From assembly GCA_018371855.1 (NCBI GenBank), contig JAHAKD010000007.1, forward strand, positions 27,820 to 91,819: a stretch of DNA of 64,000 nt. The letters run 5' to 3'. Made by a program: the position numbers and the translations under genes. This document shows, in pieces, positions 1 to 64,000 of this stretch. A model generated the notes under the pieces. It did not search any database, was not told the origin of the DNA, and was given only the letters and a program-made list of their open reading frames with translations. Positions within the stretch are counted from its first letter, which is position 1, and each line of letters opens with the position of its first letter. This DNA is from Clostridium sp. Its GTDB lineage: Bacteria > Bacillota > Clostridia > TANB77 > CAG-508.

Positions 1-1030
1 CAAATAATAATATAAATACTACATATTTAAATATATTAATTTCGATAAAATTTAATTGTGCTAGATTAGTAGGTATTAGGCTTATAAGAAAAATTATTCC
101 AGCAAAGCAATAAATAACACCATTAGTATCTACTATATTAGAAATCTTTTTAAATATGTTTATAGATAGAGCAGTAGCTATACATAAGTAACTTATAACT
201 GCAACTGTCCAAATTAATAAGAATATTGCATCAAGTCTTTGGAAGAACCTACCAAATTCAATATATCTAGTGGCTAGGTATAATGCCATTATTTCTTCAC
301 TGTTTCTTATAAAAGGAAATAATGCAAGAAAAGATACTATACTAAAGAAGAATAATACTACTGATAAAATTGTTGAGATTCTCGCAATTTTTTTAAATGA
401 ATTTGTGTCTTCTACCATTGGTGGTAAAAAATAAATTATAGAAAGACTGGAGAATGCAAACATGTTGCTTAGTCCTGTAATAAAGGTTGATTTCACTCCA
501 CTTCCTAAAATTGGAAATAGACCATTAAAATCATAGTTTTTTAAATTAGCAAGCAAAACAAATATTATACAAAAAATAATTACAGGGAGTATTAATAAAT
601 TAACTTTTGAAATTACTTTAAATCCTAATTTATTTCCAAAAATAATTGCAAAAATAAATAATATTACAATTACTACAATAGGAAGTTTATCCAGATATAT
701 TATTTTTAAATTTTCAGAAAAGCTTCTAAGCAGAACACTTGTAAAAACTATAAAATAAGTTATAAAAAGAAATCCAGTAATAACTTTTAAAATTTTTCCT
801 CCTAAATACTGTGAAACATCTAAAATATCTTGCCCAGAAAAATGCTTAAAAAGAAATAGTAGTAATTGAACAAACAATAGAACTATTATTCCAATAAATA
901 ATATATTAAGAGCAGAGGCAGAACCAGTATTAGCTATTATGCTTTTAGAGAAGTTAAGTATGACATGATTTATAATTATTATAAGAACTAATCCAATGGA
1001 TTCAAGATTGCTTAATTTTATATTATTCAT
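1..1030 (-). CDS. Spore germination protein, GerAB/GerKB-type (amino acid permease-like membrane subunit); C-terminus truncated by the window edge
   Basis: The minus-strand ATG at 1030-1028 overlaps the gerKA stop by 4 nt. The translation (MNNIKLSNLESIGLVLIIIINHV...) is hydrophobic and multi-pass. Its position directly downstream of a GerA-type subunit is typical of ger operons. Confidence 0.7.
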   Translation of the reverse strand, partial: MNNIKLSNLESIGLVLIIIINHVILNFSKSIIANTGSASALNILFIGIIVLLFVQLLLFLFKHFSGQDILDVSQYLGGKILKVITGFLFITYFIVFTSVLLRSFSENLKIIYLDKLPIVVIVILFIFAIIFGNKLGFKVISKVNLLILPVIIFCIIFVLLANLKNYDFNGLFPILGSGVKSTFITGLSNMFAFSSLSIIYFLPPMVEDTNSFKKIARISTILSVVLFFFSIVSFLALFPFIRNSEEIMALYLATRYIEFGRFFQRLDAIFLLIWTVAVISYLCIATALSINIFKKISNIVDTNGVIYCFAGIIFLISLIPTNLAQLNFIEINIFKYVVFILLF

Positions 1031-2705
1031 TAGGATGCCTCCATTTCATACTTATATTGTTTTGTGCACGTTCTTTTTTAGGATGAAGATAGTTATGTCT
1101 AAATTCTTGCATCCATGTTGGCATAACAATGAAATTGTTAGATTTTTTATTAAAATTAATACTATCATTTGGGTTTAAATATTGTACACCAAATGATTTA
1201 ATACTACAAAAAATGCACAAGTAAACGTATAAACCTATGGCAATCCCAAGAAAACCTGCAATATATGCAGCTATTGTAAATAAGAATCTAGTAATTCTTA
1301 AGTGAAATCCAAATGAAAAATCCGGAATAGCAAAAGATGCAATACCTGTAATTGCAACAATTATTATAAGGAAAGGACTAACAATACTAGCGCTTACAGC
1401 TGCTTGCCCCAGAACAAGTGCACCTACTATTCCGATTGTGGGGCCTACCGGAGAAGGAACTCTAAGGCCAGCTTCTCTAATTAGCTCAAATGAAATTTCC
1501 ATTACTAGTAATTCAAAGATTATGGGAAAAGGAACATTCTCTCTAGATGCCCATAAGGAAAATAATAATTCTGTGGGTAATAATTCCTGATGAAAATCAA
1601 CAATTGCAATGTATATACTAGGAAGTAATAAAGTTATAGCCATAGCTAGAAACCTTAAAAACTTAAGAAAATTAGCAAAAGCTGGTCTTAAATTTGTGTC
1701 TTCTGGTGAAGAGATAAAATCAACTATAGTTGCTGGTAAAATAATACAATATGGATTTCCATTTACTAAGATAACAACTCTGCCTGCATATAAATTTTTT
1801 GCAGCTTTATCTGGTCTTTCGGTTGATAATACTTGTGGAATATTGTATTTATTATCTTCACATATTAACTGTTCTAATTGACCTGTAGAAAGAAGAGTAT
1901 CTATTTCTAAATTGTTTAATCTATATCTAACTTCTGCAACTAAATCTGAATTTGCTATATTTTTTAAATAACATATAGCACATGGTGTTTTACTTAGCTT
2001 TCCAACTAAAACATTTTCTATAACCAAATTTTCAGTATTTGTTGCTCTACGTAACATAGAAGTATTTACACGAATTGATTCTACAAAGGCTTCTTGTGGA
2101 CCTTTAATAATTATTTCGTTATTTGGAGAACTTACACTTCTTTGTTTAAATCCTTTTACATCCAAATTAAAAGCAATATCTAAGGAATCTACAAAAAGAA
2201 CACAATTTCCCATATTAATAGCAGAAAAAATATTGTTAAACTCTGTTTCTTTTACTAATGAATTTTGTGGTAATAATGAATTTTCTATTTCCACTGCCAA
2301 GTCATTAGAATCTCTTTGTATAATAACTTTTTTATCTTTATTAATAGTTTTTAGACTATGAGTTTTGTACGTATTTGTTATATTTCTTAACATTAAAGGT
2401 TTTAATATGAATTGATTAATTAAATTTGAATCAGACATTCCATCAATGTATATAATAAAAGCTGAATAAGGTTTGTTGTTAGATTTTAATTTGAATTTTC
2501 TAACTATAATATCGCTATTTATTAAAGTATTATATTTTCTATCGATAATATTCTTATTATCTTTTAAATTAATAGAAACTTTTTCGTTAGCTTCGTAGGA
2601 TATATTTTTTGAGGTAGATATATTTACAGAAAAATCATATGAATCTTGTGGACCTTTATATGTTATTAAATTAGCAAGAGATTGTTTTAATCTTGAAAAA
2701 TTCAT
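1023..2705 (-). CDS. Spore germination protein, GerAA/GerKA family
   Basis: The 560-aa product has a soluble N-terminal domain and a C-terminal multi-TM region (…PFPIIFELLVMEISFELIREAGLRVPSPVGPTIGIVGALVLGQAAV…) characteristic of GerA-family receptor A subunits. It is translationally coupled to the B subunit. Confidence 0.8.
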   Translation of the reverse strand: MNFSRLKQSLANLITYKGPQDSYDFSVNISTSKNISYEANEKVSINLKDNKNIIDRKYNTLINSDIIVRKFKLKSNNKPYSAFIIYIDGMSDSNLINQFILKPLMLRNITNTYKTHSLKTINKDKKVIIQRDSNDLAVEIENSLLPQNSLVKETEFNNIFSAINMGNCVLFVDSLDIAFNLDVKGFKQRSVSSPNNEIIIKGPQEAFVESIRVNTSMLRRATNTENLVIENVLVGKLSKTPCAICYLKNIANSDLVAEVRYRLNNLEIDTLLSTGQLEQLICEDNKYNIPQVLSTERPDKAAKNLYAGRVVILVNGNPYCIILPATIVDFISSPEDTNLRPAFANFLKFLRFLAMAITLLLPSIYIAIVDFHQELLPTELLFSLWASRENVPFPIIFELLVMEISFELIREAGLRVPSPVGPTIGIVGALVLGQAAVSASIVSPFLIIIVAITGIASFAIPDFSFGFHLRITRFLFTIAAYIAGFLGIAIGLYVYLCIFCSIKSFGVQYLNPNDSINFNKKSNNFIVMPTWMQEFRHNYLHPKKERAQNNISMKWRHPNE

Positions 2706-2814
2706 TAATTTACTCCTATATATAATTATTAAAATTAGTAATTTCCAATAAATAAAAAAATATGTACAATTTTGAAAAAATTACTATATACAACTGTATA
2801 GCATAAATGATATA

Positions 2815-2947
2815 ATTAAATAGATACTAGAAAAATTCTCCTAGTAGGAGAATTTTTTGTAGTAGATATTTATGGCTAATTTTAGATTTTCTAGCATTTA
2901 CTAATGCGTAGAAAATCTTGTGTTTGGTTAAATAGATACTAGAAAAA
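2815..2947. repeat. Two 20-nt direct repeats (TTAAATAGATACTAGAAAAA) about 112 bp apart; copy 1 continues into a perfect hairpin (ATTCTCCT-AGT-AGGAGAAT + T-run), copy 2 continues into the RBS AGGAGA and the start codon of the downstream gene
   Basis: Exact repeat at 2815-2834 and 2927-2946. The hairpin at 2835-2862 contains AGGAGA paired with an anti-SD sequence. Confidence 0.6.
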
Positions 2948-2961
2948 ATTAGGAGATTTTT

Positions 2962-4083
2962 ATGAAAAATAGAATTTTAACATTTATATTAATAGTTTTA
3001 ATTTTAGGAATAATTGGAGGAATAGCATATGCTTTTATCCAATATATAGGAATAGATACGACTGATATTTTATCATTAGTTACAGGTACAAATGAAGTAA
3101 GTAATGAAACAATTAAACCATTAGAGCCAACAGGAAGTAGTTCTAACACACTATTATCAAGTTCTTTAGATGTTCAATCTACAAGTCAAAATGCTAACAC
3201 TACAGTATCAGCTGGAAAATATAAATATTATTACGATCAGTTAGATCCAAACGCTAAGATAATATATTCAGCTGTTGAATCTAATATAGAAAATTTAAAA
3301 ACAGGTACTGCAAAAATTGATTTTGGTAGTCAATTTAATTCTTTGTTAAACGAAGAAAATGGAAAAGAAAGATTGAATGTAGCTTATCAAGCAGCATTGG
3401 ATGCATTTGGTTTAGATTATCCAGAAGTATTTTATATAGATGTAACTAAAATGGTATTAATGATATATTCAACTACTAATATTTGGGGTACAAAATATGA
3501 AGTCTCTATAGAGCCAGCAGAAGTAGGAAGTTATTTAGTAGATGGTTTTACTTCAAAAACAGATGTAGATTCTGCACTAAATAGATTAGAAGCTATTAAA
3601 GCAGATATTGCAAGACAGGTGGCAAATGATGAGCCATATACTAAAGTAAAAAAAATACATGATTTTTTAGTAGATTATATAGAGTATGATTCTTCAATGG
3701 CACGAACAAATACTAGAAATATATATGGTGCATTAGTAGAGCAAAATGTCGTTTGTGAAGGTTATGCAGAATCATTAAAATATTTATTAGATGCTGTAGG
3801 TGTACCATGCGTTGAAATAGTTGGAACTGGAACAAATTCTGCTGGTCAAACAGAAGCACATGCGTGGAATTATGTTATGCTTAATAATAAATGGTATGCG
3901 GTAGATGTTACTTGGGATGATCCAACAATTATAGGAAGTGGAAGAGTACCTACATCAACTAAAACTAGATATTTCTTACGAGGAGAAACGAATTTTAATA
4001 AAACTCATTTTCCAAGTGGGCAAGTTTCAGATGGAGGTTCTGTATTTATATATCCAGAATTAAGTATGGAAGATTATGAATAA
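2962..4083 (+). CDS. Membrane-anchored transglutaminase-like domain protein
   Basis: There is an N-terminal TM helix and a C-terminal transglutaminase-core-like segment (VVCEGYAESLKYLLDAVGVPCVEIVGTG…AHAWNYV…WYAVDVTWDD), i.e. a Cys/His/Asp arrangement. The RBS AGGAGA lies 7 nt upstream. Confidence 0.65.
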   Translation: MKNRILTFILIVLILGIIGGIAYAFIQYIGIDTTDILSLVTGTNEVSNETIKPLEPTGSSSNTLLSSSLDVQSTSQNANTTVSAGKYKYYYDQLDPNAKIIYSAVESNIENLKTGTAKIDFGSQFNSLLNEENGKERLNVAYQAALDAFGLDYPEVFYIDVTKMVLMIYSTTNIWGTKYEVSIEPAEVGSYLVDGFTSKTDVDSALNRLEAIKADIARQVANDEPYTKVKKIHDFLVDYIEYDSSMARTNTRNIYGALVEQNVVCEGYAESLKYLLDAVGVPCVEIVGTGTNSAGQTEAHAWNYVMLNNKWYAVDVTWDDPTIIGSGRVPTSTKTRYFLRGETNFNKTHFPSGQVSDGGSVFIYPELSMEDYE

Positions 4084-4155
4084 AATATTTTTAGAAATGG
4101 GAGGGGAACAGAGAAAATGTTCCTCTTAGTTTTTTACTAATTGGTTTACGTAAAT

Positions 4156-4190
4156 TGACGAGATTGTAAAAAATATGTTATAATGGTCAA
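4156..4190 (+). promoter_or_regulatory. Sigma-A-like promoter (TTGACG – 18 nt – TATAAT) for the 4243 ORF
   Basis: aaaTTGACGagattgtaaaaaatatgtTATAATggtc. Confidence 0.5.
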
Positions 4191-4242
4191 GATAACTTGT
4201 TAACTAAAACTAAAAAAGGCGTAATGCCAGGAGGAAGAGAGG

Positions 4243-5238
4243 ATGAAGTATTTGTTTCTCAAAATTAAACTGTTCTGTATGTCCTTGAGCAGAGTTAAGG
4301 ATGTAACAGATCAAAATGAATATCGGTCCGAACTAAAGAGGTTGGATATCCGAATTTTCAAAAGCAGGAATATGTTGTATGTGGTTAAACAAAATGAAAT
4401 TTTGTTTAAAACTATATCAAAATACTTTGAAGTGATATATGCTCCAATGAATGGATCTTTCATATTCAGGATTATACCAAATCAAAATTTTGGAAGCCAA
4501 GTATACGAGGTAATGATAGACAGGATTGTGCATTTGGAAGAAATTTCTGGTTTCATAGATTTTTATGAAGCAAAAGACTTTCCGCTTATTGTAGGAAGTA
4601 ACGGAGATGAAAACTTCAGAATATACAATTATGAAAGACATCAGCTCCTTTTTGCGGAAAAAGGAGAAATACATTGGCTTGAAAATGCCAGAATATTTAT
4701 AGCAAAGAAAAGGTTTTCAGATTGGTACGTTATTACTCCAAAAATAGAGCAAAACGAATGCGTTTGGGAAAAAAATAATAGTGTATCATTTACTGCTAGA
4801 CCTAGTGACATTCTAACCCCTCAGTTAGTAGGAAATAAAGTCATACAGCTAGGGAAGGGGAAAGTATATAGCCTTCAAAATTTTGATTCTGTAAAAAAAG
4901 TAAATTGGTTGCCATATCCATACGAATATATTGCGAAAAGCAAAGAAGATATATATATGCTTGGATGTACTAAAGACGTATGGTTGCTTGATATTGACGG
5001 AGACGGTATTATGCCATTTGCAGAGAACTTCAAAGGTTTAGAGAACTTTTTGGTTGTTAAGAAAGACAAAAATATAGTCATTGTTCAATATGATAAAGAA
5101 GAAGATCAGCTCATTAAATTGAGAAAATTTAAGGGAATCAAAGTAGAATTGACCGAGCCAGAACTCGATTTAAATGCTGGTTGTGTGAAAATTCCAATAA
5201 AGCTTATTTCGGAGAGATATTTAAACAACGAGGAATAA
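4243..5238 (+). CDS. Hypothetical protein (331 aa), noticeably higher GC than its surroundings; no recognisable domain
   Basis: Strong RBS GGAGGAAGAGAGG before the ATG. It has its own promoter and a terminator hairpin. GC is about 36% against about 27% in the flanks. Confidence 0.55.
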   Translation: MKYLFLKIKLFCMSLSRVKDVTDQNEYRSELKRLDIRIFKSRNMLYVVKQNEILFKTISKYFEVIYAPMNGSFIFRIIPNQNFGSQVYEVMIDRIVHLEEISGFIDFYEAKDFPLIVGSNGDENFRIYNYERHQLLFAEKGEIHWLENARIFIAKKRFSDWYVITPKIEQNECVWEKNNSVSFTARPSDILTPQLVGNKVIQLGKGKVYSLQNFDSVKKVNWLPYPYEYIAKSKEDIYMLGCTKDVWLLDIDGDGIMPFAENFKGLENFLVVKKDKNIVIVQYDKEEDQLIKLRKFKGIKVELTEPELDLNAGCVKIPIKLISERYLNNEE

Positions 5239-5252
5239 CATCCTTAATAAGA

Positions 5253-5290
5253 TACGGGTAGAAGATAACATCTTTTACCCGTATTTTACA
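5253..5290 (+). terminator. Rho-independent terminator
   Basis: ATACGGGTA…TACCCGTAT stem followed by TTTTACA. Confidence 0.55.
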
Positions 5291-5376
5291 TGAATTGAAT
5301 AAATTAAATAAATAATATTATGGAAAGATTATTATATAATATTTAAAACAGTATAAAAACAAATATTTATCTGCTT

Positions 5377-6855
5377 TTATAATATTATACAAATTAATCC
5401 ACCACTACCTTCATTTACAATTCGCTCTAGTGTTTCTTGTAATTTTATTTGTGCATCCTCCGGCATATGAGCTAACTTACTTTGTAACCCTTCATTAACA
5501 AGTTCATGTAGACTCTTACCAAAGATATTAGATTCCCAAATTTTCTTAGGGTCGTTTTCAAATTCAGATAGTAAGTAATTTACTAATTCTTCAGATTGTT
5601 TTTCAGAACCAACTATTGGAGATACCTCTGTTTCTATATCGGCTCTTATCATATGTATAGAAGGAGCTTTAGCTTTTAGTTTTACTCCAAATCTAGAGCC
5701 TTGTTTAACCATTTCTGGTTCATCCAATATTAATTCATCAATCGAAGGTGTAACAATTCCATAGCCTTTTGCTTTAACTTCTTCTAAGGCAAAAGATATT
5801 TTATCATATTCTTTCTTTACTTCTGAAAATTCAGCCATTGTTTTAAATAAATCACCATCATTTGAGATTGAAACACCAGAGATTTCTGTTAGTACACTAT
5901 AGAATAGAGTTTCTTTAAGCACAATAGATATATAGACACTTCCAGTTCCAAGTTCAATTTTATTTACACATGCTTGTTGTATAACTTCAGAAGATAATAA
6001 ATTTTGAATGCAGTTGTCAATTTGTTTTAGAATTTTAACTTTTTCAAATGCAGTTTTTAGATCATTTAGTAATGTGCTTTTTAAAGGATGGCTTTCATCT
6101 AGAATATCTATCCACTTCGGAAAACTAATATTAATTTGATTAATAGGGAATTCATATAAAACCTTAGAGAATATATTATTTATATCATCAAGAGTTAATT
6201 CGGAGCAATTAATACAAATTACGGTTGTTTCATACTTTACTTCTAAACTTCTGGCTAATTCCTTTGTGTATTCAGAATTAGGATTTTCAGAATTTAATAC
6301 GATGACAAATGGTTTATTTAAAGATTTTAATTCATTTACAACACGTTCTTCTGCATTTACATAATCTTCTCTAGGAATATCCGTAAAACTACCATCTGTA
6401 GTCATTACAATACCTATTGTAGAATGTTCTTCTATTACTTTTTTTGTTCCTATTTCTGCAGCTTGTTCGAAAGGCATTTCTTCGTCAGACCAAGGCGTTT
6501 TTACCATTCTAGGCATATCATCTTCTAAATACCCTATTGCATTATTAACTAAATAACCAACACAATCTACCAATCTAGTTCTTAATTTAATGTTATCTCC
6601 AATAGTTATTTCGACAGCTTCATTAGGAACAAATTTAGGTTCTGTTGTCATAATTGTTCTTCCTGAGGCGCTTTGTGGTAGTTCATCTGTAGCACGTTCT
6701 TTTTTATACTCATTTTCAATATTAGGAATAACTAATAAATCCATAAAATTTTTTATAAAAGTGGACTTACCAGTTCTAACAGGTCCAACAACACCAACAT
6801 AGATATCGCCATCTGTACGTTTTGCAATATCTTCGTATACATTAATATTTTCCAT
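5377..6855 (-). CDS. spoIVA: Stage IV sporulation protein A (coat-assembly ATPase)
   Basis: The product is 492 aa and begins MENINVYEDIAKRTDGDIYVGVVGPVRTGKSTFIK (Walker A), with the same length and N-terminus as SpoIVA. Confidence 0.92.
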   Translation of the reverse strand: MENINVYEDIAKRTDGDIYVGVVGPVRTGKSTFIKNFMDLLVIPNIENEYKKERATDELPQSASGRTIMTTEPKFVPNEAVEITIGDNIKLRTRLVDCVGYLVNNAIGYLEDDMPRMVKTPWSDEEMPFEQAAEIGTKKVIEEHSTIGIVMTTDGSFTDIPREDYVNAEERVVNELKSLNKPFVIVLNSENPNSEYTKELARSLEVKYETTVICINCSELTLDDINNIFSKVLYEFPINQINISFPKWIDILDESHPLKSTLLNDLKTAFEKVKILKQIDNCIQNLLSSEVIQQACVNKIELGTGSVYISIVLKETLFYSVLTEISGVSISNDGDLFKTMAEFSEVKKEYDKISFALEEVKAKGYGIVTPSIDELILDEPEMVKQGSRFGVKLKAKAPSIHMIRADIETEVSPIVGSEKQSEELVNYLLSEFENDPKKIWESNIFGKSLHELVNEGLQSKLAHMPEDAQIKLQETLERIVNEGSGGLICIIL

Positions 6856-7023
6856 TTATAAAATACCTCCTCATAGAAAATGTTTGTACTAAGTTACTTT
6901 AGTTAAGTATATTAGTGGTTTGTCAAAGATATTCCACAAATTGCAAAAAATGAAGGGAAATTTATAAGCATTGCAAAATAAAAAATCATATGATAAAATA
7001 AAGTAGTGAATTGGAGGTTTAAT

Positions 7024-8277
7024 ATGAAAGATGAAAAAGTAATAGAAAATTTAAAAAAATATAATCAGAATAGAACTTTAAAAATATTAGAAAATGTAGA
7101 TGAAACAACAAAAAATAAGATAATTGAGCAATTAGAAGATATTAATTTCCCACAATTAAAAGAATTATATAACAATATAAAAGAAGAGGCAGAAGTTAAT
7201 GTTGGAGAATTAAAACCAATAAAATCATTAAATCCAGATAAAATATCAAAAGAAGAAAGAGAAAATTATGAAGAGATTGGAGCAGATGTTGTAAGAAATA
7301 AAAAATTTGCAGTAGCGACAATGTCTGGAGGTCAAGGAACTAGACTAGGATATAAAGGGGCAAAAGGAACTTTTAAAATTGATGTAGAACCAGAGCCAAA
7401 GTATTTATTTGAAATAATAGTAGATACATTACAAAGAGCAAATAAACAATATAATACTATAATTCCATGGTATATTATGACAAGTCATGAGAATAATCAA
7501 GAAATAGTGGATTTCATGGAAGAACATAATTATTTTGGATATAATAAAGAATATGTAGGATTTTTCGAACAAGGTGAATTGCCATTAATAACAGAAGATG
7601 GACAAATAATATTAGATGAAAACAACAATATAAAAAAAGCATCAGATGGTAATGGAAGTATATTTAAGTCTATGTACATGAAAGGTGTGCTAGATGATAT
7701 GAAAGAAAAAGGAATAGAATGGGTATACATAGGTTCTATAGATAATGTCTTATTAAAAATGGTAGATACATTATTAATGGGAGTAGCTATAAAAGAAGGT
7801 TCAGAAATTGCTACAAGGTCTATATTTAAAAATACACCAAGAGAAAGAATAGGATCTTTATGTATTCAAGATGGAAAAGTTAAAGTTATAGAATATTCGG
7901 AACTTCCAGAAGATATGATAGAGGCAAAAGACGAAAATGGAGAAATTCTATTTGGCGAATCACATGTAATGTGTAATTTATTTAGTTTAAAAGCCTTGGA
8001 AAAAATTAGCTTACAAAATTTGCAATATCATAAAGCACATAAAAAATATAGCTATATGGATGAAAATGGCAAAATGATTGAACCAGAAGAACCAAATGCT
8101 TATAAATTTGAATATTTTATATTTGACTCATTTGAGTTTTTTAATCAAATTTCTATTGTAAGAGGAAAAAGAGAAGAGGATTTTGCACCAGTAAAAAATA
8201 AAGAAGGTGTAGATAGTCCAGTAACAGCAAGCAAGTTATATAATGATTATTGGAGGAAACAAAATGGAAGAGTGTAA
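7024..8277 (+). CDS. UDP-sugar (UDP-N-acetylhexosamine) pyrophosphorylase, eukaryotic-type UDPGP family
   Basis: MSGGQGTRLGYKGAKGTF nucleotide-binding motif. The RBS GGAGG lies upstream of the ATG at 7024 (the ORF-track start at 7006 is probably too early). Confidence 0.7.
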   Translation: MKDEKVIENLKKYNQNRTLKILENVDETTKNKIIEQLEDINFPQLKELYNNIKEEAEVNVGELKPIKSLNPDKISKEERENYEEIGADVVRNKKFAVATMSGGQGTRLGYKGAKGTFKIDVEPEPKYLFEIIVDTLQRANKQYNTIIPWYIMTSHENNQEIVDFMEEHNYFGYNKEYVGFFEQGELPLITEDGQIILDENNNIKKASDGNGSIFKSMYMKGVLDDMKEKGIEWVYIGSIDNVLLKMVDTLLMGVAIKEGSEIATRSIFKNTPRERIGSLCIQDGKVKVIEYSELPEDMIEAKDENGEILFGESHVMCNLFSLKALEKISLQNLQYHKAHKKYSYMDENGKMIEPEEPNAYKFEYFIFDSFEFFNQISIVRGKREEDFAPVKNKEGVDSPVTASKLYNDYWRKQNGRV

Positions 8278-8932
8278 AATAAAAAATTTATATAATTTAG
8301 ATGAGACTATTGCTAAAGATATTTTTGATGGAGTTACATATCCATGGGAGGCTTTACCAAAAATAGAAGAATTTATTATAAAATTTGGCAAAACTTTAGA
8401 TAAAGATGAATATGAAGAAAAAGGAGAAAATATTTGGATTGCTAAAAGTGCTAAAGTAGCTCCAACAGCATATATTGCAGGTCCAGCAATAATCGGTAAG
8501 AATGCAGAAATAAGACATTGTGCTTTTATTAGAGGAAAAGCTATTGTTGGAGAAGGTGCAGTAGTTGGTAATTCAACAGAATTAAAAAATGTCATATTAT
8601 TTAATAAAGTACAAGTTCCACATTATAACTATGTAGGTGATTCAATATTAGGATATAAATCACATATGGGAGCAGGTTCAATTACTTCAAATGTTAAATC
8701 AGATAAAAAACTAGTAATTGTAAAAAATGGCAAGGAACAAATAGAAACAGGCTTAAAAAAATTCGGTGCAATGTTAGGTGATGAAGTAGAAGTTGGATGT
8801 GGCTCTGTATTAAATCCAGGAACTATAGTAGGAAAACATACTAATATATATCCACTATCATCAGTAAGAGGAGTAGTTCCAGAACATTCTATATACAAAA
8901 ACAAAAACGAGATAGTAGAAAAAATAGATTAA
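8264..8932 (+). CDS. Left-handed beta-helix (hexapeptide-repeat) acyl/acetyltransferase, GlmU C-terminal-like
   Basis: Repeated [LIV]G-x-x-x-x hexapeptides (AYIAGPAIIGKNAEI…IVGEGAVVGNS…). GGAGG precedes the ATG at 8264. It overlaps the 3' end of the preceding gene, which suggests coupling. Confidence 0.65.
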   Translation: MEECKIKNLYNLDETIAKDIFDGVTYPWEALPKIEEFIIKFGKTLDKDEYEEKGENIWIAKSAKVAPTAYIAGPAIIGKNAEIRHCAFIRGKAIVGEGAVVGNSTELKNVILFNKVQVPHYNYVGDSILGYKSHMGAGSITSNVKSDKKLVIVKNGKEQIETGLKKFGAMLGDEVEVGCGSVLNPGTIVGKHTNIYPLSSVRGVVPEHSIYKNKNEIVEKID

Positions 8933-8943
8933 TCTGCAAAAAG

Positions 8944-8975
8944 AGCAAGGATAATACCTTGCTCTTTTTGCTATG
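8944..8975. terminator. Bidirectional terminator hairpin
   Basis: AAAAAGAGCAAGGtattatCCTTGCTCTTTTT. Confidence 0.6.
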
Positions 8976-9018
8976 AATATAATTACCAGAATATATACAA
9001 AATTAAATTATCCTAGAA

Positions 9019-9396
9019 TTATACACTTTGAGTACCTGGAATAAAATAATCTACAACTCCATAAATTAAAGCACCAATTATTGCTGCCATCCAAGATATT
9101 GTATAACCTGCAACGAAAAATTGTGTAGCATATAATGTGGCGACTGCAAGTGCGAAACCGACAATACCTCTACCAAAGCTACTAGCATGTAAACCAGTAA
9201 ATTTAGTAATTATATAGTCCATAAGAGAAAGAACTATAGCAGCAATAGCTAATGTCCAAAGATTATTAATTGAGAAACCAGGAGTGAAAAAAGCAGTTAT
9301 AGCTAGAACTACAGCAGATGTTACTAATCTCCATAGTATTTGTCCCATGGTACTTGTAGTTGAATTTCCTTTTACATTCATTTGACTATCAGCCAT
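9019..9396 (-). CDS. Phage-holin-4-like / DUF360 family small membrane protein
   Basis: 125 aa with four predicted TM segments, of the YvlD / holin-superfamily-IV type. Confidence 0.55.
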   Translation of the reverse strand: MADSQMNVKGNSTTSTMGQILWRLVTSAVVLAITAFFTPGFSINNLWTLAIAAIVLSLMDYIITKFTGLHASSFGRGIVGFALAVATLYATQFFVAGYTISWMAAIIGALIYGVVDYFIPGTQSV

Positions 9397-9520
9397 AATA
9401 TAAAACCTCCTTAAAATGGTTTCATAATAGTATTATTTACACAAGTTAAATAATTATTCAAAATGCATAAAAAAAATAAAAAATGACATAATAAAATTAA
9501 AAAATTAAGTAGGTGATAGT

Positions 9521-10207
9521 ATGTTATCAAATTTTTTTAGAGCAATAATCATATACATATTTGTTTTGTTAGTTATGAGATTAATGGGAAAACGAGAAAT
9601 AGGACAACTACAGCCTTTCGAACTTGCTATTTCTATTATGATTGCAGATTTAGCATCTATTCCTATGTCAGATGTTGGAATACCAATAGTAAATGGATTA
9701 ATTCCTATTTTAGGTTTACTTGTTATGCATTTATTAATTTCTGTTCTTAATATAAAAAGTTTAAAGTTTAGAGAGATAATTTGTGGTAAACCATCTATCT
9801 TAATTTATAGAGGAAGAATTGACGAAAAAATATTAAAAAAAGAAAGATTTACAATAAATGAATTAGAAGAAAGACTACGCTCAAATAATATTTTTAATAT
9901 TGGAGATGTAGAGTATGCAATATTAGAGACTAGTGGACAAATAACAGTTATTCCAAAACCAGAAAAAAGAAATGTAGTAGTAAAAGATTTTAACTTAGAA
10001 CCTGAATATGAAGGGATTTCTTATGATTTAGTTATAGATGGTGTAATTATGAAAGAAAATTTAAGAAAATTAGGAAAAGATGAAAAATGGTTAGAAAAAC
10101 AAGTTGCTAAATTTAAAATAAAACCTAAAGATGCTTTGGTAGTAACAATAGATGGAGAAGGGCAATTTTTCTGCCAAGCAAAAGAAAGGAAAAACAAAAA
10201 TGTATAA
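9521..10207 (+). CDS. DUF421 (YetF-like) membrane protein
   Basis: The N-terminus (…LLVMRLMGKREIGQLQPFELAISIMIADLAS) matches the DUF421 signature. Confidence 0.7.
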   Translation: MLSNFFRAIIIYIFVLLVMRLMGKREIGQLQPFELAISIMIADLASIPMSDVGIPIVNGLIPILGLLVMHLLISVLNIKSLKFREIICGKPSILIYRGRIDEKILKKERFTINELEERLRSNNIFNIGDVEYAILETSGQITVIPKPEKRNVVVKDFNLEPEYEGISYDLVIDGVIMKENLRKLGKDEKWLEKQVAKFKIKPKDALVVTIDGEGQFFCQAKERKNKNV

Positions 10208-10589
10208 AGAAATTATTGTGTGCATTTTAGTAGTTATTTTAATACTTAGTATGGATTTACTAAGTAATAATTATACTAAAAAAGTTTTTTTTAGTATAAA
10301 TGATAGTTTAGGAAATTTAAGAAACGAAATGCTTAAAGAAAATAAAAATGACAATAAAATAAATGATGATATAAAAAAAGTTGAACAAGAATGGAATGCA
10401 AATTTAAATTTGTTATCTTGTTATATAGAACATAACGAACTAGAAAAAGTAGCAAGACAATTAATATTAATTAAAGGAAATATAGACGTAGGAGATTATA
10501 ATCAAGCTGTACCACAACTTGATGACTGTGTGTATGTTATAAATCATATAAAAGACAAAGAAAGTTTATTAATAAGGAATTTGTTTTAA
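10200..10589 (+). CDS. DUF4363-like small membrane protein
   Basis: MYKEIIVCILVVILILSMDLLSNNYTKK…. It overlaps the DUF421 stop by 8 nt, and DUF421–DUF4363 is a conserved gene pair in Clostridia. Confidence 0.55.
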   Translation: MYKEIIVCILVVILILSMDLLSNNYTKKVFFSINDSLGNLRNEMLKENKNDNKINDDIKKVEQEWNANLNLLSCYIEHNELEKVARQLILIKGNIDVGDYNQAVPQLDDCVYVINHIKDKESLLIRNLF

Positions 10590-10652
10590 AAGCTTGCGGT
10601 AGGATTAAACATTAATCTTAGTTAATTTAAAACCATATAAAATTCAAATAAA

Positions 10653-10698
10653 AAGATAGAAAATTAAGATAAAAGCTTAAATTTTCTATCTTTTTTAC
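10653..10698 (+). terminator. Rho-independent terminator
   Basis: AAAAAGATAGAAAATT…AATTTTCTATCTTTTTT. Confidence 0.6.
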
Positions 10699-10766
10699 TG
10701 TAAAGCTCTTGACATTTACAGTAAATTGGTGTAAAGTATAATAGCATTACAAAAAGAGAAGGTGTA

Positions 10767-11102
10767 ATGATGGAAAAAAACATAGAAATAAGCATATTAT
10801 CTCAGATTTATAAAAATACTTTAACAGAAAAACAATTCGAGATACTAGATGAATACTATAATAATGATTTTTCTTTATCAGAAATTGCAGAAAACTATAA
10901 TATTACAAGGCAAGCAGTAAGAGATAATATAAAAAGTGGAGAAACAAAATTATATGATTTAGAAAATAAATTAGGTCTTATGAAGAAAATGCAAAAACAA
11001 GAAGAATTAGTAAATAGTATTATTTCTAAATTGAATAGTTTAAATATACAAGATAAGAAAACATTAGAATCAATAAAAAAAGATTTAAAGAAATTAATTT
11101 AA
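10767..11102 (+). CDS. ylxM: UPF0122 / YlxM putative DNA-binding protein of the ffh operon
   Basis: …KQFEILDEYYNNDFSLSEIAENYNITRQAVRDNIKSGE. Its position immediately upstream of ffh is typical for ylxM. A consensus TTGACA–TATAAT promoter lies upstream at about 10708-10740. Confidence 0.85.
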   Translation: MMEKNIEISILSQIYKNTLTEKQFEILDEYYNNDFSLSEIAENYNITRQAVRDNIKSGETKLYDLENKLGLMKKMQKQEELVNSIISKLNSLNIQDKKTLESIKKDLKKLI

Positions 11103-11117
11103 AGTAAGGAGAAAATA

Positions 11118-12467
11118 ATGGCTTTCGAAGGATTATCTTCTAAATTACAAAGTATAACAAATAAATTTAAAGGAAAAGTAAGGGTTACAGAGGCTGACTT
11201 AAAAGATATGTTAAGAGAAGTAAAACTTGCATTGCTTGAGGCAGATGTTAACTATAAAATAGTAAAAGAATTTATAGCTGTAATCCAAGAAAAAGCGTTA
11301 GGTCAAGATGTTTTAAAATCTTTAACACCTGGCCAACAAGTAATAAAAATAGTTAAAGATGAATTAGTAGAATTATTAGGAGGAACAGAGAGTAAAATTA
11401 CATTTTTGCCAAATGCTCCAACAGTAATAATGTTAATAGGTTTGCAAGGTTCAGGTAAAACAACAACAGCAGGTAAGCTTGCAAATGTGTTAAGAAAACA
11501 AGGTAAAAAACCATTATTAGTTGCATGTGATGTTTACAGGCCAGCAGCTATAAAACAACTTCAAGTTGTTGGTAAACAATTAAACATTCCAGTATTTAGT
11601 GATGAAAATTCTAAAAATGTAGTAAATATAGCTAAAAGATCAATAGATGAAGCAATAAAAAAACTAAATGATGTAATAATACTAGATACTGCAGGTAGAC
11701 TTCAAATAGATGAAGACTTAATGCAAGAATTACAAAATATAAAACAAAATGTAAGACCACAAGAAATCTTATTAGTAGTAGATAGTATGACAGGTCAAGA
11801 TGCTGTAAATGTGGCAACGACATTTAACGAAAAAGTAGGAATAGATGGAATAATCTTAACTAAGTTAGATGGTGATACACGTGGTGGTGCAGCATTATCA
11901 GTAAAAAAAGTAACAGGAAAACCAATAAAATATATAGCAACAGGAGAAAAATTAAGTGACATAGAACCATTCCATCCAGACAGAATGGCATCAAGAATTT
12001 TAGGAATGGGAGATGTACTTTCTATAATAGAAAAAGCTGAAGAATCATTCGATGAAGAAGAAGCTAAGAAAATGGAAGAACAATTAAGAAAACAAAGCTT
12101 CGATTTAAATGATTATTTAGCACAATTAAGACAAGTAAAGAAAATGGGTTCTTTCTCATCTTTATTAAAAATGCTTCCAGGAATGAATCAACTTAAAAAT
12201 ATTAAAGTAGATGATAAAGAATTTGATAGAATAGAAGCTATTATTTGTTCAATGACAAATGGGGAAAGAAGAAATCCAAAATTGTTAAATGCGAGTAGAA
12301 GAAAAAGAATTGCAAATGGTAGCGGAACATCAGTACAAGAAATTAACAGATTCATGACTTCATTCGAAACAACACAAAAAATGATGAAAAAAATTAAGTC
12401 AGGTAAAGGAATGAGGAACATGATGAAAAACTTAAATATGAATGACTTAAAAGATTTTAAAATGTAG
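11118..12467 (+). CDS. ffh: Signal recognition particle protein Ffh
   Basis: MAFEGLSSKL…GLQGSGKTTT… SRP54 GTPase plus M domain. Confidence 0.95.
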   Translation: MAFEGLSSKLQSITNKFKGKVRVTEADLKDMLREVKLALLEADVNYKIVKEFIAVIQEKALGQDVLKSLTPGQQVIKIVKDELVELLGGTESKITFLPNAPTVIMLIGLQGSGKTTTAGKLANVLRKQGKKPLLVACDVYRPAAIKQLQVVGKQLNIPVFSDENSKNVVNIAKRSIDEAIKKLNDVIILDTAGRLQIDEDLMQELQNIKQNVRPQEILLVVDSMTGQDAVNVATTFNEKVGIDGIILTKLDGDTRGGAALSVKKVTGKPIKYIATGEKLSDIEPFHPDRMASRILGMGDVLSIIEKAEESFDEEEAKKMEEQLRKQSFDLNDYLAQLRQVKKMGSFSSLLKMLPGMNQLKNIKVDDKEFDRIEAIICSMTNGERRNPKLLNASRRKRIANGSGTSVQEINRFMTSFETTQKMMKKIKSGKGMRNMMKNLNMNDLKDFKM

Positions 12468-12520
12468 ATTATTAATAACAATTAATAATAGATTACTTAG
12501 ATTTTTAGGAGGTGAAATAA

Positions 12521-12760
12521 ATGGTAAAAATAAGACTACAAAGAGAAGGAAAGAAAAAAGCACCTTTTTATCATATAGTAGTAGCAGACTCTAGAAGTCC
12601 AAGAGATGGAAAAGTTATAGCTAAAGTAGGAACATATGACCCAATGACAAAACCATCAACAATAGTTTTAGATAAAGAAGCTGTTGCAACATGGATCAAA
12701 AATGGAGCAAAACCTACAGATACAGTTAAAAAATTAATAGACTTAGCAAACAAGGATTAA
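12521..12760 (+). CDS. rpsP: 30S ribosomal protein S16
   Basis: [31 protein letters not shown]. Confidence 0.95.
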
Positions 12761-12778
12761 TGACAGGAGGACAAACAA

Positions 12779-13009
12779 ATGAAAGAAGTTTTAGAAGTAA
12801 TGATAAAAAATTTAGTAGATAATGCAGATGCAGTATCTATAAAAGAATTAAATGGTGAAAAATCAGTTGTATACGAAGTAAAAGTTGCTGAAGATGATAT
12901 GGGTAAAGTTATAGGAAAACAAGGTAGAGTAGCAAGAGCAGTAAGAGCTATAATGAAATCTGTAGCATCAAAAGAAAACAAAAAAGTTACAATTGAATTC
13001 ATTAACTAA
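12779..13009 (+). CDS. KH-domain RNA-binding protein (YlqC-like)
   Basis: A 76-aa protein with GKVIGKQGRVARAVRAI, in the conserved position between rpsP and rimM. Confidence 0.85.
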   Translation: MKEVLEVMIKNLVDNADAVSIKELNGEKSVVYEVKVAEDDMGKVIGKQGRVARAVRAIMKSVASKENKKVTIEFIN

Positions 13010-13020
13010 AAGGGGTTAAT

Positions 13021-13524
13021 ATGGAATATATAGAGATTGGACAAATTGTTAATACAAATGGTTTAAAAGGTGTTGTAAAAGTAAACCCTTTTACAGACGA
13101 TATTAGCAAATTTGAAGATTTAAAGTATGTATATATACAATTAAAAAATGAACTTAAAAAAGTTAAAATAGAACAAGTAAGATATAATAAAAATCAAGTC
13201 TTACTAAAGCTTGGAGGAATAGATTCTATAGAAGAAGCAGAAAAATATAGGAATTTTTATTTGAAAACAGAAAAAGAAAGTCAAGAAGACTTAGGAGAAG
13301 ACACATATTATATTGTAGATTTAATAGGTCTTGATGTTTATTCAGATAAAAATGAATATTTAGGCAAAATAGAAGATGTATTTCCAACTGGTAGTAATGA
13401 TGTATATGTAGTAAAAGACAATCTCGGAAAACAAATATTAATTCCTGCTATAACAGATGTTGTAAAAAAAGTTGATTTAAAAAATAAGAAAATGACAATT
13501 AATCTTATTCCAGGTTTAATATAG
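13021..13524 (+). CDS. rimM: Ribosome maturation factor RimM
   Basis: MEYIEIGQIVNTNGLKGVVKV…. Conserved gene order. Confidence 0.9.
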   Translation: MEYIEIGQIVNTNGLKGVVKVNPFTDDISKFEDLKYVYIQLKNELKKVKIEQVRYNKNQVLLKLGGIDSIEEAEKYRNFYLKTEKESQEDLGEDTYYIVDLIGLDVYSDKNEYLGKIEDVFPTGSNDVYVVKDNLGKQILIPAITDVVKKVDLKNKKMTINLIPGLI

Positions 13525-13532
13525 GAGGAAGA

Positions 13533-14267
13533 ATGAAATTTAATGTTTTAACTCTTTTTCCAGAAATGTTTTCAGCATTAGATGAAAGCATTATAGGAAG
13601 GGGAAAAGAAAAAGGACTAATAGATATTAATTTAATAAATATTAGAGATTTTTCTAAAAATAAGCATAAAAAAGTAGATGATACTCCTTATGGTGGTGGT
13701 GCTGGAATGGTTATGGAACCAACAGTTGTATATGATGCATATTGTTCTGTTAAAGAACCAAATGCTAAAGTTATATATATGTCACCACAAGGAAAAACTT
13801 TAAATCAACAAATGGTACAAGATTTAGCTAAAGAAGAAAATATCATATTACTTTGTGGACATTATGAAGGTATTGACCAGAGAGTAATTGATGAAATCGT
13901 AGATGAGGAAATTTCGATAGGTGATTATGTATTAACTGGTGGGGAACTACCAGCAATGGTTTTGATAGATAGTGTTAGTAGATATGTAGAAGGGGTTTTA
14001 AAAGAGGACTCTATACAAGAAGAATCTTTTACAAATGGCTTGTTAGAATATCCACAGTATACTAGACCAGAAATATTTTTAGGTAAAAGAGTTCCAGAAG
14101 TATTGCTTTCTGGGCATCACGAAAATATTAAAGAATGGCGAAGAAATCAGTCAATAATAAATACATATTTAAAAAGACCAGATTTATTAAAAGAAATTGA
14201 ATTATCCGATAAAGAACAAAAAATGTTAAGTAAATATAAAAATTTAAAAGAAGGAGGAAGTAAATAA
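13533..14267 (+). CDS. trmD: tRNA (guanine37-N1)-methyltransferase
   Basis: [13 protein letters not shown]…. Conserved gene order. Confidence 0.93.
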
Positions 14268-14773
14268 TGGATATCATAAAATCAATAGAGCATGAGCATC
14301 TAAAAGAGAAGATACCAGTTCTTAAGGTTGGAAATACTGTAAGAGTTCACCAAAGAATAAAAGAAGGAAATAGAGAAAGAATCCAAGTATTTGAAGGAAT
14401 CATTATTAAAAAACAAGGTGGAGGACTAAATGCTACATTCACAGTTAGAAGAATAGCTTCTGGTGTTGGTGTAGAAAAAACATTCTTAATTCATTCACCA
14501 TTAGTAGAAAAAGTAGAATTAGTAAGAGTAGGTAAAGCAAGAAGAGCTAAATTATACTACTTAAGAGATAGAGTTGGTAAAGCTGCTAAGACTAAAGAAC
14601 AAATTGGTGCAAGAATTGAAGATAAAGAAATTACAGTAAAAACAGCTATAGAAGAAGAACCAGTAGTAGAAGAAAAGGTTGAAGCTCCAGTTGAAGAAGC
14701 AAAAACATTAGAAACAGAAGCTACACCAGTAGAAGAAGTTAAAGCTGAAGAAACAAAAAAAGATGAAGAATAA
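14267..14773 (+). CDS. rplS: 50S ribosomal protein L19 with an acidic, roughly 55-aa C-terminal extension
   Basis: The L19 core (…[21 protein letters not shown]) is followed in frame by the E/V/P-rich tail …[40 protein letters not shown]. Confidence 0.85.
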
Positions 14774-14838
14774 TTTTAAGAAATAATCTGTTATATATTG
14801 ACAGATTATTTTTTTTGATTTATCATATGAACAAGTAA

Positions 14839-14862
14839 TCATATGAATAAATATTCATATGA
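14839..14862. promoter_or_regulatory. Perfect 10-4-10 palindromic operator (TCATATGAAT-AAAT-ATTCATATGA) upstream of the ArsR-family repressor gene, plus an extra half-site at 14823-14831
   Basis: The inverted repeat is read directly from the sequence and lies 18 bp upstream of the arsR-like start codon. Confidence 0.6.
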
Positions 14863-14879
14863 TATAAAAGGAGGTAAAA

Positions 14880-15263
14880 ATGGAAGAAGAAGAAAAATTA
14901 GTGTGTGCAGAAAAATGTCCACATTTAAATAAAATAAATAATGTTAAATCATTAGAAGCGAAGGCAGACCAATATCAAAAATTATCTAATATGTTTAAAC
15001 TATTTTCAGATGAAACTAGATTAAAAATAATTTGTAGCTTATTAAAAGAAGAACTATGTGTGTGTGATTTATGCGAATTATTAGGATTAAATCAATCACA
15101 AGTTTCTCATCAGTTACAACTTTTAAGAAATAGTAAATTAGTAAAATTTAGAAGAGAAGGAAAACAAATCTTTTACAGCTTAGATGATGAGCACGTAGAA
15201 CTTATTATACAAATGGCATTAGATCATATTTTAGAGGAGGAAGAAAAGTATGACATGTTGTAG
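14880..15263 (+). CDS. ArsR/SmtB-family metal-sensing transcriptional repressor (CadC-like)
   Basis: …LKEELCVCDLCELLGLNQSQVSHQLQLLRNSKLV: a wHTH with a CVC metal site, and an N-terminal Cys pair. Confidence 0.8.
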   Translation: MEEEEKLVCAEKCPHLNKINNVKSLEAKADQYQKLSNMFKLFSDETRLKIICSLLKEELCVCDLCELLGLNQSQVSHQLQLLRNSKLVKFRREGKQIFYSLDDEHVELIIQMALDHILEEEEKYDML

Positions 15264-17124
15264 TCATAGTCATGAAGAATGTGAAGTAAAAGAAAAAAAT
15301 AAAAGCAAAATAGTTTTGTATATACTTTCATTAGTTTTATTTGGAATTGGATTTATTCCGGCTTTAGCAGAATATAAAATTTGGATATATTTAGTATCAG
15401 TATTACTTGCAGGATATGATTTATTAATAGAAGGAATAAAAAACTTATTTAAGTTTAATTTCGAAGAAACTACATTAATGACAATAGCAATAATTGGAGC
15501 ATTTATAAAAGGTGACTATCCAGAGAGCTGTTTAGTTGTGTTATTGTTTAAATTAGGAGAATTTCTAGAAGAACTTGCAGAAGAAAAATCTAATAAAAAT
15601 ATAGAAGACATTACTAAAATTAAAGCCAATAATGCTAATTTAGTTGATGGAGATAATGTAAATGCTGTTAAAGTAGAGGATGTAAAAATAGGTGACATAT
15701 TACTTGTAAAACCTGGTGAAAAGATTCCTGTTGATGGAATAGTTACATCTGGTAAATCTCAAATAGATACATCACCAATTACAGGCGAGAGCAAACCTGT
15801 TAAAGTGGAAAAAAATAATGAAGTTATTTCTGGAAGTATAAATTTAAATAGTGCAATTTATATTAAAGCGGAAAAAGAATATAAAGATTCTATGGCTTCA
15901 CAAATAATTGATTTAGTATATGAAGCAACAAATAATAAAGGAAAGACAGAAAAATTTATTACTAAATTTTCTAAAATATATACACCTGTTGTAATAGTAA
16001 TTGCAATTTTGCTAGTAATAATTCCATTAATATTTGGTGCAGATATGGATAAGTGGATAGATATAGCATTGTTCTTCTTAGTGGCATCTTGTCCATGTAG
16101 TTTAGTAATTTCTATACCATTATCATTCTTCTCTTGTATAGGCGCGATTTCTAAAAAAGGAATGATTATAAAAGGAACAAAACATATAGAGAATTTATCA
16201 AAAACAGATATAATTGCATTTGACAAAACAGGAACATTAACTACAGGAAAAATGGTTATAGATAAATTAGAAGCAACAAAAATTTCAGAAAATGAAATGT
16301 TAGAATATATTTATAGTATAGAAAATTTATCTAATCACCCTATTGCAACAGCAGTAGCAAACTATAAAAAAGACATAGAGAAATTAGAAGTAAAAGATTA
16401 TATAGAATATTCTGGACATGGTTTATATGGAATTATAAACGGAAAAGAAATTTTATTTGGAAATAAGAAATTAATGGAAAAATACAATGTAGATACAGCA
16501 GAATATGTTGATAATACTATTACACTTGCAGTAGATAAACAAATTGTAGGATATATAACATTAAAAGAAGAGTTAAGAGAAAATGTAGAAAATATATTAG
16601 ATAATTTAAAGGAAGCAGGAGTAAAAGATGCTGCAATATTAACAGGTGATAATAAAAAGGCTGCTAAGAATATTGCAGATAAATTAAAAATATCAAAAGT
16701 ATATGCAGAATTATTACCACAAGAAAAATTAAACAAAGTAAAAGAACTACAAGCTGATAATAATAAAGTGACATTTTTAGGTGATGGAATTAATGATAGT
16801 CCAGTAATTGCAACAGCAGATTTTGGAATGAGTATGGGAACAGGCTCAGAAATTGCAAATAACACAGCTGATGGAATTTTAATATCTAACGAAATTTCAA
16901 CCTTACCAACAATAATAAGAATTGCTAAAAAAACAATGAGAATAGTTAAATTTAATATAGCTTTTTCATTACTTGCAAAACTTGTTGTGTTAATTGTAGG
17001 CTTATTTGGAACAGCACCAATATGGCTTGCAGTATTAGCTGATACAGGTGTTACTTTACTTACAGTATTAAATGCATTAAGAATATTAAGAACTTTAGGG
17101 ACGGGGGTTAAGACTCATAAGTAA
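15250..17124 (+). CDS. Heavy-metal (Cd/Zn-type) P1B-type ATPase lacking an N-terminal HMA domain
   Basis: CPC transmembrane motif (VASCPCSLV), DKTGTLT phosphorylation site, GDGINDSP hinge, and an N-terminal MTCCSHSHEECEVKE Cys/His cluster. Confidence 0.85.
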   Translation: MTCCSHSHEECEVKEKNKSKIVLYILSLVLFGIGFIPALAEYKIWIYLVSVLLAGYDLLIEGIKNLFKFNFEETTLMTIAIIGAFIKGDYPESCLVVLLFKLGEFLEELAEEKSNKNIEDITKIKANNANLVDGDNVNAVKVEDVKIGDILLVKPGEKIPVDGIVTSGKSQIDTSPITGESKPVKVEKNNEVISGSINLNSAIYIKAEKEYKDSMASQIIDLVYEATNNKGKTEKFITKFSKIYTPVVIVIAILLVIIPLIFGADMDKWIDIALFFLVASCPCSLVISIPLSFFSCIGAISKKGMIIKGTKHIENLSKTDIIAFDKTGTLTTGKMVIDKLEATKISENEMLEYIYSIENLSNHPIATAVANYKKDIEKLEVKDYIEYSGHGLYGIINGKEILFGNKKLMEKYNVDTAEYVDNTITLAVDKQIVGYITLKEELRENVENILDNLKEAGVKDAAILTGDNKKAAKNIADKLKISKVYAELLPQEKLNKVKELQADNNKVTFLGDGINDSPVIATADFGMSMGTGSEIANNTADGILISNEISTLPTIIRIAKKTMRIVKFNIAFSLLAKLVVLIVGLFGTAPIWLAVLADTGVTLLTVLNALRILRTLGTGVKTHK

Positions 17125-17162
17125 ACATAATCAGAGTAAGTTTTTTTAAAAAATCGATTAAA

Positions 17163-17200
17163 AACTGGAATCAAAATTAAAACATTGATTCCAGTTTTTG
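17163..17200 (+). terminator. Rho-independent terminator
   Basis: AAAACTGGAATCAAaattaaaacaTTGATTCCAGTTTTTG. Confidence 0.7.
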
Positions 17201-17259
17201 TTGAAAAAAATGGATTTTGCTGATATAATAGCGATTAAATGTAAGAGAGAGGAAGAAAA

Positions 17260-18564
17260 ATGAAGGTAGCGTTTTATACATTAGGTTGTAAAGTAAATCA
17301 ATATGAAACAAATGGAATGATTCAAGCCTTTTTAGAAAAGGAATATGAATTAGTTGATTTTTCAGAAAAAGCAGATATTTATATAATAAATACTTGTACT
17401 GTAACTAGTATTTCTGATAAAAAGTCAAGACAAATGATAAGAAGGACAAAGCAATTAAATCCAGATGCAATTGTGGTAGCAGTAGGCTGTTATGCACAAG
17501 TTGCAAAAGATAAATTAGAAGAAATAAAAGATATCGATTTAATATTAGGAATAAGTGAGAAAACAGAAATAGTTAAGTATGTAGAAGAGGCATTAGCTAA
17601 TAAACAGCCACAAGAACATATATCAGATGTAATGCATCAAAAAGAATTTGTTGATTTTGGAAGTGTAAATTATACAGACAAAAATAGAGTAGCAATAAAA
17701 GTGCAAGATGGATGTAATCAATTCTGTACATATTGCATAATTCCATATGCGAGGGGACGTATACGTAGTAGAAAAATAGAAAATGTAAAAGAAGAGGTTG
17801 TAGAATTAGCTAAAAAAGGAATTAAGGAAATTGTAGTTACGGGAATTCATGTTGCATCATATGGAAAAGATTTAAAAGAAGATATTGGATTAATAGATTT
17901 ATTAGAAGAAATAAATAAGATAGATGGAATAGAAAGAATTCGTTTAAGCTCATTAGAACCAACATTAATTACAGAAGACTTTGTTAATAGATTAAGCAAA
18001 TTAAATAAGATTTGTGACCATTTTCATTTATCATTACAAAGTGGCTGTGATGGGACTTTAAAAAGAATGAATAGACATTATACGACTTCGGAATTTAAAA
18101 AAGCAACTGAATTATTGAGAAAAGCATATCCAAATGTTGCTTTAACTACAGATATAATTGTTGGATTCCCTGGGGAAACTGATGAAGAATTTAATACTAC
18201 TTATGAGTTCTTAAAAAATATTGATTTTTATAAAATGCATGTATTTAAATATTCACCAAGGCATGGAACAAAAGCTGAAAAAATGCCTAATCAAGTGGAT
18301 GGAAATATAAAAGAAGAGAGAAGTAGAAAATTAATAGAATTATCTGCTAAAAATGAAAAAGAGCAAAATAAAAAATATATAAATACTTATTTAAAAGTGC
18401 TAATAGAAGAACTTGAAGATGGTTATTATAAAGGACATACTACAAACTATATAATGGTAAAAATTAAAGAAAATGCAGAAAATCTGCAAAATAAGATAGT
18501 TACAGCTAAAATTATAGGCGAAGAAGGCATAGATTTAATTGGAAAATTGGAAGAAGTCTATTGA
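17260..18564 (+). CDS. mtaB: tRNA t6A37 methylthiotransferase, MtaB-type (radical SAM, MiaB-like)
   Basis: MKVAFYTLGCKVNQYETNG…; CxxxCxxC radical-SAM site (CNQFCTYC); TRAM-like C-terminus. Confidence 0.8.
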   Translation: MKVAFYTLGCKVNQYETNGMIQAFLEKEYELVDFSEKADIYIINTCTVTSISDKKSRQMIRRTKQLNPDAIVVAVGCYAQVAKDKLEEIKDIDLILGISEKTEIVKYVEEALANKQPQEHISDVMHQKEFVDFGSVNYTDKNRVAIKVQDGCNQFCTYCIIPYARGRIRSRKIENVKEEVVELAKKGIKEIVVTGIHVASYGKDLKEDIGLIDLLEEINKIDGIERIRLSSLEPTLITEDFVNRLSKLNKICDHFHLSLQSGCDGTLKRMNRHYTTSEFKKATELLRKAYPNVALTTDIIVGFPGETDEEFNTTYEFLKNIDFYKMHVFKYSPRHGTKAEKMPNQVDGNIKEERSRKLIELSAKNEKEQNKKYINTYLKVLIEELEDGYYKGHTTNYIMVKIKENAENLQNKIVTAKIIGEEGIDLIGKLEEVY

Positions 18565-18721
18565 TAAAAAAGAAGAATTATAGTAAACTAAAAAAGAAGT
18601 TATACCAAGGAGAAAGCAATGGAAGAAAAAGATCCAAATAAATTTTATTTAGTTGTTAAAGTAAGTAGATGGACTAAAATTAGAAATTTCTTTATTTTAA
18701 AATTTAAAAGAAATAGGAGAT

Positions 18722-19294
18722 ATGTTAATGAATAAGACAAAAAGAAAAATATTTGAGACAGCTATGCAATTATTTGCAGATAAAGGGTATGAAGCTACAA
18801 GTATAGAGGAAATTACTGCTACAGTAGGTGTAGCAAAAGGTACTTTGTATTATCATTTTTCTAGTAAAGAAGAAATATTTAACTTTTTAGTAGAAGAGGG
18901 TATGAAACTCTTAAAAAATAGTATCCAAATAAAAACAGATAAAGTATCAAGCTATATAGATAAAATAAGAGCTATTATTTTAATTCAAATTAAAGTAATA
19001 GTAAAGTATGAGAGTTTAATTACAATAATTCTTAGCCAAATGTGGGGAAAAGAAGAAAGAAATAAAAGAAGTAGACAATACGTATTTGAATATTTAAATA
19101 TAGTAGAAAAAATTGTTAGGGAAGGAATAGAAAAAGGAGAAATTATAGATAGAAATCCAGAAGTTATTGCTTCCGAAATATTTAGTCTTACAAGTTCGTG
19201 CTTAATATATAAACTAAAAACAGAAAAGAATTTAGATATTCAATCAATGTATAAGGAAATAGAAAATATAGCTATATCAGGTATAATGAAGTGA
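18722..19294 (+). CDS. TetR-family transcriptional regulator
   Basis: IFETAMQLFADKGYEATSIEEITATVGVAKGTLYYHFSSKEEIF. Confidence 0.85.
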   Translation: MLMNKTKRKIFETAMQLFADKGYEATSIEEITATVGVAKGTLYYHFSSKEEIFNFLVEEGMKLLKNSIQIKTDKVSSYIDKIRAIILIQIKVIVKYESLITIILSQMWGKEERNKRSRQYVFEYLNIVEKIVREGIEKGEIIDRNPEVIASEIFSLTSSCLIYKLKTEKNLDIQSMYKEIENIAISGIMK

Positions 19295-19428
19295 TATTAC
19301 AAAAATATTACAAATGCATTACAAAAATGAAATAAATAATTAAAGGTAATATTATTGTAGAATTATGAAGAAAGATGTATAATAAATTTAGTTTTTGGAA
19401 TTTACGTATGATGAAGGAGGGAATTTAC

Positions 19429-20382
19429 ATGTCTAGATCTGGCATAGTAAATGTTAGAATGGTAATAACTGAGGAGAAGATATTATCAAATATAGAAAAA
19501 GTACATAAAATGATTAATCCTAAGAGTAAGAAGCAAATCATCCAATTAGATGATGATACTTATTTTAAGGATTTAGTAGAAGCTATAAAAACATATTTGG
19601 TAGAGTATCCAAAGAAACAAAATTTCCCTGCAAGTGTTTATAATGCTGCTTTTGATTTAGTTGAATTTGCTACAAGCCAATTTGAAGACAACACTAAACA
19701 AATAGAAAATTTAATTAGACAAAGAGAATTAAATATAAGTTTAGGAGGAAAATTAAAAGAACTTCTAAAGAAAGTTGAAACAAAAGAAAAGAATTGGAAA
19801 GAAGCAGTTAAAGAAGCTCAAGATGATTTTGACGATGATATAATAAATACTTTATTAATTATAGGTAGAAGCAGAAGCAAAGAAACAGATCATTATAAAG
19901 ATGCTTTAAAACTTTTAAAAGCAAGAATATCTAATTTGGAATCAAACTTACATATCGAAATAGATATGGAAAGAATAGAAGATAGATCAAAAGCATTAAG
20001 TTATATTGGACTTGAAATAGCAGATGCATTAAAAGAAATACCAGCACCAGTAGAAGATATGGTAGAAGAAGTAGTAGAACCTGTTATGGAACCAGTTCAA
20101 AAAGTTAAAAAGGTAAAAGCTAAGAAAGAAAAGAAAGCTAATGTTGCTGCAATTGCTGAACCTTCAAATGTAGAAAAAGTAAAACAACAACCAAAAGTAG
20201 AAACAATCCAAAAAGTAGAAAAACCACAACAAGAACAATATGTAGCAGAAACATTCGAAGCTAAACCAAGTTTATGGCAAAGATTTAAAAACAGTAAATT
20301 TGTAAGAACAATTAAATATATTATGAGTATAAGAGTAGTTCTTGAAGTTCCAGCACTTCCAGAAGGAAAAACAGAAAATTAA
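19429..20382 (+). CDS. Hypothetical protein with coiled-coil and an E/V/K-rich region
   Basis: The ORF has a GGAGGG RBS before the ATG at 19429 and no recognisable family. The ORF-track start at 19375 is probably too early. Confidence 0.5.
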   Translation: MSRSGIVNVRMVITEEKILSNIEKVHKMINPKSKKQIIQLDDDTYFKDLVEAIKTYLVEYPKKQNFPASVYNAAFDLVEFATSQFEDNTKQIENLIRQRELNISLGGKLKELLKKVETKEKNWKEAVKEAQDDFDDDIINTLLIIGRSRSKETDHYKDALKLLKARISNLESNLHIEIDMERIEDRSKALSYIGLEIADALKEIPAPVEDMVEEVVEPVMEPVQKVKKVKAKKEKKANVAAIAEPSNVEKVKQQPKVETIQKVEKPQQEQYVAETFEAKPSLWQRFKNSKFVRTIKYIMSIRVVLEVPALPEGKTEN

Positions 20383-20417
20383 ATTGTAGTAAAATCTACA
20401 ACAGTATATACCAAGAA

Positions 20418-20457
20418 ATACTATATTACCTAGAAATGGGTAATATAGTATTTTTAA
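20418..20457 (+). terminator. Rho-independent terminator
   Basis: AAATACTATATTACCtagaaatGGGTAATATAGTATTTTT. Confidence 0.7.
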
Positions 20458-20541
20458 ATGAATATAGAAAAATTTCTAAAAAAATAGTAAAAAAGTATTG
20501 ACATATTATATTAAAAATAGTATACTAAATCTCGTCGACAG

Positions 20542-20617
20542 GCTCCCTTAGCTCAGTTGGTCAGAGCAACCGGCTCATAACCGGTGGGTCCAAGGTTCAA
20601 ATCCTTGAGGGAGCACC
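20542..20617 (+). tRNA. tRNA-Met (anticodon CAU; elongator versus Ile2-lysidine type not distinguishable)
   Basis: The cloverleaf folds by hand: acceptor GCTCCCT/AGGGAGC, D-arm GCTCAGTTGGTCAGAGC, anticodon loop CTCATAA, T-arm CAAGGTTCAAATCCTTG, then A-CCA. A TTGACA–N17–TATACT promoter lies at about 20498-20526. Confidence 0.8.
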
Positions 20618-20637
20618 ATTTTTAAATTTAATAATAT

Positions 20638-20946
20638 GGGTAGGTGGCCGAGTGGCTAAAGGCGGCAGACTGTGGTCTTTGGTTTATCAAAAACCTAAAC
20701 TTGCAGCTCATATAAGTGATTATATGATGAACACCGGGCTAATTCGGGGAACTCTTAACAGTAAGGCTGATGACAATCCCGAGCTAGGAAAGAAATTTCC
20801 GAGTGTAGAGACTTTATACCTGGTATCTTAATTTTAAGATAAAGAGAAAGTCCAGACTACAAACATATATATGGTAGTGAAAACTATAGTAGTAAGAAAT
20901 CTGTTCTCATTTGAGTACGATGGTTCGAATCCATCCCTGCCCACCA
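20638..20946 (+). tRNA. tRNA-Tyr (anticodon GUA) gene interrupted in the anticodon loop (between U35 and A36) by a roughly 223-nt group-I-like intron; the spliced tRNA is 86 nt including an encoded CCA
   Basis: 5' exon 20638-20673 (GGGTAGGTGGCCGAGTGGCTAAAGGCGGCAGACTGT) and 3' exon 20897-20946 (AAATCTGTTCTCATTTGAGTACGATGGTTCGAATCCATCCCTGCCCACCA) join into a canonical class-II tRNA-Tyr. The acceptor is GGGTAGG/CCTGCCC, the anticodon stem GCAGA/TCTGT, the loop CU-GUA-AA, with a long variable arm and the T-arm GATGGTTCGAATCCATC. It is nearly collinear with E. coli tRNA-Tyr as recalled from memory. Confidence 0.8.
20674..20896 (+). ncRNA. Putative self-splicing group I intron (small, with no ORF), inserted in the tRNA-Tyr anticodon loop
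   Basis: The insertion follows a U and ends in G (…AGTAAG|), matching the group I 5' splice-site and omega-G rules. It contains R-like (GTGTAGAGACTTTA) and S-like (AAAGAGAAAGTCCAG) core elements, and there is an AGAC/GTCT pairing between the exon end and the intron start. At 223 nt it is comparable to the small tRNA-intron class of about 200 nt, as recalled from the literature. Confidence 0.65.
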
Positions 20947-20949
20947 ATA

Positions 20950-20980
20950 AAGTACAAGCTAAACTTGTATTTTATTTTTA
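20950..20980 (+). terminator. Rho-independent terminator after the tRNA pair
   Basis: AAGTACAAGCtaaaCTTGTATTTTATTTTT. Confidence 0.6.
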
Positions 20981-21295
20981 AAGTTGCAAACAAACAAAAG
21001 TTCGAAGAGCACTATATAATTTTATTCTAATAAGGAAAAGGAAAAAATATAAAACTTTAATAAATACTAATATAGATTATTTATTTATACTAAATGCAGA
21101 TTTAAAAATGTATGTAATTTCAAAAAATGAAATTAAAAATAAAAGTACAATAAATTTAGGGAGAAAGATGAATAAATTTATTGTAGAGTTCTAAAGTATA
21201 AACTGAAGGGGCAAAGATATATTTTATCTAGCCTCTTCATTTCTTCGTTAATTTAAGGTATAATAATTAATAAACTTAAAGAGAAAGGTAGTAAA

Positions 21296-22195
21296 ATGTT
21301 AGAAGAATTAAAAGAATGTAAACTATGTCCACATATGTGCAAAATAAATAGATTAGAAGGAAGAGTTGGAAGATGCAAAGCCACAGATAAATTAAAAATA
21401 TCATTAGTATCATTACATCAGTTTGAAGAACCATGTATAAGTGGTACAAATGGGTCTGCAACAATATTCTTTTCAAACTGTAATTTTAATTGTGCATTTT
21501 GCCAAAACTATAAAATAAGTCAAGAAGGAATGGGACAAGAAGTAGATATAGATTTTTTAGCGAAAAGTATGATAGAGCAACAAGAAAAGGGAGCTCATAA
21601 TATAAATTTAGTAACACCAGTAATGTATGTTTATCATATTATAGAAGCAATTAAAATAGCAAAATCAAATGGGTTAAAAATACCAATAATATATAATTCA
21701 AATGGGTATGAAAACATAGAGACATTGAAATTGCTAGAAGGATATATAGATGTATACTTACCAGATTTTAAATATGCTAATAATGAATTAGGTAGAAAAT
21801 ATTCCAATATAAATAATTATTTTGAAGTAACATCAAAAGCGATAACAGAAATGTATAAGCAAGTTGGACCTCCACAATTAGATGAAAATGGAATAATAAA
21901 AAGAGGTTTAATAATAAGGCATTTAATTCTGCCAAATGAGATAGAAAACAGCAAAAATGTATTAAAATGGATTATAGATAACATAGGAAAAGAAGTTTAT
22001 ATAAGCATTATGGCACAATACTTTCCAACATATAAAGCAAAGCAGATAAAAGAGCTTAATAGAAAAATAAATAATGAAGAATATAAACAAATAGAAGATT
22101 ACATATATGAAATTGGGATCGAGAATGGATATATGCAAGATTTAGGTGAACACGAAGAAGAATATGTGCCAGATTTTAAGAATAGTTTGACTTAA
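21296..22195 (+). CDS. Radical SAM protein, pyruvate-formate-lyase-activating-enzyme-like family
   Basis: N-terminal Cys cluster (CKLCPHMCKI…), CxxxCxxC-like CNFNCAFCQN, 299 aa. Confidence 0.7.
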   Translation: MLEELKECKLCPHMCKINRLEGRVGRCKATDKLKISLVSLHQFEEPCISGTNGSATIFFSNCNFNCAFCQNYKISQEGMGQEVDIDFLAKSMIEQQEKGAHNINLVTPVMYVYHIIEAIKIAKSNGLKIPIIYNSNGYENIETLKLLEGYIDVYLPDFKYANNELGRKYSNINNYFEVTSKAITEMYKQVGPPQLDENGIIKRGLIIRHLILPNEIENSKNVLKWIIDNIGKEVYISIMAQYFPTYKAKQIKELNRKINNEEYKQIEDYIYEIGIENGYMQDLGEHEEEYVPDFKNSLT

Positions 22196-22246
22196 ACAGT
22201 AATATAATATAAAATATTATGCAGAAAAAACGAAAGGAAGAATGCT

Positions 22247-23878
22247 ATGAAAATAACATATAAAGATAAAACTATAGAGATACAAGAGCCACAAAAAGTA
22301 ATTGATGTGTTTAAAGAAGAATGTAATGAGCATGTAATTGCATGTATTTGCAATAATCAAATACAATCATTAAATCATATATTAAAAGAAGATACTAACA
22401 TAAAATTTATTGATATATCAGACAAAGATGGGCTTAGAATTTATATAAGAGGATTAAGTTATATAATGGCAAAAGCATTTTCAGAAGTATATCCAAAAGC
22501 TTTATTAACTGTAGATTATCAATTATCAAATTCTATGTTTTTTGAAATTGATAATATGAAAGTTACAGATGAAATGCTAGAGGCAGTAAGTAACAGAATG
22601 CATCAAATAGTTCAAGATGACTTACCAATTGCAAAAGTTATAATGACTAAAGAAGAAGCAGATGAGTTTTACGAAAAAAATAAGACTTTGAAAGGAATAT
22701 TACAAAAAGATATAAAAGAAAGAGACCATGTTACTTTATATTATTGTGAAGATTATTATAATTATTTTTATGGTGTTATGCCAATATCTACAAAATATAT
22801 GAAAATATTTAAATTAGAAAAATATAAACATGGTTTTATTATTAGATATCCAAATAGAAAGGATATAACAAAATTACAACCATTTGTAGACAATCCTAAA
22901 CTATTATCTGCACTTCAAGATTATGAGAATATACATAGATTATTAGATATAAATACATTATACAAATTAAATACGAAAATTCAAAATGGAGAAGCAAAAC
23001 ATATTGTTTTATTAGATGAAGCATTGCACGAGAAAAAGATTTCACAAATAGCAGATAAGATTGCACAAAACAGAAATGCAAAGGTTATTTTAATTGCAGG
23101 TCCATCATCTTCTGGTAAAACTACTTTTGCACAAAGGCTAGGCCTACAACTAGAATTAAATGGATTAAGACCAGTTACAATATCAGTTGATAACTACTTT
23201 GTAGAAAGAGAAGATACCCCAAAAGATGAAAATGGAAATTATGATTTTGAAGATATAAATGCTATAGATATGAATTTATTTAATAATCAAATTTTAAGTT
23301 TATTAAATGGTGAAGAAGTAGAAACACCATCATTTAATTTCCATACTGGACATAAAGAGTATAGAGGAGATAAATTAAAATTAAACAAAAATGATGTACT
23401 TGTAATAGAGGGTATCCATTGTTTAAATGATAAGTTAACAGAGAGTATTCCAAAAGAAAATAAGTTTAAAATATATATTAGTGCATTAACTGTATTAAAT
23501 ATTGATTATTTCAACAGAATATCAACAACAGATTCAAGATTAATAAGAAGAATAGTAAGAGATTATCAATTCAGAGGATATTCTGCGCTTCATACTTTAA
23601 GAATGTGGCCATCAGTAAATAGAGGAGAACAAAAAAATATATTCCCTTATCAAGAGCAAGCAGATGTTATGTTTAACACTTCTTTAGTATATGAGATGTC
23701 AGTATTAAAAACGATGGCATTACCATTATTAAAGGAAATTGATAGTTCAGAGCCGGAATATTCAGAAGCTAAAAGATTATGCGAGATTTTACAATATTTT
23801 GAGGAAATACCAAAAGATTTAATACCAACAAATTCTTTATTAAGGGAATTTTTAGGAAATGGAGATTTTAAATACTAG
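22247..23878 (+). CDS. Nucleoside (uridine)-kinase-family protein with an N-terminal TGS-like domain
   Basis: P-loop AGPSSSGKTTFAQRLG of the PRK/uridine kinase fold. The N-terminus resembles a ThrRS/TGS domain. Confidence 0.65.
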   Translation: MKITYKDKTIEIQEPQKVIDVFKEECNEHVIACICNNQIQSLNHILKEDTNIKFIDISDKDGLRIYIRGLSYIMAKAFSEVYPKALLTVDYQLSNSMFFEIDNMKVTDEMLEAVSNRMHQIVQDDLPIAKVIMTKEEADEFYEKNKTLKGILQKDIKERDHVTLYYCEDYYNYFYGVMPISTKYMKIFKLEKYKHGFIIRYPNRKDITKLQPFVDNPKLLSALQDYENIHRLLDINTLYKLNTKIQNGEAKHIVLLDEALHEKKISQIADKIAQNRNAKVILIAGPSSSGKTTFAQRLGLQLELNGLRPVTISVDNYFVEREDTPKDENGNYDFEDINAIDMNLFNNQILSLLNGEEVETPSFNFHTGHKEYRGDKLKLNKNDVLVIEGIHCLNDKLTESIPKENKFKIYISALTVLNIDYFNRISTTDSRLIRRIVRDYQFRGYSALHTLRMWPSVNRGEQKNIFPYQEQADVMFNTSLVYEMSVLKTMALPLLKEIDSSEPEYSEAKRLCEILQYFEEIPKDLIPTNSLLREFLGNGDFKY

Positions 23879-23887
23879 GAGTTAATT

Positions 23888-24205
23888 ATGTTAAAAGATA
23901 GCAAATTTACAGAAATAGACGAAGAATTTATTTGTGAACACTGTGGAAAATTAGTGCCTAAATTAGAATATTCTTGCAGAAATCATTGTCCATATTGTTT
24001 GCATTCTAAACATGTAGATATAAATCCAGGAGACAGAGCAGAAACATGTCATGGAATTTTAAAACCAATTGGGATAGAATTAAATTCTAAAAAGGGTTAT
24101 GTAATTGTATTTAAATGTGAAAAATGTGGAGCTATTAGGAAAAATAAAGCTGCAAAAGATGATGATATGGATTTAATTATTAAACTAAGTAGTAATCCAA
24201 TATAA
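23888..24205 (+). CDS. RNHCP-domain protein (zinc-ribbon-like)
   Basis: Contains the literal motif CRNHCPYC plus CEHCGK… and CEKCGA Cys pairs. Confidence 0.7.
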   Translation: MLKDSKFTEIDEEFICEHCGKLVPKLEYSCRNHCPYCLHSKHVDINPGDRAETCHGILKPIGIELNSKKGYVIVFKCEKCGAIRKNKAAKDDDMDLIIKLSSNPI

Positions 24206-24307
24206 ATTTTATTATGCCTATTTATGAAATAAAGTATAATAACAAATGTATAAAAAGTAAATTGCAACAAAGTCCAAATGGCTGTGTATACAACTGAGTG
24301 GTAGAAA

Positions 24308-24349
24308 AAGCAAAAAACAGGCAGACACTGTAAAAAGTGTCTGCCTGTT
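24308..24349 (-). terminator. Rho-independent terminator of the U32 peptidase gene (the minus-strand T-run follows the hairpin)
   Basis: ACAGGCAGACACTGtaaaaaGTGTCTGCCTGT flanked by an A-run on the plus strand (a T-run on the minus strand). Confidence 0.65.
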
Positions 24350-24383
24350 GGCATTCCATTATATGCTGAATATATTTTTAATA

Positions 24384-24431
24384 GGGAAAAAAGGAATGTC
24401 CCCAAATCCTGAGGGAATGTCCAAAAAATCC
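24384..24431 (-). other. 3'UTR hairpin motif, copy 1 (tandem half-copies), directly abutting the U32 stop codon
   Basis: Minus-strand reading: GGGATTTTTTGGACATTCCctcaGGATTTGGGGACATTCCTTTTTTCCC; see the matching copies at 32491 and 60626. Confidence 0.5.
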
Positions 24432-26852
24432 CTATATTTCTCTGTTTAAATTACCATTTGTATACATATTTCCCTCTAATCTATTTCCTTTTGAAACAGT
24501 AGTTATAACTTTATTAATTTCATCAATATTTTCATCTAAAATATTGATTCTGCATGATTTAACATTAAAATCTTTTGTTTCAATCGATGTAATTCTGCTA
24601 TTAAAAACAGTTGTAATAGTTTGAATATTATCAGGAATAAATCTGAATTCAAAACCTAATCTATCAATCAAAGCATATTTTTTAGAAGTATCAAAACATT
24701 TTTTATCACAATTTGGATAGCATTTATTTGATTTGCCTAAAAAACAATAATTTGTGTTCATTACTGGAAGTTTTCCATATGCAAATACTTCTAAATTATT
24801 GCCATAAGAATCACAAAGTGATGAAATATTAGTTTTATTTAATTCTGGTGAAAATTCTATTAAATCAATGTCATAATCAAGTAACTCTTTTATAGTATTA
24901 TCATTAAAAACATTTAAAGTATAATTTGCTATTAATTTTAATTTGTTGTCATATTGCTCTTTAATAAATTTTAGATATTCAACATTTCCTATATTAGAGA
25001 AAACAATGCCTTTAACATTAAAGTTTTCTAAAGTAGATCTTAAATAATTTGCTAATAAATTTTTATAATTACCACGAATAATAATTGGCATATATACATA
25101 GATATCAGCTTTTTTTGCAATTGTATTAATAATATCAAAATATTTATTATTATAAAAATATTTTAAAGGAATATATGCTTTACTAAAATTAGTAAGCTTA
25201 GCATAATCTAATGTTTCATCTAAAATGTTAAAGCAAACAGATATATCTTTTTGTGTAACTTGTGGTGCAATACTGTTAGTTGGAGAATATTTTATATCTA
25301 AATTTCTTTTGAATTTTTGCATAGCACATGTTTCTATATTAGCTAAAGCTTGTCTTCTAAGCTCATTTATAATGCTTATATTAGGTATAAATAAATTCGA
25401 ATCTAACTGAACATTAATATCATTAAATTCAAATTGTGTATTAGAAGTCTTTTTTAATTGAGTAATAATTCTTTCTATATCTAATGGTTTATTAATTGCT
25501 TTGACCGGAGAGTTTTCAGACTTTTCAGTTACTGTAATATTATTATATATACTATCATTATCATTAATAGTAGAAACTTTTAATACAATTGGTTCTCCTT
25601 CTTTTAGTGTAATATTTGCATTTAAATAAGTCTTAATATTTTCGGTATTTGTAAAAGAAGAATTTGCAGTACTAAATAAATTTTTACTTGTTAATTTATA
25701 TATTTTAGCACCAATAGATATTTTACCTTTCATCCTACCAATAGTAACTTTATCACCTTTATTTGCAGAAGATAAATTTAATCCATCTTTCATTAATTCA
25801 GAAACGGTATATTTTTTATGATCATTATCAAATGAAATAATATCTCCAATCGAAAGTTCGTCTTTTAACGTAAAAGAAACATATCCTTTATGTGCAGAAT
25901 AATTAGAAATATTACCTATATATATTCCAGCATTATTAGGTTTTTCTGGATAAACAAAGTCTGTATTTGGAGAATTTTTAAGATGACCAGATGAAAAACC
26001 TCCTCTATTAAAAACTTGAAGTAAATCATCTATATCTTTTTTTTCTATTTCATAATTTTCTTTATTCATGCATTTATCTATATATTTACGATAAATTCTT
26101 GTAACTGTTGCTACATATTCTGGTTTTTTCATTCGACCCTCTATTTTAAAACTAGTAACACCGGCATCAATTAATTTAGGTATAAATTCTAACCCACATA
26201 AATCTTTAGGACTCATTAAATATTTAAAAGAAGAATCTATATCTTTTACTTTATATGGTAACCTACATGGTTGAGCACATTTGCCTCTGTTACCAGAACG
26301 ACCACCTATCATGCTAGACATTAAACATTGACCTGAATAAGATAGGCACAAAGCACCATGAATAAATACTTCTGTTTCTATATTTGTTTTATGGCAAATA
26401 TCATATATTTCAGAAATAGGTAATTCTCTAGAAAGAACAGCTCTTTTAAAGCCAAATTTTTCTAAAGTTTGCACACATTCTAAATTATGAATAGTCATTT
26501 GAGTACTACCATGGACATCAAGACTAGGAAAATTTTTGATTAGATAACGTGCAAGTCCAAAATCTTGTACGATAATTGCATCTATCCCACAATTATAAGC
26601 ATGTTCTGCAAGTTTTATAGCATTTTCAAATTCATTATCTGTAATTAGTGTATTTAATGTTAAATGTGTTTTTACATTTCTTAATTTTGCATAGTTAATT
26701 GCCATTTCTAAAGCTTCATTGTCGAAATTATTAGCAAAAGCACGAGCACTAAAAGAGCTTGCACCAAAATATACGCTGTCTGCACCATTTTGGACAGCAG
26801 CTTTTAGACATTCAAAATCTCCAGCAGGAGCAAGTAGTTCCAAAAAAATCAC
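24432..26852 (-). CDS. U32-family peptidase (collagenase-like PrtC/YegQ family) with a long C-terminal extension
   Basis: MIFLELLAPAGDFECLKAAVQNGADSVYFG… and …GALCLSYSGQCLMSSMIGGRSGNRGKCAQPCR are U32 signatures; 806 aa. Confidence 0.85.
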   Translation of the reverse strand: MIFLELLAPAGDFECLKAAVQNGADSVYFGASSFSARAFANNFDNEALEMAINYAKLRNVKTHLTLNTLITDNEFENAIKLAEHAYNCGIDAIIVQDFGLARYLIKNFPSLDVHGSTQMTIHNLECVQTLEKFGFKRAVLSRELPISEIYDICHKTNIETEVFIHGALCLSYSGQCLMSSMIGGRSGNRGKCAQPCRLPYKVKDIDSSFKYLMSPKDLCGLEFIPKLIDAGVTSFKIEGRMKKPEYVATVTRIYRKYIDKCMNKENYEIEKKDIDDLLQVFNRGGFSSGHLKNSPNTDFVYPEKPNNAGIYIGNISNYSAHKGYVSFTLKDELSIGDIISFDNDHKKYTVSELMKDGLNLSSANKGDKVTIGRMKGKISIGAKIYKLTSKNLFSTANSSFTNTENIKTYLNANITLKEGEPIVLKVSTINDNDSIYNNITVTEKSENSPVKAINKPLDIERIITQLKKTSNTQFEFNDINVQLDSNLFIPNISIINELRRQALANIETCAMQKFKRNLDIKYSPTNSIAPQVTQKDISVCFNILDETLDYAKLTNFSKAYIPLKYFYNNKYFDIINTIAKKADIYVYMPIIIRGNYKNLLANYLRSTLENFNVKGIVFSNIGNVEYLKFIKEQYDNKLKLIANYTLNVFNDNTIKELLDYDIDLIEFSPELNKTNISSLCDSYGNNLEVFAYGKLPVMNTNYCFLGKSNKCYPNCDKKCFDTSKKYALIDRLGFEFRFIPDNIQTITTVFNSRITSIETKDFNVKSCRINILDENIDEINKVITTVSKGNRLEGNMYTNGNLNREI

Positions 26853-27092
26853 CTCTTTATTAGTTTTGTAAAATTATATCATATTTAGTTAAGTTTAAGA
26901 TTGATATTACTTCTATATTGTAACATAAAAAATGAAATTCGCATAATATATTATATAAAAAGTGGTTTAGCCAAATGTGCAGACTGTACTGCAATTGCAC
27001 GGGCTAGGAAACTTAACTTTTTTCTTACACAATAAAAAGCAAGTCTAAGCTTAATTAATGATTTTACTTAAATGAAGATGGGAGGGAAGAGA

Positions 27093-27242
27093 ATGCAAGA
27101 AGATAGAGGATCAAACTGTGGATGTAATAATGGAGGATTATTTGGAAATATGCTTTGCGGATGTGGAGATAGCGAAATATTATTCTTTATTATCATATTC
27201 TTATTGCTATTTACAAGCTTCGGGAATTCAAGATGTTGCTAA
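27093..27242 (+). CDS. Small Cys/Gly-rich membrane peptide, YjcZ-like sporulation protein family (49 aa); absent from the ORF track
   Basis: MQEDRGSNCGCNNGGLFGNMLCGCGDSEILFFIIIFLLLFTSFGNSRCC; a GGAGGG RBS lies 6 nt upstream. Confidence 0.5.
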   Translation: MQEDRGSNCGCNNGGLFGNMLCGCGDSEILFFIIIFLLLFTSFGNSRCC

Positions 27243-27285
27243 ATTTTCAAAATACTTAGCTAAAAAAATTCCAATATAACATATC

Positions 27286-27320
27286 TATATACTTCCCCTA
27301 TTTAAATGTTTAAATAGGGG
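27286..27320. promoter_or_regulatory. Long perfect palindrome CCCCTATTTAAAtgtTTAAATAGGGG downstream of the small peptide gene and upstream of femAB
   Basis: A 12-bp inverted repeat read from the sequence. It is not followed by a T-run on either strand, so it is not a typical terminator. Confidence 0.4.
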
Positions 27321-27394
27321 AAAAATACTTGTAAAAAAAAGATAGTTAGTGTAAAATATGAAAATGAAAATAGATATACATTGGAGGAATTAAA

Positions 27395-28459
27395 TTGAGA
27401 TTTTTAGATATGAATAGTAAAGAAGATAGACAAAAATACACTGAATTTTTGGAACATCATGAAAGATGTAATTTTCAACAATCTTTAGAATGGTCAAAAG
27501 TTAAAAATTTTTGGAAAAATGAAGTTATTTTAGCTGAAGATGAGAATAATAATATAATAGGTTCATTAAGTGTCTTACTTAGAAAAATACCAATCTTCGG
27601 ATACTTAATGTATTCATCAAGAGGACCAGTTTGTGATATTCACGATGAAAAAGTTTTAAAACAATTAACAGATGGTGCAAAAGAATTAGCTAAGAAATAT
27701 CATGCAATGGTATTAAAAATAGAGCCAGATATTAAAAGTGATGATAAAGAATTTAGAGATATAGTAACAAAGCTAGGTTATAAAATAAAAGATGACGCAA
27801 AAGATTTTAGAGACGAAATTCAACCTAGATATGTATTTAGATTAGATATAAAGGGAAAAACAGAAGACGAAATTTTTAAAGCGTTTCATTCAAAAACAAG
27901 ATATAATGTAAGACTAGCAGGAAGAAAAGGCGTTACTGTAAAAGAAGGAAATAAAGCAGACTTAAAGGATTTCCATAGAATAATGATAGAAACAGGTAAA
28001 AGAGATGGGTTTATGATAAGACCATTAGAATACTTCGAGCAAATGTATGATGCATTAGCACCAGAACATATGAAAGTATTAATGGCATATTATGAAGGTA
28101 AACCAATTTCTGGAGTTATACCTATAATGTATGGTAATAAAACTTGGTATTTATATGGGGCAAGCAGTAACGAACACAGAAACCTAATGCCAAATTATTT
28201 ATTACAATGGGAAATGATAAAACTTGCAATTTCTAGAGGTGACGATATATACGACCTAAGAGGAGTTTCAGGAGTTGTAGACGAGAATCATCCTCAATAT
28301 GGTTTATATAGATTTAAACAAGGTTTTGGTGCAGAATTCACAGAATTTATTGGAGAACTTCACATGGATTACTCACCAGTAAGATATAAATTATATAAAA
28401 TATCAGAAACAGTGTTTAAAAGAGTTAGAAGCCTTTTAATGAATAGACATAAAAAATAA
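27395..28459 (+). CDS. FemAB-family peptidoglycan cross-bridge aminoacyltransferase (FemX-like)
   Basis: …FLEHHERCNFQQSLEWSKVK…GYLMYSSRGPV… matches the FemABX N-terminal pattern. Start is TTG at 27395 or ATG at 27407. Confidence 0.75.
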   Translation: MRFLDMNSKEDRQKYTEFLEHHERCNFQQSLEWSKVKNFWKNEVILAEDENNNIIGSLSVLLRKIPIFGYLMYSSRGPVCDIHDEKVLKQLTDGAKELAKKYHAMVLKIEPDIKSDDKEFRDIVTKLGYKIKDDAKDFRDEIQPRYVFRLDIKGKTEDEIFKAFHSKTRYNVRLAGRKGVTVKEGNKADLKDFHRIMIETGKRDGFMIRPLEYFEQMYDALAPEHMKVLMAYYEGKPISGVIPIMYGNKTWYLYGASSNEHRNLMPNYLLQWEMIKLAISRGDDIYDLRGVSGVVDENHPQYGLYRFKQGFGAEFTEFIGELHMDYSPVRYKLYKISETVFKRVRSLLMNRHKK

Positions 28460-28500
28460 ACTTTAAGGACGGGACTTAAAATTTCATAAGAGGAGAAAAG

Positions 28501-29607
28501 ATGGGCATTTTAGTTATAGAAAAGCAAGATTTAAAGCATAATATAAAACAAATAAAAGAATATGCAAAAAAAGATAATGAAAAATTAAAAATAATAGCAA
28601 TTGTAAAATCCAACGGTTATGGGTTAGGTCTAGAAGAGTATGCCAATTTTTTAATAGATAACGGAATAGATTATTTAGCTGTTGCAAGCACAGATGAAGC
28701 TATAAAATTGCGTGAAGCTGGAATAAAAGAAGATATTTTAATGATGTCATCTACAGCAATAGAGCAAGAATTAGAGGATATGGTAACAAATAATATTACT
28801 ATAACAATTGGAAGCACAGAAGCAAAAGATGCATTAATTAAAATTATAAAAAGAATAAATAAAAATCCTAAAGTTCATATAAAAATAGATACTGGCTTTG
28901 GAAGATATGGATATTTATATACTGATACAGAAAAAATAATTAAAGATATAAAAGAGTTACAAAAATTTGTAACAATTGAAGGAATTTTTTCTCATTTTTC
29001 TACATCTTTTTACAAAGAAAGCTGGACGAGCTTACAATATAATAGGTTTACAGAAATTATAAAAATATTAGAAGAAAACAAGATTAATATTCCAATAAGA
29101 CATATATCAAATTCTTCTGCTTTTATAAGATTTCCACAGATGAATTTAAATGCTGTAAGAATAGGTTCAGCCTTTTTAGGAAGAGTTGCAGTTGCAAATA
29201 AATTGGGACTAAAAAAAATAGGATATCTAGAGAGTGAAATTTCAGAAATAAAAGCCTTACCAAAGGGTTGGAATATAGGGTATTCTAATACTTATAAAAC
29301 TAGAAAAGAAACTAAGGTTGCTATTGTACCAACAGGGTATGCAGAAGGGTATCATATGAAGCTTTCAAGTGATATGTTATCATTTGGAAACAAAGTAAGA
29401 GATGTAATACAAGCAATAAAGAGATTGTTTAAAGATACAAAATTATATGTAGAAATAAATAACAAAAGATATCCAATACTAGGAAGAATCGGAATGTATC
29501 ATGTTACTGTAAATATAACAGGAGAAGATTTTAAAATAGGGGAAAAAGTTAAAATGAATGCAAATCCTTTATATGTAGATTCTTCAGTTAGGAGGTTATA
29601 TAAATAA
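28501..29607 (+). CDS. alr: Alanine racemase (PLP-dependent, Alr family)
   Basis: IAIVKSNGYGLG matches the PLP-lysine motif of alanine racemase (AVVKANAYGHG type); 368 aa. Confidence 0.75.
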   Translation: MGILVIEKQDLKHNIKQIKEYAKKDNEKLKIIAIVKSNGYGLGLEEYANFLIDNGIDYLAVASTDEAIKLREAGIKEDILMMSSTAIEQELEDMVTNNITITIGSTEAKDALIKIIKRINKNPKVHIKIDTGFGRYGYLYTDTEKIIKDIKELQKFVTIEGIFSHFSTSFYKESWTSLQYNRFTEIIKILEENKINIPIRHISNSSAFIRFPQMNLNAVRIGSAFLGRVAVANKLGLKKIGYLESEISEIKALPKGWNIGYSNTYKTRKETKVAIVPTGYAEGYHMKLSSDMLSFGNKVRDVIQAIKRLFKDTKLYVEINNKRYPILGRIGMYHVTVNITGEDFKIGEKVKMNANPLYVDSSVRRLYK

Positions 29608-30653
29608 TGGAAAAAACTAAAAAACAAGGCTTTTTTAAGAGTGTAAAAAATAGTATATTTAATTTTGATTCATATCAAGATTTTGCATTAGAAGATATGA
29701 AAAAAGGAATTTTATATTTCTTAAAACTATCAATACTATTTTCAATAATTATTGCAATAGTATTTTCTATCTTACAAGTTGTTATCACAATTCCAAATGT
29801 AAAGAATTTTATAGCAAATGATATTCCAGATTTTTCATATTCAAATGGAACATTAGATGTTAAAAGTGATGAGGCTGTTACAATAGATAATATTGCTGAC
29901 CAAGTACTAGTTCTTGCAGATACCAAAGACTTAGACGAAACAAAAATAAATGAATATAAAGATAAAATAAATTTGTATGATATAGGAGTACTAATACTAA
30001 AAGATAAAGTATATTTAAAGAATAGTTATACAGGGACTGACTTACAAGAAATACCAATGAGTGATATTGGTAGTATATATGGAAAAAGCGAGTTTACAAA
30101 ACAGGATATTGTAAATGATATTAATAGCATCAATATGATTTCATTATGTATTAGTTTAGCATTTACAGTATTTTTAGGATTTTTTATAACATATTTAATT
30201 ATGAGTATATTGGATATAATTATTCTTGCATTGTTAAGTAATATTGTTGCAATTTTACTAAGAGTAAGAATGAAAGTTTCAGCATTAGTTAATATTTCTG
30301 TACATGCCATGACATTACCAATTATACTTTTATTAATATATGCTATAGTACTAATGACAACTGGATTTGAAATAAAATACTTTAATATTATGTATAGAGG
30401 AATTGCTTATATATATGTAATTACAGCTGTTTTCTTAATACGTCAAAATTTAATTAAACAACAGATGGAATTAACTACTATAGTACAAAAACAACAAGAA
30501 TTAAAACAACAAATAGAGGAAAAAGAAAAGGAAAAAAAGGAACAAGAACCAAAAGAAAAGGATGAACAAAAAGATAATAAAGAAGATGAATCAAATGATA
30601 AAAAAGAAGAGAAAGATAATAATGTAGGAAAAGAAGCTAATGGCGAAGTATAG
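29607..30653 (+). CDS. DUF1189-like polytopic membrane protein with a K/E-rich C-terminal tail
   Basis: MEKTKKQGFFKSVKNSIFNFDSYQDFALEDMKKGILYFLKLSILFSII… followed by several TM helices and an EKEKEKKEQEPKEKDEQKDNKEDE tail. Confidence 0.55.
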   Translation: MEKTKKQGFFKSVKNSIFNFDSYQDFALEDMKKGILYFLKLSILFSIIIAIVFSILQVVITIPNVKNFIANDIPDFSYSNGTLDVKSDEAVTIDNIADQVLVLADTKDLDETKINEYKDKINLYDIGVLILKDKVYLKNSYTGTDLQEIPMSDIGSIYGKSEFTKQDIVNDINSINMISLCISLAFTVFLGFFITYLIMSILDIIILALLSNIVAILLRVRMKVSALVNISVHAMTLPIILLLIYAIVLMTTGFEIKYFNIMYRGIAYIYVITAVFLIRQNLIKQQMELTTIVQKQQELKQQIEEKEKEKKEQEPKEKDEQKDNKEDESNDKKEEKDNNVGKEANGEV

Positions 30654-30670
30654 ATAAGGAGGATATCATT

Positions 30671-32485
30671 TTGATGGAAAATTCAAATAAGAACAAAGAT
30701 AAGAACAATGATTCAAAAAAGTTTTGGATTTCTTCTATAATATTATTAGTAATTATTATTGCTTTAGCTATAGTATCTTATTTGATTTATAGCAATAATG
30801 GTGAAGAAGAAAATGAATTGGTATTACCATATACAGAATTAATTCAAAATATAAATAATAATACAGTAGAAAAAATAGAATTAACAACTGGAAGTACTAC
30901 AGTAAAAGTAAAGTTAAAAGATGAGGAAAAAGAAAAAACTACAATAGTACCAAGTTTACAAGCTTTTACAGAATATATTCAAACAAAAGTAGAGCAAGGA
31001 AATGAAATGGAAGTAGTACAGAAAAAGCCAAATATATTACTTACAATAGGGGATACTATTTTTACTATTCTACCAACATTATTAATGATTGCTTTAATTA
31101 TAATGTTATTTAAAATGCAAGGTTTAGGCGATAAAGGTAAAGTATATGATAGCGAAGAAAAAGATACAAATGTAAGATTTGCAGATGTAGCTGGACTAGA
31201 TGAAGAAAAAGCAGAAATGGTTGAAATAGTTAATTTCTTAAAGAAGCCAGAAGAATTTTATAAAATGGGAGCTAAAGTTCCAAGAGGAGTTTTACTTTGT
31301 GGTAAACCGGGTACTGGTAAAACATTAATTGCAAAAGCTATTGCAGGAGAAGCAAATGTACCATTTATATCTATGAGTGGTTCAGAATTCATAGAAATGT
31401 TTGCAGGACTTGGTGCTTCGAGAGTTAGAAAATTATTTGAAAAAGCAAGAAGAATGGCACCATGTATTGTTTTTATTGATGAAATAGATGCAATTGGAGC
31501 TAGAAGAACAAATGCAAGTGGTGCAGAATCAGAAAATAACCAAACATTAAATCAATTACTTGTAGAAATGGATGGTTTTGATTCAGATGAAACAATTATT
31601 GTATTAGCAGCTACTAATAGACCAGAGATGTTAGATAAAGCATTATTAAGACCTGGTAGATTTGACAGACAAATAATAATAAATTCACCTGACCAAAAAG
31701 GTAGAGAAGAAATTCTTAAAATTCATAGTAAAGATAAAAAGATTGATGATAATATCAATTTTAAAGATATTGCAGAAGATACAGCTGGTTTTACTGGAGC
31801 AGAGCTTGCTAATATTTTAAATGAAGCAGCAATTATTGCGACAATAAATAAACATGATTTTATAACTAAAGAAGATATAGATGAGGCAATTAAGAAAGTT
31901 ACAGTAGGTCTTGAAAAACATAGTAGAGTTATATCAGAAAAAGATAAAAAATTAACAGCATATCATGAAGCTGGACATGCAGTAGTTAGTAGATATTTAG
32001 AAACACAAAATGATATAAAAGAAGTTTCTATTATACCAAGAGGTGTTGCTGGTGGATATACAATGTATAAGAGTAACGAAGATAAATACTATATTTCAAA
32101 AACTGAAATGGAAGAAAAATTAGTTGCACTATTAGGCGGTAGAGCTGCAGAAAAACTAGTTTTAGATGATATATCAACAGGAGCAAGTAATGATTTAGAA
32201 GTTGCTACAAATATCGCGAGAGATATGATTACTGTTTATGGAATGAGTGATACAATTGGACCAATATCTTTAAAAGACTCAGAAAATCAAAATCAAATGA
32301 TTTTATATGGTGAAAAGATGCAAGATGCAATTGGTGCAGAAATAAAAATATTAATAGATACAGCATATAGAAATGCTCAAAAACTATTAATAGAGCACAG
32401 GGATAAATTAGATGCAGTTGCAAATGTATTACTAGAAAAAGAAAAAATAACAGAAAAAGAATTTTATAAAATATTTAACGATTAA
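30671..32485 (+). CDS. ftsH: ATP-dependent zinc metalloprotease FtsH
   Basis: AAA+ Walker A GKPGTGKTLIAKAIAGEA, second region of homology, and HEAGHAVV zinc site. Confidence 0.95.
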   Translation: MMENSNKNKDKNNDSKKFWISSIILLVIIIALAIVSYLIYSNNGEEENELVLPYTELIQNINNNTVEKIELTTGSTTVKVKLKDEEKEKTTIVPSLQAFTEYIQTKVEQGNEMEVVQKKPNILLTIGDTIFTILPTLLMIALIIMLFKMQGLGDKGKVYDSEEKDTNVRFADVAGLDEEKAEMVEIVNFLKKPEEFYKMGAKVPRGVLLCGKPGTGKTLIAKAIAGEANVPFISMSGSEFIEMFAGLGASRVRKLFEKARRMAPCIVFIDEIDAIGARRTNASGAESENNQTLNQLLVEMDGFDSDETIIVLAATNRPEMLDKALLRPGRFDRQIIINSPDQKGREEILKIHSKDKKIDDNINFKDIAEDTAGFTGAELANILNEAAIIATINKHDFITKEDIDEAIKKVTVGLEKHSRVISEKDKKLTAYHEAGHAVVSRYLETQNDIKEVSIIPRGVAGGYTMYKSNEDKYYISKTEMEEKLVALLGGRAAEKLVLDDISTGASNDLEVATNIARDMITVYGMSDTIGPISLKDSENQNQMILYGEKMQDAIGAEIKILIDTAYRNAQKLLIEHRDKLDAVANVLLEKEKITEKEFYKIFND

Positions 32486-32490
32486 ATTAT

Positions 32491-32517
32491 AGGAATTTAG
32501 AGACGTTCCTTAAAATC
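32491..32517 (+). other. 3'UTR hairpin motif, copy 3 (partial), 6 nt after the ftsH stop
   Basis: AGGAATTTAGAGACGTTCCTTAAAATC shares GACGTTCCTTAAA(A)TC with the copy at 60626. Confidence 0.45.
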
Positions 32518-32532
32518 TATATTTATAAAAGT

Positions 32533-32566
32533 AAGAGCCTTAGGTTTTAAACTAAGGCTCTTTATT
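32533..32566. terminator. Bidirectional terminator shared by ftsH (+) and rluA-family (-)
   Basis: AAGAGCCTTAGgttttaaaCTAAGGCTCTTT. Confidence 0.65.
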
Positions 32567-33428
32567 ATATAAAATTAATATGATCTAATTTAAATTCCTT
32601 TCTATTTAGGTAATTCAAAATACCTGCATCCGAACTAAAATTAAACTTTATATAATAACTACATAATAATTGTGTTTTTTGATTAAATTGTTTATTTATT
32701 TGATTATTACCATATTTTCCATCACCTATTATAGGATAACCAATATATGCTAAATGTGCTCTTATTTGATGAGTTCTGCCTGTTTCCAAATTAATATCTA
32801 AAATAGAAGTATTTTCTTTTGGGTCAGAACTTAATACTTTATAGGATGTAATAATCTTCCTATATCCTGTCTTTGGTTTATCAGAAATATAAACCATTGA
32901 TTTTTTATTATCTTTAAATAAATAATTAACTAAAGTATTTTTCTTTTTTATAGGAATTCCAATAACTTTTGCAATATAATGTTTTTCTATTTCATGATTT
33001 TTAAACTTTTCCATTAAAATGTTATTAACCTCATCATTTTTAGAAAAAATAATTAAGCCCGATGTATTCCTATCTAACCTATGGCATGGCATAAATTTGG
33101 AACTATAATTTTCATTAACATATGTAGTTAAGGAATCGATACCTGTAACTTCTAGATCTTTAGGTTTATTAAAAATGATTATATTATCATCTTCGTATAT
33201 TACAGGAATATCATATTTTTTATAAAGTAAATCATCTACAATATATATCCTAACCATATCATTTTCATATACAATACAATCTTTAGATATACGTTTTTCA
33301 TTTATTAAAATATCTTTTTTCTTTAAAGCTTTAACAAATGTCCCATATTTTAATGCAGGAAATGTATCTAGTAATAATTTACTTAATTTTTTATTATCAT
33401 ATTTTTTATCTACAACTAAATCTCTCAT
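32565..33428 (-). CDS. RluA-family 23S rRNA pseudouridine synthase (RluD/RluC-like, S4 domain N-terminus)
   Basis: The catalytic motif HRLDRNTSGLIIF is present. The start was moved to the internal Met (MRDLVVDKK…) because the upstream 25 codons overlap a terminator hairpin. Confidence 0.8.
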   Translation of the reverse strand: MRDLVVDKKYDNKKLSKLLLDTFPALKYGTFVKALKKKDILINEKRISKDCIVYENDMVRIYIVDDLLYKKYDIPVIYEDDNIIIFNKPKDLEVTGIDSLTTYVNENYSSKFMPCHRLDRNTSGLIIFSKNDEVNNILMEKFKNHEIEKHYIAKVIGIPIKKKNTLVNYLFKDNKKSMVYISDKPKTGYRKIITSYKVLSSDPKENTSILDINLETGRTHQIRAHLAYIGYPIIGDGKYGNNQINKQFNQKTQLLCSYYIKFNFSSDAGILNYLNRKEFKLDHINFI

Positions 33429-33471
33429 AATAATATAATTATAAGCTCTTTTTAGTATAATTTCAATAGAA

Positions 33472-33510
33472 AAATGCTGGATTAGCAACGCTAATTCCAG
33501 CATTTTTCTA
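33472..33510 (-). terminator. Rho-independent terminator for the 33525-33893 gene
   Basis: ATGCTGGATTAGcaacgCTAATTCCAGCAT flanked by T-runs. Confidence 0.6.
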
Positions 33511-33524
33511 TTGTTCCGATGAAA

Positions 33525-33893
33525 TCATAACTGACGACAAATGTTTAAGTATTTATCTTCGTTTCGTTTTTTCTTACCAGTATGTCTTCTTTTTAATTCA
33601 GCAGATTGGTAGCATCTGCATCCTGGTGACTCTACCACTTGTAGATACCAGACTTTTTTAAAAAGCCTTGTCCGAACAATTATTCCTCCAAGAGAAAGGT
33701 TCATTTTTCTTGAGTAATTCGGAATGGCAATAATATAGCCATAAGGAGCCTCTTCATTAGGTCCTTCCTCGAAGTGGCACCATTTGTCTTCTTTTGTTAC
33801 AGGTCTTACTCTGAAATCATCCCGAGTATAAACCTTTTCTGGTTTTGATGCCCTAGACGAATTCAAGTGTGAATTTTTTGTTTTTCGTTTCAT
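33525..33893 (-). CDS. Hypothetical basic, Cys-containing protein (122 aa) with elevated GC (about 38%)
   Basis: MKRKTKNSHLNSSRASKPEKVYTRDDFRVRPVTKEDKWCHFEEGP…CRCYQSAELKRRHTGKKKRNEDKY…C. It has an RBS GGAGG and no recognisable family. Its composition is distinct from its neighbours. Confidence 0.5.
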   Translation of the reverse strand: MKRKTKNSHLNSSRASKPEKVYTRDDFRVRPVTKEDKWCHFEEGPNEEAPYGYIIAIPNYSRKMNLSLGGIIVRTRLFKKVWYLQVVESPGCRCYQSAELKRRHTGKKKRNEDKYLNICRQL

Positions 33894-34016
33894 AGCACAT
33901 ACCTCCTATAGATTGATAATTATTAACTTATCATATATAATGTATAAAGTAAATAGAAATTGCAAATAATCGATTGACCAAATTAGACAAAATAAAATGT
34001 TTAAGGAGAAAGATTA

Positions 34017-34549
34017 TGAAAGAAGAATTAAAAGATGTAAAAAGAATTGCTATAGTGGGAGGACCAGGAACAGGAAAAACAACACTTGCACAAAAATTAT
34101 CGGAAATATTAAAATTGCCTGCACTTCATCTGGATAGCGTGAATTTTAAACGAAATTGGGAAAAAATAGACGATAAAACAAGAGATAGCATAATTTTAGA
34201 AAAGGCAAAAGAGGAATATTGGATAATTGATGGAAATTATGTAGGAACATTGCCAAAAAGATTAGAAAGAGCAGATTTAGTAATATTGTTAGATTATTCT
34301 ACAGCAAGTATTATAAAAGGAGTACTAGAAAGGACAATACGTAATTTAAATAAAGAGAAAAAAGAACTTCCTGGGTGTAAAGAAAGAATTAGTTGGCATT
34401 TCTTAAAATACATGATTACATTTAGGAAAAAGAAAAGAAAGCAGATTAAAGAAAATATAAACAAAATACCTAAAGAAAAAGTTATAATATTTCGTAAAAG
34501 AAAAGAAGTAAATAAATGGCTAGCAAATATCCAAAATAAAGCTAATTAA
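34017..34549 (+). CDS. P-loop kinase-fold protein, DNA topology modulation protein FlaR-like
   Basis: IAIVGGPGTGKTTLAQKLSE Walker A. The protein is small and basic, and has an adenylate-kinase-like fold family. Confidence 0.6.
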
Positions 34550-34554
34550 GGGGT

Positions 34555-34675
34555 TGACAAAACTTGGAATGATATGGTAAAATAATTACCTGTAAGCCGC
34601 CTGGGTCGGGCAACTAAATGTTAGCTATGCTAACTGCCTTGTATTTATGCTTAGCGAGTATACAAAAATAGGGAG
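34555..34675 (+). ncRNA. Promoter (TTGACA–17–TAAAAT with TG extension) plus ribosomal protein L21 leader (structured autoregulatory 5'UTR of the rplU operon)
   Basis: GGGGTTGACAaaacttggaatgatatgGTAAAAT, then a roughly 85-nt GC-enriched structured leader (CCTGTAAGCCGCCTGGGTCGGGCAACTAAATGTTAGCTATGCTAACTGCCTTG…) immediately upstream of rplU, as in Firmicute L21 leaders. Confidence 0.55.
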
Positions 34676-34687
34676 GTGCATTTTATA

Positions 34688-35026
34688 ATGTACGCAATAA
34701 TCGAAAGTTGTGGAAAACAATACAAAGTAGCAGAAGGAGATGTAGTATTCTTCGAAAAATTAGACGTAGAAGAAGGAAAAAAAGTTACATTCGATAAAGT
34801 AATCTTAGTATCTAACGATGGAAAAATCGAAGTAGGAACTCCTAATGTTAAAGGTGTAAAAGTAGAAGGAAAAGTAGTTTCTCATGGTAAAGGAAAGAAA
34901 ATCCGTGTATACAAATACAAAGCTAAAAAGAACTACAGAAGAACACAAGGACATAGACAACCATACACAAAGGTTGAAATTACATCAATAAAAATAGCTG
35001 CTGCAAAAGCTAAAGCAGAAGCTTAA
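34688..35026 (+). CDS. rplU: 50S ribosomal protein L21
   Basis: [25 protein letters not shown]…; GGGAGG RBS. Confidence 0.92.
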
Positions 35027-35067
35027 GATATAAAGAGAGATATTATCCACGAAAGGAGTGAAATTTA

Positions 35068-35337
35068 ATGGCACATAAAAAGGGTCAAGGTAGTGTTAAG
35101 AACGGAAGAGACAGTGAGTCAAAACGTTTAGGTGTCAAAAGAGCAGATGGACAATTCGTTTTAGCTGGAAATATCCTTATTAGACAAAGAGGAACAAAAT
35201 ATCATCCAGGTAAAAATGTAGGAATTGGTAGTGATGATACATTATATGCATTAGTAAATGGAACTGTAAAATTTGAAAAATTCGGAAAAGATAAGAAACA
35301 AGTAAGTGTTTACGAAGAAACAGCAACTAATGCTTAA
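35068..35337 (+). CDS. rpmA: 50S ribosomal protein L27 (no N-terminal propeptide)
   Basis: [24 protein letters not shown]… begins directly at the mature-type N-terminus. Confidence 0.92.
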
Positions 35338-35349
35338 GGTTATTAAAAA

Positions 35350-35378
35350 GGCAGGTTAGGAACCTGTCTTTTTTGTAT
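35350..35378 (+). terminator. Rho-independent terminator
   Basis: AGGCAGGTTaggAACCTGTCTTTTTTG. Confidence 0.65.
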
Positions 35379-35509
35379 TTATAATCAATATTACGTGCAA
35401 TAAATGTAATTATAATAGTGAATTTTAAATTTCAGTTATAATTTAATTGTAAAAAACTAGAAAATATAGTATAATGTAGCAGAATTCACAATGATTGGAG
35501 ATGGGCAAT

Positions 35510-36526
35510 ATGCAAAATAAAAAGAGAAGTTTAACAGGAGATAGACCAACAGGAAAATTACATATAGGGCATTACTTTGGTTCTTTACAAAATAGAGTAA
35601 AAATGCAAGAAGATGATAGTATAGAAAGATTTGTTATGATTGCAGACGTACAAGCTTTAACAGATAATTTTAATAATCCACAAAAAGTAAGAGATAATGT
35701 TTATCAAGTTCTATTAGACTATCTGTCAGTAGGTATTGATCCAGAAAAAACAACAATCTTTTTACAATCAATGATACCAGAGCTTGCAGAATTAACAGTT
35801 TATTATTCAAATTTAGTAACAATTGCAAGATTGGAAAGAAATCCAACAGTAAAAACTGAAATTGCCCAAAAGAAAGATGTTTTTGGAGAAAGTGTAACAT
35901 ATGGATTTTTGGGATATCCTGTAAGTCAAGCAGCAGATATAACAGCATTTGAAGGAGAACTAGTTCCAGTTGGAGAAGACCAATTACCTTTAATAGAGCA
36001 ATGTAGAGAAATCGTAAGGAAATTTAATAGTATATATGGCGAGACATTAAAAGAACCAAAAGCAGTATTAAGTTCTAATAAAAGAATTAAGGGTCTAGAT
36101 GGCAACGAAAAAATGGGAAAATCACTAGGAAATGCAATATATCTTTCAGACTCAGAGGAAGAAATAACTAAAAAAGTTATGGGAGCAGTAACAGACCCAA
36201 GTAGAATAAAAAAGGATGATTTAGGAAATCCCGATGTATGTATGGTTGCATATTACCATGAATTATTTACTAATCCAGAAGATGTTAAAGTTGTATGCCA
36301 AGAATGCAGGGAAGGAAAAAGAGGTTGTGTTGCTTGTAAGAAACAATTAGCAACCAATATTATAGAAAAATTAAGACCAATAAGAGAAAAAAGAAAATAT
36401 TATGAAGAGAGACCAGAGTTACTAGATGAGATATTAGTAAATGGAACTAAAAAAGCACAAGAGATAGCAAGAGAAACAATGAGAAAAGTAAAAGCAAATA
36501 TGAAGCTTAATTATTTTGATAAATAA
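35510..36526 (+). CDS. trpS: Tryptophan--tRNA ligase
   Basis: LTGDRPTGKLHIGHYFG (HIGH) and KMGKSLGN (KMSKS) motifs. The ATG at 35510 is preceded by GGAGATGGG; the track start at 35495 is a TTG. Confidence 0.9.
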   Translation: MQNKKRSLTGDRPTGKLHIGHYFGSLQNRVKMQEDDSIERFVMIADVQALTDNFNNPQKVRDNVYQVLLDYLSVGIDPEKTTIFLQSMIPELAELTVYYSNLVTIARLERNPTVKTEIAQKKDVFGESVTYGFLGYPVSQAADITAFEGELVPVGEDQLPLIEQCREIVRKFNSIYGETLKEPKAVLSSNKRIKGLDGNEKMGKSLGNAIYLSDSEEEITKKVMGAVTDPSRIKKDDLGNPDVCMVAYYHELFTNPEDVKVVCQECREGKRGCVACKKQLATNIIEKLRPIREKRKYYEERPELLDEILVNGTKKAQEIARETMRKVKANMKLNYFDK

Positions 36527-37813
<1,287 letters not shown>

Positions 37814-37880
37814 ATAAAATAGTGCCTAAGTAGTACTAATATGTGAGAATATCAAGAAATGCTGTTAATAAACTAAAATA

Positions 37881-37912
37881 ATTAGGCACAGATTTTATCT
37901 GTGCCTAATTTG
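37881..37912 (+). terminator. Rho-independent terminator
   Basis: AATTAGGCACAGATtttaTCTGTGCCTAATTT. Confidence 0.7.
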
Positions 37913-37932
37913 GTATAAGAGGGGAATTAAAA

Positions 37933-38694
37933 GTGATAGGGGAAAATATAAAAAAATTAAATGAAGAGTATTATATTTTTATTCAAAAAGGAGTATTAAA
38001 GAATTTTATTGATTCTAAGAAAAATGAGTTTTATCAAATTATTACAATAAAAGATAAGAAAAATAAAATAAAATTAAAAGAACTACCGGTGTTATTTAGC
38101 ATACAAATAGAAAAAGGGACAAATTTAAAAAATATAATAAAAAACATTCAAAAGATATTAAAAAAATGCTATAGAAAGAAGCTTGATATAGGAATTAAAT
38201 TTAAAGAAAAGAAAATAATAGGTGAGCTTATAGATGATAGTACTCAAGAAAGCAAAACAGATATAATAAAATGTTTAAAAGCAGTTTTTATTAAAGAAAA
38301 AAGGGAAAAAATAGAATATATTTATGACCAAGTATGTGAAAATTTAGATGAAGAATTTGCTAAAAAAAATTATTGCGATTTTAAAGATGATGTATGTATA
38401 GGAAAAAGAAATTGTAGTGAAAGAGTAACAATGGGCTGTTGCCATAAATTTAAGCATCCAATAACCATGAATGGAGAATTAATGGAATGTCCATATTTAG
38501 TAAATAAGCATTGTTCTACCCAATGTATTACTTGTAAGCTATTTACTTGTGATGCAATTAAAGTAAAATTTAAACTAAAGGATATCCCACTTATAGAATG
38601 TTTTTTTAATCCAATTCAAAAATTAATTGTAAAAACTAATTTTTTTACTAAGAGGGAAAAGATTATTGATAGATTAGTATTATTTTGTATGTAA
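37933..38694 (+). CDS. Hypothetical lysine-rich protein with a C-terminal poly-Cys region (12 Cys within about 90 aa)
   Basis: A GTG start sits after AGAGGGG. The C-terminal region is …NYCDFKDDVCIGKRNCSERVTMGCCHKFKHPITMNGELMECPYLVNKHCSTQCITCKLFTCDA…. Confidence 0.5.
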   Translation: MIGENIKKLNEEYYIFIQKGVLKNFIDSKKNEFYQIITIKDKKNKIKLKELPVLFSIQIEKGTNLKNIIKNIQKILKKCYRKKLDIGIKFKEKKIIGELIDDSTQESKTDIIKCLKAVFIKEKREKIEYIYDQVCENLDEEFAKKNYCDFKDDVCIGKRNCSERVTMGCCHKFKHPITMNGELMECPYLVNKHCSTQCITCKLFTCDAIKVKFKLKDIPLIECFFNPIQKLIVKTNFFTKREKIIDRLVLFCM

Positions 38695-38741
38695 ATTAAA
38701 TATTTAGATTATTAGGGGGCAAATTATTTTGCTCTTTTTTA

Positions 38742-38771
38742 TTGACAGGCAAGAACAAATGTTTTATAATA
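38742..38771 (+). promoter_or_regulatory. Consensus sigma-A promoter (TTGACA–17–TATAAT) with an embedded LexA/Cheo-box-like site AGAACAAATGTTTT
   Basis: TTGACAggcaAGAACAAATGTTTTATAAT; GAAC-N4-GTTT resembles the Firmicute LexA box GAAC-N4-GTTC. Confidence 0.55.
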
Positions 38772-38786
38772 GCGATGGTGAAATAA

Positions 38787-39992
38787 ATGGAAAGAGAAAT
38801 ATTACATGTTGATGTAAATAATGCTTTTTTATCATGGCTGGCGGTATATAAATTAGAATGTGGCGAAAAGCTGGACATAAGAACGATTCCATCAATAATC
38901 GGTGGGGATGAAAAACAACGACATGGAATTGTTCTAGCCAAGAGCAATTTGGCAAAACAATTTGGGATAAAAACAGGAGAACCACTATATAGTGCCAGGA
39001 AAAAATGTCCTACAATAAAAATTTACGAAAGTAATTTTAAAGTTTATAGAAAATATTCAGATATGTTGTATAAATTATTGCTAGAATATTCATATAAAGT
39101 AGAAAGATTTTCTATAGATGAATGTTTTGTAGACATGACGGAATTCTTAAATGGCAGAAAATTAATAGATGTTGCATACGAAATTAGTAAAAGGGTAAAA
39201 GAAGAATTAAAATTTACAGTTAATATTGGTGTTGCACATAATAAATTATTAGCTAAAATGGCTTCAGATTTTCAAAAACCAGATAGAGTACATACATTAT
39301 ACGAAAAAGAAATTCCAAGAAAAATGTGGACATTACCAATATCTGAATTGTTTATGGTAGGAAGAAGAACGCTTCCTAAATTATATAATATGAATGTAAA
39401 AACAATAGAAGATTTGGCTAAGGTAGATAAAAATTTACTAATAAAAAAATTTGGTAAATTTGGTAAAACTATGTGGGAATATGCCAACGGAATAGATGAG
39501 CCCGAAGTTGTATATACATATCAAAAACCAAAGTGTGTAGGAAATTCCACTACAGTATCACAAGATATAAATGATATAGAAAAAATAGAAGAAGTTTTAT
39601 TAGCACTTACAGAGCATACAACATATAGGTTAAGAAAAATAAAGATGCTTTGTAATGTTGTAAGTGTACAGCTTAGAACAAGTGAATTTAAAAATTATTC
39701 ACATCAAAGAAAACTTGACTTTTCAACGAATTCAACTAAAGAAATATTTAATGCTGCAAAACAATTGGTAAGGCAATTATACAAAGGTGAGCCTATTAGA
39801 TTGATTGGAATTCGAGTAGATAATTTATGTGAAGAAGATGAAAAGCAAATTTCAATATTTGAAAATAATTACACTAAAAAACAAGAAAAATTAGATAAAG
39901 TAGTGGATTTAATTAAAGATAAATATGGGTACGAAACTATAACTAGAGCTGGTGATATGAAACATACTAAAAATATAAATAGAAAAGATTAG
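38787..39992 (+). CDS. dinB: DNA polymerase IV (Y-family translesion polymerase)
   Basis: ILHVDVNNAFLS… the typical UmuC/DinB N-terminus; …SIDECFVDMTE catalytic region. Confidence 0.88.
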   Translation: MEREILHVDVNNAFLSWLAVYKLECGEKLDIRTIPSIIGGDEKQRHGIVLAKSNLAKQFGIKTGEPLYSARKKCPTIKIYESNFKVYRKYSDMLYKLLLEYSYKVERFSIDECFVDMTEFLNGRKLIDVAYEISKRVKEELKFTVNIGVAHNKLLAKMASDFQKPDRVHTLYEKEIPRKMWTLPISELFMVGRRTLPKLYNMNVKTIEDLAKVDKNLLIKKFGKFGKTMWEYANGIDEPEVVYTYQKPKCVGNSTTVSQDINDIEKIEEVLLALTEHTTYRLRKIKMLCNVVSVQLRTSEFKNYSHQRKLDFSTNSTKEIFNAAKQLVRQLYKGEPIRLIGIRVDNLCEEDEKQISIFENNYTKKQEKLDKVVDLIKDKYGYETITRAGDMKHTKNINRKD

Positions 39993-40047
39993 ATATTGCA
40001 AAAACAAAATATATAGTATAAAATCTTTTAAAAAACGGAGGCAAAAA

Positions 40048-40896
40048 ATGACAGAAATAATAGATGGAAAAGGTTTAGCAAAAAAGATTAGAGAAAATCT
40101 AAAAAAAGATGTAGATGAGTTAAAAAAGGAAGGTATTAAACCAAAATTTGCAGTCATTTTAGTTGGAGATGACCCAGCATCAAAAATATATGTAAGAAAT
40201 AAAAATAAAGCTTGTAATGAAATTGGTATAGAATATGAAGAACATTTACTACCAGAAAATACAACAATGGAAGAATTATTAGCTTTAATAGATGAATTAA
40301 ATAATGATAAAAGTATTAATGGTGTATTATTACAAAGTCCATTACCTAAACATTTGGACATAAACGAAGCGTTTAAAAAAATAGACTATAGAAAAGATGT
40401 GGATGGATTTAATCCAATAAATGTAGGAAAATTAGCTTTAGGGCAAGATTGTTTTGTTTCTTGTACGCCTTATGGTATTGTAAAGATGATAGAAGAATAT
40501 AACATACCAACAGAAGGTAAAAAAGCAGTTATAATTGGTAGAAGCAATATAGTAGGAAAGCCATTAATACAATGTCTTCTAGCAAAAAATGCAACAGTTA
40601 CTATATGTCATTCTAAAACAAAAGAAATCGATAAAATTACAAAGGATGCAGATCTAATTGTAACTGCAATGGGAAAGCCAAAGTTTTTAAAGGCAGATAT
40701 GGTGAAAGAAGGTGCTACAGTTATTGATGTAGGAATTAATAGAATGGAAAATGGTAAGATAACAGGAGATGTAGATTTTGAGGAAGTTTCTAAAAAAACA
40801 TCATATATAACACCAGTTCCGGGGGGAGTTGGTCCTATGACAATAGCAATGCTTATGAATAATATCGTAAAAGCAGCAAAAAATCAAAGTAAATAG
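40048..40896 (+). CDS. folD: Bifunctional methylenetetrahydrofolate dehydrogenase/cyclohydrolase
   Basis: MTEIIDGKGLAKKIRENLK…FAVILVGDDPASKIYVRNK. Confidence 0.93.
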   Translation: MTEIIDGKGLAKKIRENLKKDVDELKKEGIKPKFAVILVGDDPASKIYVRNKNKACNEIGIEYEEHLLPENTTMEELLALIDELNNDKSINGVLLQSPLPKHLDINEAFKKIDYRKDVDGFNPINVGKLALGQDCFVSCTPYGIVKMIEEYNIPTEGKKAVIIGRSNIVGKPLIQCLLAKNATVTICHSKTKEIDKITKDADLIVTAMGKPKFLKADMVKEGATVIDVGINRMENGKITGDVDFEEVSKKTSYITPVPGGVGPMTIAMLMNNIVKAAKNQSK

Positions 40897-40918
40897 TAAA
40901 AGGGTTTATATATAAATA

Positions 40919-40950
40919 AAGGGGGAAGTTTTTACTTCTCCTTTTGTGCT
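40919..40950 (+). terminator. Rho-independent terminator
   Basis: GGGGGAAGTttttACTTCTCCTTTTGTGCTTTTTT. Confidence 0.65.
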
Positions 40951-40965
40951 TTTTTAGGAGGTTAT

Positions 40966-41808
40966 ATGACTTATAAAGAATTAGTTAATTGGATCATGTT
41001 AGCAGAATATAAAAAAATTACAAATAAAAAGAAAATAGAGTTATTACATACTTATAAGAATATAAATGAAATATGTAGTATTTTTAATTTAAATCAGGAG
41101 GAGAAGATAGATAAATACATTAAGTATATGCAAGAAAAAAATATACAAATTATAAGCTATTATGATAAAACGTATCCACAACAATTAAAAAATTTATATG
41201 ATGCACCAATTGTAATATATGCAATTGGAAATTGTAGAATTTTAAATAGTAAAAATAAAATTGCTGTTATTGGAGCAAGAAAAGCGAGTAACTATGGTAT
41301 AAATATTGCTAGGCAAATAGGGATTTTTTTATCTAAGAATAATATTCATACAATAAGTGGTTTAGCATTAGGGATTGATGTTAATTCTCATTTAGGAGTA
41401 TTAAAAGAAAATTCACTAAATAGTGCATCGGGTAGAGCAATAGCTGTTATAGGAAATGGATTAGATAATATATATCCATATCAGAATAAAGAAATTGCTG
41501 AAAAAATAATAAATAGTGGTGGCTGTATTATTTCCGAATATATTATAGGTACTAAACCATTAAAAAATAATTTTCCAGCAAGAAATAGGATAATAAGTGC
41601 TTTGGCAGACAAGCTGATAGTTGTAGAAGCAGAAAATGAAAAAAGTGGAACAATGATAACAGTAGATTTTTCTTTAGAATTAGGAAAAGAAATATATGTT
41701 GTTCCAGGTAATATTAACAGTAAAATGTCAGTAGGAACAAATAAATTAATAAAAGATGGTGCGAAGATTATAACTGAATTTAATGATATAATAGATGAAG
41801 ATTATTAA
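40966..41808 (+). CDS. dprA: DNA processing protein DprA/Smf (short form)
   Basis: IAVIGARKASNYGINIARQIG…GLALGIDVNSH Rossmann-like core; 280 aa. Confidence 0.8.
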   Translation: MTYKELVNWIMLAEYKKITNKKKIELLHTYKNINEICSIFNLNQEEKIDKYIKYMQEKNIQIISYYDKTYPQQLKNLYDAPIVIYAIGNCRILNSKNKIAVIGARKASNYGINIARQIGIFLSKNNIHTISGLALGIDVNSHLGVLKENSLNSASGRAIAVIGNGLDNIYPYQNKEIAEKIINSGGCIISEYIIGTKPLKNNFPARNRIISALADKLIVVEAENEKSGTMITVDFSLELGKEIYVVPGNINSKMSVGTNKLIKDGAKIITEFNDIIDEDY

Positions 41809-41889
41809 AATTTACTTAAAAAACTTTATCTTTTATAAATTTTATAATATAATATTCATGATTTAAGTTTTTGCTTAAGGAGGGTAAAA

Positions 41890-44421
41890 ATGGGGAGTAA
41901 AGATATAAAAGAAAAAAGTAATAAAAAAAGAAAAAGTACCCATTCTAAAGGTAAGAGTGAAAAAGTAAAAAATCCAAGAAGAAAGAAAATATTAAAAATC
42001 ATATTAATTATTTTTGTATTATTTATTATTGCAATAGCAGGAGTATGTGCAGGAATATTTTTTGGACTTTTTGGTGATGATTTTAAAATTACTAAAGAAG
42101 ATTTAATTATCGAAAATATGAATACAGTAGTACTAGATAAAGATGGCAATGAAATTGCTAATTTATCAGGTGAAGAAAATAGAACTGTAGTATCAAAGGA
42201 AGAAATGCCAGAATATCTACCAAAAGCATTTGTTTCGATAGAAGACGAAAGATTTTATCAACATCATGGTGTAGATATAAAAAGAACACTTGGAGCAACA
42301 TTCCAATATATTATTAATGGCGGATCATCTTCATATGGTGGAAGTACAATAACACAACAATTAGTTAAAAACTTAACAGCAGATAAAGATGATACTGGTG
42401 TTGCAGGAATGATAAGAAAAGTAAAAGAAATGTCAAAGGCATATCAAGTAGAAAGACTAATATCTAAAGACCAAATATTAGAACTTTATTTAAATATTAT
42501 CTTTTTAGGAGATAAAGCATATGGTGTAGAAGTTGCATCAAAATATTATTTTAATAAATCTTGTAAAGACTTAGATTTAGCAGAATGTGCATTTTTGGCT
42601 GGTATAAATCATTCGCCAAATGCATATAAACCATTCGACACAGATAATGCAGAAATGCAAGAAAAAATAAAGAATAGAACGAAGACAGTTTTAATGAAGA
42701 TGAAAGAACTAGGAGCAATAACTAGTGACGAAGAATATAATGCAGCAGTAGAGGAAGTTAACAATGGCCTAGCTTTTAATAAAGGTGAGACAACAACAAA
42801 TGCAGCAAATTATTCTTATCATACAGCAGCAGCTATAAATCAAGTAAAAAATGATTTAATGGAAAAGAACAACTGGAATGCGGAATTTGCAGATTTACAA
42901 CTTAGAAGTAAAGGATATGTGATTTATTCAACAGAAGATGCTGCAATTCAAACAACAATGGAAGAAGAATTCAAGAAAACAGACAAATATCAAAGAACTA
43001 GAAAAAATGATAATGGTGAAACAATAAAATCTCAAGCTGCAATGGTTGTAATAGATCATAAAACAGGGCAAGTAGTTGGAACTGTTGGAGGCCTTGGAAC
43101 AGATGTTAATGCAGCAGGATTTAACAGGGCAACACAAGCATATAGGCAACCCGGTTCTACAATAAAACCAATAGCTGTAATAGCTCCTGGATTAGAAAAT
43201 AAGGTTATAACTGCCGGAACCGTATATGCAGACGTTAAAACAAATTTCGGAACAGAAGCTAATCCATATGAACCTAAAAATGATTCAGGTAATTTTGAAG
43301 GTTCTATGACAATGAGAGAGGCAATTGCAAGATCACAAAACATACCTAACGTAAAAGCTATGTCAGAAATTGGACCATTAAATTCAATCAATTTCTTAAG
43401 AGAGATTGGAGTAAGCAAACTTGTTACAGCAAGTGAAAATAAAAAACATAATGATGAAGCTGTTCAATTAGCTTTAGGAGGAATAACAAATGGTATAAGT
43501 CCATTAGAAATGGCAGAAGCATATGCAATGATTGCAAATGATGGGGAATATATAGAACCAACATTCTATACAAAAGTAGAAGATAGAAATGGTAATGTAG
43601 TTTTAGAGCCAGAACAAGAAAGAAAACAAGTTATGACAGAACAAAATGCATATATTTTACAATCTATCTTAACAGCACCAGTTACAGAAAGTTATGGTAC
43701 AGCAACATATTGTGCGATTTCCGGAATGGATGTTGCTGCAAAGACTGGTACAACTAACGATTCAAAAGATAGATGGCTTTGCGGATTTACACCATATTAT
43801 ACAGCTGCAACTTGGTATGGTTATGATGAAAATAAAGAAGTAAATTATAGAGGAAGAAATCCCGCAGGACAAATTTGGGATGCTATAATGACAAGTATAA
43901 ATAAAGATTTAGAGAGCGCAAGATTTGAGGAACCAAGTGGAATTGTAACAAAGAGAATTTGTAGAGATACAGGATTACTTGCAAGTTCTAAATGTTCAGA
44001 TACATATAATGAAATTTTTGTAAGTGGTACAGAACCAACTGAAACTTGTGATGGTGGAAGAACTACTGTTACATTGTGTTCTGAGTCAGGAAATATTGCA
44101 ACAGAATATTGTCCAAGTACATATACAAGGACATATACAACAATCCCTGAAAGGGAGAAAAATGCTAAATGGAAATCTGATTACAGTGGTTACTATGGAA
44201 ATGCTCCAACACAACAATGTACTATTCATACAAAGCCTGTAGAGGAACCAAAACCACCAACAAATACAGTTGATAATACTGTTACTACACCACCATCATC
44301 AGACAATGAAACTTCAGGAGGAGAAACTAATCCACCAGAGTCAGGCGGAGGTTCATCAGGAGGAACTGATAATTCTATATCAGGCGGAGGAACAGAACCA
44401 CCAGCTACGACAACAGAATAG
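41890..44421 (+). CDS. Class A penicillin-binding protein (PBP1A; glycosyltransferase plus transpeptidase) with a Ser/Gly/Thr/Pro-rich C-terminal tail
   Basis: GT51 motif EDERFYQHHGVD; transpeptidase SxxK-type region (GSTIKP); TM anchor. Confidence 0.9.
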   Translation: MGSKDIKEKSNKKRKSTHSKGKSEKVKNPRRKKILKIILIIFVLFIIAIAGVCAGIFFGLFGDDFKITKEDLIIENMNTVVLDKDGNEIANLSGEENRTVVSKEEMPEYLPKAFVSIEDERFYQHHGVDIKRTLGATFQYIINGGSSSYGGSTITQQLVKNLTADKDDTGVAGMIRKVKEMSKAYQVERLISKDQILELYLNIIFLGDKAYGVEVASKYYFNKSCKDLDLAECAFLAGINHSPNAYKPFDTDNAEMQEKIKNRTKTVLMKMKELGAITSDEEYNAAVEEVNNGLAFNKGETTTNAANYSYHTAAAINQVKNDLMEKNNWNAEFADLQLRSKGYVIYSTEDAAIQTTMEEEFKKTDKYQRTRKNDNGETIKSQAAMVVIDHKTGQVVGTVGGLGTDVNAAGFNRATQAYRQPGSTIKPIAVIAPGLENKVITAGTVYADVKTNFGTEANPYEPKNDSGNFEGSMTMREAIARSQNIPNVKAMSEIGPLNSINFLREIGVSKLVTASENKKHNDEAVQLALGGITNGISPLEMAEAYAMIANDGEYIEPTFYTKVEDRNGNVVLEPEQERKQVMTEQNAYILQSILTAPVTESYGTATYCAISGMDVAAKTGTTNDSKDRWLCGFTPYYTAATWYGYDENKEVNYRGRNPAGQIWDAIMTSINKDLESARFEEPSGIVTKRICRDTGLLASSKCSDTYNEIFVSGTEPTETCDGGRTTVTLCSESGNIATEYCPSTYTRTYTTIPEREKNAKWKSDYSGYYGNAPTQQCTIHTKPVEEPKPPTNTVDNTVTTPPSSDNETSGGETNPPESGGGSSGGTDNSISGGGTEPPATTTE

Positions 44422-44505
44422 TGTATGATAAAACAGAAGAAAACATCCTAAAAGAGATACTTTTAAGATGTTTTCTTAATAATATAAATAATGAAGGAGG
44501 CTACT

Positions 44506-45885
44506 ATGGATATATATTTTTATAATACATTAACACACTCAAAGGATAAATTTAAACCGATAGATGAACAAGAGGTAAAAATATATTCTTGTGGTCCAAC
44601 AGTGTATAAAGATGCAACAATTGGTAATATGAGAACAAATATATTTCAAGATAATTTAAGAAGAACATTAGAATATAATGGTTATAAAGTAAAACAAGCT
44701 ATGAATATAACAGATGTTGGACATTTAGTTTCTGATGGTGATGAAGGTGAAGACAAGATGATAAAGTCGGCAAAACAAGAAGGAAAAACACCATTAGAAA
44801 TAGCGAATTATTATACAAAATTATTTTTTAGAGATTTAGAGAGATTAAATGTTGAGATTCCAGAAATTATTTGCAAAGCAACAGATAATATTCAAGATAT
44901 GTTAAAAGTAGTAGAAGAATTAGTAAAAAAAGGATATGCATATGAAACTTCAACAGCTATATATTTTGATATTTCTAAATTAGATAAATATCCAGTTTTA
45001 TCAAATTTAGATGTGGAAAATCAAAAAGCAGGTGCAAGAGTAGAAGTTGATACAGAAAAAAGAAACCCACATGATTTTGCTGTTTGGATTAAAGCACCAG
45101 AAAATCACCTTATGAAATGGGATAGCCCTTGGGGGCCAAGCTACCCCGGTTGGCATATAGAATGTTCTGTTATGAGTCAGAAATATTTAGGAGAAGTATT
45201 TGATATTCATACAGGTGGTATTGATTTAATTCCAACACATCATGAAAACGAAATAGCACAAAGTAAAGGAATGTGTGGAAAGATACCAGCTAATTACTGG
45301 ATGCATGGTGAGTTTTTACTAATAAATGGTGGAAAAATGTCAAAGAGCTTGGAAAATGTTTATTTATTACAAGATATAGTCGACAGAGGATATGATCCAT
45401 TAGTATATAAACTATTTTGCTATTCAATACAGTATAGAAAAAAATTAAATTTTACTTGGGAAGGAATGGATTCTGCCAAAATAGCATTAGAAAGACTAAG
45501 AGAAGCATATCAAAAACATGTAAATGGAACAGAAGATGTAGCAGAAGAGTTTATATCAAAATATGAAAAGGATTTTAATGAAGCAATAAATGATGATCTT
45601 AATATGCCGGTAGCAATGAGTGTTGTATGGGAAGTAGCAAAAAGAACAGAAAAATCTAAAAAATTAGCAGAATTATTAAAGAAATTTGATAAAGTTTTAG
45701 GTATTAAAATTGATGAATACAAAAAAGAAGAAATACCAGATGAGATAAAAGAATTATTAACGAAAAGAGCAGAAGCAAGAAAGAACAAAGCTTGGGCTGA
45801 GTCAGATAAAATAAGAGAGATAATAAAAGAAAAAGGATATATTGTTAAAGATTCAAAAGAAGGTCAAACAGTAGAAAAAATATAA
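44506..45885 (+). CDS. cysS: Cysteine--tRNA ligase
   Basis: HIECSVM… and KMSKSLEN motifs. GGAGG lies before the ATG at 44506; the track start at 44491 is probably too early. Confidence 0.9.
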   Translation: MDIYFYNTLTHSKDKFKPIDEQEVKIYSCGPTVYKDATIGNMRTNIFQDNLRRTLEYNGYKVKQAMNITDVGHLVSDGDEGEDKMIKSAKQEGKTPLEIANYYTKLFFRDLERLNVEIPEIICKATDNIQDMLKVVEELVKKGYAYETSTAIYFDISKLDKYPVLSNLDVENQKAGARVEVDTEKRNPHDFAVWIKAPENHLMKWDSPWGPSYPGWHIECSVMSQKYLGEVFDIHTGGIDLIPTHHENEIAQSKGMCGKIPANYWMHGEFLLINGGKMSKSLENVYLLQDIVDRGYDPLVYKLFCYSIQYRKKLNFTWEGMDSAKIALERLREAYQKHVNGTEDVAEEFISKYEKDFNEAINDDLNMPVAMSVVWEVAKRTEKSKKLAELLKKFDKVLGIKIDEYKKEEIPDEIKELLTKRAEARKNKAWAESDKIREIIKEKGYIVKDSKEGQTVEKI

Positions 45886-46058
45886 GAAAATATATGAAAA
45901 ACTAGAAAATACTTGCAAAGAGCATATTTGTTGTGTTATAATAATACTCGTTGAAAAAACACATAAAGCTAATTTAAGGAGAGTGCTTTACATAACAGTA
46001 AAGTTTCCAAAAATGATGACACTTTATGGAAGATTAAAACTAAGAGGAGGAATTTAAA

Positions 46059-46832
46059 ATGGCAGTAGTTGCAATGAAACAATTACTAGAAGCAGGTGTT
46101 CATTTCGGACATCAAACAAGAAGATGGGATCCAAGAATGGCTGAATATATTTTCCAAGCTAGAAATGGTATCCATATTATCGATTTACAAAAAACATCTA
46201 AAAAATTAGACGAAGCATATAGCTTTGTTAAAGAACAAGCTGAAGAAGGAAAAACAATTCTTTTCGTAGGAACTAAAAAACAAGCCCAAGAATGCGTAAA
46301 AGAAGCTGCAGAAAGATGTGGAATGTATTACGTAGATCAAAGATGGTTAGGAGGAATGTTAACAAACTTCAAAACTATCAGAACAAGAGTAGAAAGATTA
46401 AAAGAATTGGAAAAAATGCAAGAAGATGGAACTTTCGAAGTTCTACCTAAAAAAGAAGTAATCGTTCTTAAAAAAGAAATGGAAAAATTAGAAAAGAACT
46501 TAGGTGGAATAAAAGAAATGGAAAAACTTCCAGGAGTTTTATTCGTAGTAGATCCTAAAAAAGAAAGAACAGCTATATTAGAAGCTAAAAAATTAAATAT
46601 ACCAGTTGTAGGTTTAGTAGATACTAACTGCAATCCAGAAGATGTAGATTATGCAATCCCTGGAAATGATGATGCAATAAGAGCTGTTAAATTAATAGCA
46701 GACGTAGTTGCAAATGCAGTTATAGAAGGAAATCAAGGAGAAACTTTCGAAACATCAGCTTCAGAAGAACAAGTAGCTGAAAATACAGAAAAAAGTATGG
46801 AAGAAGTTGCTGAGGAAACAGTAGAAGAATAA
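46059..46832 (+). CDS. rpsB: 30S ribosomal protein S2
   Basis: [28 protein letters not shown] consensus promoter and a roughly 100-nt leader lie upstream. Confidence 0.95.
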
Positions 46833-46958
46833 TAAATGAAAGGTGAGAAGATATAAAATATTAATTAAATCTAGAAATTGATGTTTTACATTCTCACTTT
46901 TTTTAGATAATAGTAAAAAATAGAATGATTAGTTCTATAAATAAAAGGAGGAATAAAA

Positions 46959-47837
46959 ATGATTACAGCTGCTCAAGTTAAAGAGTTAAGAGAAAAAACA
47001 GGTGCAGGAATGATGGACTGCAAAAAAGTTTTAACAGAAACAGATGGCGATATGGAAAAAGCAATAGAATTATTACGTGAAAGAGGTATTGCAAAAGCTG
47101 CAAAAAAATCTGGAAGAGTTGCAGCAGAAGGTTTAGTAGAATGCTATGTTTCAGAAGATGGAAAAGTTGGAGCTATAGTAGAAGTTAATGCAGAAACAGA
47201 CTTTGTTGCTAAGAACCAAGAATTTAGAGATTTTGTTATGAATGTAGCAAAACAAGTAGTAGAAAAAAATCCAGCAAATGTAGAAGAATTATTAGCACAA
47301 GAATCAATTTCAGAAGCAGGAAAAACAGTTCAAGAAGTTTTAACAAATAAAATAGCAACAATTGGAGAAAACATGAATATTCGTAGATTTGAAAGATTTG
47401 AAACAACAGGTATAGTAGAAAGATATATTCATGGTGACGGAAAAATAGCAGTTTTAGTAGAACTAACAAATGGAACAACTGAGCTTGCAAAAGATATATG
47501 TATGCAAATTGCAGCAGCAAGACCAGAATTTGTTAAAGATGCTGATGTACCAGAAGAAAGAGTACAAAAAGAAATGGAAATCTTAAAAGTACAAGCTATG
47601 AATGAAGGAAAACCAGAAGCTATAGCTGAAAAAATGGTACAAGGAAGATTAAAGAAATTCTATGCAGATATATGTTTAGTAGACCAAGAATTTGTAAAGA
47701 ATCCAGATAAGAAAATTTCTGATATATTAAAAGAAAATAATGCAGAAGTTATTAGATTTGCAAGATTTGAAAAAGGCGAAGGAATTGAAAAGAAAGAAGA
47801 AAACTTTGCAGAAGAAGTTGCAAAACAATTACAATAA
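46959..47837 (+). CDS. tsf: Elongation factor Ts
   Basis: MITAAQVKELREKTGAGMMDCKKVL. Confidence 0.95.
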   Translation: MITAAQVKELREKTGAGMMDCKKVLTETDGDMEKAIELLRERGIAKAAKKSGRVAAEGLVECYVSEDGKVGAIVEVNAETDFVAKNQEFRDFVMNVAKQVVEKNPANVEELLAQESISEAGKTVQEVLTNKIATIGENMNIRRFERFETTGIVERYIHGDGKIAVLVELTNGTTELAKDICMQIAAARPEFVKDADVPEERVQKEMEILKVQAMNEGKPEAIAEKMVQGRLKKFYADICLVDQEFVKNPDKKISDILKENNAEVIRFARFEKGEGIEKKEENFAEEVAKQLQ

Positions 47838-47849
47838 ATAGAGGTATAA

Positions 47850-47878
47850 AAGGGGCTAGAAATAGCCTCTTTTTGTGT
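47850..47878 (+). terminator. Rho-independent terminator
   Basis: AGGGGCTAgaaaTAGCCTCTTTTTGTG. Confidence 0.6.
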
Positions 47879-47966
47879 GCAAAAATATTTCTTAAAAAAA
47901 TCTTAAAAATGTATACTATATATATGTATTTGTAGTATAATAATAAAGAATTTTTAGGAGGGCGAT

Positions 47967-49160
47967 ATGGAAGAAAATAATTTTTCAAAAAGCATTTTTA
48001 TAAAAAGTATAATATTAACAGTATTAGTAACAGCTGTAGTAGCTTCAATGGTTACGATGATTGTAATGAATAATAATGAATCTAGCTCTTTATTAGATAG
48101 AATATCTACTAAGCTAGCAAGTATAGAACAAATAGTTAATAAAGATTATTTAGGGGAAATAGATGAAAATAAAATTTTTGATGAAACAATGAAAGGATAT
48201 GTAGATGGATTAGATGATGAATATTCTCAATATTTTACAAAGGAAGAATTAGAAGAATATAAGACTGACAATATAGAAGGACAATTTGTAGGAATTGGCG
48301 TATATATAGTTCAAGATACAGAGAAGAATGCAATAAGAGTATTAGCTCCAATTAAAGGATCACCAGCAGAAACAGCAGGTATTTTAGCGGGGGACTATAT
48401 AATTCAAGTAGATGGAGTACCTTATACAGGGGAGCAAATTACAGAAGCAACTAATAAAATGAAAGGTCAAGAAGGAACAACTGTAAAAATTCAAGTATTA
48501 AGAGGAGAAGAAACGTTAGATTTTGAGGTGGAAAGAAAGAATGTACGAGTTAATCCTATAGAATCTATTGTTTATGACAATAATATAGGATATATAAAGA
48601 TTTCTAGTTTTGACCAAGGATGTAGTAAAGAGTTTACTACGAAATTACAAGAACTAAAAAATCAAAATATAGAATCATTAATTATAGATTTAAGAAATAA
48701 TGGTGGAGGAATTGTAGACGAAGCAACAGCCATTGCAGATTTGTTTACAGATAAAGGAAGCACGTTGTTAATAACAAAAGATAAAGATGGAAATGAAGAT
48801 ATTACATATGCAGAAAGTGATAAAGCGATTGATGTTCCTATAATAGTTTTAACAAACGAGAATACAGCAAGCGCTTCAGAAATATTAGCAGGAGCATTAA
48901 AAGATAACAATGTGGCAAAGATTGTAGGAACCACTACATTTGGAAAAGGAGTAATACAAGAGTTATTAACAATGAAGGATGGAACAGGCTTAAAACTTAC
49001 AACAAATGAATATTATACTCCAAATAGAAGCAAAATAAACAAAGTAGGTATAGAACCAGATGAAAATGTTGAATTATCTGACGAGTATAAAAATGTAATA
49101 ACAGTACCACAAGATCAAGATACTCAATTAAATAAAGCAATAGAATTACTAAAAGAATAG
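47967..49160 (+). CDS. ctpA: Carboxyl-terminal processing protease (S41 family, PDZ domain)
   Basis: PDZ segment GSPAETAGILAGDYIIQVDG; S41 catalytic region LIIDLRNNGGG. Confidence 0.88.
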   Translation: MEENNFSKSIFIKSIILTVLVTAVVASMVTMIVMNNNESSSLLDRISTKLASIEQIVNKDYLGEIDENKIFDETMKGYVDGLDDEYSQYFTKEELEEYKTDNIEGQFVGIGVYIVQDTEKNAIRVLAPIKGSPAETAGILAGDYIIQVDGVPYTGEQITEATNKMKGQEGTTVKIQVLRGEETLDFEVERKNVRVNPIESIVYDNNIGYIKISSFDQGCSKEFTTKLQELKNQNIESLIIDLRNNGGGIVDEATAIADLFTDKGSTLLITKDKDGNEDITYAESDKAIDVPIIVLTNENTASASEILAGALKDNNVAKIVGTTTFGKGVIQELLTMKDGTGLKLTTNEYYTPNRSKINKVGIEPDENVELSDEYKNVITVPQDQDTQLNKAIELLKE

Positions 49161-49172
49161 AGGAGATAAAAA

Positions 49173-50573
49173 ATGAAACATGCACAACGTCAAAAGAAAA
49201 AGAATATTACAACACAAAGAAAACAAATTTATATAATAATAGCTATAATAACAATAATACTATTGACTGCAACAGGAGTTTTAGGTGTTAAAATTGCAAA
49301 AAATGGACTATCATTAAAAGGTATGTTAATGACAAGTATAGGTCAAGATGAAAAAGATATTCAAAATTTAGATCCATTTTATTGTTTAGTAATGGGCATA
49401 AGTGAAGATATAGAAGCTAAATTAACAGATACTATCATGCTTTGTGCATATTATCCAAATGAACAAAAAGTATCTATTCTTTCAATACCAAGAGATACAT
49501 TTGTAGGGAATAGTACAACTAGTGCAGATTCATATGATAAAATAAATGCATTATATCAAACTTCACCGGAAAAAACTCTAGAGGCTGTTAGAAATTTAAC
49601 GGGAATAGATGTTAGAAATTATGTTGTAATTAGTAATAATGCATTAAGAGATGTAGTAGATGAAATTGGTGGTGTGTATTTTGATGTTCCTATGAATATG
49701 AATTATGATGATTGGGGGCAAAAATTGCATATAAATTTAAAAAAAGGATATCAACTATTAGATGGTGATAAAGCGGAGCAATTAGTTCGTTTTAGACATA
49801 ATAATGACGGAACAACATATCCTTCAGAATATGGTACACAAGATATAGGTAGAATGAGAACTCAAAGAGAATTTTTAAAAGCAGCAGCAACACAAATTTT
49901 ATCAGGAAATAATATTTTTAAAATAGATGATATAATGCAAGTTGTTTTTGAAAATATAGAAACTAATTTAAAAATGGAAGATATAATAAAATATATTCCT
50001 TCTGCAACTGAATTTAATCCAGAGAATATACAGTCAGAGATGCTTCCAGGAGTGGCTGATTATATTGGAGTGCTATCTTTCTATGTAAATGATGAAGAAG
50101 AAACAAATGCATTAGTAAGTTCTTTATTTGGTCTAACAGAAGAGCAAATAGAAGCTAATAAAGAAAAATTTGAAAAAGAAAGTGGAAAGAAAATACGTAC
50201 TACGACAAATACAAAAAACAATAGCTCAAGTAGTAAGAATACTACTAAAAAAAATACTAATACGAAGAGTACAACCACAAATTCTAATAAAAATAGTTCG
50301 AATACTAATACTTCAGGTGGAAACACTAATACAGGTAAGACTCCTTCAAATCCTTCTGATAACAATGGAGAAACAGGAAATAGTGGAAGTGAATCAAATT
50401 CAGGAAATGGCTCAGGTTCTAATAGTGGTTCAGAAAATGGGTCAGAATCAGGCTCTGGTAATGGGTCAGAATCAGGTTCAGGTAGTGGAAATGAAAGTGG
50501 CTCAGGTTCTGATGGTGAAACAGGAAGTGGTTCTGAAACAAAGCCAGGAAATGGAGAAACTACAACTGAATAA
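49173..50573 (+). CDS. LytR-CpsA-Psr (LCP) family cell-wall polymer transferase with a long S/N/T/G-rich C-terminal tail
   Basis: TM anchor plus LCP core (…DTIMLCAYYPNEQKVSILSIPRDTFV…). Confidence 0.85.
   Translation: MKHAQRQKKKNITTQRKQIYIIIAIITIILLTATGVLGVKIAKNGLSLKGMLMTSIGQDEKDIQNLDPFYCLVMGISEDIEAKLTDTIMLCAYYPNEQKVSILSIPRDTFVGNSTTSADSYDKINALYQTSPEKTLEAVRNLTGIDVRNYVVISNNALRDVVDEIGGVYFDVPMNMNYDDWGQKLHINLKKGYQLLDGDKAEQLVRFRHNNDGTTYPSEYGTQDIGRMRTQREFLKAAATQILSGNNIFKIDDIMQVVFENIETNLKMEDIIKYIPSATEFNPENIQSEMLPGVADYIGVLSFYVNDEEETNALVSSLFGLTEEQIEANKEKFEKESGKKIRTTTNTKNNSSSSKNTTKKNTNTKSTTTNSNKNSSNTNTSGGNTNTGKTPSNPSDNNGETGNSGSESNSGNGSGSNSGSENGSESGSGNGSESGSGSGNESGSGSDGETGSGSETKPGNGETTTE
50380..50560 (+). 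repeat. Imperfect short tandem repeats encoding (G-S-G-N/E-S)n inside the LCP tail
   Basis: …AATGGGTCAGAATCAGGCTCTGGTAATGGGTCAGAATCAGGTTCAGGTAGTGGAAATGAAAGTGGCTCAGGTTCT…. Confidence 0.6.
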
Positions 50574-50580
50574 AATAAGT

Positions 50581-50610
50581 AAAGAGAACAATTTATGTTC
50601 TCTTTTTCTA
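50581..50610. terminator. Bidirectional terminator
   Basis: AAAGAGAACAatttaTGTTCTCTTTTT. Confidence 0.65.
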
Positions 50611-50618
50611 TATAAAAA

Positions 50619-51242
50619 TTATTTAGTTAAATCAATAACTTTAGTTAAAATATCACCATATTTTTCTATTGCGGTTTCTCCTTTATTTACTAAAAAATTA
50701 TCGATGGAAATATCTGATATATCATGCTTTTCAACAGTATTATTAATATTTTTATAGACTATAGAAGATATAGATTGTTTAGTACCATTTATTAGGTCTA
50801 ATGTATCTTGTGCATTTACTTTTACAAGTCCGGTTACTTCACTAGTATCAAAATTAAAATCTTTTCCATTACCATTATATTCACAAACATAAACATTGGA
50901 AAATGCTCTATCTCGAAACATAGAACCATCACTTTTTTGTTTGTCCATAGTAAAAGTATATATATTTACAAGCTCCGCTTTTTCATAATTTACATTAATT
51001 CCAATTTCTTCTTTAATTTCTCGTGCAAATCCTTGTTTAACAGTTTCTCCGGCTTTAATATGTCCAGATGCAGTCGTATATAATTTATTAACATCTGCTC
51101 TTATTTGGAAATAAACATTACCTTCTTTATCATATAGCCAGCAATGAACTGTTTTGTGCCATAGAGCGTTTTTATGTACATTTTCTCTTGTTTCTTTTCC
51201 AATATAATTTCCGTTTTCATCATAGATATCTAAGTATTCCAT
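50619..51242 (-). CDS. NUDIX hydrolase
   Basis: Nudix box GHIKAGETVKQGFAREIKEEIGI (GX5EX7REUXEEXGU). Confidence 0.85.
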   Translation of the reverse strand: MEYLDIYDENGNYIGKETRENVHKNALWHKTVHCWLYDKEGNVYFQIRADVNKLYTTASGHIKAGETVKQGFAREIKEEIGINVNYEKAELVNIYTFTMDKQKSDGSMFRDRAFSNVYVCEYNGNGKDFNFDTSEVTGLVKVNAQDTLDLINGTKQSISSIVYKNINNTVEKHDISDISIDNFLVNKGETAIEKYGDILTKVIDLTK

Positions 51243-51321
51243 ATTAGTTCTCCCTTAATAATAAATTGTAAATTTATTGTAGCATAATAACATCATAATT
51301 TAAATAAGATATTATTTTTAA

Positions 51322-51354
51322 TAAATAAAAAACTGCACTCATTTTGAGTGCAGC
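51322..51354 (-). terminator. Rho-independent terminator of the GC-rich gene
   Basis: CTGCACTCAttttGAGTGCAG preceded by an A-run on the plus strand (a T-run on the minus strand). Confidence 0.65.
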
Positions 51355-51369
51355 AAACAATTTGTTTTT

Positions 51370-51786
51370 TTACCAGCAACTTGCGAGGTTCCAGATCCAA
51401 ACATCAAGGCCATAGGAAGCATCACTGATAACAACAATGAAGTTGCTTCCAGCATGTGCAATCAACTGAGGATTGCTTACTTCAGTCAGGATCTTCTGAA
51501 TGTCAGAGGTGCGTTGTGTGTTGCAAGCACCATTGTGAGGCTGATGTACAAGGATTTTATCAGCATGCACATTCTTCTTAACGATGGCAGAAAGCACATC
51601 GTAAGCGATAGGATCGGTACTGAAAGCCTTGTCACAAGTCTGAGTGTCGGGAGAGCATTTTACTTCATCTTCCTTTTCATACACTACACTAGAACCAATC
51701 AAACTCCACAGACCAACCAAACGATTGTCACTACTAAGGTCAACCCACTGACACGGACAGTAACCTTCACTTTCAAATTTTGCCAT
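51370..51786 (-). CDS. Hypothetical Cys-rich 138-aa protein encoded by a markedly GC-rich (about 45%) island
   Basis: AGGAGG RBS before the ATG at 51786 (MAKFESEGYCPCQWVDLSSDNRLVGLW…VHQPHNGACNTQRTSDIQ…SDASYGLDVWIWNLASCW). It has its own terminator. Its composition contrasts sharply with the roughly 28% GC flanks, and a tRNA-Thr gene lies 270 bp away. Confidence 0.6.
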   Translation of the reverse strand: MAKFESEGYCPCQWVDLSSDNRLVGLWSLIGSSVVYEKEDEVKCSPDTQTCDKAFSTDPIAYDVLSAIVKKNVHADKILVHQPHNGACNTQRTSDIQKILTEVSNPQLIAHAGSNFIVVISDASYGLDVWIWNLASCW

Positions 51787-51830
51787 AATGTTTCCTCCTG
51801 CGTAATAACGCGAATCAAGATTAATAAAGT

Positions 51831-51855
51831 TACTAATGAAATACATTCATTAGTA
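51831..51855. promoter_or_regulatory. Perfect 10-5-10 palindrome TACTAATGAA-ATACA-TTCATTAGTA overlapping the putative -10 (TATAAT on the minus strand) of the GC-rich gene, a candidate operator
   Basis: The palindrome is read directly from the sequence and lies between the -10 element and the RBS of the 51786 gene. Confidence 0.5.
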
Positions 51856-52115
51856 TAATTATAACATAATTTACATAAAATTTCAAACTATAATATTTTG
51901 GGACTTGTTAGAGTGTTTATTTCCTATTATAGTATTTTGAAATCCTTTTAAAATACTATTAAAACTTTATACATTTGCAAGGCAATAAATTTTTCTATAC
52001 AATTATCTATATTGCTAATACAACTTACTAAAATAATTTTTTCGCAAATAAAAAAATCAATCATTTCTGATTGATTACTATATTAAAGTTCGAATGGTTC
52101 GAACAAAAACGTCAC

Positions 52116-52191
52116 TGGTGCCATTGGGCAGAATCGAACTGCCGACCTTCGGGTTACGAATCCGCTGCTCTACCAACTAAGCTACAACGGC
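52116..52191 (-). tRNA. tRNA-Thr (anticodon CGU), with an imperfect anticodon stem
   Basis: The minus-strand read is GCCGTTGTAGCTTAGTTGGTAGAGCAGCGGATTCGTAACCCGAAGGTCGGCAGTTCGATTCTGCCCAATGGCACCA. Acceptor, D-arm and T-arm are canonical. The loop is TTCGTAA, and the anticodon stem has two mismatches. Confidence 0.65.
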
Positions 52192-52357
52192 ATAAATATG
52201 TTTATAACCAAAAATAAAAGACTTAATTTTAAACACAGCTATAATTTTATACTTAAAAAATAACAAAAGCAATAGTTTTTTAGTTATTTTATAGAAATTT
52301 CAAAAGTATTATGGTAAAATACTATGGACTACAAAAATAAAGAAGAAGGAAGAAAAT

Positions 52358-53263
52358 ATGGGATTTTTTAGTAAATTAAAAGAAGGTTTAAGTAAAACAA
52401 AAAATTCATTTGATGAAAAGATAAATAATGTATTTAGTCACTTTAGAAAAGTAGACGAGGAGCTTTTAGAAGAATTAGAAGAAGCACTAATTATGTCAGA
52501 TGTTGGAATGGATACATCGTTAGAAATAATTTCAAACTTAAGAGATAGAATAAAAAAAGAAAAAATAGAAGATGAAGAAGATGTAAAAAGAGTATTACGA
52601 GAGGAAATGCTAAAACTTCTAGATGTGGGAAATAATGATTTAAAATTAGAAACTACTCCAGCAATAATATTAGTTGTAGGAGTAAATGGTGTAGGAAAGA
52701 CAACTTCAATAGGAAAAATTGCCAATAAACTTGTAAAAGAAGGTAAGAAGGTAGTAATTGCAGCTGCAGATACATTTAGAGCAGCAGCAGTAGAGCAACT
52801 AGAGATTTGGGCTAACCGAGTTGGATGCGAAATGGTAAAAAAAGACGAAGGTTCAGATCCAGCTTCTGTAGTATTTGATGCCATAAAAATTGCAAAAGAC
52901 AAAAATGCTGATGTATTAATTTGTGATACAGCAGGAAGACTTCACAATAAAAAATATCTAATGGATGAATTAGGAAAGATTAATAAGATTATAAATAAAG
53001 AACTACCCGATGCAACAAAGGAAACATTATTAGTACTAGATGGTACAACAGGACAAAATGCTATAATGCAAGTAAAAGCTTTTAAAGAGACTGTAGATAT
53101 AACCGGTTTAGTATTAACAAAATTAGATGGAACTGCAAAGGGTGGAGTTGTAATAGGAATAGTTGCAGAAAATAAGATACCAGTTAAATTTATTGGTGTC
53201 GGAGAACAAATAGATGATATGGAAAAATTTAATGCAGAAGATTTTGTGAATGCAATTATATAA
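52358..53263 (+). CDS. ftsY: Signal recognition particle receptor FtsY
   Basis: [22 protein letters not shown]…DTAGRL SRP GTPase. It is a short form with no long acidic N-domain. Confidence 0.93.
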
Positions 53264-53277
53264 TGGAGGTAAAAAAG

Positions 53278-56121
53278 ATGGAAGAAAAAGTAGAAGCTAA
53301 AACACAAGTAAAGCCAGAAAAGAAAACAAAAACTAGAATGTTATTAGTACTATTATTTTTAGTTATAGTAGCAATAATAGGATATATTGCATTAAGAGGG
53401 CAATATTTAGAATTGCTAGAAATAGGAGAAAATTATACTTCTGTTTTTTGGCAAAATCTTACCTATAAATCAGTAGCTTTTGGAATAAGTTTTGTAATAT
53501 TATTTATAATAATATATTTAACTAATAAAGGAATAAAAAAAGAATTAAAACCATTTTTCGATGCAGAAAAAAGGCCAGTTCCAAAACTTTTAAATAAATC
53601 ATTAGCATTGGTTGTTTCAATTATAGGCAGTGCTATCATAATGAATGTATTTACAGAAAATGCAATGTTATTTGTAAATAGTACTCAATTTGGTATAGGT
53701 GATCCTATATTTAATTTGGACATTGGATATTTTATTTTTCAAAAACCATTTATAGAAATGATACTTATGCTTTTAATTAGTATAACAATTTGCGTATTAG
53801 TATATTCAGTAATATATTATATAGTTACATTTAATGTATGTTTTGATGGAATAGATAGAAATACATTAAAACAAAGTAATTTGGTAAATAAAATTTTTAA
53901 ATATATAAAAATAGTTGTTGTATTTTTAGGTGTTTATATTATTTTTAAAACTCAAGATTTAGGAATAGACCAAAGTGTAACATTACAAGACAATGATTCA
54001 ACAAGAATATATGGTGCAGGACTAACAAGTGTTACAATTAAACTATGGGGATATGTAATATTTGCTATACTAATGGTAGTTGCAGTCTTTAAAGCAATTA
54101 AATTCTTTAAAGAAAAGAAAACTAAAAAAGTAGTAATTTCACTTGTAACTATACCAGGTTATTTATTAGCATTATTCATAGTAATGACAGTATTCCAATT
54201 TGCTTTTGTTAAACCTAATGAATTAGATAGAGAAAAGCAATATATAGAAGCAAATATTAAAAATACAAGAACTGCATATAATATAAATGTTCAAGAGAAT
54301 GAATTAGATAGTTCAGAATATAATGATTTAGACGTAGTAAATGATAATTCAGAAACAATAAATAATACAGCAATAGTTAGTCAAGATATAACATTAGATA
54401 CTTTAAATGATAATCAAACAAGTTCTAATTATTACAGCTATAGCAATTCACAAATAGGCAAATATGATATTAATGGAAACGAAGAATTAGTTTATTTATC
54501 ACCAAGACAAATAGAAAGTAAAAACAATACAAGTTATAATAACAAAACATATGAATATACTCATGGGTATGGAACAGTAGTTACATCAGCGACAGAAACT
54601 GACGAGACTGGAAATATGGAATATATTCAAAAATCATTTGATGGAAGTGACAATAAAATAAATGTAACACAACCTAGAATTTATTTTGGTCTTGATGAAA
54701 ATACACCAATAGTTACAAACTCAAAGGATAAGTCAGAATTTGATTATCCAAAATCTGATACAGAGACTGCACAAAATATTTATGATGGAAGCGCAGGTAT
54801 TACAACAAACTTTTTAGATAGATTAGTATTAGGAATAAGAGAAAAGAACTTAAATATAACATTTTCTTCAAGTATAACAAATGAAAGTAAAATATTATTA
54901 AATAGAAATATATTAGAAAGAGTTGAAAAGGTATTTCCATATGTAATTTATGATGAAAATCCATATCAAGTAATTACATCAGACGGAAGAATCGTGTGGG
55001 TAATAGATGGTTATACAACAGCTTCTAATTATCCATATTCACAAATGTCTGTTATAGAAAGAAATGGAACAAGAGAAAGACTAAACTATATTAGAAATTC
55101 TGTAAAAGTTGTAGTTGATAGCTATAATGGAACTGTCGATTTTTATATTACAGATACAACAGACCCAATAATAATGGCATATAAAGAAATTTATCCAGCT
55201 CTATTTAAAACAAAGGAAGAAATACCACAAGATATAGCAGAACACTTTGTTTATCCAGAACTTTTATATAACATACAAGCAGATATGTTAGAAAGATATC
55301 ATAATGTTAAAGCAGATGTTTTATATAGAAGCAGTGACGTATGGGATAGAGCAACACATACAGCAGGTCAAACATTAAGAACTACAGGAACACCTATAGA
55401 CCCATATTATACAATGGTAAAAACAGTTGATAGTGAAGAATCACAATTAGGATTAGTCTTACCATATACATTAGATGAAAGACAAAGCTTAATTTCTTAT
55501 CTAGTAGGAACATATGATGATAATGGAAATAGTAAATTAACACTATATAAATATTCTGTAGATAGCAATATAATTGGACCAATGCAATTAGATACTCAGA
55601 TAGAACAAGATGAAGAAATATCATCAACATTACAAAATTTAAATGTTACAGGAACAAGATTAATAAGAAATATGATAATGGTTCCAATAGATAATACAAT
55701 TTTATATGTAGAGCCAATATATCAAGTAATGTTAAATGAATCTGAGGTTCCAGTGCTTAAAAAAGTAATAGTTGCAGTAGGTAATAAAGTGGCAATAGGA
55801 AATAATTTGACAGAAGCGTTAAGAAATCTTGGTTCTCAATCTGCAATAAATATAGAGGTTTCAAATACAGATGATATTAATTCGATAATAGAAGAAATAA
55901 TAAAGGCAAATAAAAATGTAGAAAACTCAACGCAAAATAATGATTGGGATATGATAGGTAGTGATATGTCAAGCTTACAATCACTAATTGATAGATTAGA
56001 AGAACTAGTAACAGAACAAAAGGAACAAGAAGCAAAAGAGGCTGATGGAACATCAGATGAAAATACAATAACTGATGATACAAATTCAATAGATATGAGA
56101 GCAGTAAATGAAATTGAATAA
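53278..56121 (+). CDS. UPF0182-family large membrane protein (7-TM N-terminal domain plus a large extracytoplasmic domain)
   Basis: About 950 aa. The N-terminal multi-TM region is followed by a long soluble region, and the overall architecture is typical of UPF0182/COG1615 proteins in Clostridia and Actinobacteria. GGAGG lies before the ATG at 53278. Confidence 0.6.
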   Translation: MEEKVEAKTQVKPEKKTKTRMLLVLLFLVIVAIIGYIALRGQYLELLEIGENYTSVFWQNLTYKSVAFGISFVILFIIIYLTNKGIKKELKPFFDAEKRPVPKLLNKSLALVVSIIGSAIIMNVFTENAMLFVNSTQFGIGDPIFNLDIGYFIFQKPFIEMILMLLISITICVLVYSVIYYIVTFNVCFDGIDRNTLKQSNLVNKIFKYIKIVVVFLGVYIIFKTQDLGIDQSVTLQDNDSTRIYGAGLTSVTIKLWGYVIFAILMVVAVFKAIKFFKEKKTKKVVISLVTIPGYLLALFIVMTVFQFAFVKPNELDREKQYIEANIKNTRTAYNINVQENELDSSEYNDLDVVNDNSETINNTAIVSQDITLDTLNDNQTSSNYYSYSNSQIGKYDINGNEELVYLSPRQIESKNNTSYNNKTYEYTHGYGTVVTSATETDETGNMEYIQKSFDGSDNKINVTQPRIYFGLDENTPIVTNSKDKSEFDYPKSDTETAQNIYDGSAGITTNFLDRLVLGIREKNLNITFSSSITNESKILLNRNILERVEKVFPYVIYDENPYQVITSDGRIVWVIDGYTTASNYPYSQMSVIERNGTRERLNYIRNSVKVVVDSYNGTVDFYITDTTDPIIMAYKEIYPALFKTKEEIPQDIAEHFVYPELLYNIQADMLERYHNVKADVLYRSSDVWDRATHTAGQTLRTTGTPIDPYYTMVKTVDSEESQLGLVLPYTLDERQSLISYLVGTYDDNGNSKLTLYKYSVDSNIIGPMQLDTQIEQDEEISSTLQNLNVTGTRLIRNMIMVPIDNTILYVEPIYQVMLNESEVPVLKKVIVAVGNKVAIGNNLTEALRNLGSQSAINIEVSNTDDINSIIEEIIKANKNVENSTQNNDWDMIGSDMSSLQSLIDRLEELVTEQKEQEAKEADGTSDENTITDDTNSIDMRAVNEIE

Positions 56122-56129
56122 GAATTCCA

Positions 56130-56165
56130 AAAAACACACACCATAATATTGGGTGTGTGTTTTTA
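56130..56165. terminator. Bidirectional terminator
   Basis: AAAAACACACACCataatattGGGTGTGTGTTTTT. Confidence 0.7.
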
Positions 56166-56458
56166 TGTTAGAAAAAGATATTAAAATATTGATAGAGAAA
56201 ATAGATAAATTAAGTTATAATCTAAATAAAAATAAATTTATAGATTTAATTGAGGTAATGGGAAATAAAAAAGAAATGATCTTTAGAAACTTATTTTCTG
56301 GATTATGGAAGGGGATAGGAATAGGTATAGGTGTAACATTAGTAACTGCAATAATTATATTGATTTTACAAAAAATAATTAAATTAAATATACCAATAAT
56401 TAGTGAATATATAACCGATATAGTAGAAATTGTCGAAAAAACAAAGTCGATTAGATAA
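56165..56458 (+). CDS. Small hypothetical membrane protein
   Basis: MLEKDIKILIEKIDKLSYNLNKNK… with a C-terminal TM helix GIGIGIGVTLVTAIIILIL. This is a weak call. Confidence 0.35.
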   Translation: MLEKDIKILIEKIDKLSYNLNKNKFIDLIEVMGNKKEMIFRNLFSGLWKGIGIGIGVTLVTAIIILILQKIIKLNIPIISEYITDIVEIVEKTKSIR

Positions 56459-56544
56459 ATAAATTGTATAAATTGTAAAAATATACTTTAAAAATAAAGA
56501 TAGATTGTATATAATAATGTATATCAAAAACGGAGGGAGTACAA

Positions 56545-59134
<2,590 letters not shown>

Positions 59135-59153
59135 ATGCAGAAAGGAATTTAAT

Positions 59154-59390
59154 ATGGATGGAAAGTATACATTCGAGAGATTTGAAAAAGAATTAGATGA
59201 CGGATATCAAATGTATTACACATATGTAAGAAATAGATATTTATTATTTAAAACTGCAGAAAATTGTTATACCCAAAAATTAATATCTGATCATCCTAAA
59301 AATCCACAACCAAGGCAAACTGTAATAACACATAAAAGAATTGCAGAAATGTTTCCTTTTATGGAAGATATAGAATATAAGATCACATAA
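59154..59390 (+). CDS. Small hypothetical protein (78 aa) downstream of ligA
   Basis: MDGKYTFERFEKELDDGYQMYYTYVRNRYLLFKTAENCY…; no recognisable family. Confidence 0.4.
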   Translation: MDGKYTFERFEKELDDGYQMYYTYVRNRYLLFKTAENCYTQKLISDHPKNPQPRQTVITHKRIAEMFPFMEDIEYKIT

Positions 59391-59454
59391 GAGATAATTA
59401 TATCCTATGTTTGTAGGAGTTAATTATATAAAAAATAAACTAAGGAGGAAAAAA

Positions 59455-60618
59455 ATGAGTATTGAAAAATTTGTATTAAACGAAACATCTTATTTCGGAT
59501 TTGGAGCAAGGGAGGTTTTACCAGAAGAAATAAAAAATAGAGGATATAAGAAAGTATTAGTTGTTACAGATAAATCTTTATTCGAAATAGGTTTAAGTAA
59601 AAAAGTAACAGACAAATTAGATGAAGCAGGAATAGAATATACAGTATTTAGTGATGTAAAACCTAATCCAACAGTAACAAATGTAAAAGATGGTTTAAGA
59701 ATTTGTAGAGAATTTGGAGCAGATGTAATTGTTGCTGTAGGTGGAGGTTCTAGTATAGATACTGCTAAAGGAATTTCTATAGTTATGACAAACCCAGATA
59801 GAGAAGATATTGTTTCTTTAAATGGTCCATCAAACACTGTAAATAAAGGAATGCCATTAATAGCACTTCCAACAACACATGGTACAGCAGCAGAAGTTAC
59901 TATAAATTATGTAATAACAGATGAAGAAAGAGAAGTAAAAATGGTATGTGTTGATCCACATGATATACCTTTAGTTGCAATTGTAGATACAGAACTAATG
60001 TCTACATTACCAAAATCAATAGCAGCTTCAACAGGTATGGATGCATTAACACATGCGATTGAAGGATATATAACAAAAGCTCATAATACAATGTCAGATA
60101 TGTTTCATATGAGAGCAATAGAATTAATATTCGAAAATTTACCAGCTGCAGTAAATGAGAAAAATCAAGATGCAATAGATAAAATGGGATTAGCACAATA
60201 TATTGCAGGAATGGGATTTTCAAATGTAGGTCTTGGAATAGTTCATTCTATGGCACATCAATTAGGAGCTGTTTATGATACTCCACATGGAATGGCAAAT
60301 GCAATTTTATTACCAACAGTAATGAGATTTAATGGACAAAATCCAGCAACAGCACAAAGATTTAGAGAAATATTAGTAAGAATTGGAAGACCAGATGCTG
60401 AACATTTAAATGACCAAGATGTTATAAATACATTTGTATGGAAAATATCAGAATTATCTAAAGCAGTTGGAATTACACAAACAATAAAAGATGTAGGAGC
60501 AAAAGAAGAAGATTTCGGAATGCTTGCCGATAAAGCAATGGAAGACCCATGTAAACCAGGAAATCCAAGAGAAGTATCAAGAGAAGACTTTATAGAATTA
60601 TATAGACAAGCTATGTAA
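59455..60618 (+). CDS. Iron-containing (group III) alcohol dehydrogenase (FucO/DhaT-like)
   Basis: VAVGGGSSIDTAKGI NAD-binding motif and the His-rich iron site …HSMAHQLG…. AAGGAGG lies before the ATG at 59455. Confidence 0.88.
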   Translation: MSIEKFVLNETSYFGFGAREVLPEEIKNRGYKKVLVVTDKSLFEIGLSKKVTDKLDEAGIEYTVFSDVKPNPTVTNVKDGLRICREFGADVIVAVGGGSSIDTAKGISIVMTNPDREDIVSLNGPSNTVNKGMPLIALPTTHGTAAEVTINYVITDEEREVKMVCVDPHDIPLVAIVDTELMSTLPKSIAASTGMDALTHAIEGYITKAHNTMSDMFHMRAIELIFENLPAAVNEKNQDAIDKMGLAQYIAGMGFSNVGLGIVHSMAHQLGAVYDTPHGMANAILLPTVMRFNGQNPATAQRFREILVRIGRPDAEHLNDQDVINTFVWKISELSKAVGITQTIKDVGAKEEDFGMLADKAMEDPCKPGNPREVSREDFIELYRQAM

Positions 60619-60625
60619 TAAATAA

Positions 60626-60672
60626 GGATTTGGATCTTTCTGGGGATTTTTTTGGGACGTTCCTTAAATCCC
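60626..60672 (+). other. 3'UTR hairpin motif, copy 2 (full), 8 nt after the adh stop and before the terminator
   Basis: GGATTTGGATCTTTCTGGGGATTTTTTTGGGACGTTCCTTAAATCCC: stem GGGGATTT/AAATCCC with a conserved loop GGGACGTTCC. Confidence 0.5.
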
Positions 60673-60707
60673 GATCTAAACGAAAATAGTTTTGCAATGT
60701 ATAAAAC

Positions 60708-60740
60708 AAGGGCTACTGAATTTATATTCAGTAGCCCTTA
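60708..60740 (+). terminator. Rho-independent terminator
   Basis: AAGGGCTACTGAATttatATTCAGTAGCCCTTATT. Confidence 0.65.
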
Positions 60741-60810
60741 TTATATATTAAAATTATGTTTTTAAAGAAGCCTAGGATTTCTTTAAAAACAATAATTGAC
60801 TATTCCAAAA

Positions 60811-61737
60811 TTAGTCTAAATTATTTAAAATATTTGGTAAAATTTGTTTCTTTCTAGAAACAACGTTTTCAAGCATTGCTGTATTATTATCAACAGAAAC
60901 ACCAAAAGCTTTTTCTACAACTGGTGCATCGTTTCCTAAAGAAATAATCTTAGAATTAGAATTAATTATATCTGTTGCTGCAAATACATATAAATCTAAG
61001 TTTTCTTTTTCAATGTCTTTTGCAATTGCTTGTTCGAAATAAGATTGATTCTTAAATATAGAATCTAAGTCAGCTGTATTTACTTGTGCAATTCTAAATT
61101 TTTTATTTCCTTTTTCGAATAATTTACAATCTATATTTATAATTTCTTCTGGAGTAAACTCGCTAATGTCAGTACCTGCTTTTAACATATCTGTACCATA
61201 TACATTAATATCAAGTCCAGAAATTTCTTCTAATTTTTTAACGATTTTTTTATCGTCTTCTGTAGTTGTTGGTGATTTTAAAATTAATGTATCAGAAGCG
61301 ATTGCGCTAAGCATTAATGTAGCCATAGTTTTATCTATTTCTACATCATTTTCTTTATACATTTTATATAAAACTGTTGCAGTACATCCAACAGGTTCTG
61401 CTCTATAATATAATTGATATGGAGCAACAAAATTCATTGTATGATGATCTACAACTTTTAATATTTTAGCATTAGATATATTTTCAACTGTTTGACTAGC
61501 TTCATTGTGGTCAACCAAAATAACGTCTTGGTTATCTTCTACATCTTTTATTAATTCTGGTGCTTCGATACCAAGATATTTTAAAACATATTGAGTTTCT
61601 TTGTTAACATTTCCTAATCTAACAGCTTTTGCATTTTCATTTCCTAATTTTTTCTCTAAATTTTCCATTACTAATGCAGATGTAATAGAGTCTGTATCTG
61701 GATTTTTGTGTCCGAATATTAATGTTTCTTTTGTCAT
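60811..61737 (-). CDS. ppaC: Manganese-dependent inorganic pyrophosphatase (family II, DHH/DHHA2)
   Basis: MTKETLIFGHKNPDTDSITSAL… with DHH motif …ILVDHNE…. Confidence 0.92.
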   Translation of the reverse strand: MTKETLIFGHKNPDTDSITSALVMENLEKKLGNENAKAVRLGNVNKETQYVLKYLGIEAPELIKDVEDNQDVILVDHNEASQTVENISNAKILKVVDHHTMNFVAPYQLYYRAEPVGCTATVLYKMYKENDVEIDKTMATLMLSAIASDTLILKSPTTTEDDKKIVKKLEEISGLDINVYGTDMLKAGTDISEFTPEEIINIDCKLFEKGNKKFRIAQVNTADLDSIFKNQSYFEQAIAKDIEKENLDLYVFAATDIINSNSKIISLGNDAPVVEKAFGVSVDNNTAMLENVVSRKKQILPNILNNLD

Positions 61738-61885
61738 ATGAGTTCCTCCTTATTTGATTTATTCAAGTAAAAGTAATATAGCAGAATGGACATTCTGCAT
61801 ATATTTCTGTTATTACACTTTACATAAACTATTATACACTAAAATTATGTTTAAGTCAATATATTTAGCGTATTTCCGTATATAA

Positions 61886-63607
61886 TTAGTCGGATATATA
61901 TGGGGTTACATTTAATGTTTTATTATTTGTATATATAACCATTCCAGGTTTACTTCCGTTAGGCTTTTTTACATATTTTACAAAACAATAATCAACAGGT
62001 ACATTACTAGAAAGTCTACCTTTACTATAGTAAGCTGCAAGTTTTGCGCATTTTATTAATGTATCATTTGATATATTTTCAGAAGGATTTTTTAATATTA
62101 CATGACTTCCATGAATGTCTTTAGTGTGAAACCATATATCATTTGGAGAAGCTAACTTGGTTGTAAGATAATCATTTTGTTTATTATTTTTACCAACAAG
62201 AACAGTAAAACCATCTATATGATACTCCCTAGGTGTTGATATATTTGCATCTTTTTTAGTGTTAGTCTTATTATTGGATTGTATATAATCTTTAAAAATA
62301 GGATTTTCACTAATTTCGTTATATATTTCATTAACTTCTTGAATATTTTTTGCGTATTCTAATTCATATATTATACTTTCTATGTATTGCAATTCTTCCT
62401 CAGTTTCTTTCTTTTGAAGAGTAACAATCTCTAAAGCATTTTTTAATTTATTATATTTTTTAAAATATTTTTTTGCGTTATTAGCAATAGATATCGTATT
62501 ATCTAAAGGAATAGTTAAAATAGTATTATTATCATAGTAATTTTCTAATTCCACTTTATCAGAATTATAATCCTTAGAAAATTTATATAAATTTGCAGTT
62601 ATTAATTCACCGTATAATTTATATAAATCTTTATTTTCACATTCTTTTAACTTATTATTAATACTTTCCAATCTTAAAGAATATTTTTTTAGAATATGAG
62701 AGATTAGTTTTAATAAATTATTTCTGTAAGATACATAATTGTTATTTGCTTCCTTATTATAATAAAAATCATCAATATAAAAATTGATATCCAAATTAGA
62801 TGTTTTAGTTTCTAAATCTATAACATAGTCTAATTTTCCTTTTTCGTTAGAATACTTTGTTAAAGAAACATGGTTACTATCTAAGTTATTAAGAATTTTA
62901 GAAAGATATTCATACATTTTTAAAATATCATCTTTTGAAAAATCAGTATTTCTTATATTTTGTTTTATAATTATATTTTTAATAAATGGCTTACTAAAAC
63001 CTGTAAAATATCCTACTAAGAAATTAGTTAAATTTGTTACATTATTTGTTAAAACTAAGTTACAAAATTCTTCAGCAGATTTTATAGTATAAAAATTGTT
63101 TTTAACGTTTTCCGGATATGTATATTCATGGGCTGGTAAAATATCTCTATATGAATTGGATAAAGTATCTAAATGCCTTAAACTATCAATAATAAAGAAT
63201 TTGTCATTTAATAATATTATATTACTGTGTTTACCCATTAATTCAACCATTAAATATTTAGTTGTTAAATCATTTAATTCGTTATATCCTTCTAATTCAA
63301 TTTTTATAATTCTTTCTAGATTATCATTAGAAGATATTGCTTTTATTTTATATCCAATTAAATGCTTTCTAAGTAACATGCAAAAGTTAGGTGCATTTAA
63401 AGGATTAGGTTTTGCATTAGTTGTTAAATGTATCCTATATAAGTTAGAATCTATACATATGTTTAAAGCATAATTTTTACCATTTGCATAGATGCTTAAT
63501 AAAACTTCATTTTTATTTGGTTCAAAAATTTTATTTATTTTTCCTCCCAATATAGAATATTGTAATTCGTAAGAAATTGATTTTGTTGTTATTCCATCAA
63601 ATGCCAT
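61886..63607 (-). CDS. rqcH: Ribosome-associated quality control factor RqcH (NFACT / FbpA fibronectin-binding family)
   Basis: NFACT-N MAFDGITTKSISYELQYSILGGKINKIFEP…FCMLLRKHL; C-terminal DUF814-like …DIWFHTKDIHGSHVILK. Confidence 0.85.
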   Translation of the reverse strand: MAFDGITTKSISYELQYSILGGKINKIFEPNKNEVLLSIYANGKNYALNICIDSNLYRIHLTTNAKPNPLNAPNFCMLLRKHLIGYKIKAISSNDNLERIIKIELEGYNELNDLTTKYLMVELMGKHSNIILLNDKFFIIDSLRHLDTLSNSYRDILPAHEYTYPENVKNNFYTIKSAEEFCNLVLTNNVTNLTNFLVGYFTGFSKPFIKNIIIKQNIRNTDFSKDDILKMYEYLSKILNNLDSNHVSLTKYSNEKGKLDYVIDLETKTSNLDINFYIDDFYYNKEANNNYVSYRNNLLKLISHILKKYSLRLESINNKLKECENKDLYKLYGELITANLYKFSKDYNSDKVELENYYDNNTILTIPLDNTISIANNAKKYFKKYNKLKNALEIVTLQKKETEEELQYIESIIYELEYAKNIQEVNEIYNEISENPIFKDYIQSNNKTNTKKDANISTPREYHIDGFTVLVGKNNKQNDYLTTKLASPNDIWFHTKDIHGSHVILKNPSENISNDTLIKCAKLAAYYSKGRLSSNVPVDYCFVKYVKKPNGSKPGMVIYTNNKTLNVTPYISD

Positions 63608-63725
63608 AATACTGCTGTATGTTATTAATTAACATACTCTCCTTTCTTAATTTATGTTTTGTGTTATTATATTACAAAGTTAATAATATAGCAATTAAAA
63701 AAATCTTAATAAGCAGTAAAAAGTA

Positions 63726-63760
63726 TTGACATTGTGCGTTTTTGTGACTTATAATGTGGC
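63726..63760 (+). promoter_or_regulatory. Consensus sigma-A promoter TTGACA–17–TTATAAT
   Basis: TTGACAttgtgcgtttttgtgacTTATAATg. Confidence 0.55.
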
Positions 63761-63793
63761 TTAGATATATTAGCAGGGGGTTACAATACACTT

Positions 63794-64000
63794 ATGAAAT
63801 ACAGCAATATGTTTTATCCATTCGATTCAAAATACGAACTTATGCAAGATGAAGAAATAATTGATAAAATAAAAGCAGGGGATAAAAGCGCTCTAAATTA
63901 CTTAATGGAAAAATATAAAGAACTTGTTAATATGAAAGTTAGTAAATATTATATAATAGGTGCAGAAAAAGAAGATATTGTTCAAGAAGGAATGATTGGA
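63794..64000 (+). CDS. Sigma-70-family sigma factor, SigH-like N-terminal fragment (region 2); truncated by the window edge
   Basis: …DEEIIDKIKAGDKSALNYLMEKYKELVNMKVSKYYIIGAEKEDIVQEGMIG closely parallels the B. subtilis SigH N-terminus (…DALDYLITKYRNFVRAKARSYFLIGADREDIVQEGMIGLYK). Confidence 0.55.
   Translation, partial: MKYSNMFYPFDSKYELMQDEEIIDKIKAGDKSALNYLMEKYKELVNMKVSKYYIIGAEKEDIVQEGMIG

Follow-up and report, generated by a model that had tools for sequence, protein, structure and literature searches.

The window analysed here, a 64,000-nt stretch of a Clostridium sp. contig (JAHAKD010000007.1), carries a tRNA-Tyr(GUA) gene that is split in its anticodon loop by a 223-nt insert; this gene and the window's features at 20498-20979 lie on the forward (+) strand. 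When run with intron detection on positions 20501-21100, ARAGORN called a tRNA-Tyr(gta) at 20638-20946 containing a 223-nt intron ("actgt-Intron-aaatc"). The 5' exon (20638..20673), delimited by this call and by comparison with an empty site, provides the acceptor 5' strand, the D arm, the anticodon stem 5' strand and C32 U33 G34 U35. The 3' exon (20897..20946), called by ARAGORN and having the same sequence as intronless alleles, provides A36 A37 A38, the anticodon stem 3' strand, the variable arm, the T arm, the acceptor 3' strand and the CCA end. Joined together, both exons form an 86-nt class II tRNA-Tyr(GUA) with a normal cloverleaf (acceptor GGGTAGG/CCTGCCC, anticodon stem GCAGA/TCTGT, loop CU-GUA-AA), a long variable arm and an encoded CCA. 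The insert lies between anticodon positions 35 and 36, is preceded by U20673 and has G20896 as its final base. Neither ORFs of 20 aa or more wholly within the 223 nt nor terminal repeats were found in it. The original prediction had anticipated the class II tRNA-Tyr with CCA formed by 20638-20673 and 20897-20946, the 223-nt insert at 35/36 following a U and ending in G, and the lack of an internal ORF; the ARAGORN call agrees with it on acceptor, anticodon stem and loop, variable arm and CCA, and an intronless orthologous locus agrees on the limits of the insert.

Directly upstream lies a tRNA-Met(CAT) gene (20542..20618), identified by both ARAGORN and Rfam and probably co-transcribed with tRNA-Tyr. 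This Met-Tyr order is retained in most intron-containing loci and in 40 intronless ones. A sigma-70-type promoter-like sequence, TTGACA-17-TATACT (20498..20526, 11/12 matches), precedes the pair and is a plausible promoter for it; promoter-like sites in the region are no more numerous than in shuffles. Downstream of the gene, the sequence can be read as a hairpin rich in A+T (AGUACAAG/CUUGUAUU) with a U run behind it (20951..20979). It is likely an intrinsic terminator; a terminator scan requiring 3 G-C pairs did not call it.

Over the whole window, both ARAGORN with default settings and Rfam at the gathering threshold missed the split tRNA-Tyr and its intron; what they reported was limited to the neighbouring tRNA-Met(CAT) at 20542-20618 and, at 52116-52191, a tRNA-Thr. 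This reflects a sensitivity problem of the default finders and is no evidence against the intron.

Group I model match and fold of the intron

In a permissive search of positions 20600-21000 (401 nt), the Rfam group I intron model (Intron_gpI, RF00028) aligned over its full length (1-253) to 20670-20874 with 40 bits and an E-value of 6.3e-9, falling short of the 50 bits set as gathering score. The alignment stops 22 nt short of the true 3' end and mis-pairs P1; the matched part has a G+C content of 37%. Two blocks recognizable in the sequence, an R-like one (GUGUAGAGACUUUA, 20803-20816) and an S-like one (AAGAGAAAGUCCAG, 20842-20855), are aligned by RF00028 to the consensus R and S positions, with GUGUAGAGACUUUAUACC placed on the former and AAGAGAAAGUCC on the latter. 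Both blocks had been pointed out in the original prediction and stand, while the covariance model check that it proposed gave a divided answer, with a full-length match on one side and a score under the gathering value on the other.

Scores obtained for related introns put this value in context. The gathering score is passed by the tRNA-Arg intron of locus L066 (60.8 bits) and by the tRNA-Tyr intron of an Anaerolineales genome (L067, 57.6 bits), and by none of 13 gut Clostridia or Bacilli tRNA-Tyr introns tested. A phage intron (L001) also fails to reach it, and an Rfam E-value search on L001-L003 found nothing, not even for L001, whose nature as a group I intron of tRNA-Leu is clear. Taken together, the 13 gut introns and L001 indicate that the A+T-rich lineage is systematically under-called. 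According to Williams 2020 (bioRxiv 10.1101/2020.01.27.920355), the RF00028 seed lacks bacterial members. The sub-threshold Rfam score is overridden by the comparative evidence presented below.

A P1-P9 model was derived from an alignment (A1) of 104 distinct intron sequences, with the P1 region modelled manually and checked pair by pair; the pairings offered there by RNAalifold and cmscan were rejected as unreliable. The 5' strand of P1 (20670..20675) consists of the exon bases CUGU and the first two intron bases, GG, with the 5' splice site after U20673, and its 3' strand is the internal guide sequence UUGCAG (20701..20706). The exon CUGU pairs with GCAG (20703-20706), leaving a U20673·G20703 wobble at the splice site. 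Within A1 the U·G, G-C and U-A pairs occur in 104/104 sequences and the C-G pair in 95/104, with either G·U or A-U in the two pairs that follow. Both the wobble and the guide GCA, invariant in 104/104, fall outside the search pattern used to collect the sequences. In addition, a weak P10 can form between UU at 20701-20702 and the two bases that open the 3' exon. The P1 initially proposed, between exon AGAC and intron GGUCU, had to be abandoned in favour of the conserved CUGU/GCAG pairing, as intron positions 2-3 vary without compensation and two of its four pairs are kept in only 70-77% of the 104 sequences.

The loop of P1 holds a hairpin, P1a (20678..20698; 4/4 core pairs with compensatory changes), which is missing from the 198-201 nt versions of the intron and whose place is taken in some relatives by a homing endonuclease ORF. 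The three shortest versions (L026, L038 and L058) have a P1 region reduced to CUGU|AG-AAGAA-UUGCAG, which shows the true P1 in its minimal form and marks P1a as an insertion that can be dispensed with.

P2 (20708..20727) is an 8-bp hairpin with a GUGA (GNRA) loop, in which 8/8 pairs show compensatory changes. P3 is formed by CCGGG (20734..20738) and CCUGG (20819..20823), being paired in 99.6% of cases and showing compensatory changes in 4/5 pairs. P4 (20744-20749 with 20777-20782) has compensatory support and encloses P5/P5a (20753-20773), where such support was found for P5; an invariant internal loop in P5 (CUU-AA / AUG) resembles a GNRA-tetraloop receptor and may act as one. P6/P6a (20783..20804; 5/8 pairs compensatory) ends in a GAAA loop. 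The 5' strand of P7, G-A(bulge)-GACU, lies within the R element GUGUAGAGACU at 20808..20813 (20808 and 20810-20813 pair, A20809 is bulged). J8/7 (AAGAGAA) and the P7 3' strand AGUCC (20849-20853) make up the S element at 20842..20853; both strands follow from the RF00028 alignment and from A1. P8 (20824..20841; 5/6 pairs compensatory) is a hairpin, and P9 (20856..20893) is a three-way junction consisting of P9 proper (ACUAC/GUAGU), P9a (3/3 compensatory) and P9b (4/5), the last capped by a GAAA loop. The phage tRNA-Leu intron L001 and the seed Mun3.Ser.3Ug share this architecture. The omega-G is the final intron base (20896), and the 3' splice site that follows it is fixed by ARAGORN and by an empty site (L201). 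GNRA loops are thus carried by P2, P6a and P9b, and contacts of L2 with P8 and of L9 with P5 may be envisaged.

P7, presumed to be the guanosine-binding helix, is perfectly complementary (GAGACU/AGUCC) and invariant in A1; however, the search pattern itself prescribed P7 (with AGTCC as its 3' strand), part of J8/7 and the omega-G, so that their invariance is no independent evidence. The original expectation that AGACU and AGUCC would form P7 agrees with this complementarity and with a P3-P7 core in which P3 shows compensatory changes.

Over the whole model, 97.5% of 7,635 alignment cells are standard pairs; sliding the 3' partners by 1-3 columns lowers this share to 36-40%. Changes on both sides of a pair occur in 40/74 pairs, with compensatory support found for P2, P3, P4, P5, P6, P8 and P9, and the covariation score is 0.245 versus 0.04-0.07 in the slid controls. 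None of 500 shuffles reached any of these fold measures, a significance inflated by the phylogenetic closeness of the A1 sequences (median 86% identity to the window). A further compensatory change spans the intron itself, pair 27-43 of the anticodon stem being G·U in the window and C-G in 8 intron-bearing sequences. Minimum free energy folding of the single sequence gave a fold modestly better than shuffles (z = -2.2); it was discarded as a structure model, having recovered P2, P8 and P9 and missed the pseudoknotted core.

Distribution, empty sites and endonuclease-bearing relatives

In order to gain insight into the occurrence of the intron, one genome per GTDB species was scanned with the pattern GTGTAGAGACT-N25-55-AGTCC-N25-55-GAAATCYG, yielding at least 120 loci. 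At least 103 species genomes carry the intron at the same site of tRNA-Tyr(GUA), 103 being confirmed with ARAGORN among the 120 matches listed; in these its length is 198-249 nt, with a mode of 221-227. Ten further listed loci contain the same intron, either with an ORF (L018, L053, L112, L123, L010 and L067, in all of which the tRNA-Tyr can be reconstructed) or in a gene broken by a contig end or an N run (L016, L065, L075 and L037). Another locus (L057) resembles the ORF-bearing introns, and no tRNA-Tyr could be reconstructed from it. The other matches were set aside: L056 and L064 are chance occurrences of the pattern in apparent coding sequence, and L066, L099, L121 and probably L039 are group I introns of tRNA-Arg type, where the last block of the pattern matched within P9, away from the exon junction (the splice sites of L066 were assigned by eye).

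Among the matches listed, nearly all carriers are gut or rumen metagenome-assembled genomes (MAGs) that bear the label Clostridia bacterium or Clostridium sp. CAG:354/567/575, with a second group labelled Bacilli, Tenericutes or Mycoplasma and two Anaerolineales. In most of the listed carriers tRNA-Met(CAT) lies directly upstream, as in the window. The locus L072 (Clostridium sp. CAG:354_28_25) is about 93.5% identical to the window over 7.7 kb; the identity of the intron itself reaches 99.2%, above that of its surroundings.

The empty form of the site was sought in public metagenome contigs, which were scanned for the predicted ligated junction (GGCAGACUGU joined to AAAUCUGUUC, ...GACUGU|AAAUCUG...) plus the variable arm (33 nt). 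A total of 93 intronless tRNA-Tyr genes were recovered, 45 of them matching the spliced product predicted for the window at each of its 86 nt; Met-Tyr order accounts for the 40 intronless loci mentioned above. In one such locus (L201, OHTD01000080.1) the flanks are 94.9% identical to the window upstream and 91-92% downstream, and the break in the alignment falls precisely at 20673|20897. The insert is therefore a self-contained element whose ends are exactly those predicted. The full identity of the exons to 45 intronless alleles implies that they are not decaying, and the presence of intronless alleles at the same Met-Tyr locus implies that the gene in the window corresponds by orthology to an ordinary tRNA-Tyr gene rather than being a spare copy. 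Since close relatives have the same locus with (L072, 93.5%) or without the intron (L201, about 93%), its gain or loss must have been recent and precise. A second, intronless tRNA-Tyr gene was found in none of the 8-kb intron-bearing loci.

The six ORF-bearing relatives, four from MAGs labelled Bacilli (L018, L053, L112, L123) and two from Anaerolineales (L010, L067), have introns of 591-628 nt. In all six an ORF of about 130-145 codons is inserted in the P1 loop, at the place of P1a in the window. The proteins of L018 and L067 match Pfam PF11645, a PD-(D/E)XK endonuclease family, with E-values of 5.9e-17 and 5e-23, respectively; I-Ssp6803I, a homing endonuclease encoded by the tRNA-fMet intron of Synechocystis, belongs to this family. 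The L018 ORF is preceded by a GGAGG motif and extends through the guide sequence into P2, and a phmmer search of PDB sequences with its protein found no relative of solved structure. To judge by these comparisons, the intron in the window is a streamlined, endonuclease-free member of a lineage that also has endonuclease-bearing members.

Viral contigs, including two of 117 kb and 231 kb, also contain tRNA-Tyr(GUA) genes with introns of 180-189 nt at the same site. A blastn search of phages with the window intron retrieved partial matches confined to its 3' third (the S/P9 region) and no full-length relative. One of these matches lies in the phage LR756501 (735 kb, locus L001), where a tRNA-Leu(UAA) gene is interrupted by a 205-nt intron, the 3' end of which reads GUAGUAAG|AAAAUC against GUAGUAAG|AAAUC in the window.

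Proposed splicing and alternative explanations

The full-length RF00028 match, the relatives, the compensatory changes, the conserved U·G wobble and guide, and the empty site together argue that the insert is a group I intron; the Anaerolineales intron L067, which occupies the same site, scores 57.6 bits and is collinear with that of the window, was counted towards the same identification. The insert in tRNA-Tyr(GUA) is thus very probably a group I intron that is functional and of the (IC3-like) type found in bacterial tRNA genes, and most likely self-splicing, as far as can be judged from sequence comparison. The compact, ORF-less group I intron envisaged in the original prediction for this anticodon loop is therefore upheld by the RF00028 match, the compensatory changes and the recurrence in at least 103 genomes.

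In the proposed pathway, the tRNA-Met/tRNA-Tyr precursor would be transcribed and the intron would fold into P1-P9. Exon CUGU would pair with the guide GCAG (20703-20706), the U20673 wobble marking the 5' splice site, which free guanosine bound in P7 would then attack. G20896 would next occupy the guanosine site, and the 3'-OH of U35 would attack after G20896, joining the exons and restoring the anticodon loop CU-GUA-AA.

A group I intron that is inefficient alone in vitro and is spliced in the cell only with the help of an RNA chaperone or host protein is an unlikely alternative to autonomous splicing. It would fit the high A+T content of the intron (37% G+C in the Rfam match), the P1 of just four exon pairs, the P10 limited to two A-U pairs and the single-sequence fold only 2.2 standard deviations better than shuffles, and many group I introns do need protein cofactors (PMC3984707). 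All core helices and the three GNRA loops are nonetheless conserved with compensatory changes (P7 being fixed by the pattern), and the small bacterial tRNA introns assayed so far self-splice, including ones at 35/36, as described by Nakagawa et al. 2026 (PMC13011429).

There is very little chance that the ribozyme is inactive and this tRNA-Tyr copy a pseudogene, with another gene supplying the tRNA. The view of the genome is 64 kb, which leaves room for a second copy, the Rfam score is sub-threshold and relatives do have intronless alleles. Those alleles, however, sit at the same Met-Tyr locus and are hence orthologous, and the exons are 100% identical to the functional intronless form; moreover, compensatory changes are spread throughout the intron in more than 100 species, the intron is more conserved than the DNA flanking it, and the 8-kb loci yielded no intronless tRNA-Tyr.

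Apart from its position in an anticodon loop, nothing was found that would liken the insert to a tRNA intron of the protein-spliced (bulge-helix-bulge) type, to a group II intron or to an insertion sequence. These readings, the least probable of all, are effectively refuted by the full-length match to the group I model only and by a fold containing the P3-P7 pseudoknot, as well as by the site at 35/36 instead of 37/38 (for a bulge-helix-bulge intron) and the lack of an ORF and of terminal repeats. Bacteria are not known to have the tRNA splicing endonuclease.

Returning to the self-splicing intron, it is a speculative and rather improbable idea that a large clade of uncultured gut Clostridia with small genomes has this gene as its only source of tRNA-Tyr, where the intron would be kept because its guanosine- and Mg2+-dependent splicing tunes the supply of tRNA-Tyr, and not as a neutral passenger. 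The higher conservation of the intron relative to its flanks and the location of intronless alleles at the same single Met-Tyr locus are compatible with this idea. Were there no other tRNA-Tyr gene, all decoding of tyrosine, and hence translation in these organisms, would rest on a self-splicing ribozyme.

Genes of this kind are missed by standard annotation (tRNAscan-SE, ARAGORN with default settings and Rfam at the gathering score), so that more than 100 gut or rumen Clostridia or Bacilli MAG species seemingly lack tRNA-Tyr, an apparent loss that distorts tRNA-based scores of MAG completeness. The introns also constitute a ribozyme data set of about 100 natural variants with rich covariation and a minimal form of 198-201 nt. 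Endonuclease-bearing and endonuclease-free forms with matched empty sites make the lineage useful for studying how introns are gained and lost and for engineering ribozymes. The general picture of group I introns is left unchanged by the tRNA-Tyr intron.

Comparison with known bacterial tRNA introns

A 2014 review (PMC3984707), like older lists, names bacterial tRNA introns in Leu, fMet, Ile and Arg only. Williams 2020 (bioRxiv 10.1101/2020.01.27.920355) extends the classes from 4 to 21, the 17 new ones including 'Tyr.4Ug', defined by a U at -1, a G at omega and insertion after the fourth anticodon-loop position, i.e., 35/36. Nakagawa et al. 2026 (PMC13011429) report 333 tRNA group I introns in 4,934 complete genomes, with 28 at 35/36, of which 25 belong to subgroup IA. 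Their 35/36 entries include one from Bacillota_A and one in tRNA-Tyr(GUA) of a Patescibacteria genome (GCA_016699995.1). Host tRNA and site were therefore already on record, and the suggestion of a new lineage or insertion site in tRNA-Tyr is preceded by both reports. Nor is the intron rare in low-GC, Clostridium-type genomes, where it had been thought undescribed, at least 103 species genomes carrying it. In the literature consulted, including those parts of the full Williams and Nakagawa tables that were accessible, descriptions of the IC3-like sublineage, its breadth in gut Clostridia, the empty sites, the endonuclease-bearing forms or the phage copies of the Tyr intron were not found.

The window intron agrees with the Tyr.4Ug definition, being inserted in tRNA-Tyr after the fourth anticodon-loop base with U at -1 and G at omega, and its helices can be aligned one by one with those of seeds from Williams' bacterial tRNA-intron model. 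With the Tyr.4Ug seed Mba143, the P1 of which is given as CUGU|AA-ACAA-UUGCAG in Williams 2020 (bioRxiv 10.1101/2020.01.27.920355), it shares the host tRNA, the 35/36 site, U at -1, the omega-G and the pairing of CUGU with UUGCAG. The cores, in contrast, are about 55% identical, J3/4-P4 reads GAUAACGGUG against CUAAUUCGGGG, and Mba143 has a simple P9 hairpin where the window has a three-way junction.

The Patescibacteria tRNA-Tyr(GUA) intron of Nakagawa et al. 2026 (PMC13011429) has the host tRNA and insertion point in common with the window, whereas the 35/36 introns of that report are mostly IA and the window intron resembles IC3 tRNA introns. The Patescibacteria introns in tRNA-Asn and in tRNA-Asp described there, which splice themselves precisely at 35/36 in vitro, share the loop position and are also missed by standard tRNA finders, yet they belong to subgroup IA, to other tRNAs and to another phylum.

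In its anticodon-loop location the window intron resembles the classical tRNA-Leu and tRNA-Arg introns, with which it is collinear. The phage tRNA-Leu(UAA) intron L001 matches it helix by helix at 57% identity; both are ORF-less, measure about 200 nt and have a GNRA-capped P2, J3/4-P4 AAUUCGG, P4' CCGAGC, R GUGUAGAGACU, S AAAGUCCAGAC and a P9 three-way junction with a GAAA loop, ending in GUAGUAAG|. L001 differs in its host, tRNA-Leu, in its site, 34/35 (that of the window being one base further 3', at 35/36), and in its guide, GAGU versus GCAG. The tRNA-Arg(UCU) intron of Desulfogranum marinum (L066) aligns with that of the window at 60% identity. Small size, absence of an ORF, and the same R and S blocks are shared with L066 and with the Agrobacterium tRNA-Arg(CCU) IC3 intron, which have other host tRNAs and sites, and the same likenesses and differences presumably hold for the Azoarcus tRNA-Ile(CAU) IC3 intron. 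The Synechocystis tRNA-fMet intron (I-Ssp6803I) is approached through the PF11645 PD-(D/E)XK proteins encoded in relatives of the window intron, whose own copy differs in lacking an ORF. The intron in the window is thus a well-supported new example of an already catalogued kind of tRNA intron.

Exon covariation and endonuclease ORFs in tRNA-Tyr introns

In the alignment of 104 distinct intron-bearing tRNA-Tyr sequences (A1), the anticodon-stem variant ACCAGA...UCUGGC replaces GGCAGA...UCUGUU in eight genes from the scanned species genomes (L024, L033, L077, L098, L104, L114, L117 and L122; columns 1-3 and 317-319). Pair 27-43 of these eight genes is thereby converted from G·U to C-G, a compensatory exon change that spans the intron.

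Among the matches listed, tRNA-Tyr introns of 591-628 nt carrying an ORF for a PD-(D/E)XK endonuclease (PF11645) occur at L018, L053, L112, L123, L010 and L067, with the ORF located in the P1 loop in every case. At L018 (83-684) the ORF continues across the internal guide sequence, i.e. the 3' strand of P1, and into P2. The open frame of the L010 copy is shorter, and this copy may be frameshifted. Also, the ORF-less Bacilli-type introns L082 and L083 retain GAUCUGGAGAUAU...AUCUUCUAAUUGCACC in the P1 loop (A1 columns 11-62), a sequence resembling both termini of the endonuclease insert (ribosome-binding site and last codons), as if its internal part had been deleted.

Introns in tRNA-Arg(UCU) genes

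Group I introns of 231-240 nt were also recovered, among the matches listed, in the tRNA-Arg(UCU) genes of L066 (Desulfogranum marinum DSM 2058), L099 and L121. The L066 intron exceeds the Rfam gathering score; its splice sites, read by eye as CUU|...G|CUAA, correspond to an insertion at 34/35, and the placement by ARAGORN is one base off from this reading.

Genes upstream of the tRNA pair

In the window, a gene encoding a protein with UPF0004 and radical-SAM domains (17260-18564, + strand), an architecture of the MiaB/RimO methylthiotransferase type, lies 2 kb upstream of the tRNA-Met/tRNA-Tyr pair, a nearness that is probably coincidental. The upstream side of the tRNA promoter is adjoined by a 335-aa ORF (19375-20382, + strand), for which a Pfam search at E <= 1e-5 gave no match.

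Intron-like sequences and tRNA introns in phages

Two crAss-like phages, Kolpuevirus (L002, OQ198718) and cr111_1 (L003, MT774387), contain sequences with about 80% similarity to the S/P9 portion of the intron in the window; in both phages these sequences are flanked by a GIY-YIG endonuclease gene and the replicative helicase gene. Presumably the helicase gene is interrupted here by a group I intron; an Rfam search of the region at E <= 0.01 gave no match. In a 735-kb uncultured phage (LR756501.1), a tRNA-Leu(UAA) gene is split by a 205-nt group I intron (L001, 421-711), and tRNA-Tyr(GUA) genes with group I introns of 180-189 nt at 35/36 occur in viral contigs L220, L222, L223 (a 117-kb UViG) and L226 (a 231-kb UViG). 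According to a 2014 review, all phage group I introns known at that date resided within protein-coding genes (PMC3984707).

Follow-up and report, generated by a model that had tools for sequence, protein, structure and literature searches.

What does it mean when three genes of unrelated function end in the same short motif? The window, by which we mean the whole 64,000-nucleotide stretch of clostridial DNA analysed here (27% GC), carries such a motif at three sites, 24384-24432 on the minus strand, 32484-32525 on the plus strand and 60626-60680 on the plus strand. An earlier note, made from the sequence alone, had read the motif as a 3'-UTR cis-element or a small mobile insertion rather than a terminator. 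All three copies are confirmed from the sequence, and each sits, as the note had described, close 3' of a stop codon and in the sense orientation of the upstream gene, with a separate intrinsic terminator further downstream; the spacers that hold them all lie between convergent genes. By Pfam, the three upstream genes encode a Peptidase_U32 protein, an AAA + Peptidase_M41 + FtsH_ext protein and an Fe-ADH, respectively. We find that all three are degenerate copies from a family of small palindromic repeats, interspersed and specific to one lineage; the repeat copies and their neighboring terminators in the window are the following:

17093..17114, plus strand: tentative repeat relic CTTTAGGGACGGGGGTTAAGAC, below the covariance-model threshold, in the last codons of a P-type ATPase ORF (15250-17124)
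24316..24349, minus strand: conventional intrinsic terminator of the U32 gene, 14-pair stem and T run, outside the repeat
24384..24434, minus strand: two-unit repeat array 3' of the U32 peptidase gene, seen in the sequence and as a covariance-model match
24432-24414, minus strand: unit a of the U32 site, GGGATTTTTTGGACATTCC, overlapping the stop codon TAG at 24434-24432
24409-24393, minus strand: unit b of the U32 site, GGATTTGGGGACATTCC, separated from unit a by CTCA
24392-24384, minus strand: variant 3' arm of the U32 site, TTTTTTCCC, directly after unit b
32484..32525 (element ~32489-32520), plus strand: ftsH site, a degenerate single copy, ATAGGAATTTAGAGACGTTCCTTAAAATCTAT; the ftsH stop codon is at 32483-32485
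32533..32562, both strands scored: conventional terminator-like hairpin of 11 pairs with T run, in the spacer between ftsH and a convergent pseudouridine synthase gene
60626..60640, plus strand: degenerate half unit of the Fe-ADH site, GGATTTGGATCTTTC; the Fe-ADH stop codon is at 60616-60618
60643..60672, plus strand: full unit of the Fe-ADH site, GGGGATTTTTTTGGGACGTTCCTTAAATCCC, the best-preserved copy of the window, without a U tract
60708..60739, plus strand: conventional intrinsic terminator of the Fe-ADH gene, 14 pairs and T run

None of the three window copies is followed by a U tract, and none folds better than its shuffles (z = -0.4 to -1.6); for example, the ftsH copy reaches a weak -5.4 kcal/mol (z = -0.4), and the whole Fe-ADH region folds at -15.4 kcal/mol with z = -0.5. 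The ordinary terminators follow after gaps of ~34 nt (U32), ~12 nt (ftsH) and ~35 nt (Fe-ADH), such that the distance of 20-40 nt given in the earlier note holds for the U32 and Fe-ADH genes but not for ftsH. With their U tracts absent, their folding at the level of shuffles and real terminators downstream of them, the window copies are probably relics or, at most, auxiliary 3'-UTR hairpins. To describe the motif as something other than a terminator is thus correct for these three copies; the description does not extend to the canonical member of the family, to which we turn below.

Could the resemblance among the three sites be a coincidence of A/T-rich DNA? The shuffle control speaks against such a coincidence: the core GGAYRTTCC occurs five times in the window where 0.66 occurrences are expected, a count reached by 0 of 100 shuffles, and GACRTTCC occurs six times against an expectation of 0.93. 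The GGAYRTTCC matches at 6374 and 38484 are unrelated and lie within ORFs, and an extra core match at 2434, also unrelated, has neither a flanking arm nor a covariance-model match. Additionally, a covariance model (R1) built on 51 copies, all of them from other genomes, recovers the three window sites with 36.4 bits (60635-60680, Fe-ADH; E = 3e-11), 26.1 bits (ftsH; E = 3e-7) and 17.2 bits (24376-24418, U32; E = 7e-4). Run with filters off across the 64 kb, the model returns nothing further that is convincing. A weak match of 13.2 bits at 36206-36240 on the minus strand, CATCGGGATTTCCTAAATCATCCTTTTTT, lies antisense within an ORF (35495-36526); it has the arm sequences with the central part missing and is probably due to chance. 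An Rfam scan of the window at gathering score finds two tRNAs and no repeat family, and when a canonical copy and the U32 site are searched against Rfam permissively, the only matches are generic hairpins, far below threshold.

The relatives of the motif are concentrated in one group of organisms. We scanned one genome per species (185,579 species) with the strict pattern GGATTTN{0,6}GGACRTTCCN{0,5}AAATCC and matched at least 112 stretches; among the matches listed, 107 of the 112 come from a single clade of uncultured gut Clostridia, and the five stretches from outside it look like chance, about 20 chance matches being expected by our own estimate, which assumes uniform base composition. The clade comprises, among the matches listed, ~30 MAG species labelled uncultured Clostridium or Clostridia, with members such as Clostridium sp. 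CAG:354, UMGS1570, UMGS1423 and HGM13682 as well as Hadza, rabbit ('Lapin') and MGBC-labelled MAGs; UMGS1570 alone holds at least 20 blocks in the strict scan. Relatives of the U32 gene with 92-95% protein identity are found on human-gut metagenome contigs. The 107 clade blocks listed amount to 763 kb, 87% of which is coding by a crude ORF call, and contain 174 GGAC[AG]TTCC cores. Just one of 150 sites in the clade blocks among the matches listed lies well inside an ORF, and the rare coding matches to the 9-mer core are chance-like. Across ~30 species, again among the matches listed, GGGACGTTCC is almost invariant.

A full-text literature search with the core 10-mer on either strand retrieved just unrelated primers and sites, and the family appears to be undescribed, yet of a known kind. 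In viral collections the loose pattern gave 73 single matches, at chance level, and the strict pattern gave one true copy along with four chance matches. The true copy (L023 796-821, on IMG/VR contig 3300045988_175401) has flanks that closely match those of host contig L152, and for this reason the contig is likely host or prophage-adjacent DNA. We rejected a phage link for the repeat, as the sole true viral copy represents the same locus as L152.

What, then, does an intact member look like? The canonical unit reads (N)3-GGGATTT-GGGGA-CGT-TCCTT-AAATCCC-(N')3 and is followed by a T-rich tail; in the spacers of related contigs, the intact form is tAGGGATTT-GGGGACGTTCC-TT-AAATCCCTa, ~33 nt long without the tail. 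As RNA it folds into a continuous 16-bp hairpin with a 3-nt CGU loop at -20.3 kcal/mol (z = -5.4; 0 of 200 shuffles are as good). The earlier note had drawn a 7-bp GGGAUUU/AAAUCCC stem that presents GGACGUUCC as a conserved loop, and this drawing has to be abandoned: GGGGA pairs with UCCUU through G.U pairs, so the supposed loop is the upper stem. The antisense strand of the same unit reaches -15.0 kcal/mol, a weaker fold because the G.U pairs turn into A.C. Among the 51 aligned sequences, pair 17-27 is G.U in 50, and pair 16-28 is GU, AU or GC in 37. The three outermost pairs are variable and often complementary (ATA/TAT, ATC/GAT, ACA/TGT, AAA/TTT), fully so in 26 of 121 copies. Covariation support for the helix is weak and limited to these three outer pairs, with 7 and 10 of 500 shuffles reaching the observed values for a 10-pair stem and 4 and 3 of 500 when the whole helix of 15 pairs is counted; the invariance of the inner helix follows from the search pattern, which demanded those letters.

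The 3' flank is T-rich, with the consensus CCC TATTTT or GATTTT, and the 5' side carries no mirrored A run. At 75 of 132 sites (~55%), at least five T occur in the 8 nt directly after the hairpin. With its hairpin and T-rich tail, the intact unit has the form of an intrinsic terminator, and it forms the stable hairpin expected of one, as the window copies do not. The conservation of the stem sequence, on the other hand, exceeds what a terminator needs.

Beyond the single unit, the family has a modular architecture. In some copies, tandem arrays of ~20-nt half units precede the complete unit, and a variant subtype with the 3' arm found at the U32 site recurs elsewhere. In several species, inverted pairs are joined to a second module, GGGAWWAGGGGACASTCCTT, around a short centre or a bidirectional terminator. 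We also observed spacers that are filled entirely by two facing arms, each a hairpin joined to this second module, with a short centre between them, resembling MITEs of 150-200 bp (L139 80-220, L190 830-965, L120 5860-6010, L150 1770-1920, L222 495-640 and L219 3605-3755); in L129 and L198, the centre between the facing arms is a bidirectional terminator.

The position of the repeat relative to genes is far from uniform. The 150 sites among the matches listed divide into one well inside an ORF, 17 at block edges and 132 that can be classified, and 90 of these 132 are preceded by a co-oriented gene, with a median gap of 12 nt between stop codon and element. The earlier note's proposal that the motif goes with stop codons, in the sense orientation, therefore holds statistically across the family; its stronger claim, that the element is always sense to the upstream gene, is true of the window and fails elsewhere, since 42 of the 132 sites lie in other contexts. 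In other words, the association is a strong tendency and not a rule. In 23 of the 90 sites downstream of a co-oriented gene, the element itself supplies the stop codon, either the TAG of tAGGGATTT or of ATTTAGGG or the TAA of CCTTAAATCC; Spo0A in L125 is an example.

Spacers between convergent genes hold 28% of the sites and make up 14% of spacer length, and for divergent spacers the two values are 7% and 16.5%. In convergent spacers, 33 of 37 sites are nearer the stop codon of the gene to which they are sense (Wilcoxon p = 5e-5). Spacers between co-directional genes contain 53 sense and 33 antisense copies, and many of the antisense copies end 5-15 nt 5' of a ribosome-binding site. We rejected a model in which orientation follows the replication strand, as for IS200/IS605, on the basis of the convergent spacers, where 16 sites are on the leading and 21 on the lagging strand.

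Orthologous loci in related contigs show turnover of the repeat. At the 3' end of the U32 gene, orthologues in 24 related contigs have the element at the equivalent place in one, two or three units, such that the repeat at this locus behaves as a variable-number tandem repeat among closely related strains. The number of ~20-nt units is one in L082, L083 and L097, three in L075 and L095, and two in most others. The degenerate ftsH copy of the window has canonical counterparts in several relatives, which retain the ordinary terminator alongside, and a counterpart of the TTTTTTCCC subtype in one; in two relatives the element is missing, and the terminator and downstream gene differ as well. After the Fe-ADH gene, the element is absent from three more distant species.

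Positional equivalence with a conventional terminator is seen behind the DUF4363 gene (10152-10589). In the window, this gene is followed by an ordinary terminator; in CAG:354 (L145), a degenerate unit and a canonical hairpin with T7 replace it in the same spacer; the stop codon that precedes this spacer and the promoter sequence that follows it, CTGTAAAGCTCTTGACA, are both conserved. UMGS1570 (L185) also has the hairpin and T run after the orthologue of this gene, and there only the upstream flank matches the window. The spacers compared are 10590-10690 in the window, 6850-6960 in L145 and 2300-2420 in L185; GGTAGGATTAAACATTAATCTTAG, which is likewise present in the window spacer, may be a relic that has collapsed.

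The repeat may even have been taken up into coding sequence. Where the orthologues of the window's P-type ATPase gene end in L076, L083, L087, L145 and L097, intact or variant elements are present, and we suggest, tentatively, that CTTTAGGGACGGGGGTTAAGAC is a decayed copy that was probably absorbed into the last 12 codons of the window's P-type ATPase ORF. In all five contigs the orthologous gene terminates sooner, at an intact element or shortly ahead of it. Separately, gene order shifts beside the repeat at three loci, the ends of the P-type ATPase, ftsH and U32 genes (L076 ~13400 versus window 17087; L095/L097 versus L083/L087/L091 at ftsH; L082 and L109 at U32), which suggests that the elements sit at, or help to cause, breakpoints of rearrangement, or else breaks in the assembly.

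Taking these observations together, we think it probable that the motif belongs to a REP/SPRITE-like, terminator-like small interspersed repeat of an uncultured, 27% GC clade of gut Clostridia (CAG:354, UMGS1570 and relatives). In this explanation, the sense transcript of an intact unit would form a hairpin of 16 bp, closed by a loop of 3 nt and with U residues behind it, as in an intrinsic terminator, and copies would persist mainly directly behind the stop codons of genes that run in their own direction, where such a hairpin would be harmless or useful: it could bring transcription to a stop or protect the mRNA at its 3' end. Antisense copies, which would lack a U tail in the mRNA, would be tolerated in other spacers. 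Copies grow and shrink by ~20-nt units, decay and are replaced over short evolutionary distances, and in the window copies the U tract is gone and the helix largely eroded, with ordinary terminators 12-35 nt downstream. A terminator or RNA-stabilizing activity of the canonical unit is what its sequence would predict; that transcripts end at the U tract we infer from a single kind of evidence, the positional replacement of a conventional terminator. Several points count against this explanation. A strong T run follows only ~55% of the hairpins, and a third of the sites lack a co-oriented gene upstream. Moreover, terminator-like hairpins are not poorer in separate terminators (7/48 versus 7/42), the complementarity that would be expected being absent, and the canonical copies after ftsH leave the ordinary terminator in place.

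Is the repeat simply a selfish element? It is possible, if on balance unlikely, that it is a non-autonomous REP or MITE with a transposase elsewhere (e.g. an IS200/IS605-type RAYT) and no host function, whose place after genes reflects insertion tolerance only. This reading overlaps with our favored explanation, and several observations speak for it: the copy number is high and, among the matches listed, confined to one clade; orthologous loci differ in the presence and structure of the element; the copies decay in the window's lineage; inverted pairs in other species form composites like the terminal repeats of MITEs; and element termini give TAG stops, as those of GTAG REPs do (PMC3733652). 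The family has the properties of REPs in that it is a short imperfect palindrome with many extragenic copies, both single and clustered, and the earlier note's alternative of a small MITE- or REP-like insertion was essentially right.

Other observations count against this reading. No target-site duplication is visible at the edges of the inverted pairs. A flank-joining search for filled and empty sites gave no clean empty site, only element-bearing orthologues and the one case of replacement. No transposase or RAYT was seen between inverted copies in ~800 kb of sampled loci, where genes were judged from their translations in L125 and elsewhere by their first 60 residues; a RAYT/REPtron arrangement thus found no support there, the genes between inverted copies being spo0A, nuclease-like ORFs and ORFs that, by their N-terminal residues, look like ordinary cellular genes. 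Next to spo0A, L125 4402-5510 holds three overlapping ORFs between two inverted copies, and these look like a frameshifted gene for a DNA/RNA non-specific endonuclease. A universal GTAG or CGTC tag is absent as well, the 5' flanks being ATA, ATC, ACA, AAA, TTC and others, with GTAG in few copies. Finally, the orientation of the repeat tracks the adjacent gene and not the replication strand.

Another reading, to which we give little credence, is the one that the earlier note had placed first, a sequence-specific RNA signal in the 3' UTR, such as a target for an RNA-binding protein or an element that governs stability or processing by RNases. The sense orientation and tight proximity to stop codons are what it would predict, and the conservation of the stem GGGACGTTCC goes far beyond the needs of a generic hairpin. 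At 20 BLAST-verified orthologous pairs, substitutions amount to 2.0% in the element and 12.0% in the remaining spacer, a comparison that favors this reading and is biased by ascertainment, since both partners had to match the motif. Against it, the fold prediction places the supposed recognition loop within a helix, a third of the copies are found in antisense orientation or in 5' regions, the drift of the window copies (loop G to A, arms lost) reveals no constraint, and no candidate protein was identified.

A related and similarly improbable reading is that the hairpin is a signal for a dedicated, clade-specific factor, or that it is copied between gene ends in an unconventional way. The factor might be a termination, RNA-processing or domesticated HUH-type protein, and the route of copying might be gene conversion or hairpin-templated synthesis. 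Either version would explain the near-invariance of 27 nt over ~30 species, the location of the 5' edge at gene boundaries and the swaps with terminators.

We consider it very improbable that the repeat acts at the level of DNA, as an uptake sequence in terminators, the site of a dimeric protein on GGRACGTYCC or a site for site-specific recombination. The core 10-mer is an imperfect DNA palindrome, synteny breaks occur beside elements at three loci, and uptake sequences are known from terminators (Kingsford 2007, via PMC12306157; PMC3049150, discussion). The core is, however, near-absent from coding DNA, unlike uptake sequences; with one of 150 sites in an ORF, the repeat is not of the uptake-sequence type. 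Two conserved G.T positions spoil the DNA palindrome and give a perfect RNA helix on the sense strand, the conserved T tail is one-sided, and a related module has a different half-site spacing, GGACAGTCC. CsrA-type GGA sites were dropped as the GGA motifs are base-paired, integron attC sites for want of a GTTRRRY core and a cassette array, and a tRNA T-arm mimic, CRISPR and type III antitoxin repeats were considered from sequence and likewise dropped.

Our favored explanation, a terminator-like interspersed repeat, adds a recognizable repeat family to a group of human and animal gut Clostridia that is uncultured and poorly known, and it has several practical uses. The repeat can help to annotate gene ends and operon boundaries in MAGs of the clade, it flags assembly and synteny breakpoints, and its variable unit number, for example at the U32 locus, could serve strain typing. 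No new class of mechanism is implied unless a dedicated recognition or copying factor exists.

How does the repeat compare with known systems? It resembles an ordinary intrinsic terminator in its hairpin, which has a T run directly behind it at 75 of 132 sites and at 90 of 132 lies past the stop codon of a gene in sense orientation, and in one orthologous spacer the two are positionally interchangeable. Ordinary terminators have locus-specific sequences, whereas here one near-invariant sequence is found at >100 loci in ~30 species (among the matches listed), a third of its copies in contexts where a terminator would not be expected. MITEs with regulatory side effects are another point of reference, among them the Correia elements of Neisseria and the pneumococcal BOX and RUP elements. 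Like Correia, BOX and RUP, the present repeat is non-coding, interspersed, presumably co-transcribed with its neighbors and hairpin-forming, and in some species of the clade its units form inverted pairs around a centre, as in MITEs; it differs in that no target-site duplication or related insertion sequence was seen in the sampled loci and in that the unit is much smaller in the window's lineage.

The likeness to proteobacterial REPs and BIMEs is closer. Both are short imperfect palindromes in many copies, mostly in spacers downstream of genes, present as singles, dimers and arrays and capable of plausible RNA hairpins; the termini of GTAG- and CGTC-tagged REPs often give the TAG stop of the flanking ORF (Di Nocera et al. 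2013, PMC3733652), a donation that the present repeat shares. The present repeat lacks the GTAG/CGTC tag, has an AT-rich stem and a T tail, came without a RAYT in the DNA sampled and belongs to a Gram-positive-type Clostridia lineage.

The closest analogue is SPRITE, a pneumococcal repeat with an 18-bp RNA duplex and a U-rich tract. It is enriched where genes converge and close to gene 3' ends, no mobilizer is known for it, and it was proposed to have been co-opted as a terminator (PMC3049150). Both are interspersed repeats of Firmicutes with a long duplex (18 bp there and 16 bp here) and a U-rich tract, both are enriched at gene 3' ends and in convergent spacers, and for neither was a target-site duplication, an empty site or a cognate transposase found. 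The present unit is far shorter (~33 nt plus tail) and often follows a variable number of tandem ~20-nt half units. The host clade also differs, and the likeness is one of architecture only, with no sequence kinship expected. After SPRITE, the repeat thus represents a second case in Firmicutes of a stereotyped, terminator-like hairpin that spreads and apparently substitutes for ordinary terminators.

Follow-up and report, generated by a model that had tools for sequence, protein, structure and literature searches.

The GC-rich gene beside tRNA-Thr in the window (the whole 64-kb stretch of Clostridium sp. DNA that was analysed; coordinates are collected in Table 1) is probably best explained, taken as a whole, as the single gene of an integrase-less islet at that tRNA, with an ORF kept GC-rich by selection, an RNA stem (P1) in its leader and a protein product that may play a role in genetic conflict. 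According to this reading, an 859-bp islet (window 52115-51257) would have inserted directly 3′ of tRNA-Thr(CGT) without an integrase of its own, bringing a replacement tRNA trailer and terminator together with one monocistronic cassette. In this cassette a strong sigma-A promoter, a 5′ UTR with two hairpins, a Shine-Dalgarno sequence, the GC-rich ORF and a double-hairpin terminator would follow one another in that order. The cassette would be swapped horizontally among related hosts and then retained by selection as the remainder of the element decays, while P1, forming the extreme 5′ terminus of the mRNA, would stabilise the transcript and selection on synonymous sites would keep the ORF G+C-rich. 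A more far-reaching formulation is tentative and may well prove wrong: that an undescribed single-gene cassette spreads without its own integrase behind tRNA and tmRNA genes in AT-rich gut Clostridia, has its GC3 held at 0.4-0.7 against about 0.1 by selection on the mRNA, and encodes a conflict protein of new fold.

The ORF is by all comparative signs a genuine protein gene, with a predicted soluble, acidic alpha/beta product, because 94 homologues were found (about 138-149 aa, identity down to 41%), dN/dS lies at 0.1-0.25 in most pairs, indicating purifying selection, and AlphaFold2 models the 138-aa protein with confidence (pLDDT 90.3, pTM 0.85). Differences among the homologues amount to 0.31/0.24/0.54 at codon positions 1/2/3, and indels within the family keep the reading frame. 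The family comprises about 90 clusters at 50% identity and is found mainly in low-GC uncultured gut Clostridia. The original prediction had assigned the protein to no family, and it is indeed uncharacterised: Pfam gave nothing significant for the window protein or for 76 family members, PHROG, NCBIfam and PADLOC likewise gave nothing significant, the PDB gave neither a sequence-profile match nor a significant fold match, and a search of the literature for an earlier description brought up nothing relevant. Resemblances to a VOC/glyoxalase beta-alpha-beta-beta-beta module or to the PNP_UDP_1 fold were rejected, being below significance and covering less than half of the protein at 3-17% identity; in these comparisons metal-binding or active-site residues could not be mapped. 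The suggestion that it might be a thiol enzyme (rhodanese, phosphatase or CHAP type) is not supported, there being no HMM or fold match to these and no conserved cysteine pattern. The protein is Cys-rich in that it contains six cysteines, of which C10 alone reaches a conservation of at least 90% among 76 homologues; neither the CPC motif nor the C-terminal CW is constant. Residues that are invariant in the protein are W27, F55, D58, D95, S114 and W132.

Table 1. Features of the islet and its tRNA target, in window positions
Feature	Position	Strand	Evidence or remark
tRNA-Thr(CGT), insertion target, intact	52116..52191	-	ARAGORN; Rfam 63 bits
Islet, 859 bp, against 37 nt in the sister species (L069/L070)	51257..52115	-	BLASTN blocks, empty-site sequence, gene order
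Islet-borne tRNA trailer: motif GTGACGTTTTTGTTCGAAC and short hairpin	52088..52114	-	
Islet-supplied terminator for the tRNA: hairpin AATCAATCA-gaaa-TGATTGATT and T-run	52050..52076	-	
Sigma-A-type promoter TTGAAA-17-TATAAT with extended -10 TG	51858..51886	-	Family-wide conservation, including the 'TTTTATGTAAA' spacer
10-5-10 inverted repeat, read as 5′ UTR stem-loop P1 at the predicted mRNA 5′ end	51831..51855	-	
5′ UTR hairpin P2 (GCGT-tatt-ACGC)	51800..51811	-	Abuts the Shine-Dalgarno sequence
Shine-Dalgarno sequence AGGAGG	51794..51799	-	7 nt 5′ of ATG
CDS, 138-aa acidic (pI 4.85) alpha/beta protein of an undescribed family	51370..51786	-	GC 43.6%
Transcript 3′ end: small A/U hairpin, then GC-rich terminator stem (51332-51354), then T-run	51322..51367	-	
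Weak promoter-like site within the islet, TTTAAA-17-TACAAT with TG	51276..51304	-	

The insertion itself is visible by comparison with the sister species, which shares with the window the order ftsY, tRNA-Thr, Nudix, has flanks that are 88-92% identical, and at its empty site (L069) carries a tRNA identical to that of the window at 76/76 positions. BLASTN homology between the two stops at window position 52116 and restarts at 51256, and the intact tRNA of the window is thus followed directly by DNA that the empty site does not have. The left edge falls exactly after the tRNA CCA and the right edge 13 nt before the Nudix ATG, though the latter may reach in to about 51311. The homology break exactly after the CCA identifies the insert as an integrase-less islet at the tRNA 3′ end. 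The proposal of a self-contained single-gene insertion at a tRNA site, and the identity of the neighbouring tRNA, thereby stand, and a comparison of relatives shows the gene to be absent next to tRNA-Thr in L069/L070. The distance of 270 bp that had been given has to be corrected, as 329 nt separate the tRNA 3′ end from the ATG and 229 nt separate it from the -35 hexamer. Apart from the 138-aa gene, the window islet has no ORF of any length, and it contains no integrase or recombinase; no direct repeat of at least 14 nt (attL/attR) was found flanking it, and no phage or ICE genes lie at the window locus. The islet-sized gap could conceivably reflect a deletion in the sister species rather than an insertion in the window. 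The trailer brought by the islet, of the form (G/A)TGACGT(T/A)T(C/T)TGTTCGAAC, is homologous to those behind tRNA-Leu(TAG), tRNA-Leu(CAA), tRNA-Gly and tmRNA in relatives and is missing at the empty site, and the terminator hairpin of the tRNA is kept in four further islets (L002, L010, L011, L034). That different tRNAs are followed by a shared trailer suggests an insertion unit of very small size at tRNA 3′ ends.

In relatives the cassette sits behind at least 8 different tRNAs or tmRNA, and 11 distinct contexts have a same-strand tRNA or tmRNA gene no more than 600 nt upstream of it; in L001 the cassette neighbours the RNase P RNA gene. In L034 the cassette is surrounded by a 40-nt direct repeat, made up of the last 20 nt of tRNA-Leu and the trailer, with the copies 1292 bp apart, and by an additional direct repeat of 100 nt, while in L002 the spacing within a repeat set is about 1035 bp. 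Mobile-element genes are found immediately upstream in L008/L010, L021/L077 and L018 (L010 has a recombinase fragment, L077 has Mob_Pre and Bro-N genes), and in L009 a tyrosine integrase adjoins a second tRNA-Gly. Because the cassette occurs behind many tRNAs and tmRNA, in some cases with tRNA-3′-end repeats or recombinase or relaxase genes, it reads as cargo or as the surviving remnant of tRNA-targeting integrative elements; since the window islet has neither a direct repeat nor a recombinase, its mode of insertion is read from these relatives. The gene is present in one copy per locus and its position is stable within species. A defence-island setting was considered and rejected, as the neighbours are housekeeping-type nucleotide hydrolases and the defence-system matches are trivial domain matches only.

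tRNA-associated islets and decayed integrative elements are known, for example as the CIME-type remnants of ICEs and IMEs in streptococci. The cassette resembles these in its insertion exactly at the tRNA 3′ end with replacement of trailer and terminator, in the tRNA-3′-end repeats and nearby recombinase or relaxase genes of its relatives, and in its presence or absence between sister species. It differs from them in that the window copy is only 859 bp long, without att repeat or mobility gene, and in that one and the same cassette occupies sites behind a variety of tRNAs and tmRNA.

The single ORF is flanked by a promoter and a terminator of its own, and these signals are conserved in the family; the promoter, the AGGAGG sequence and the terminator that had been ascribed to the gene were all found. 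The promoter matches 11 of the 12 consensus positions, with the -10 hexamer at 51858-51863 and a predicted transcription start at about 51851. The arrangement of two hairpins at the 3′ end is kept across the family, and the terminator folds at -15.9 kcal/mol (z = -4.05). The cassette gene is predicted to be strongly expressed. Phages and ICEs are known to carry morons, which are accessory units that bring along a promoter and a terminator and deviate in GC content. The cassette is likewise an autonomous promoter-ORF-terminator unit of a composition unlike its surroundings, and some relatives have it bordering on mobile DNA. Unlike a moron, the window copy is not surrounded by a prophage and no homologue was found among the IMG/VR viral contigs, and the GC deviation is conserved over deep divergence and ends at the ORF boundaries.

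The composition of the ORF is clearly atypical of the host, with 43.6% GC against 27.8% in the whole window, in agreement with the values of about 45% and 28% estimated at the outset. The ORF gives the top 400-bp GC value of the 64-kb window and has GC1/2/3 values of 0.50/0.40/0.41, whereas GC3 is 0.09-0.18 in every other long window ORF, including rpsB, tsf, rplS and rplU; within the islet the anomaly is confined to the ORF. The original prediction had taken this composition as the mark of a recent horizontal acquisition of a regulated cargo gene. Spelled out as a model, the gene would come from a GC-richer donor, would not yet have been ameliorated and would be repressed by a dimeric regulator bound to the perfect palindrome over the promoter. 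The presence or absence of the gene at tRNA-Thr between species that are about 90% identical does indicate a relatively recent gain or loss, and cassette alleles do move between lineages. Nevertheless, this explanation is unlikely. Gene GC exceeds that of the flanks in 36/36 relatives, with GC3 values of 0.41-0.70 beside flanks of 25-46% GC, and no GC-matched donor was found among the 94 homologues or the 91 clusters. At genome loci with AT-rich flanks the gene has 43-52% GC against 26-29% in the flanks, and metagenome loci are alike. Furthermore, the enrichment is bounded by the start and stop codons, with an AT-rich promoter and AT-rich UTRs (family mean GC: upstream 0.28, 5′ UTR 0.375, ORF 0.46-0.53, 3′ UTR 0.33, downstream 0.28). 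In addition, the syntenic pair L013/L014, with the shared order recG, cassette, thrS, has kept a GC3 of 0.68 after its flanks diverged to a dS of 0.6-0.7 (flanks dS 0.58-0.73 at GC3 0.10; cassette dS 0.94 at GC3 0.67-0.69). A gene of similar GC in all relatives and at a conserved position had been named as the outcome that would speak against acquisition; the similar GC was found, but the position is not conserved and varies among relatives.

Recent transfer alone does not explain the high GC, which is best read as being actively upheld in the coding sequence and not as the un-ameliorated trace of a foreign donor. Selection on synonymous sites, tied to mRNA stability or expression, would be what maintains it, although we know of no experiment on, or precedent for, selected synonymous G+C in such a gene alone. 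Polarised counts of AT-to-GC versus GC-to-AT synonymous changes were discarded as biased, the flanking control genes (GC3 0.11) giving an "equilibrium" of 0.30. A GC-richer reservoir might conceivably be the source of cassette alleles, and the argument from long residence in place is weakened by the frequent replacement of alleles. Atypical GC is routinely taken as evidence of recent transfer, to which the cassette family offers a concrete counter-example in genomes of 26-29% GC, and the cassette is a tractable system in which to ask what holds synonymous G+C up against strong AT mutation pressure.

The regulatory part of the donor explanation rests on the perfect 10-5-10 inverted repeat, which is present as described and is the sole match in the 64-kb window with up to 3 mismatches allowed (0.01 expected by chance). 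A perfect repeat that is unique in the window and lies at the predicted +1 occupies a classic operator location. It had been thought to overlap the -10 element; the best -10 hexamer lies clear of it, since the repeat begins 2 nt downstream of that hexamer and spans the predicted transcription start. Across the family the repeat takes the form of a stem of 8-12 bp with a 10-19-nt loop containing ACUCC, and the window copy is a shortened version of this P1 stem, with arms spaced by 5 nt versus about 8-19 nt in relatives and with the anti-Shine-Dalgarno-like ACUCC of the relatives lost from its loop. Half-sites conserved at a fixed spacing, as in an operator, were not found: the arms stand anywhere from 5 to about 19 nt apart and change compensatorily, covarying like those of an RNA stem. 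For the RNA hairpins, pairing is kept in 84% of cells, compared to 27-46% when the partners are slid. Covariation scores 0.232, where shuffling gives a mean of 0.117 and 0/500 shuffles come up to the observed score; slid controls stay at 0.067 or below. In the window P1 the pair at alignment columns 40-70 has changed from G-C to A-U, and columns 38-72 are repaired to C-G. The second hairpin, P2, is paired in 100% of sequences and shows compensatory changes at 4/4 base pairs. As for a cognate regulator, the islet contains no regulator ORF and a search for further copies of the palindrome gave no second operator in the 64-kb window.

As this covariation indicates, the palindrome is a shortened form of a conserved RNA hairpin at the predicted mRNA 5′ end and not an operator, even if a DNA-level role for an inverted repeat at +1 is possible because the transcription start is predicted only. 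With its pairing maintained by covariation, as expected of a 5′-terminal stabiliser, P1 would stabilise the transcript. Stabilising stem-loops at the 5′ terminus are known from the aprE, ermC and ompA leaders of Firmicute and E. coli mRNAs. Like these, P1 lies at or beside the predicted transcription start and combines compensatory pairing with a strong Shine-Dalgarno sequence; unlike these, the ACUCC loop of the relatives hints at an additional translational role that is lost in the window copy.

The strong expression signals could also belong to a highly expressed, lineage-specific housekeeping gene, whose GC would reflect translational codon bias and whose tRNA neighbours would be incidental. 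A near-consensus promoter, a perfect Shine-Dalgarno sequence, a MAK start and stabilising-looking UTRs would all be in keeping with such a gene, as would the purifying selection, the single copy per locus and the stable position within species. It is a decidedly improbable explanation, however, as the ribosomal-protein and EF-Ts genes of the window itself have a GC3 of 0.10-0.18, the enrichment extends to G-ending codons besides C-ending ones, the gene is missing at the orthologous site of the sister species, and its at least 8 different tRNA or tmRNA neighbours come with direct repeats or mobile-element genes.

It is very unlikely that the GC-rich segment is, or overlaps, a structured ncRNA, possibly one of dual function. 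GC peaks in AT-rich genomes are usually structured RNAs, the cassette lies beside tRNA, tmRNA and (L001) RNase P RNA genes and has a strong promoter and a terminator of its own, and RNAalifold gives one internal stem (columns 290-299 with 354-365) with some double changes. An embedded structured RNA, which had been named in advance as a way in which the high GC might be accounted for, was looked for with Rfam, folding and RNAalifold and was not found. Rfam gave no match, at the gathering threshold or with E up to 10, the minimum-free-energy z is -1.07 in sense and -1.22 in antisense, and the whole-transcript RNAalifold consensus of 19 transcripts reaches -14.7 kcal/mol, no more than 39 pairs being formed in about 560 nt. 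Substitutions are moreover protein-like and indels preserve the frame.

That an in-phase antisense gene (plus-strand ORF 51454-51858, 134 aa) constrains the codons and thereby raises GC is barely credible: its frame is fully open in 8/17 orthologues, at an open-frame probability of 0.02-0.3 per sequence under a crude model, and TTA, CTA and TCA are rarer than third-base composition predicts, but the frame is broken in L005, L008, L012, L015 and L018, neither a start codon nor a ribosome-binding site was seen to be conserved for it, the sense third positions, which are the antisense first positions, change fastest, so that an antisense protein would not be conserved, and the scarcity of the three codons is the expected by-product of avoiding A-ending, GC-poor codons.

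With regard to the preferred reading of a tRNA-Thr islet that carries a putative conflict gene, the alleles of the cassette appear to have moved between related hosts by horizontal exchange. For L060 and L039 the dS is 0.47 in the cassette, lower than the 1.22 of ftsY, and between L047 and L060 the cassette proteins are 64% identical, compared to 93% identity for FtsY. In the trio L008/L010/L040, 14-26 nonsynonymous differences stand against 0-1.8 synonymous ones and L008 and L010 diverge by 6.6% in the ORF and by 0.5% in 2.4 kb of flanking DNA. These counts suggest episodic positive selection in this clade, with dN/dS far above 1. Hypermutation of the DGR type was considered for the L008/L010 clade and rejected, since the changes are scattered over codons 6-140 and are not adenine-specific.

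From the association with mobile elements, the gene's own expression signals, the replacement of alleles and the clade-specific burst of nonsynonymous change, we infer that the protein has a part in genetic conflict as a binder or inhibitor, for example in immunity, exclusion or anti-defence; the absence of an IMG/VR homologue and of any match to a defence-system model speaks against this role. The cassette protein resembles orphan immunity and anti-defence proteins in being small, acidic, cytoplasmic, monocistronic and linked to mobile elements, and in having alleles that are replaced between lineages, with one clade in which dN/dS rises episodically far above 1. It differs from them in that no sequence or fold match to such families was obtained and no partner toxin or defence gene is conserved near the cassette. 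With its confident predicted structure, this new protein family may represent a new function in conflict or immunity among gut Clostridia that have been little studied.

The islet may also have affected its downstream neighbour. At the empty site the Nudix gene follows only 52 nt after the tRNA, and in the window the weak promoter-like site near the right edge of the islet could now drive this resident gene.

The G+C richness of the 138-aa ORF of the cassette is limited to the ORF and is a trait of its family. The ORF has a GC content of 43.6% (GC1/2/3 of 0.50/0.40/0.41) compared to 27.8% for the whole window and holds the top 400-bp GC value across the 64 kb, with GC3 being 0.09-0.18 in every other long ORF of the window, including rpsB, tsf, rplS and rplU. 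This agrees with the original prediction of a GC-rich ORF having its own promoter, a perfect AGGAGG and a terminator, all of which are present. The same composition had been taken as a mark of recent transfer, a reading that is not supported. The GC content of the gene exceeds that of its flanks in 36/36 loci examined (43-52% against 26-29% in genome loci with AT-rich flanks; metagenome loci behave alike), and GC3 is 0.41-0.70 over all 36. The step coincides with the ORF edges, family means being 0.28 upstream, 0.375 in the 5′ UTR, 0.46-0.53 in the ORF, 0.33 in the 3′ UTR and 0.28 downstream, and the same segments of the window 0.19, 0.26, 0.43-0.48, 0.20 and 0.27. Furthermore, the excess is kept across the divergence of L013 and L014, two loci from relatives with a common recG-cassette-thrS order, for which the flanking genes show a dS of 0.58-0.73 and a GC3 of 0.10, and the cassette a dS of 0.94 and a GC3 of 0.67-0.69 in both. 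A rough calculation suggests that neutral sequence would lose most of its excess GC over this divergence. No GC-matched donor is visible anywhere among the relatives found. It is this ORF-limited G+C richness in an otherwise AT-adapted cassette, kept over long divergence, that is of real interest.

Features of the window and of loci from relatives (L-numbers); window positions unless a locus is named
Feature	Position	Strand	Remarks
tRNA-Thr(CGT)	52116-52191	-
Islet	52115-51257	-	859 bp
Cassette promoter	51886-51858	-	TTGAAA-17-TATAAT, extended -10 TG
P1, inverted repeat	51831-51855
P2, hairpin	51800-51811
Shine-Dalgarno	7 nt 5′ of ATG		AGGAGG
ORF	51370-51786	-	138 aa
Cassette terminator	51354-51332	-	stem, then T-run; fold -15.9 kcal/mol, z = -4.05
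Promoter-like site	51276-51304	-	weak, precedes Nudix
Nudix gene	50619-51242
LCP gene	49173-50573
LCP gene, low-complexity tail	50405-50554	+
Basic ORF	33525-33893	-	122 aa
tRNA-Met	20542-20618
tRNA-like region	20632-20950	+
Group I intron match	20670-20874		RF00028
100-nt direct repeat	L034 5579-5678, 6893-6992		86% identical, internal hairpin
Fusobacteriales-1 match	L034 5469-5576		32.8 bits, E 0.28
~70-nt element and promoter	L001 5480-5600; L002 5500-5620; L004 800-900; L008/L010 5520-5610; L009 5500-5590; L034 6510-6600
RNase P RNA gene	L001 7182-7528	-
Two-domain fusions	L081 4153-4998; L082 1890-2735

We infer that the G+C is upheld by selection on the translated mRNA. Ordinary translational selection is an unlikely cause, since the ribosomal-protein genes of the host have a GC3 of ≤0.18 and since G-ending and C-ending codons are both enriched, with A-ending codons being the most depleted. 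A structured-RNA gene, which the original prediction had named as another source of high GC, fails on all tests, with no Rfam match on the ORF even at E up to 10, fold z-scores of about -1 on sense and antisense strands alike, and only -14.7 kcal/mol in RNAalifold over 19 whole transcripts. A long in-phase antisense ORF is a by-product of the avoidance of TTA, CTA and TCA and is not conserved. Polarised synonymous changes were set aside as GC evidence, the method being biased on control genes.

The evidence from homologues, substitution pattern, indels and structural model is for a protein-coding ORF. Among 5.8 billion proteins searched, 94 homologues of ~138-149 aa were found, with identity down to 41% and none (0/94) carrying a Pfam domain or informative name; no more than 91 clusters emerged when 1.84 billion cluster representatives were searched exhaustively with a profile. 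Differences among orthologues amount to 0.31/0.24/0.54 over the codon positions, dN/dS is 0.1-0.25 in most pairs (Nei-Gojobori), and the reading frame is kept across indels. The AlphaFold2 model built with 76 sequences (pLDDT 90.3, pTM 0.85) has an alpha/beta fold with a beta-alpha-beta-beta-beta unit as its C-terminal half. No significant family match was obtained in Pfam (with one protein or 76 members), PHROGs, NCBIfam, PADLOC or a PDB sequence profile search, and Foldseek gave no placement against the PDB (best E 0.07) or BFVD (best E 0.09). The proteins are acidic (pI mostly 4.5-5.3, maximum 6.06), lack a hydrophobic leader and share the invariant residues W27, F55, D58, D95, S114 and W132. 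The thiol enzyme once proposed finds neither a family nor a fold match, and C10 is the sole family-conserved residue among the six Cys of the window protein. The family thus appears to be new, with a confidently predicted fold. Tandem two-domain fusions occur as well (homologues P0117 of 281 aa, P0121, P0130 and P0136), the P0117 gene lying between a Mur ligase gene on one side and amidase_3/thrS on the other.

Most lineages are under purifying selection. In the trio L008/L010/L040, 14-26 nonsynonymous differences are found versus 0-1.8 synonymous ones, and the L008 and L010 sequences share 99.5% identity in 2.4 kb of flanks but differ by 6.6% within the ORF. This pattern indicates positive selection in the trio. 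Import of a diverged allele would carry synonymous differences too, and DGR-type mutagenesis would be localised and adenine-specific, whereas the L008/L010 changes are scattered over codons 6-140. Elsewhere in the family, cassette dS is 0.47 and ftsY dS 1.22 between L060 and L039, and identity between L047 and L060 is 64% for the cassette protein and 93% for FtsY. The histories of cassette and host disagree, and therefore alleles have been exchanged horizontally.

The 10-5-10 inverted repeat of the 5′ UTR (P1), unique in the window at ≤3 mismatches (0.01 expected by chance), had been described as a perfect palindromic operator overlapping the -10 element. The repeat is indeed perfect, but it begins 2 nt past the -10 and covers the predicted transcription start. 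Alignment of 21 upstream regions shows it to be a shorter version of a stem present throughout the family, GTGATGAA...TTCATCAG, which begins at the predicted +1 and has a loop of 10-19 nt, usually with ACUCC. A second hairpin of 4 bp (P2) directly adjoins the Shine-Dalgarno. By pair counting over both stems, 84% of cells are paired versus 27-46% in slid controls, and the covariation score of 0.232 (shuffled mean 0.117) was reached by 0/500 shuffles. In P2, pairing is complete (100%) and 4/4 pairs show compensatory changes, and P1 of the window shows a G-C to A-U double change. Because the arm spacing varies and the arms covary, these alignments favour an RNA stem-loop at the mRNA 5′ end over a repressor operator. 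Stems at the 5′ end stabilise mRNA in the aprE, ermC and ompA leaders; by analogy, a P1-type stem may stabilise the cassette mRNA.

The islet holding the cassette is real, and the idea of insertion at a tRNA gene was right. A search with the downstream Nudix protein yielded a sister species (L069/L070) with an empty site and the gene order of the window: UPF0182, ftsY, tRNA-Thr, Nudix, LCP, S41 protease, tsf and rpsB. Its tRNA-Thr is identical to that of the window (76/76); past it, homology returns after 37 nt. Since the BLASTN blocks stop at the last tRNA base (52116; 91.9% identity up to here) and resume at 51256 (88.1% from here on), the window has 859 extra bp starting exactly after the CCA. 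The distance from the tRNA-Thr end to the ATG is 329 nt, correcting the earlier value. The first 60 nt of the islet comprise a trailer motif, a small hairpin and a terminator, AATCAATCA...TGATTGATT, with a T-run, and are homologous to sequence 3′ of tRNA-Leu(TAG) (L002/L026), tRNA-Leu(CAA) (L034, twice), tRNA-Gly (L010) and tmRNA (L011). Being homologous behind these genes and absent at the empty site, the trailer is part of the inserted unit. At the empty site, 52 nt separate Nudix from the tRNA and no obvious promoter is seen; in the window, Nudix is cut off from the tRNA by the islet terminators and preceded by a weak promoter-like islet site, and its transcription was probably rewired by the insertion.

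No recombinase or direct repeats are found within the window islet. Two copies of a 40-nt repeat, each combining the final 20 nt of tRNA-Leu with the trailer, bracket the L034 cassette, whose region is also flanked by a 100-nt direct repeat; a similar set occurs in L002, ~1035 bp apart. In L010, tRNA-Gly is followed by the trailer, then by element genes (a recombinase fragment among them) and the cassette. Strains of the P0022 species differ in what lies upstream of the cassette (Mob_Pre and Bro-N vs LysR and IS3), the downstream DNA being constant. The proposed integration hot-spot is supported by 11 distinct contexts in which a tRNA or tmRNA of the same orientation lies ≤600 nt upstream (Thr-CGT x3, Leu-GAG, Leu-TAG x2, Leu-TAA, Leu-CAA, Gly-TCC, Met+Tyr and tmRNA). 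Downstream of the L001 cassette, at a distance of 1.8 kb, there is an RNase P RNA gene; taken with the tRNA/tmRNA neighbours, it shows a tendency of the cassette to be located among genes for stable RNAs. In L034, the tRNA trailer region weakly matches the Fusobacteriales-1 RNA motif, at a score below threshold.

Just 3′ of the cassette terminator, relatives carry a conserved promoter and a ~70-nt two-hairpin element, ending in GGCACCA at tRNA-Leu loci and GCTCCA at tRNA-Gly loci. The element has no Rfam match, is absent from the window, and may be a tRNA-3′-end mimic, an attR remnant or a small RNA. Neighbours of the cassette are often mutually unrelated nucleotide/nucleoside hydrolases (L001, L002, L004, L009, L011, L080 and the window), namely HD domain (x3), Ham1/RdgB, an NT5C + IU_nuc_hydro fusion, TadA-like deaminase, PNP_UDP_1 and Nudix. 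Since the empty site has it too, the window Nudix is a resident gene, and this pattern may therefore be due to chance or to some property of the surroundings of tRNA genes.

Elsewhere in the window, a basic 122-aa ORF (MKRKTKNSHLNSSRASKPEK...) ranks second in GC among the ORFs (GC 0.37, GC3 0.29), and the LytR_cpsA_psr-family (LCP) gene codes at its 3′ end for a Ser/Gly/Asn/Glu-rich low-complexity tail of imperfect repeats with a local GC of up to 0.40. Directly 3′ of tRNA-Met lies a tRNA-like sequence represented by its 5′ half (GGTAGGTGGCCGAGTGGCTAAAGGCGGCAGACTGT...), for which ARAGORN makes no tRNA call; a group I intron match comes next, below threshold (40 bits vs a gathering score of 50, E 1.6e-8), and the region is probably an intron-interrupted tRNA gene.
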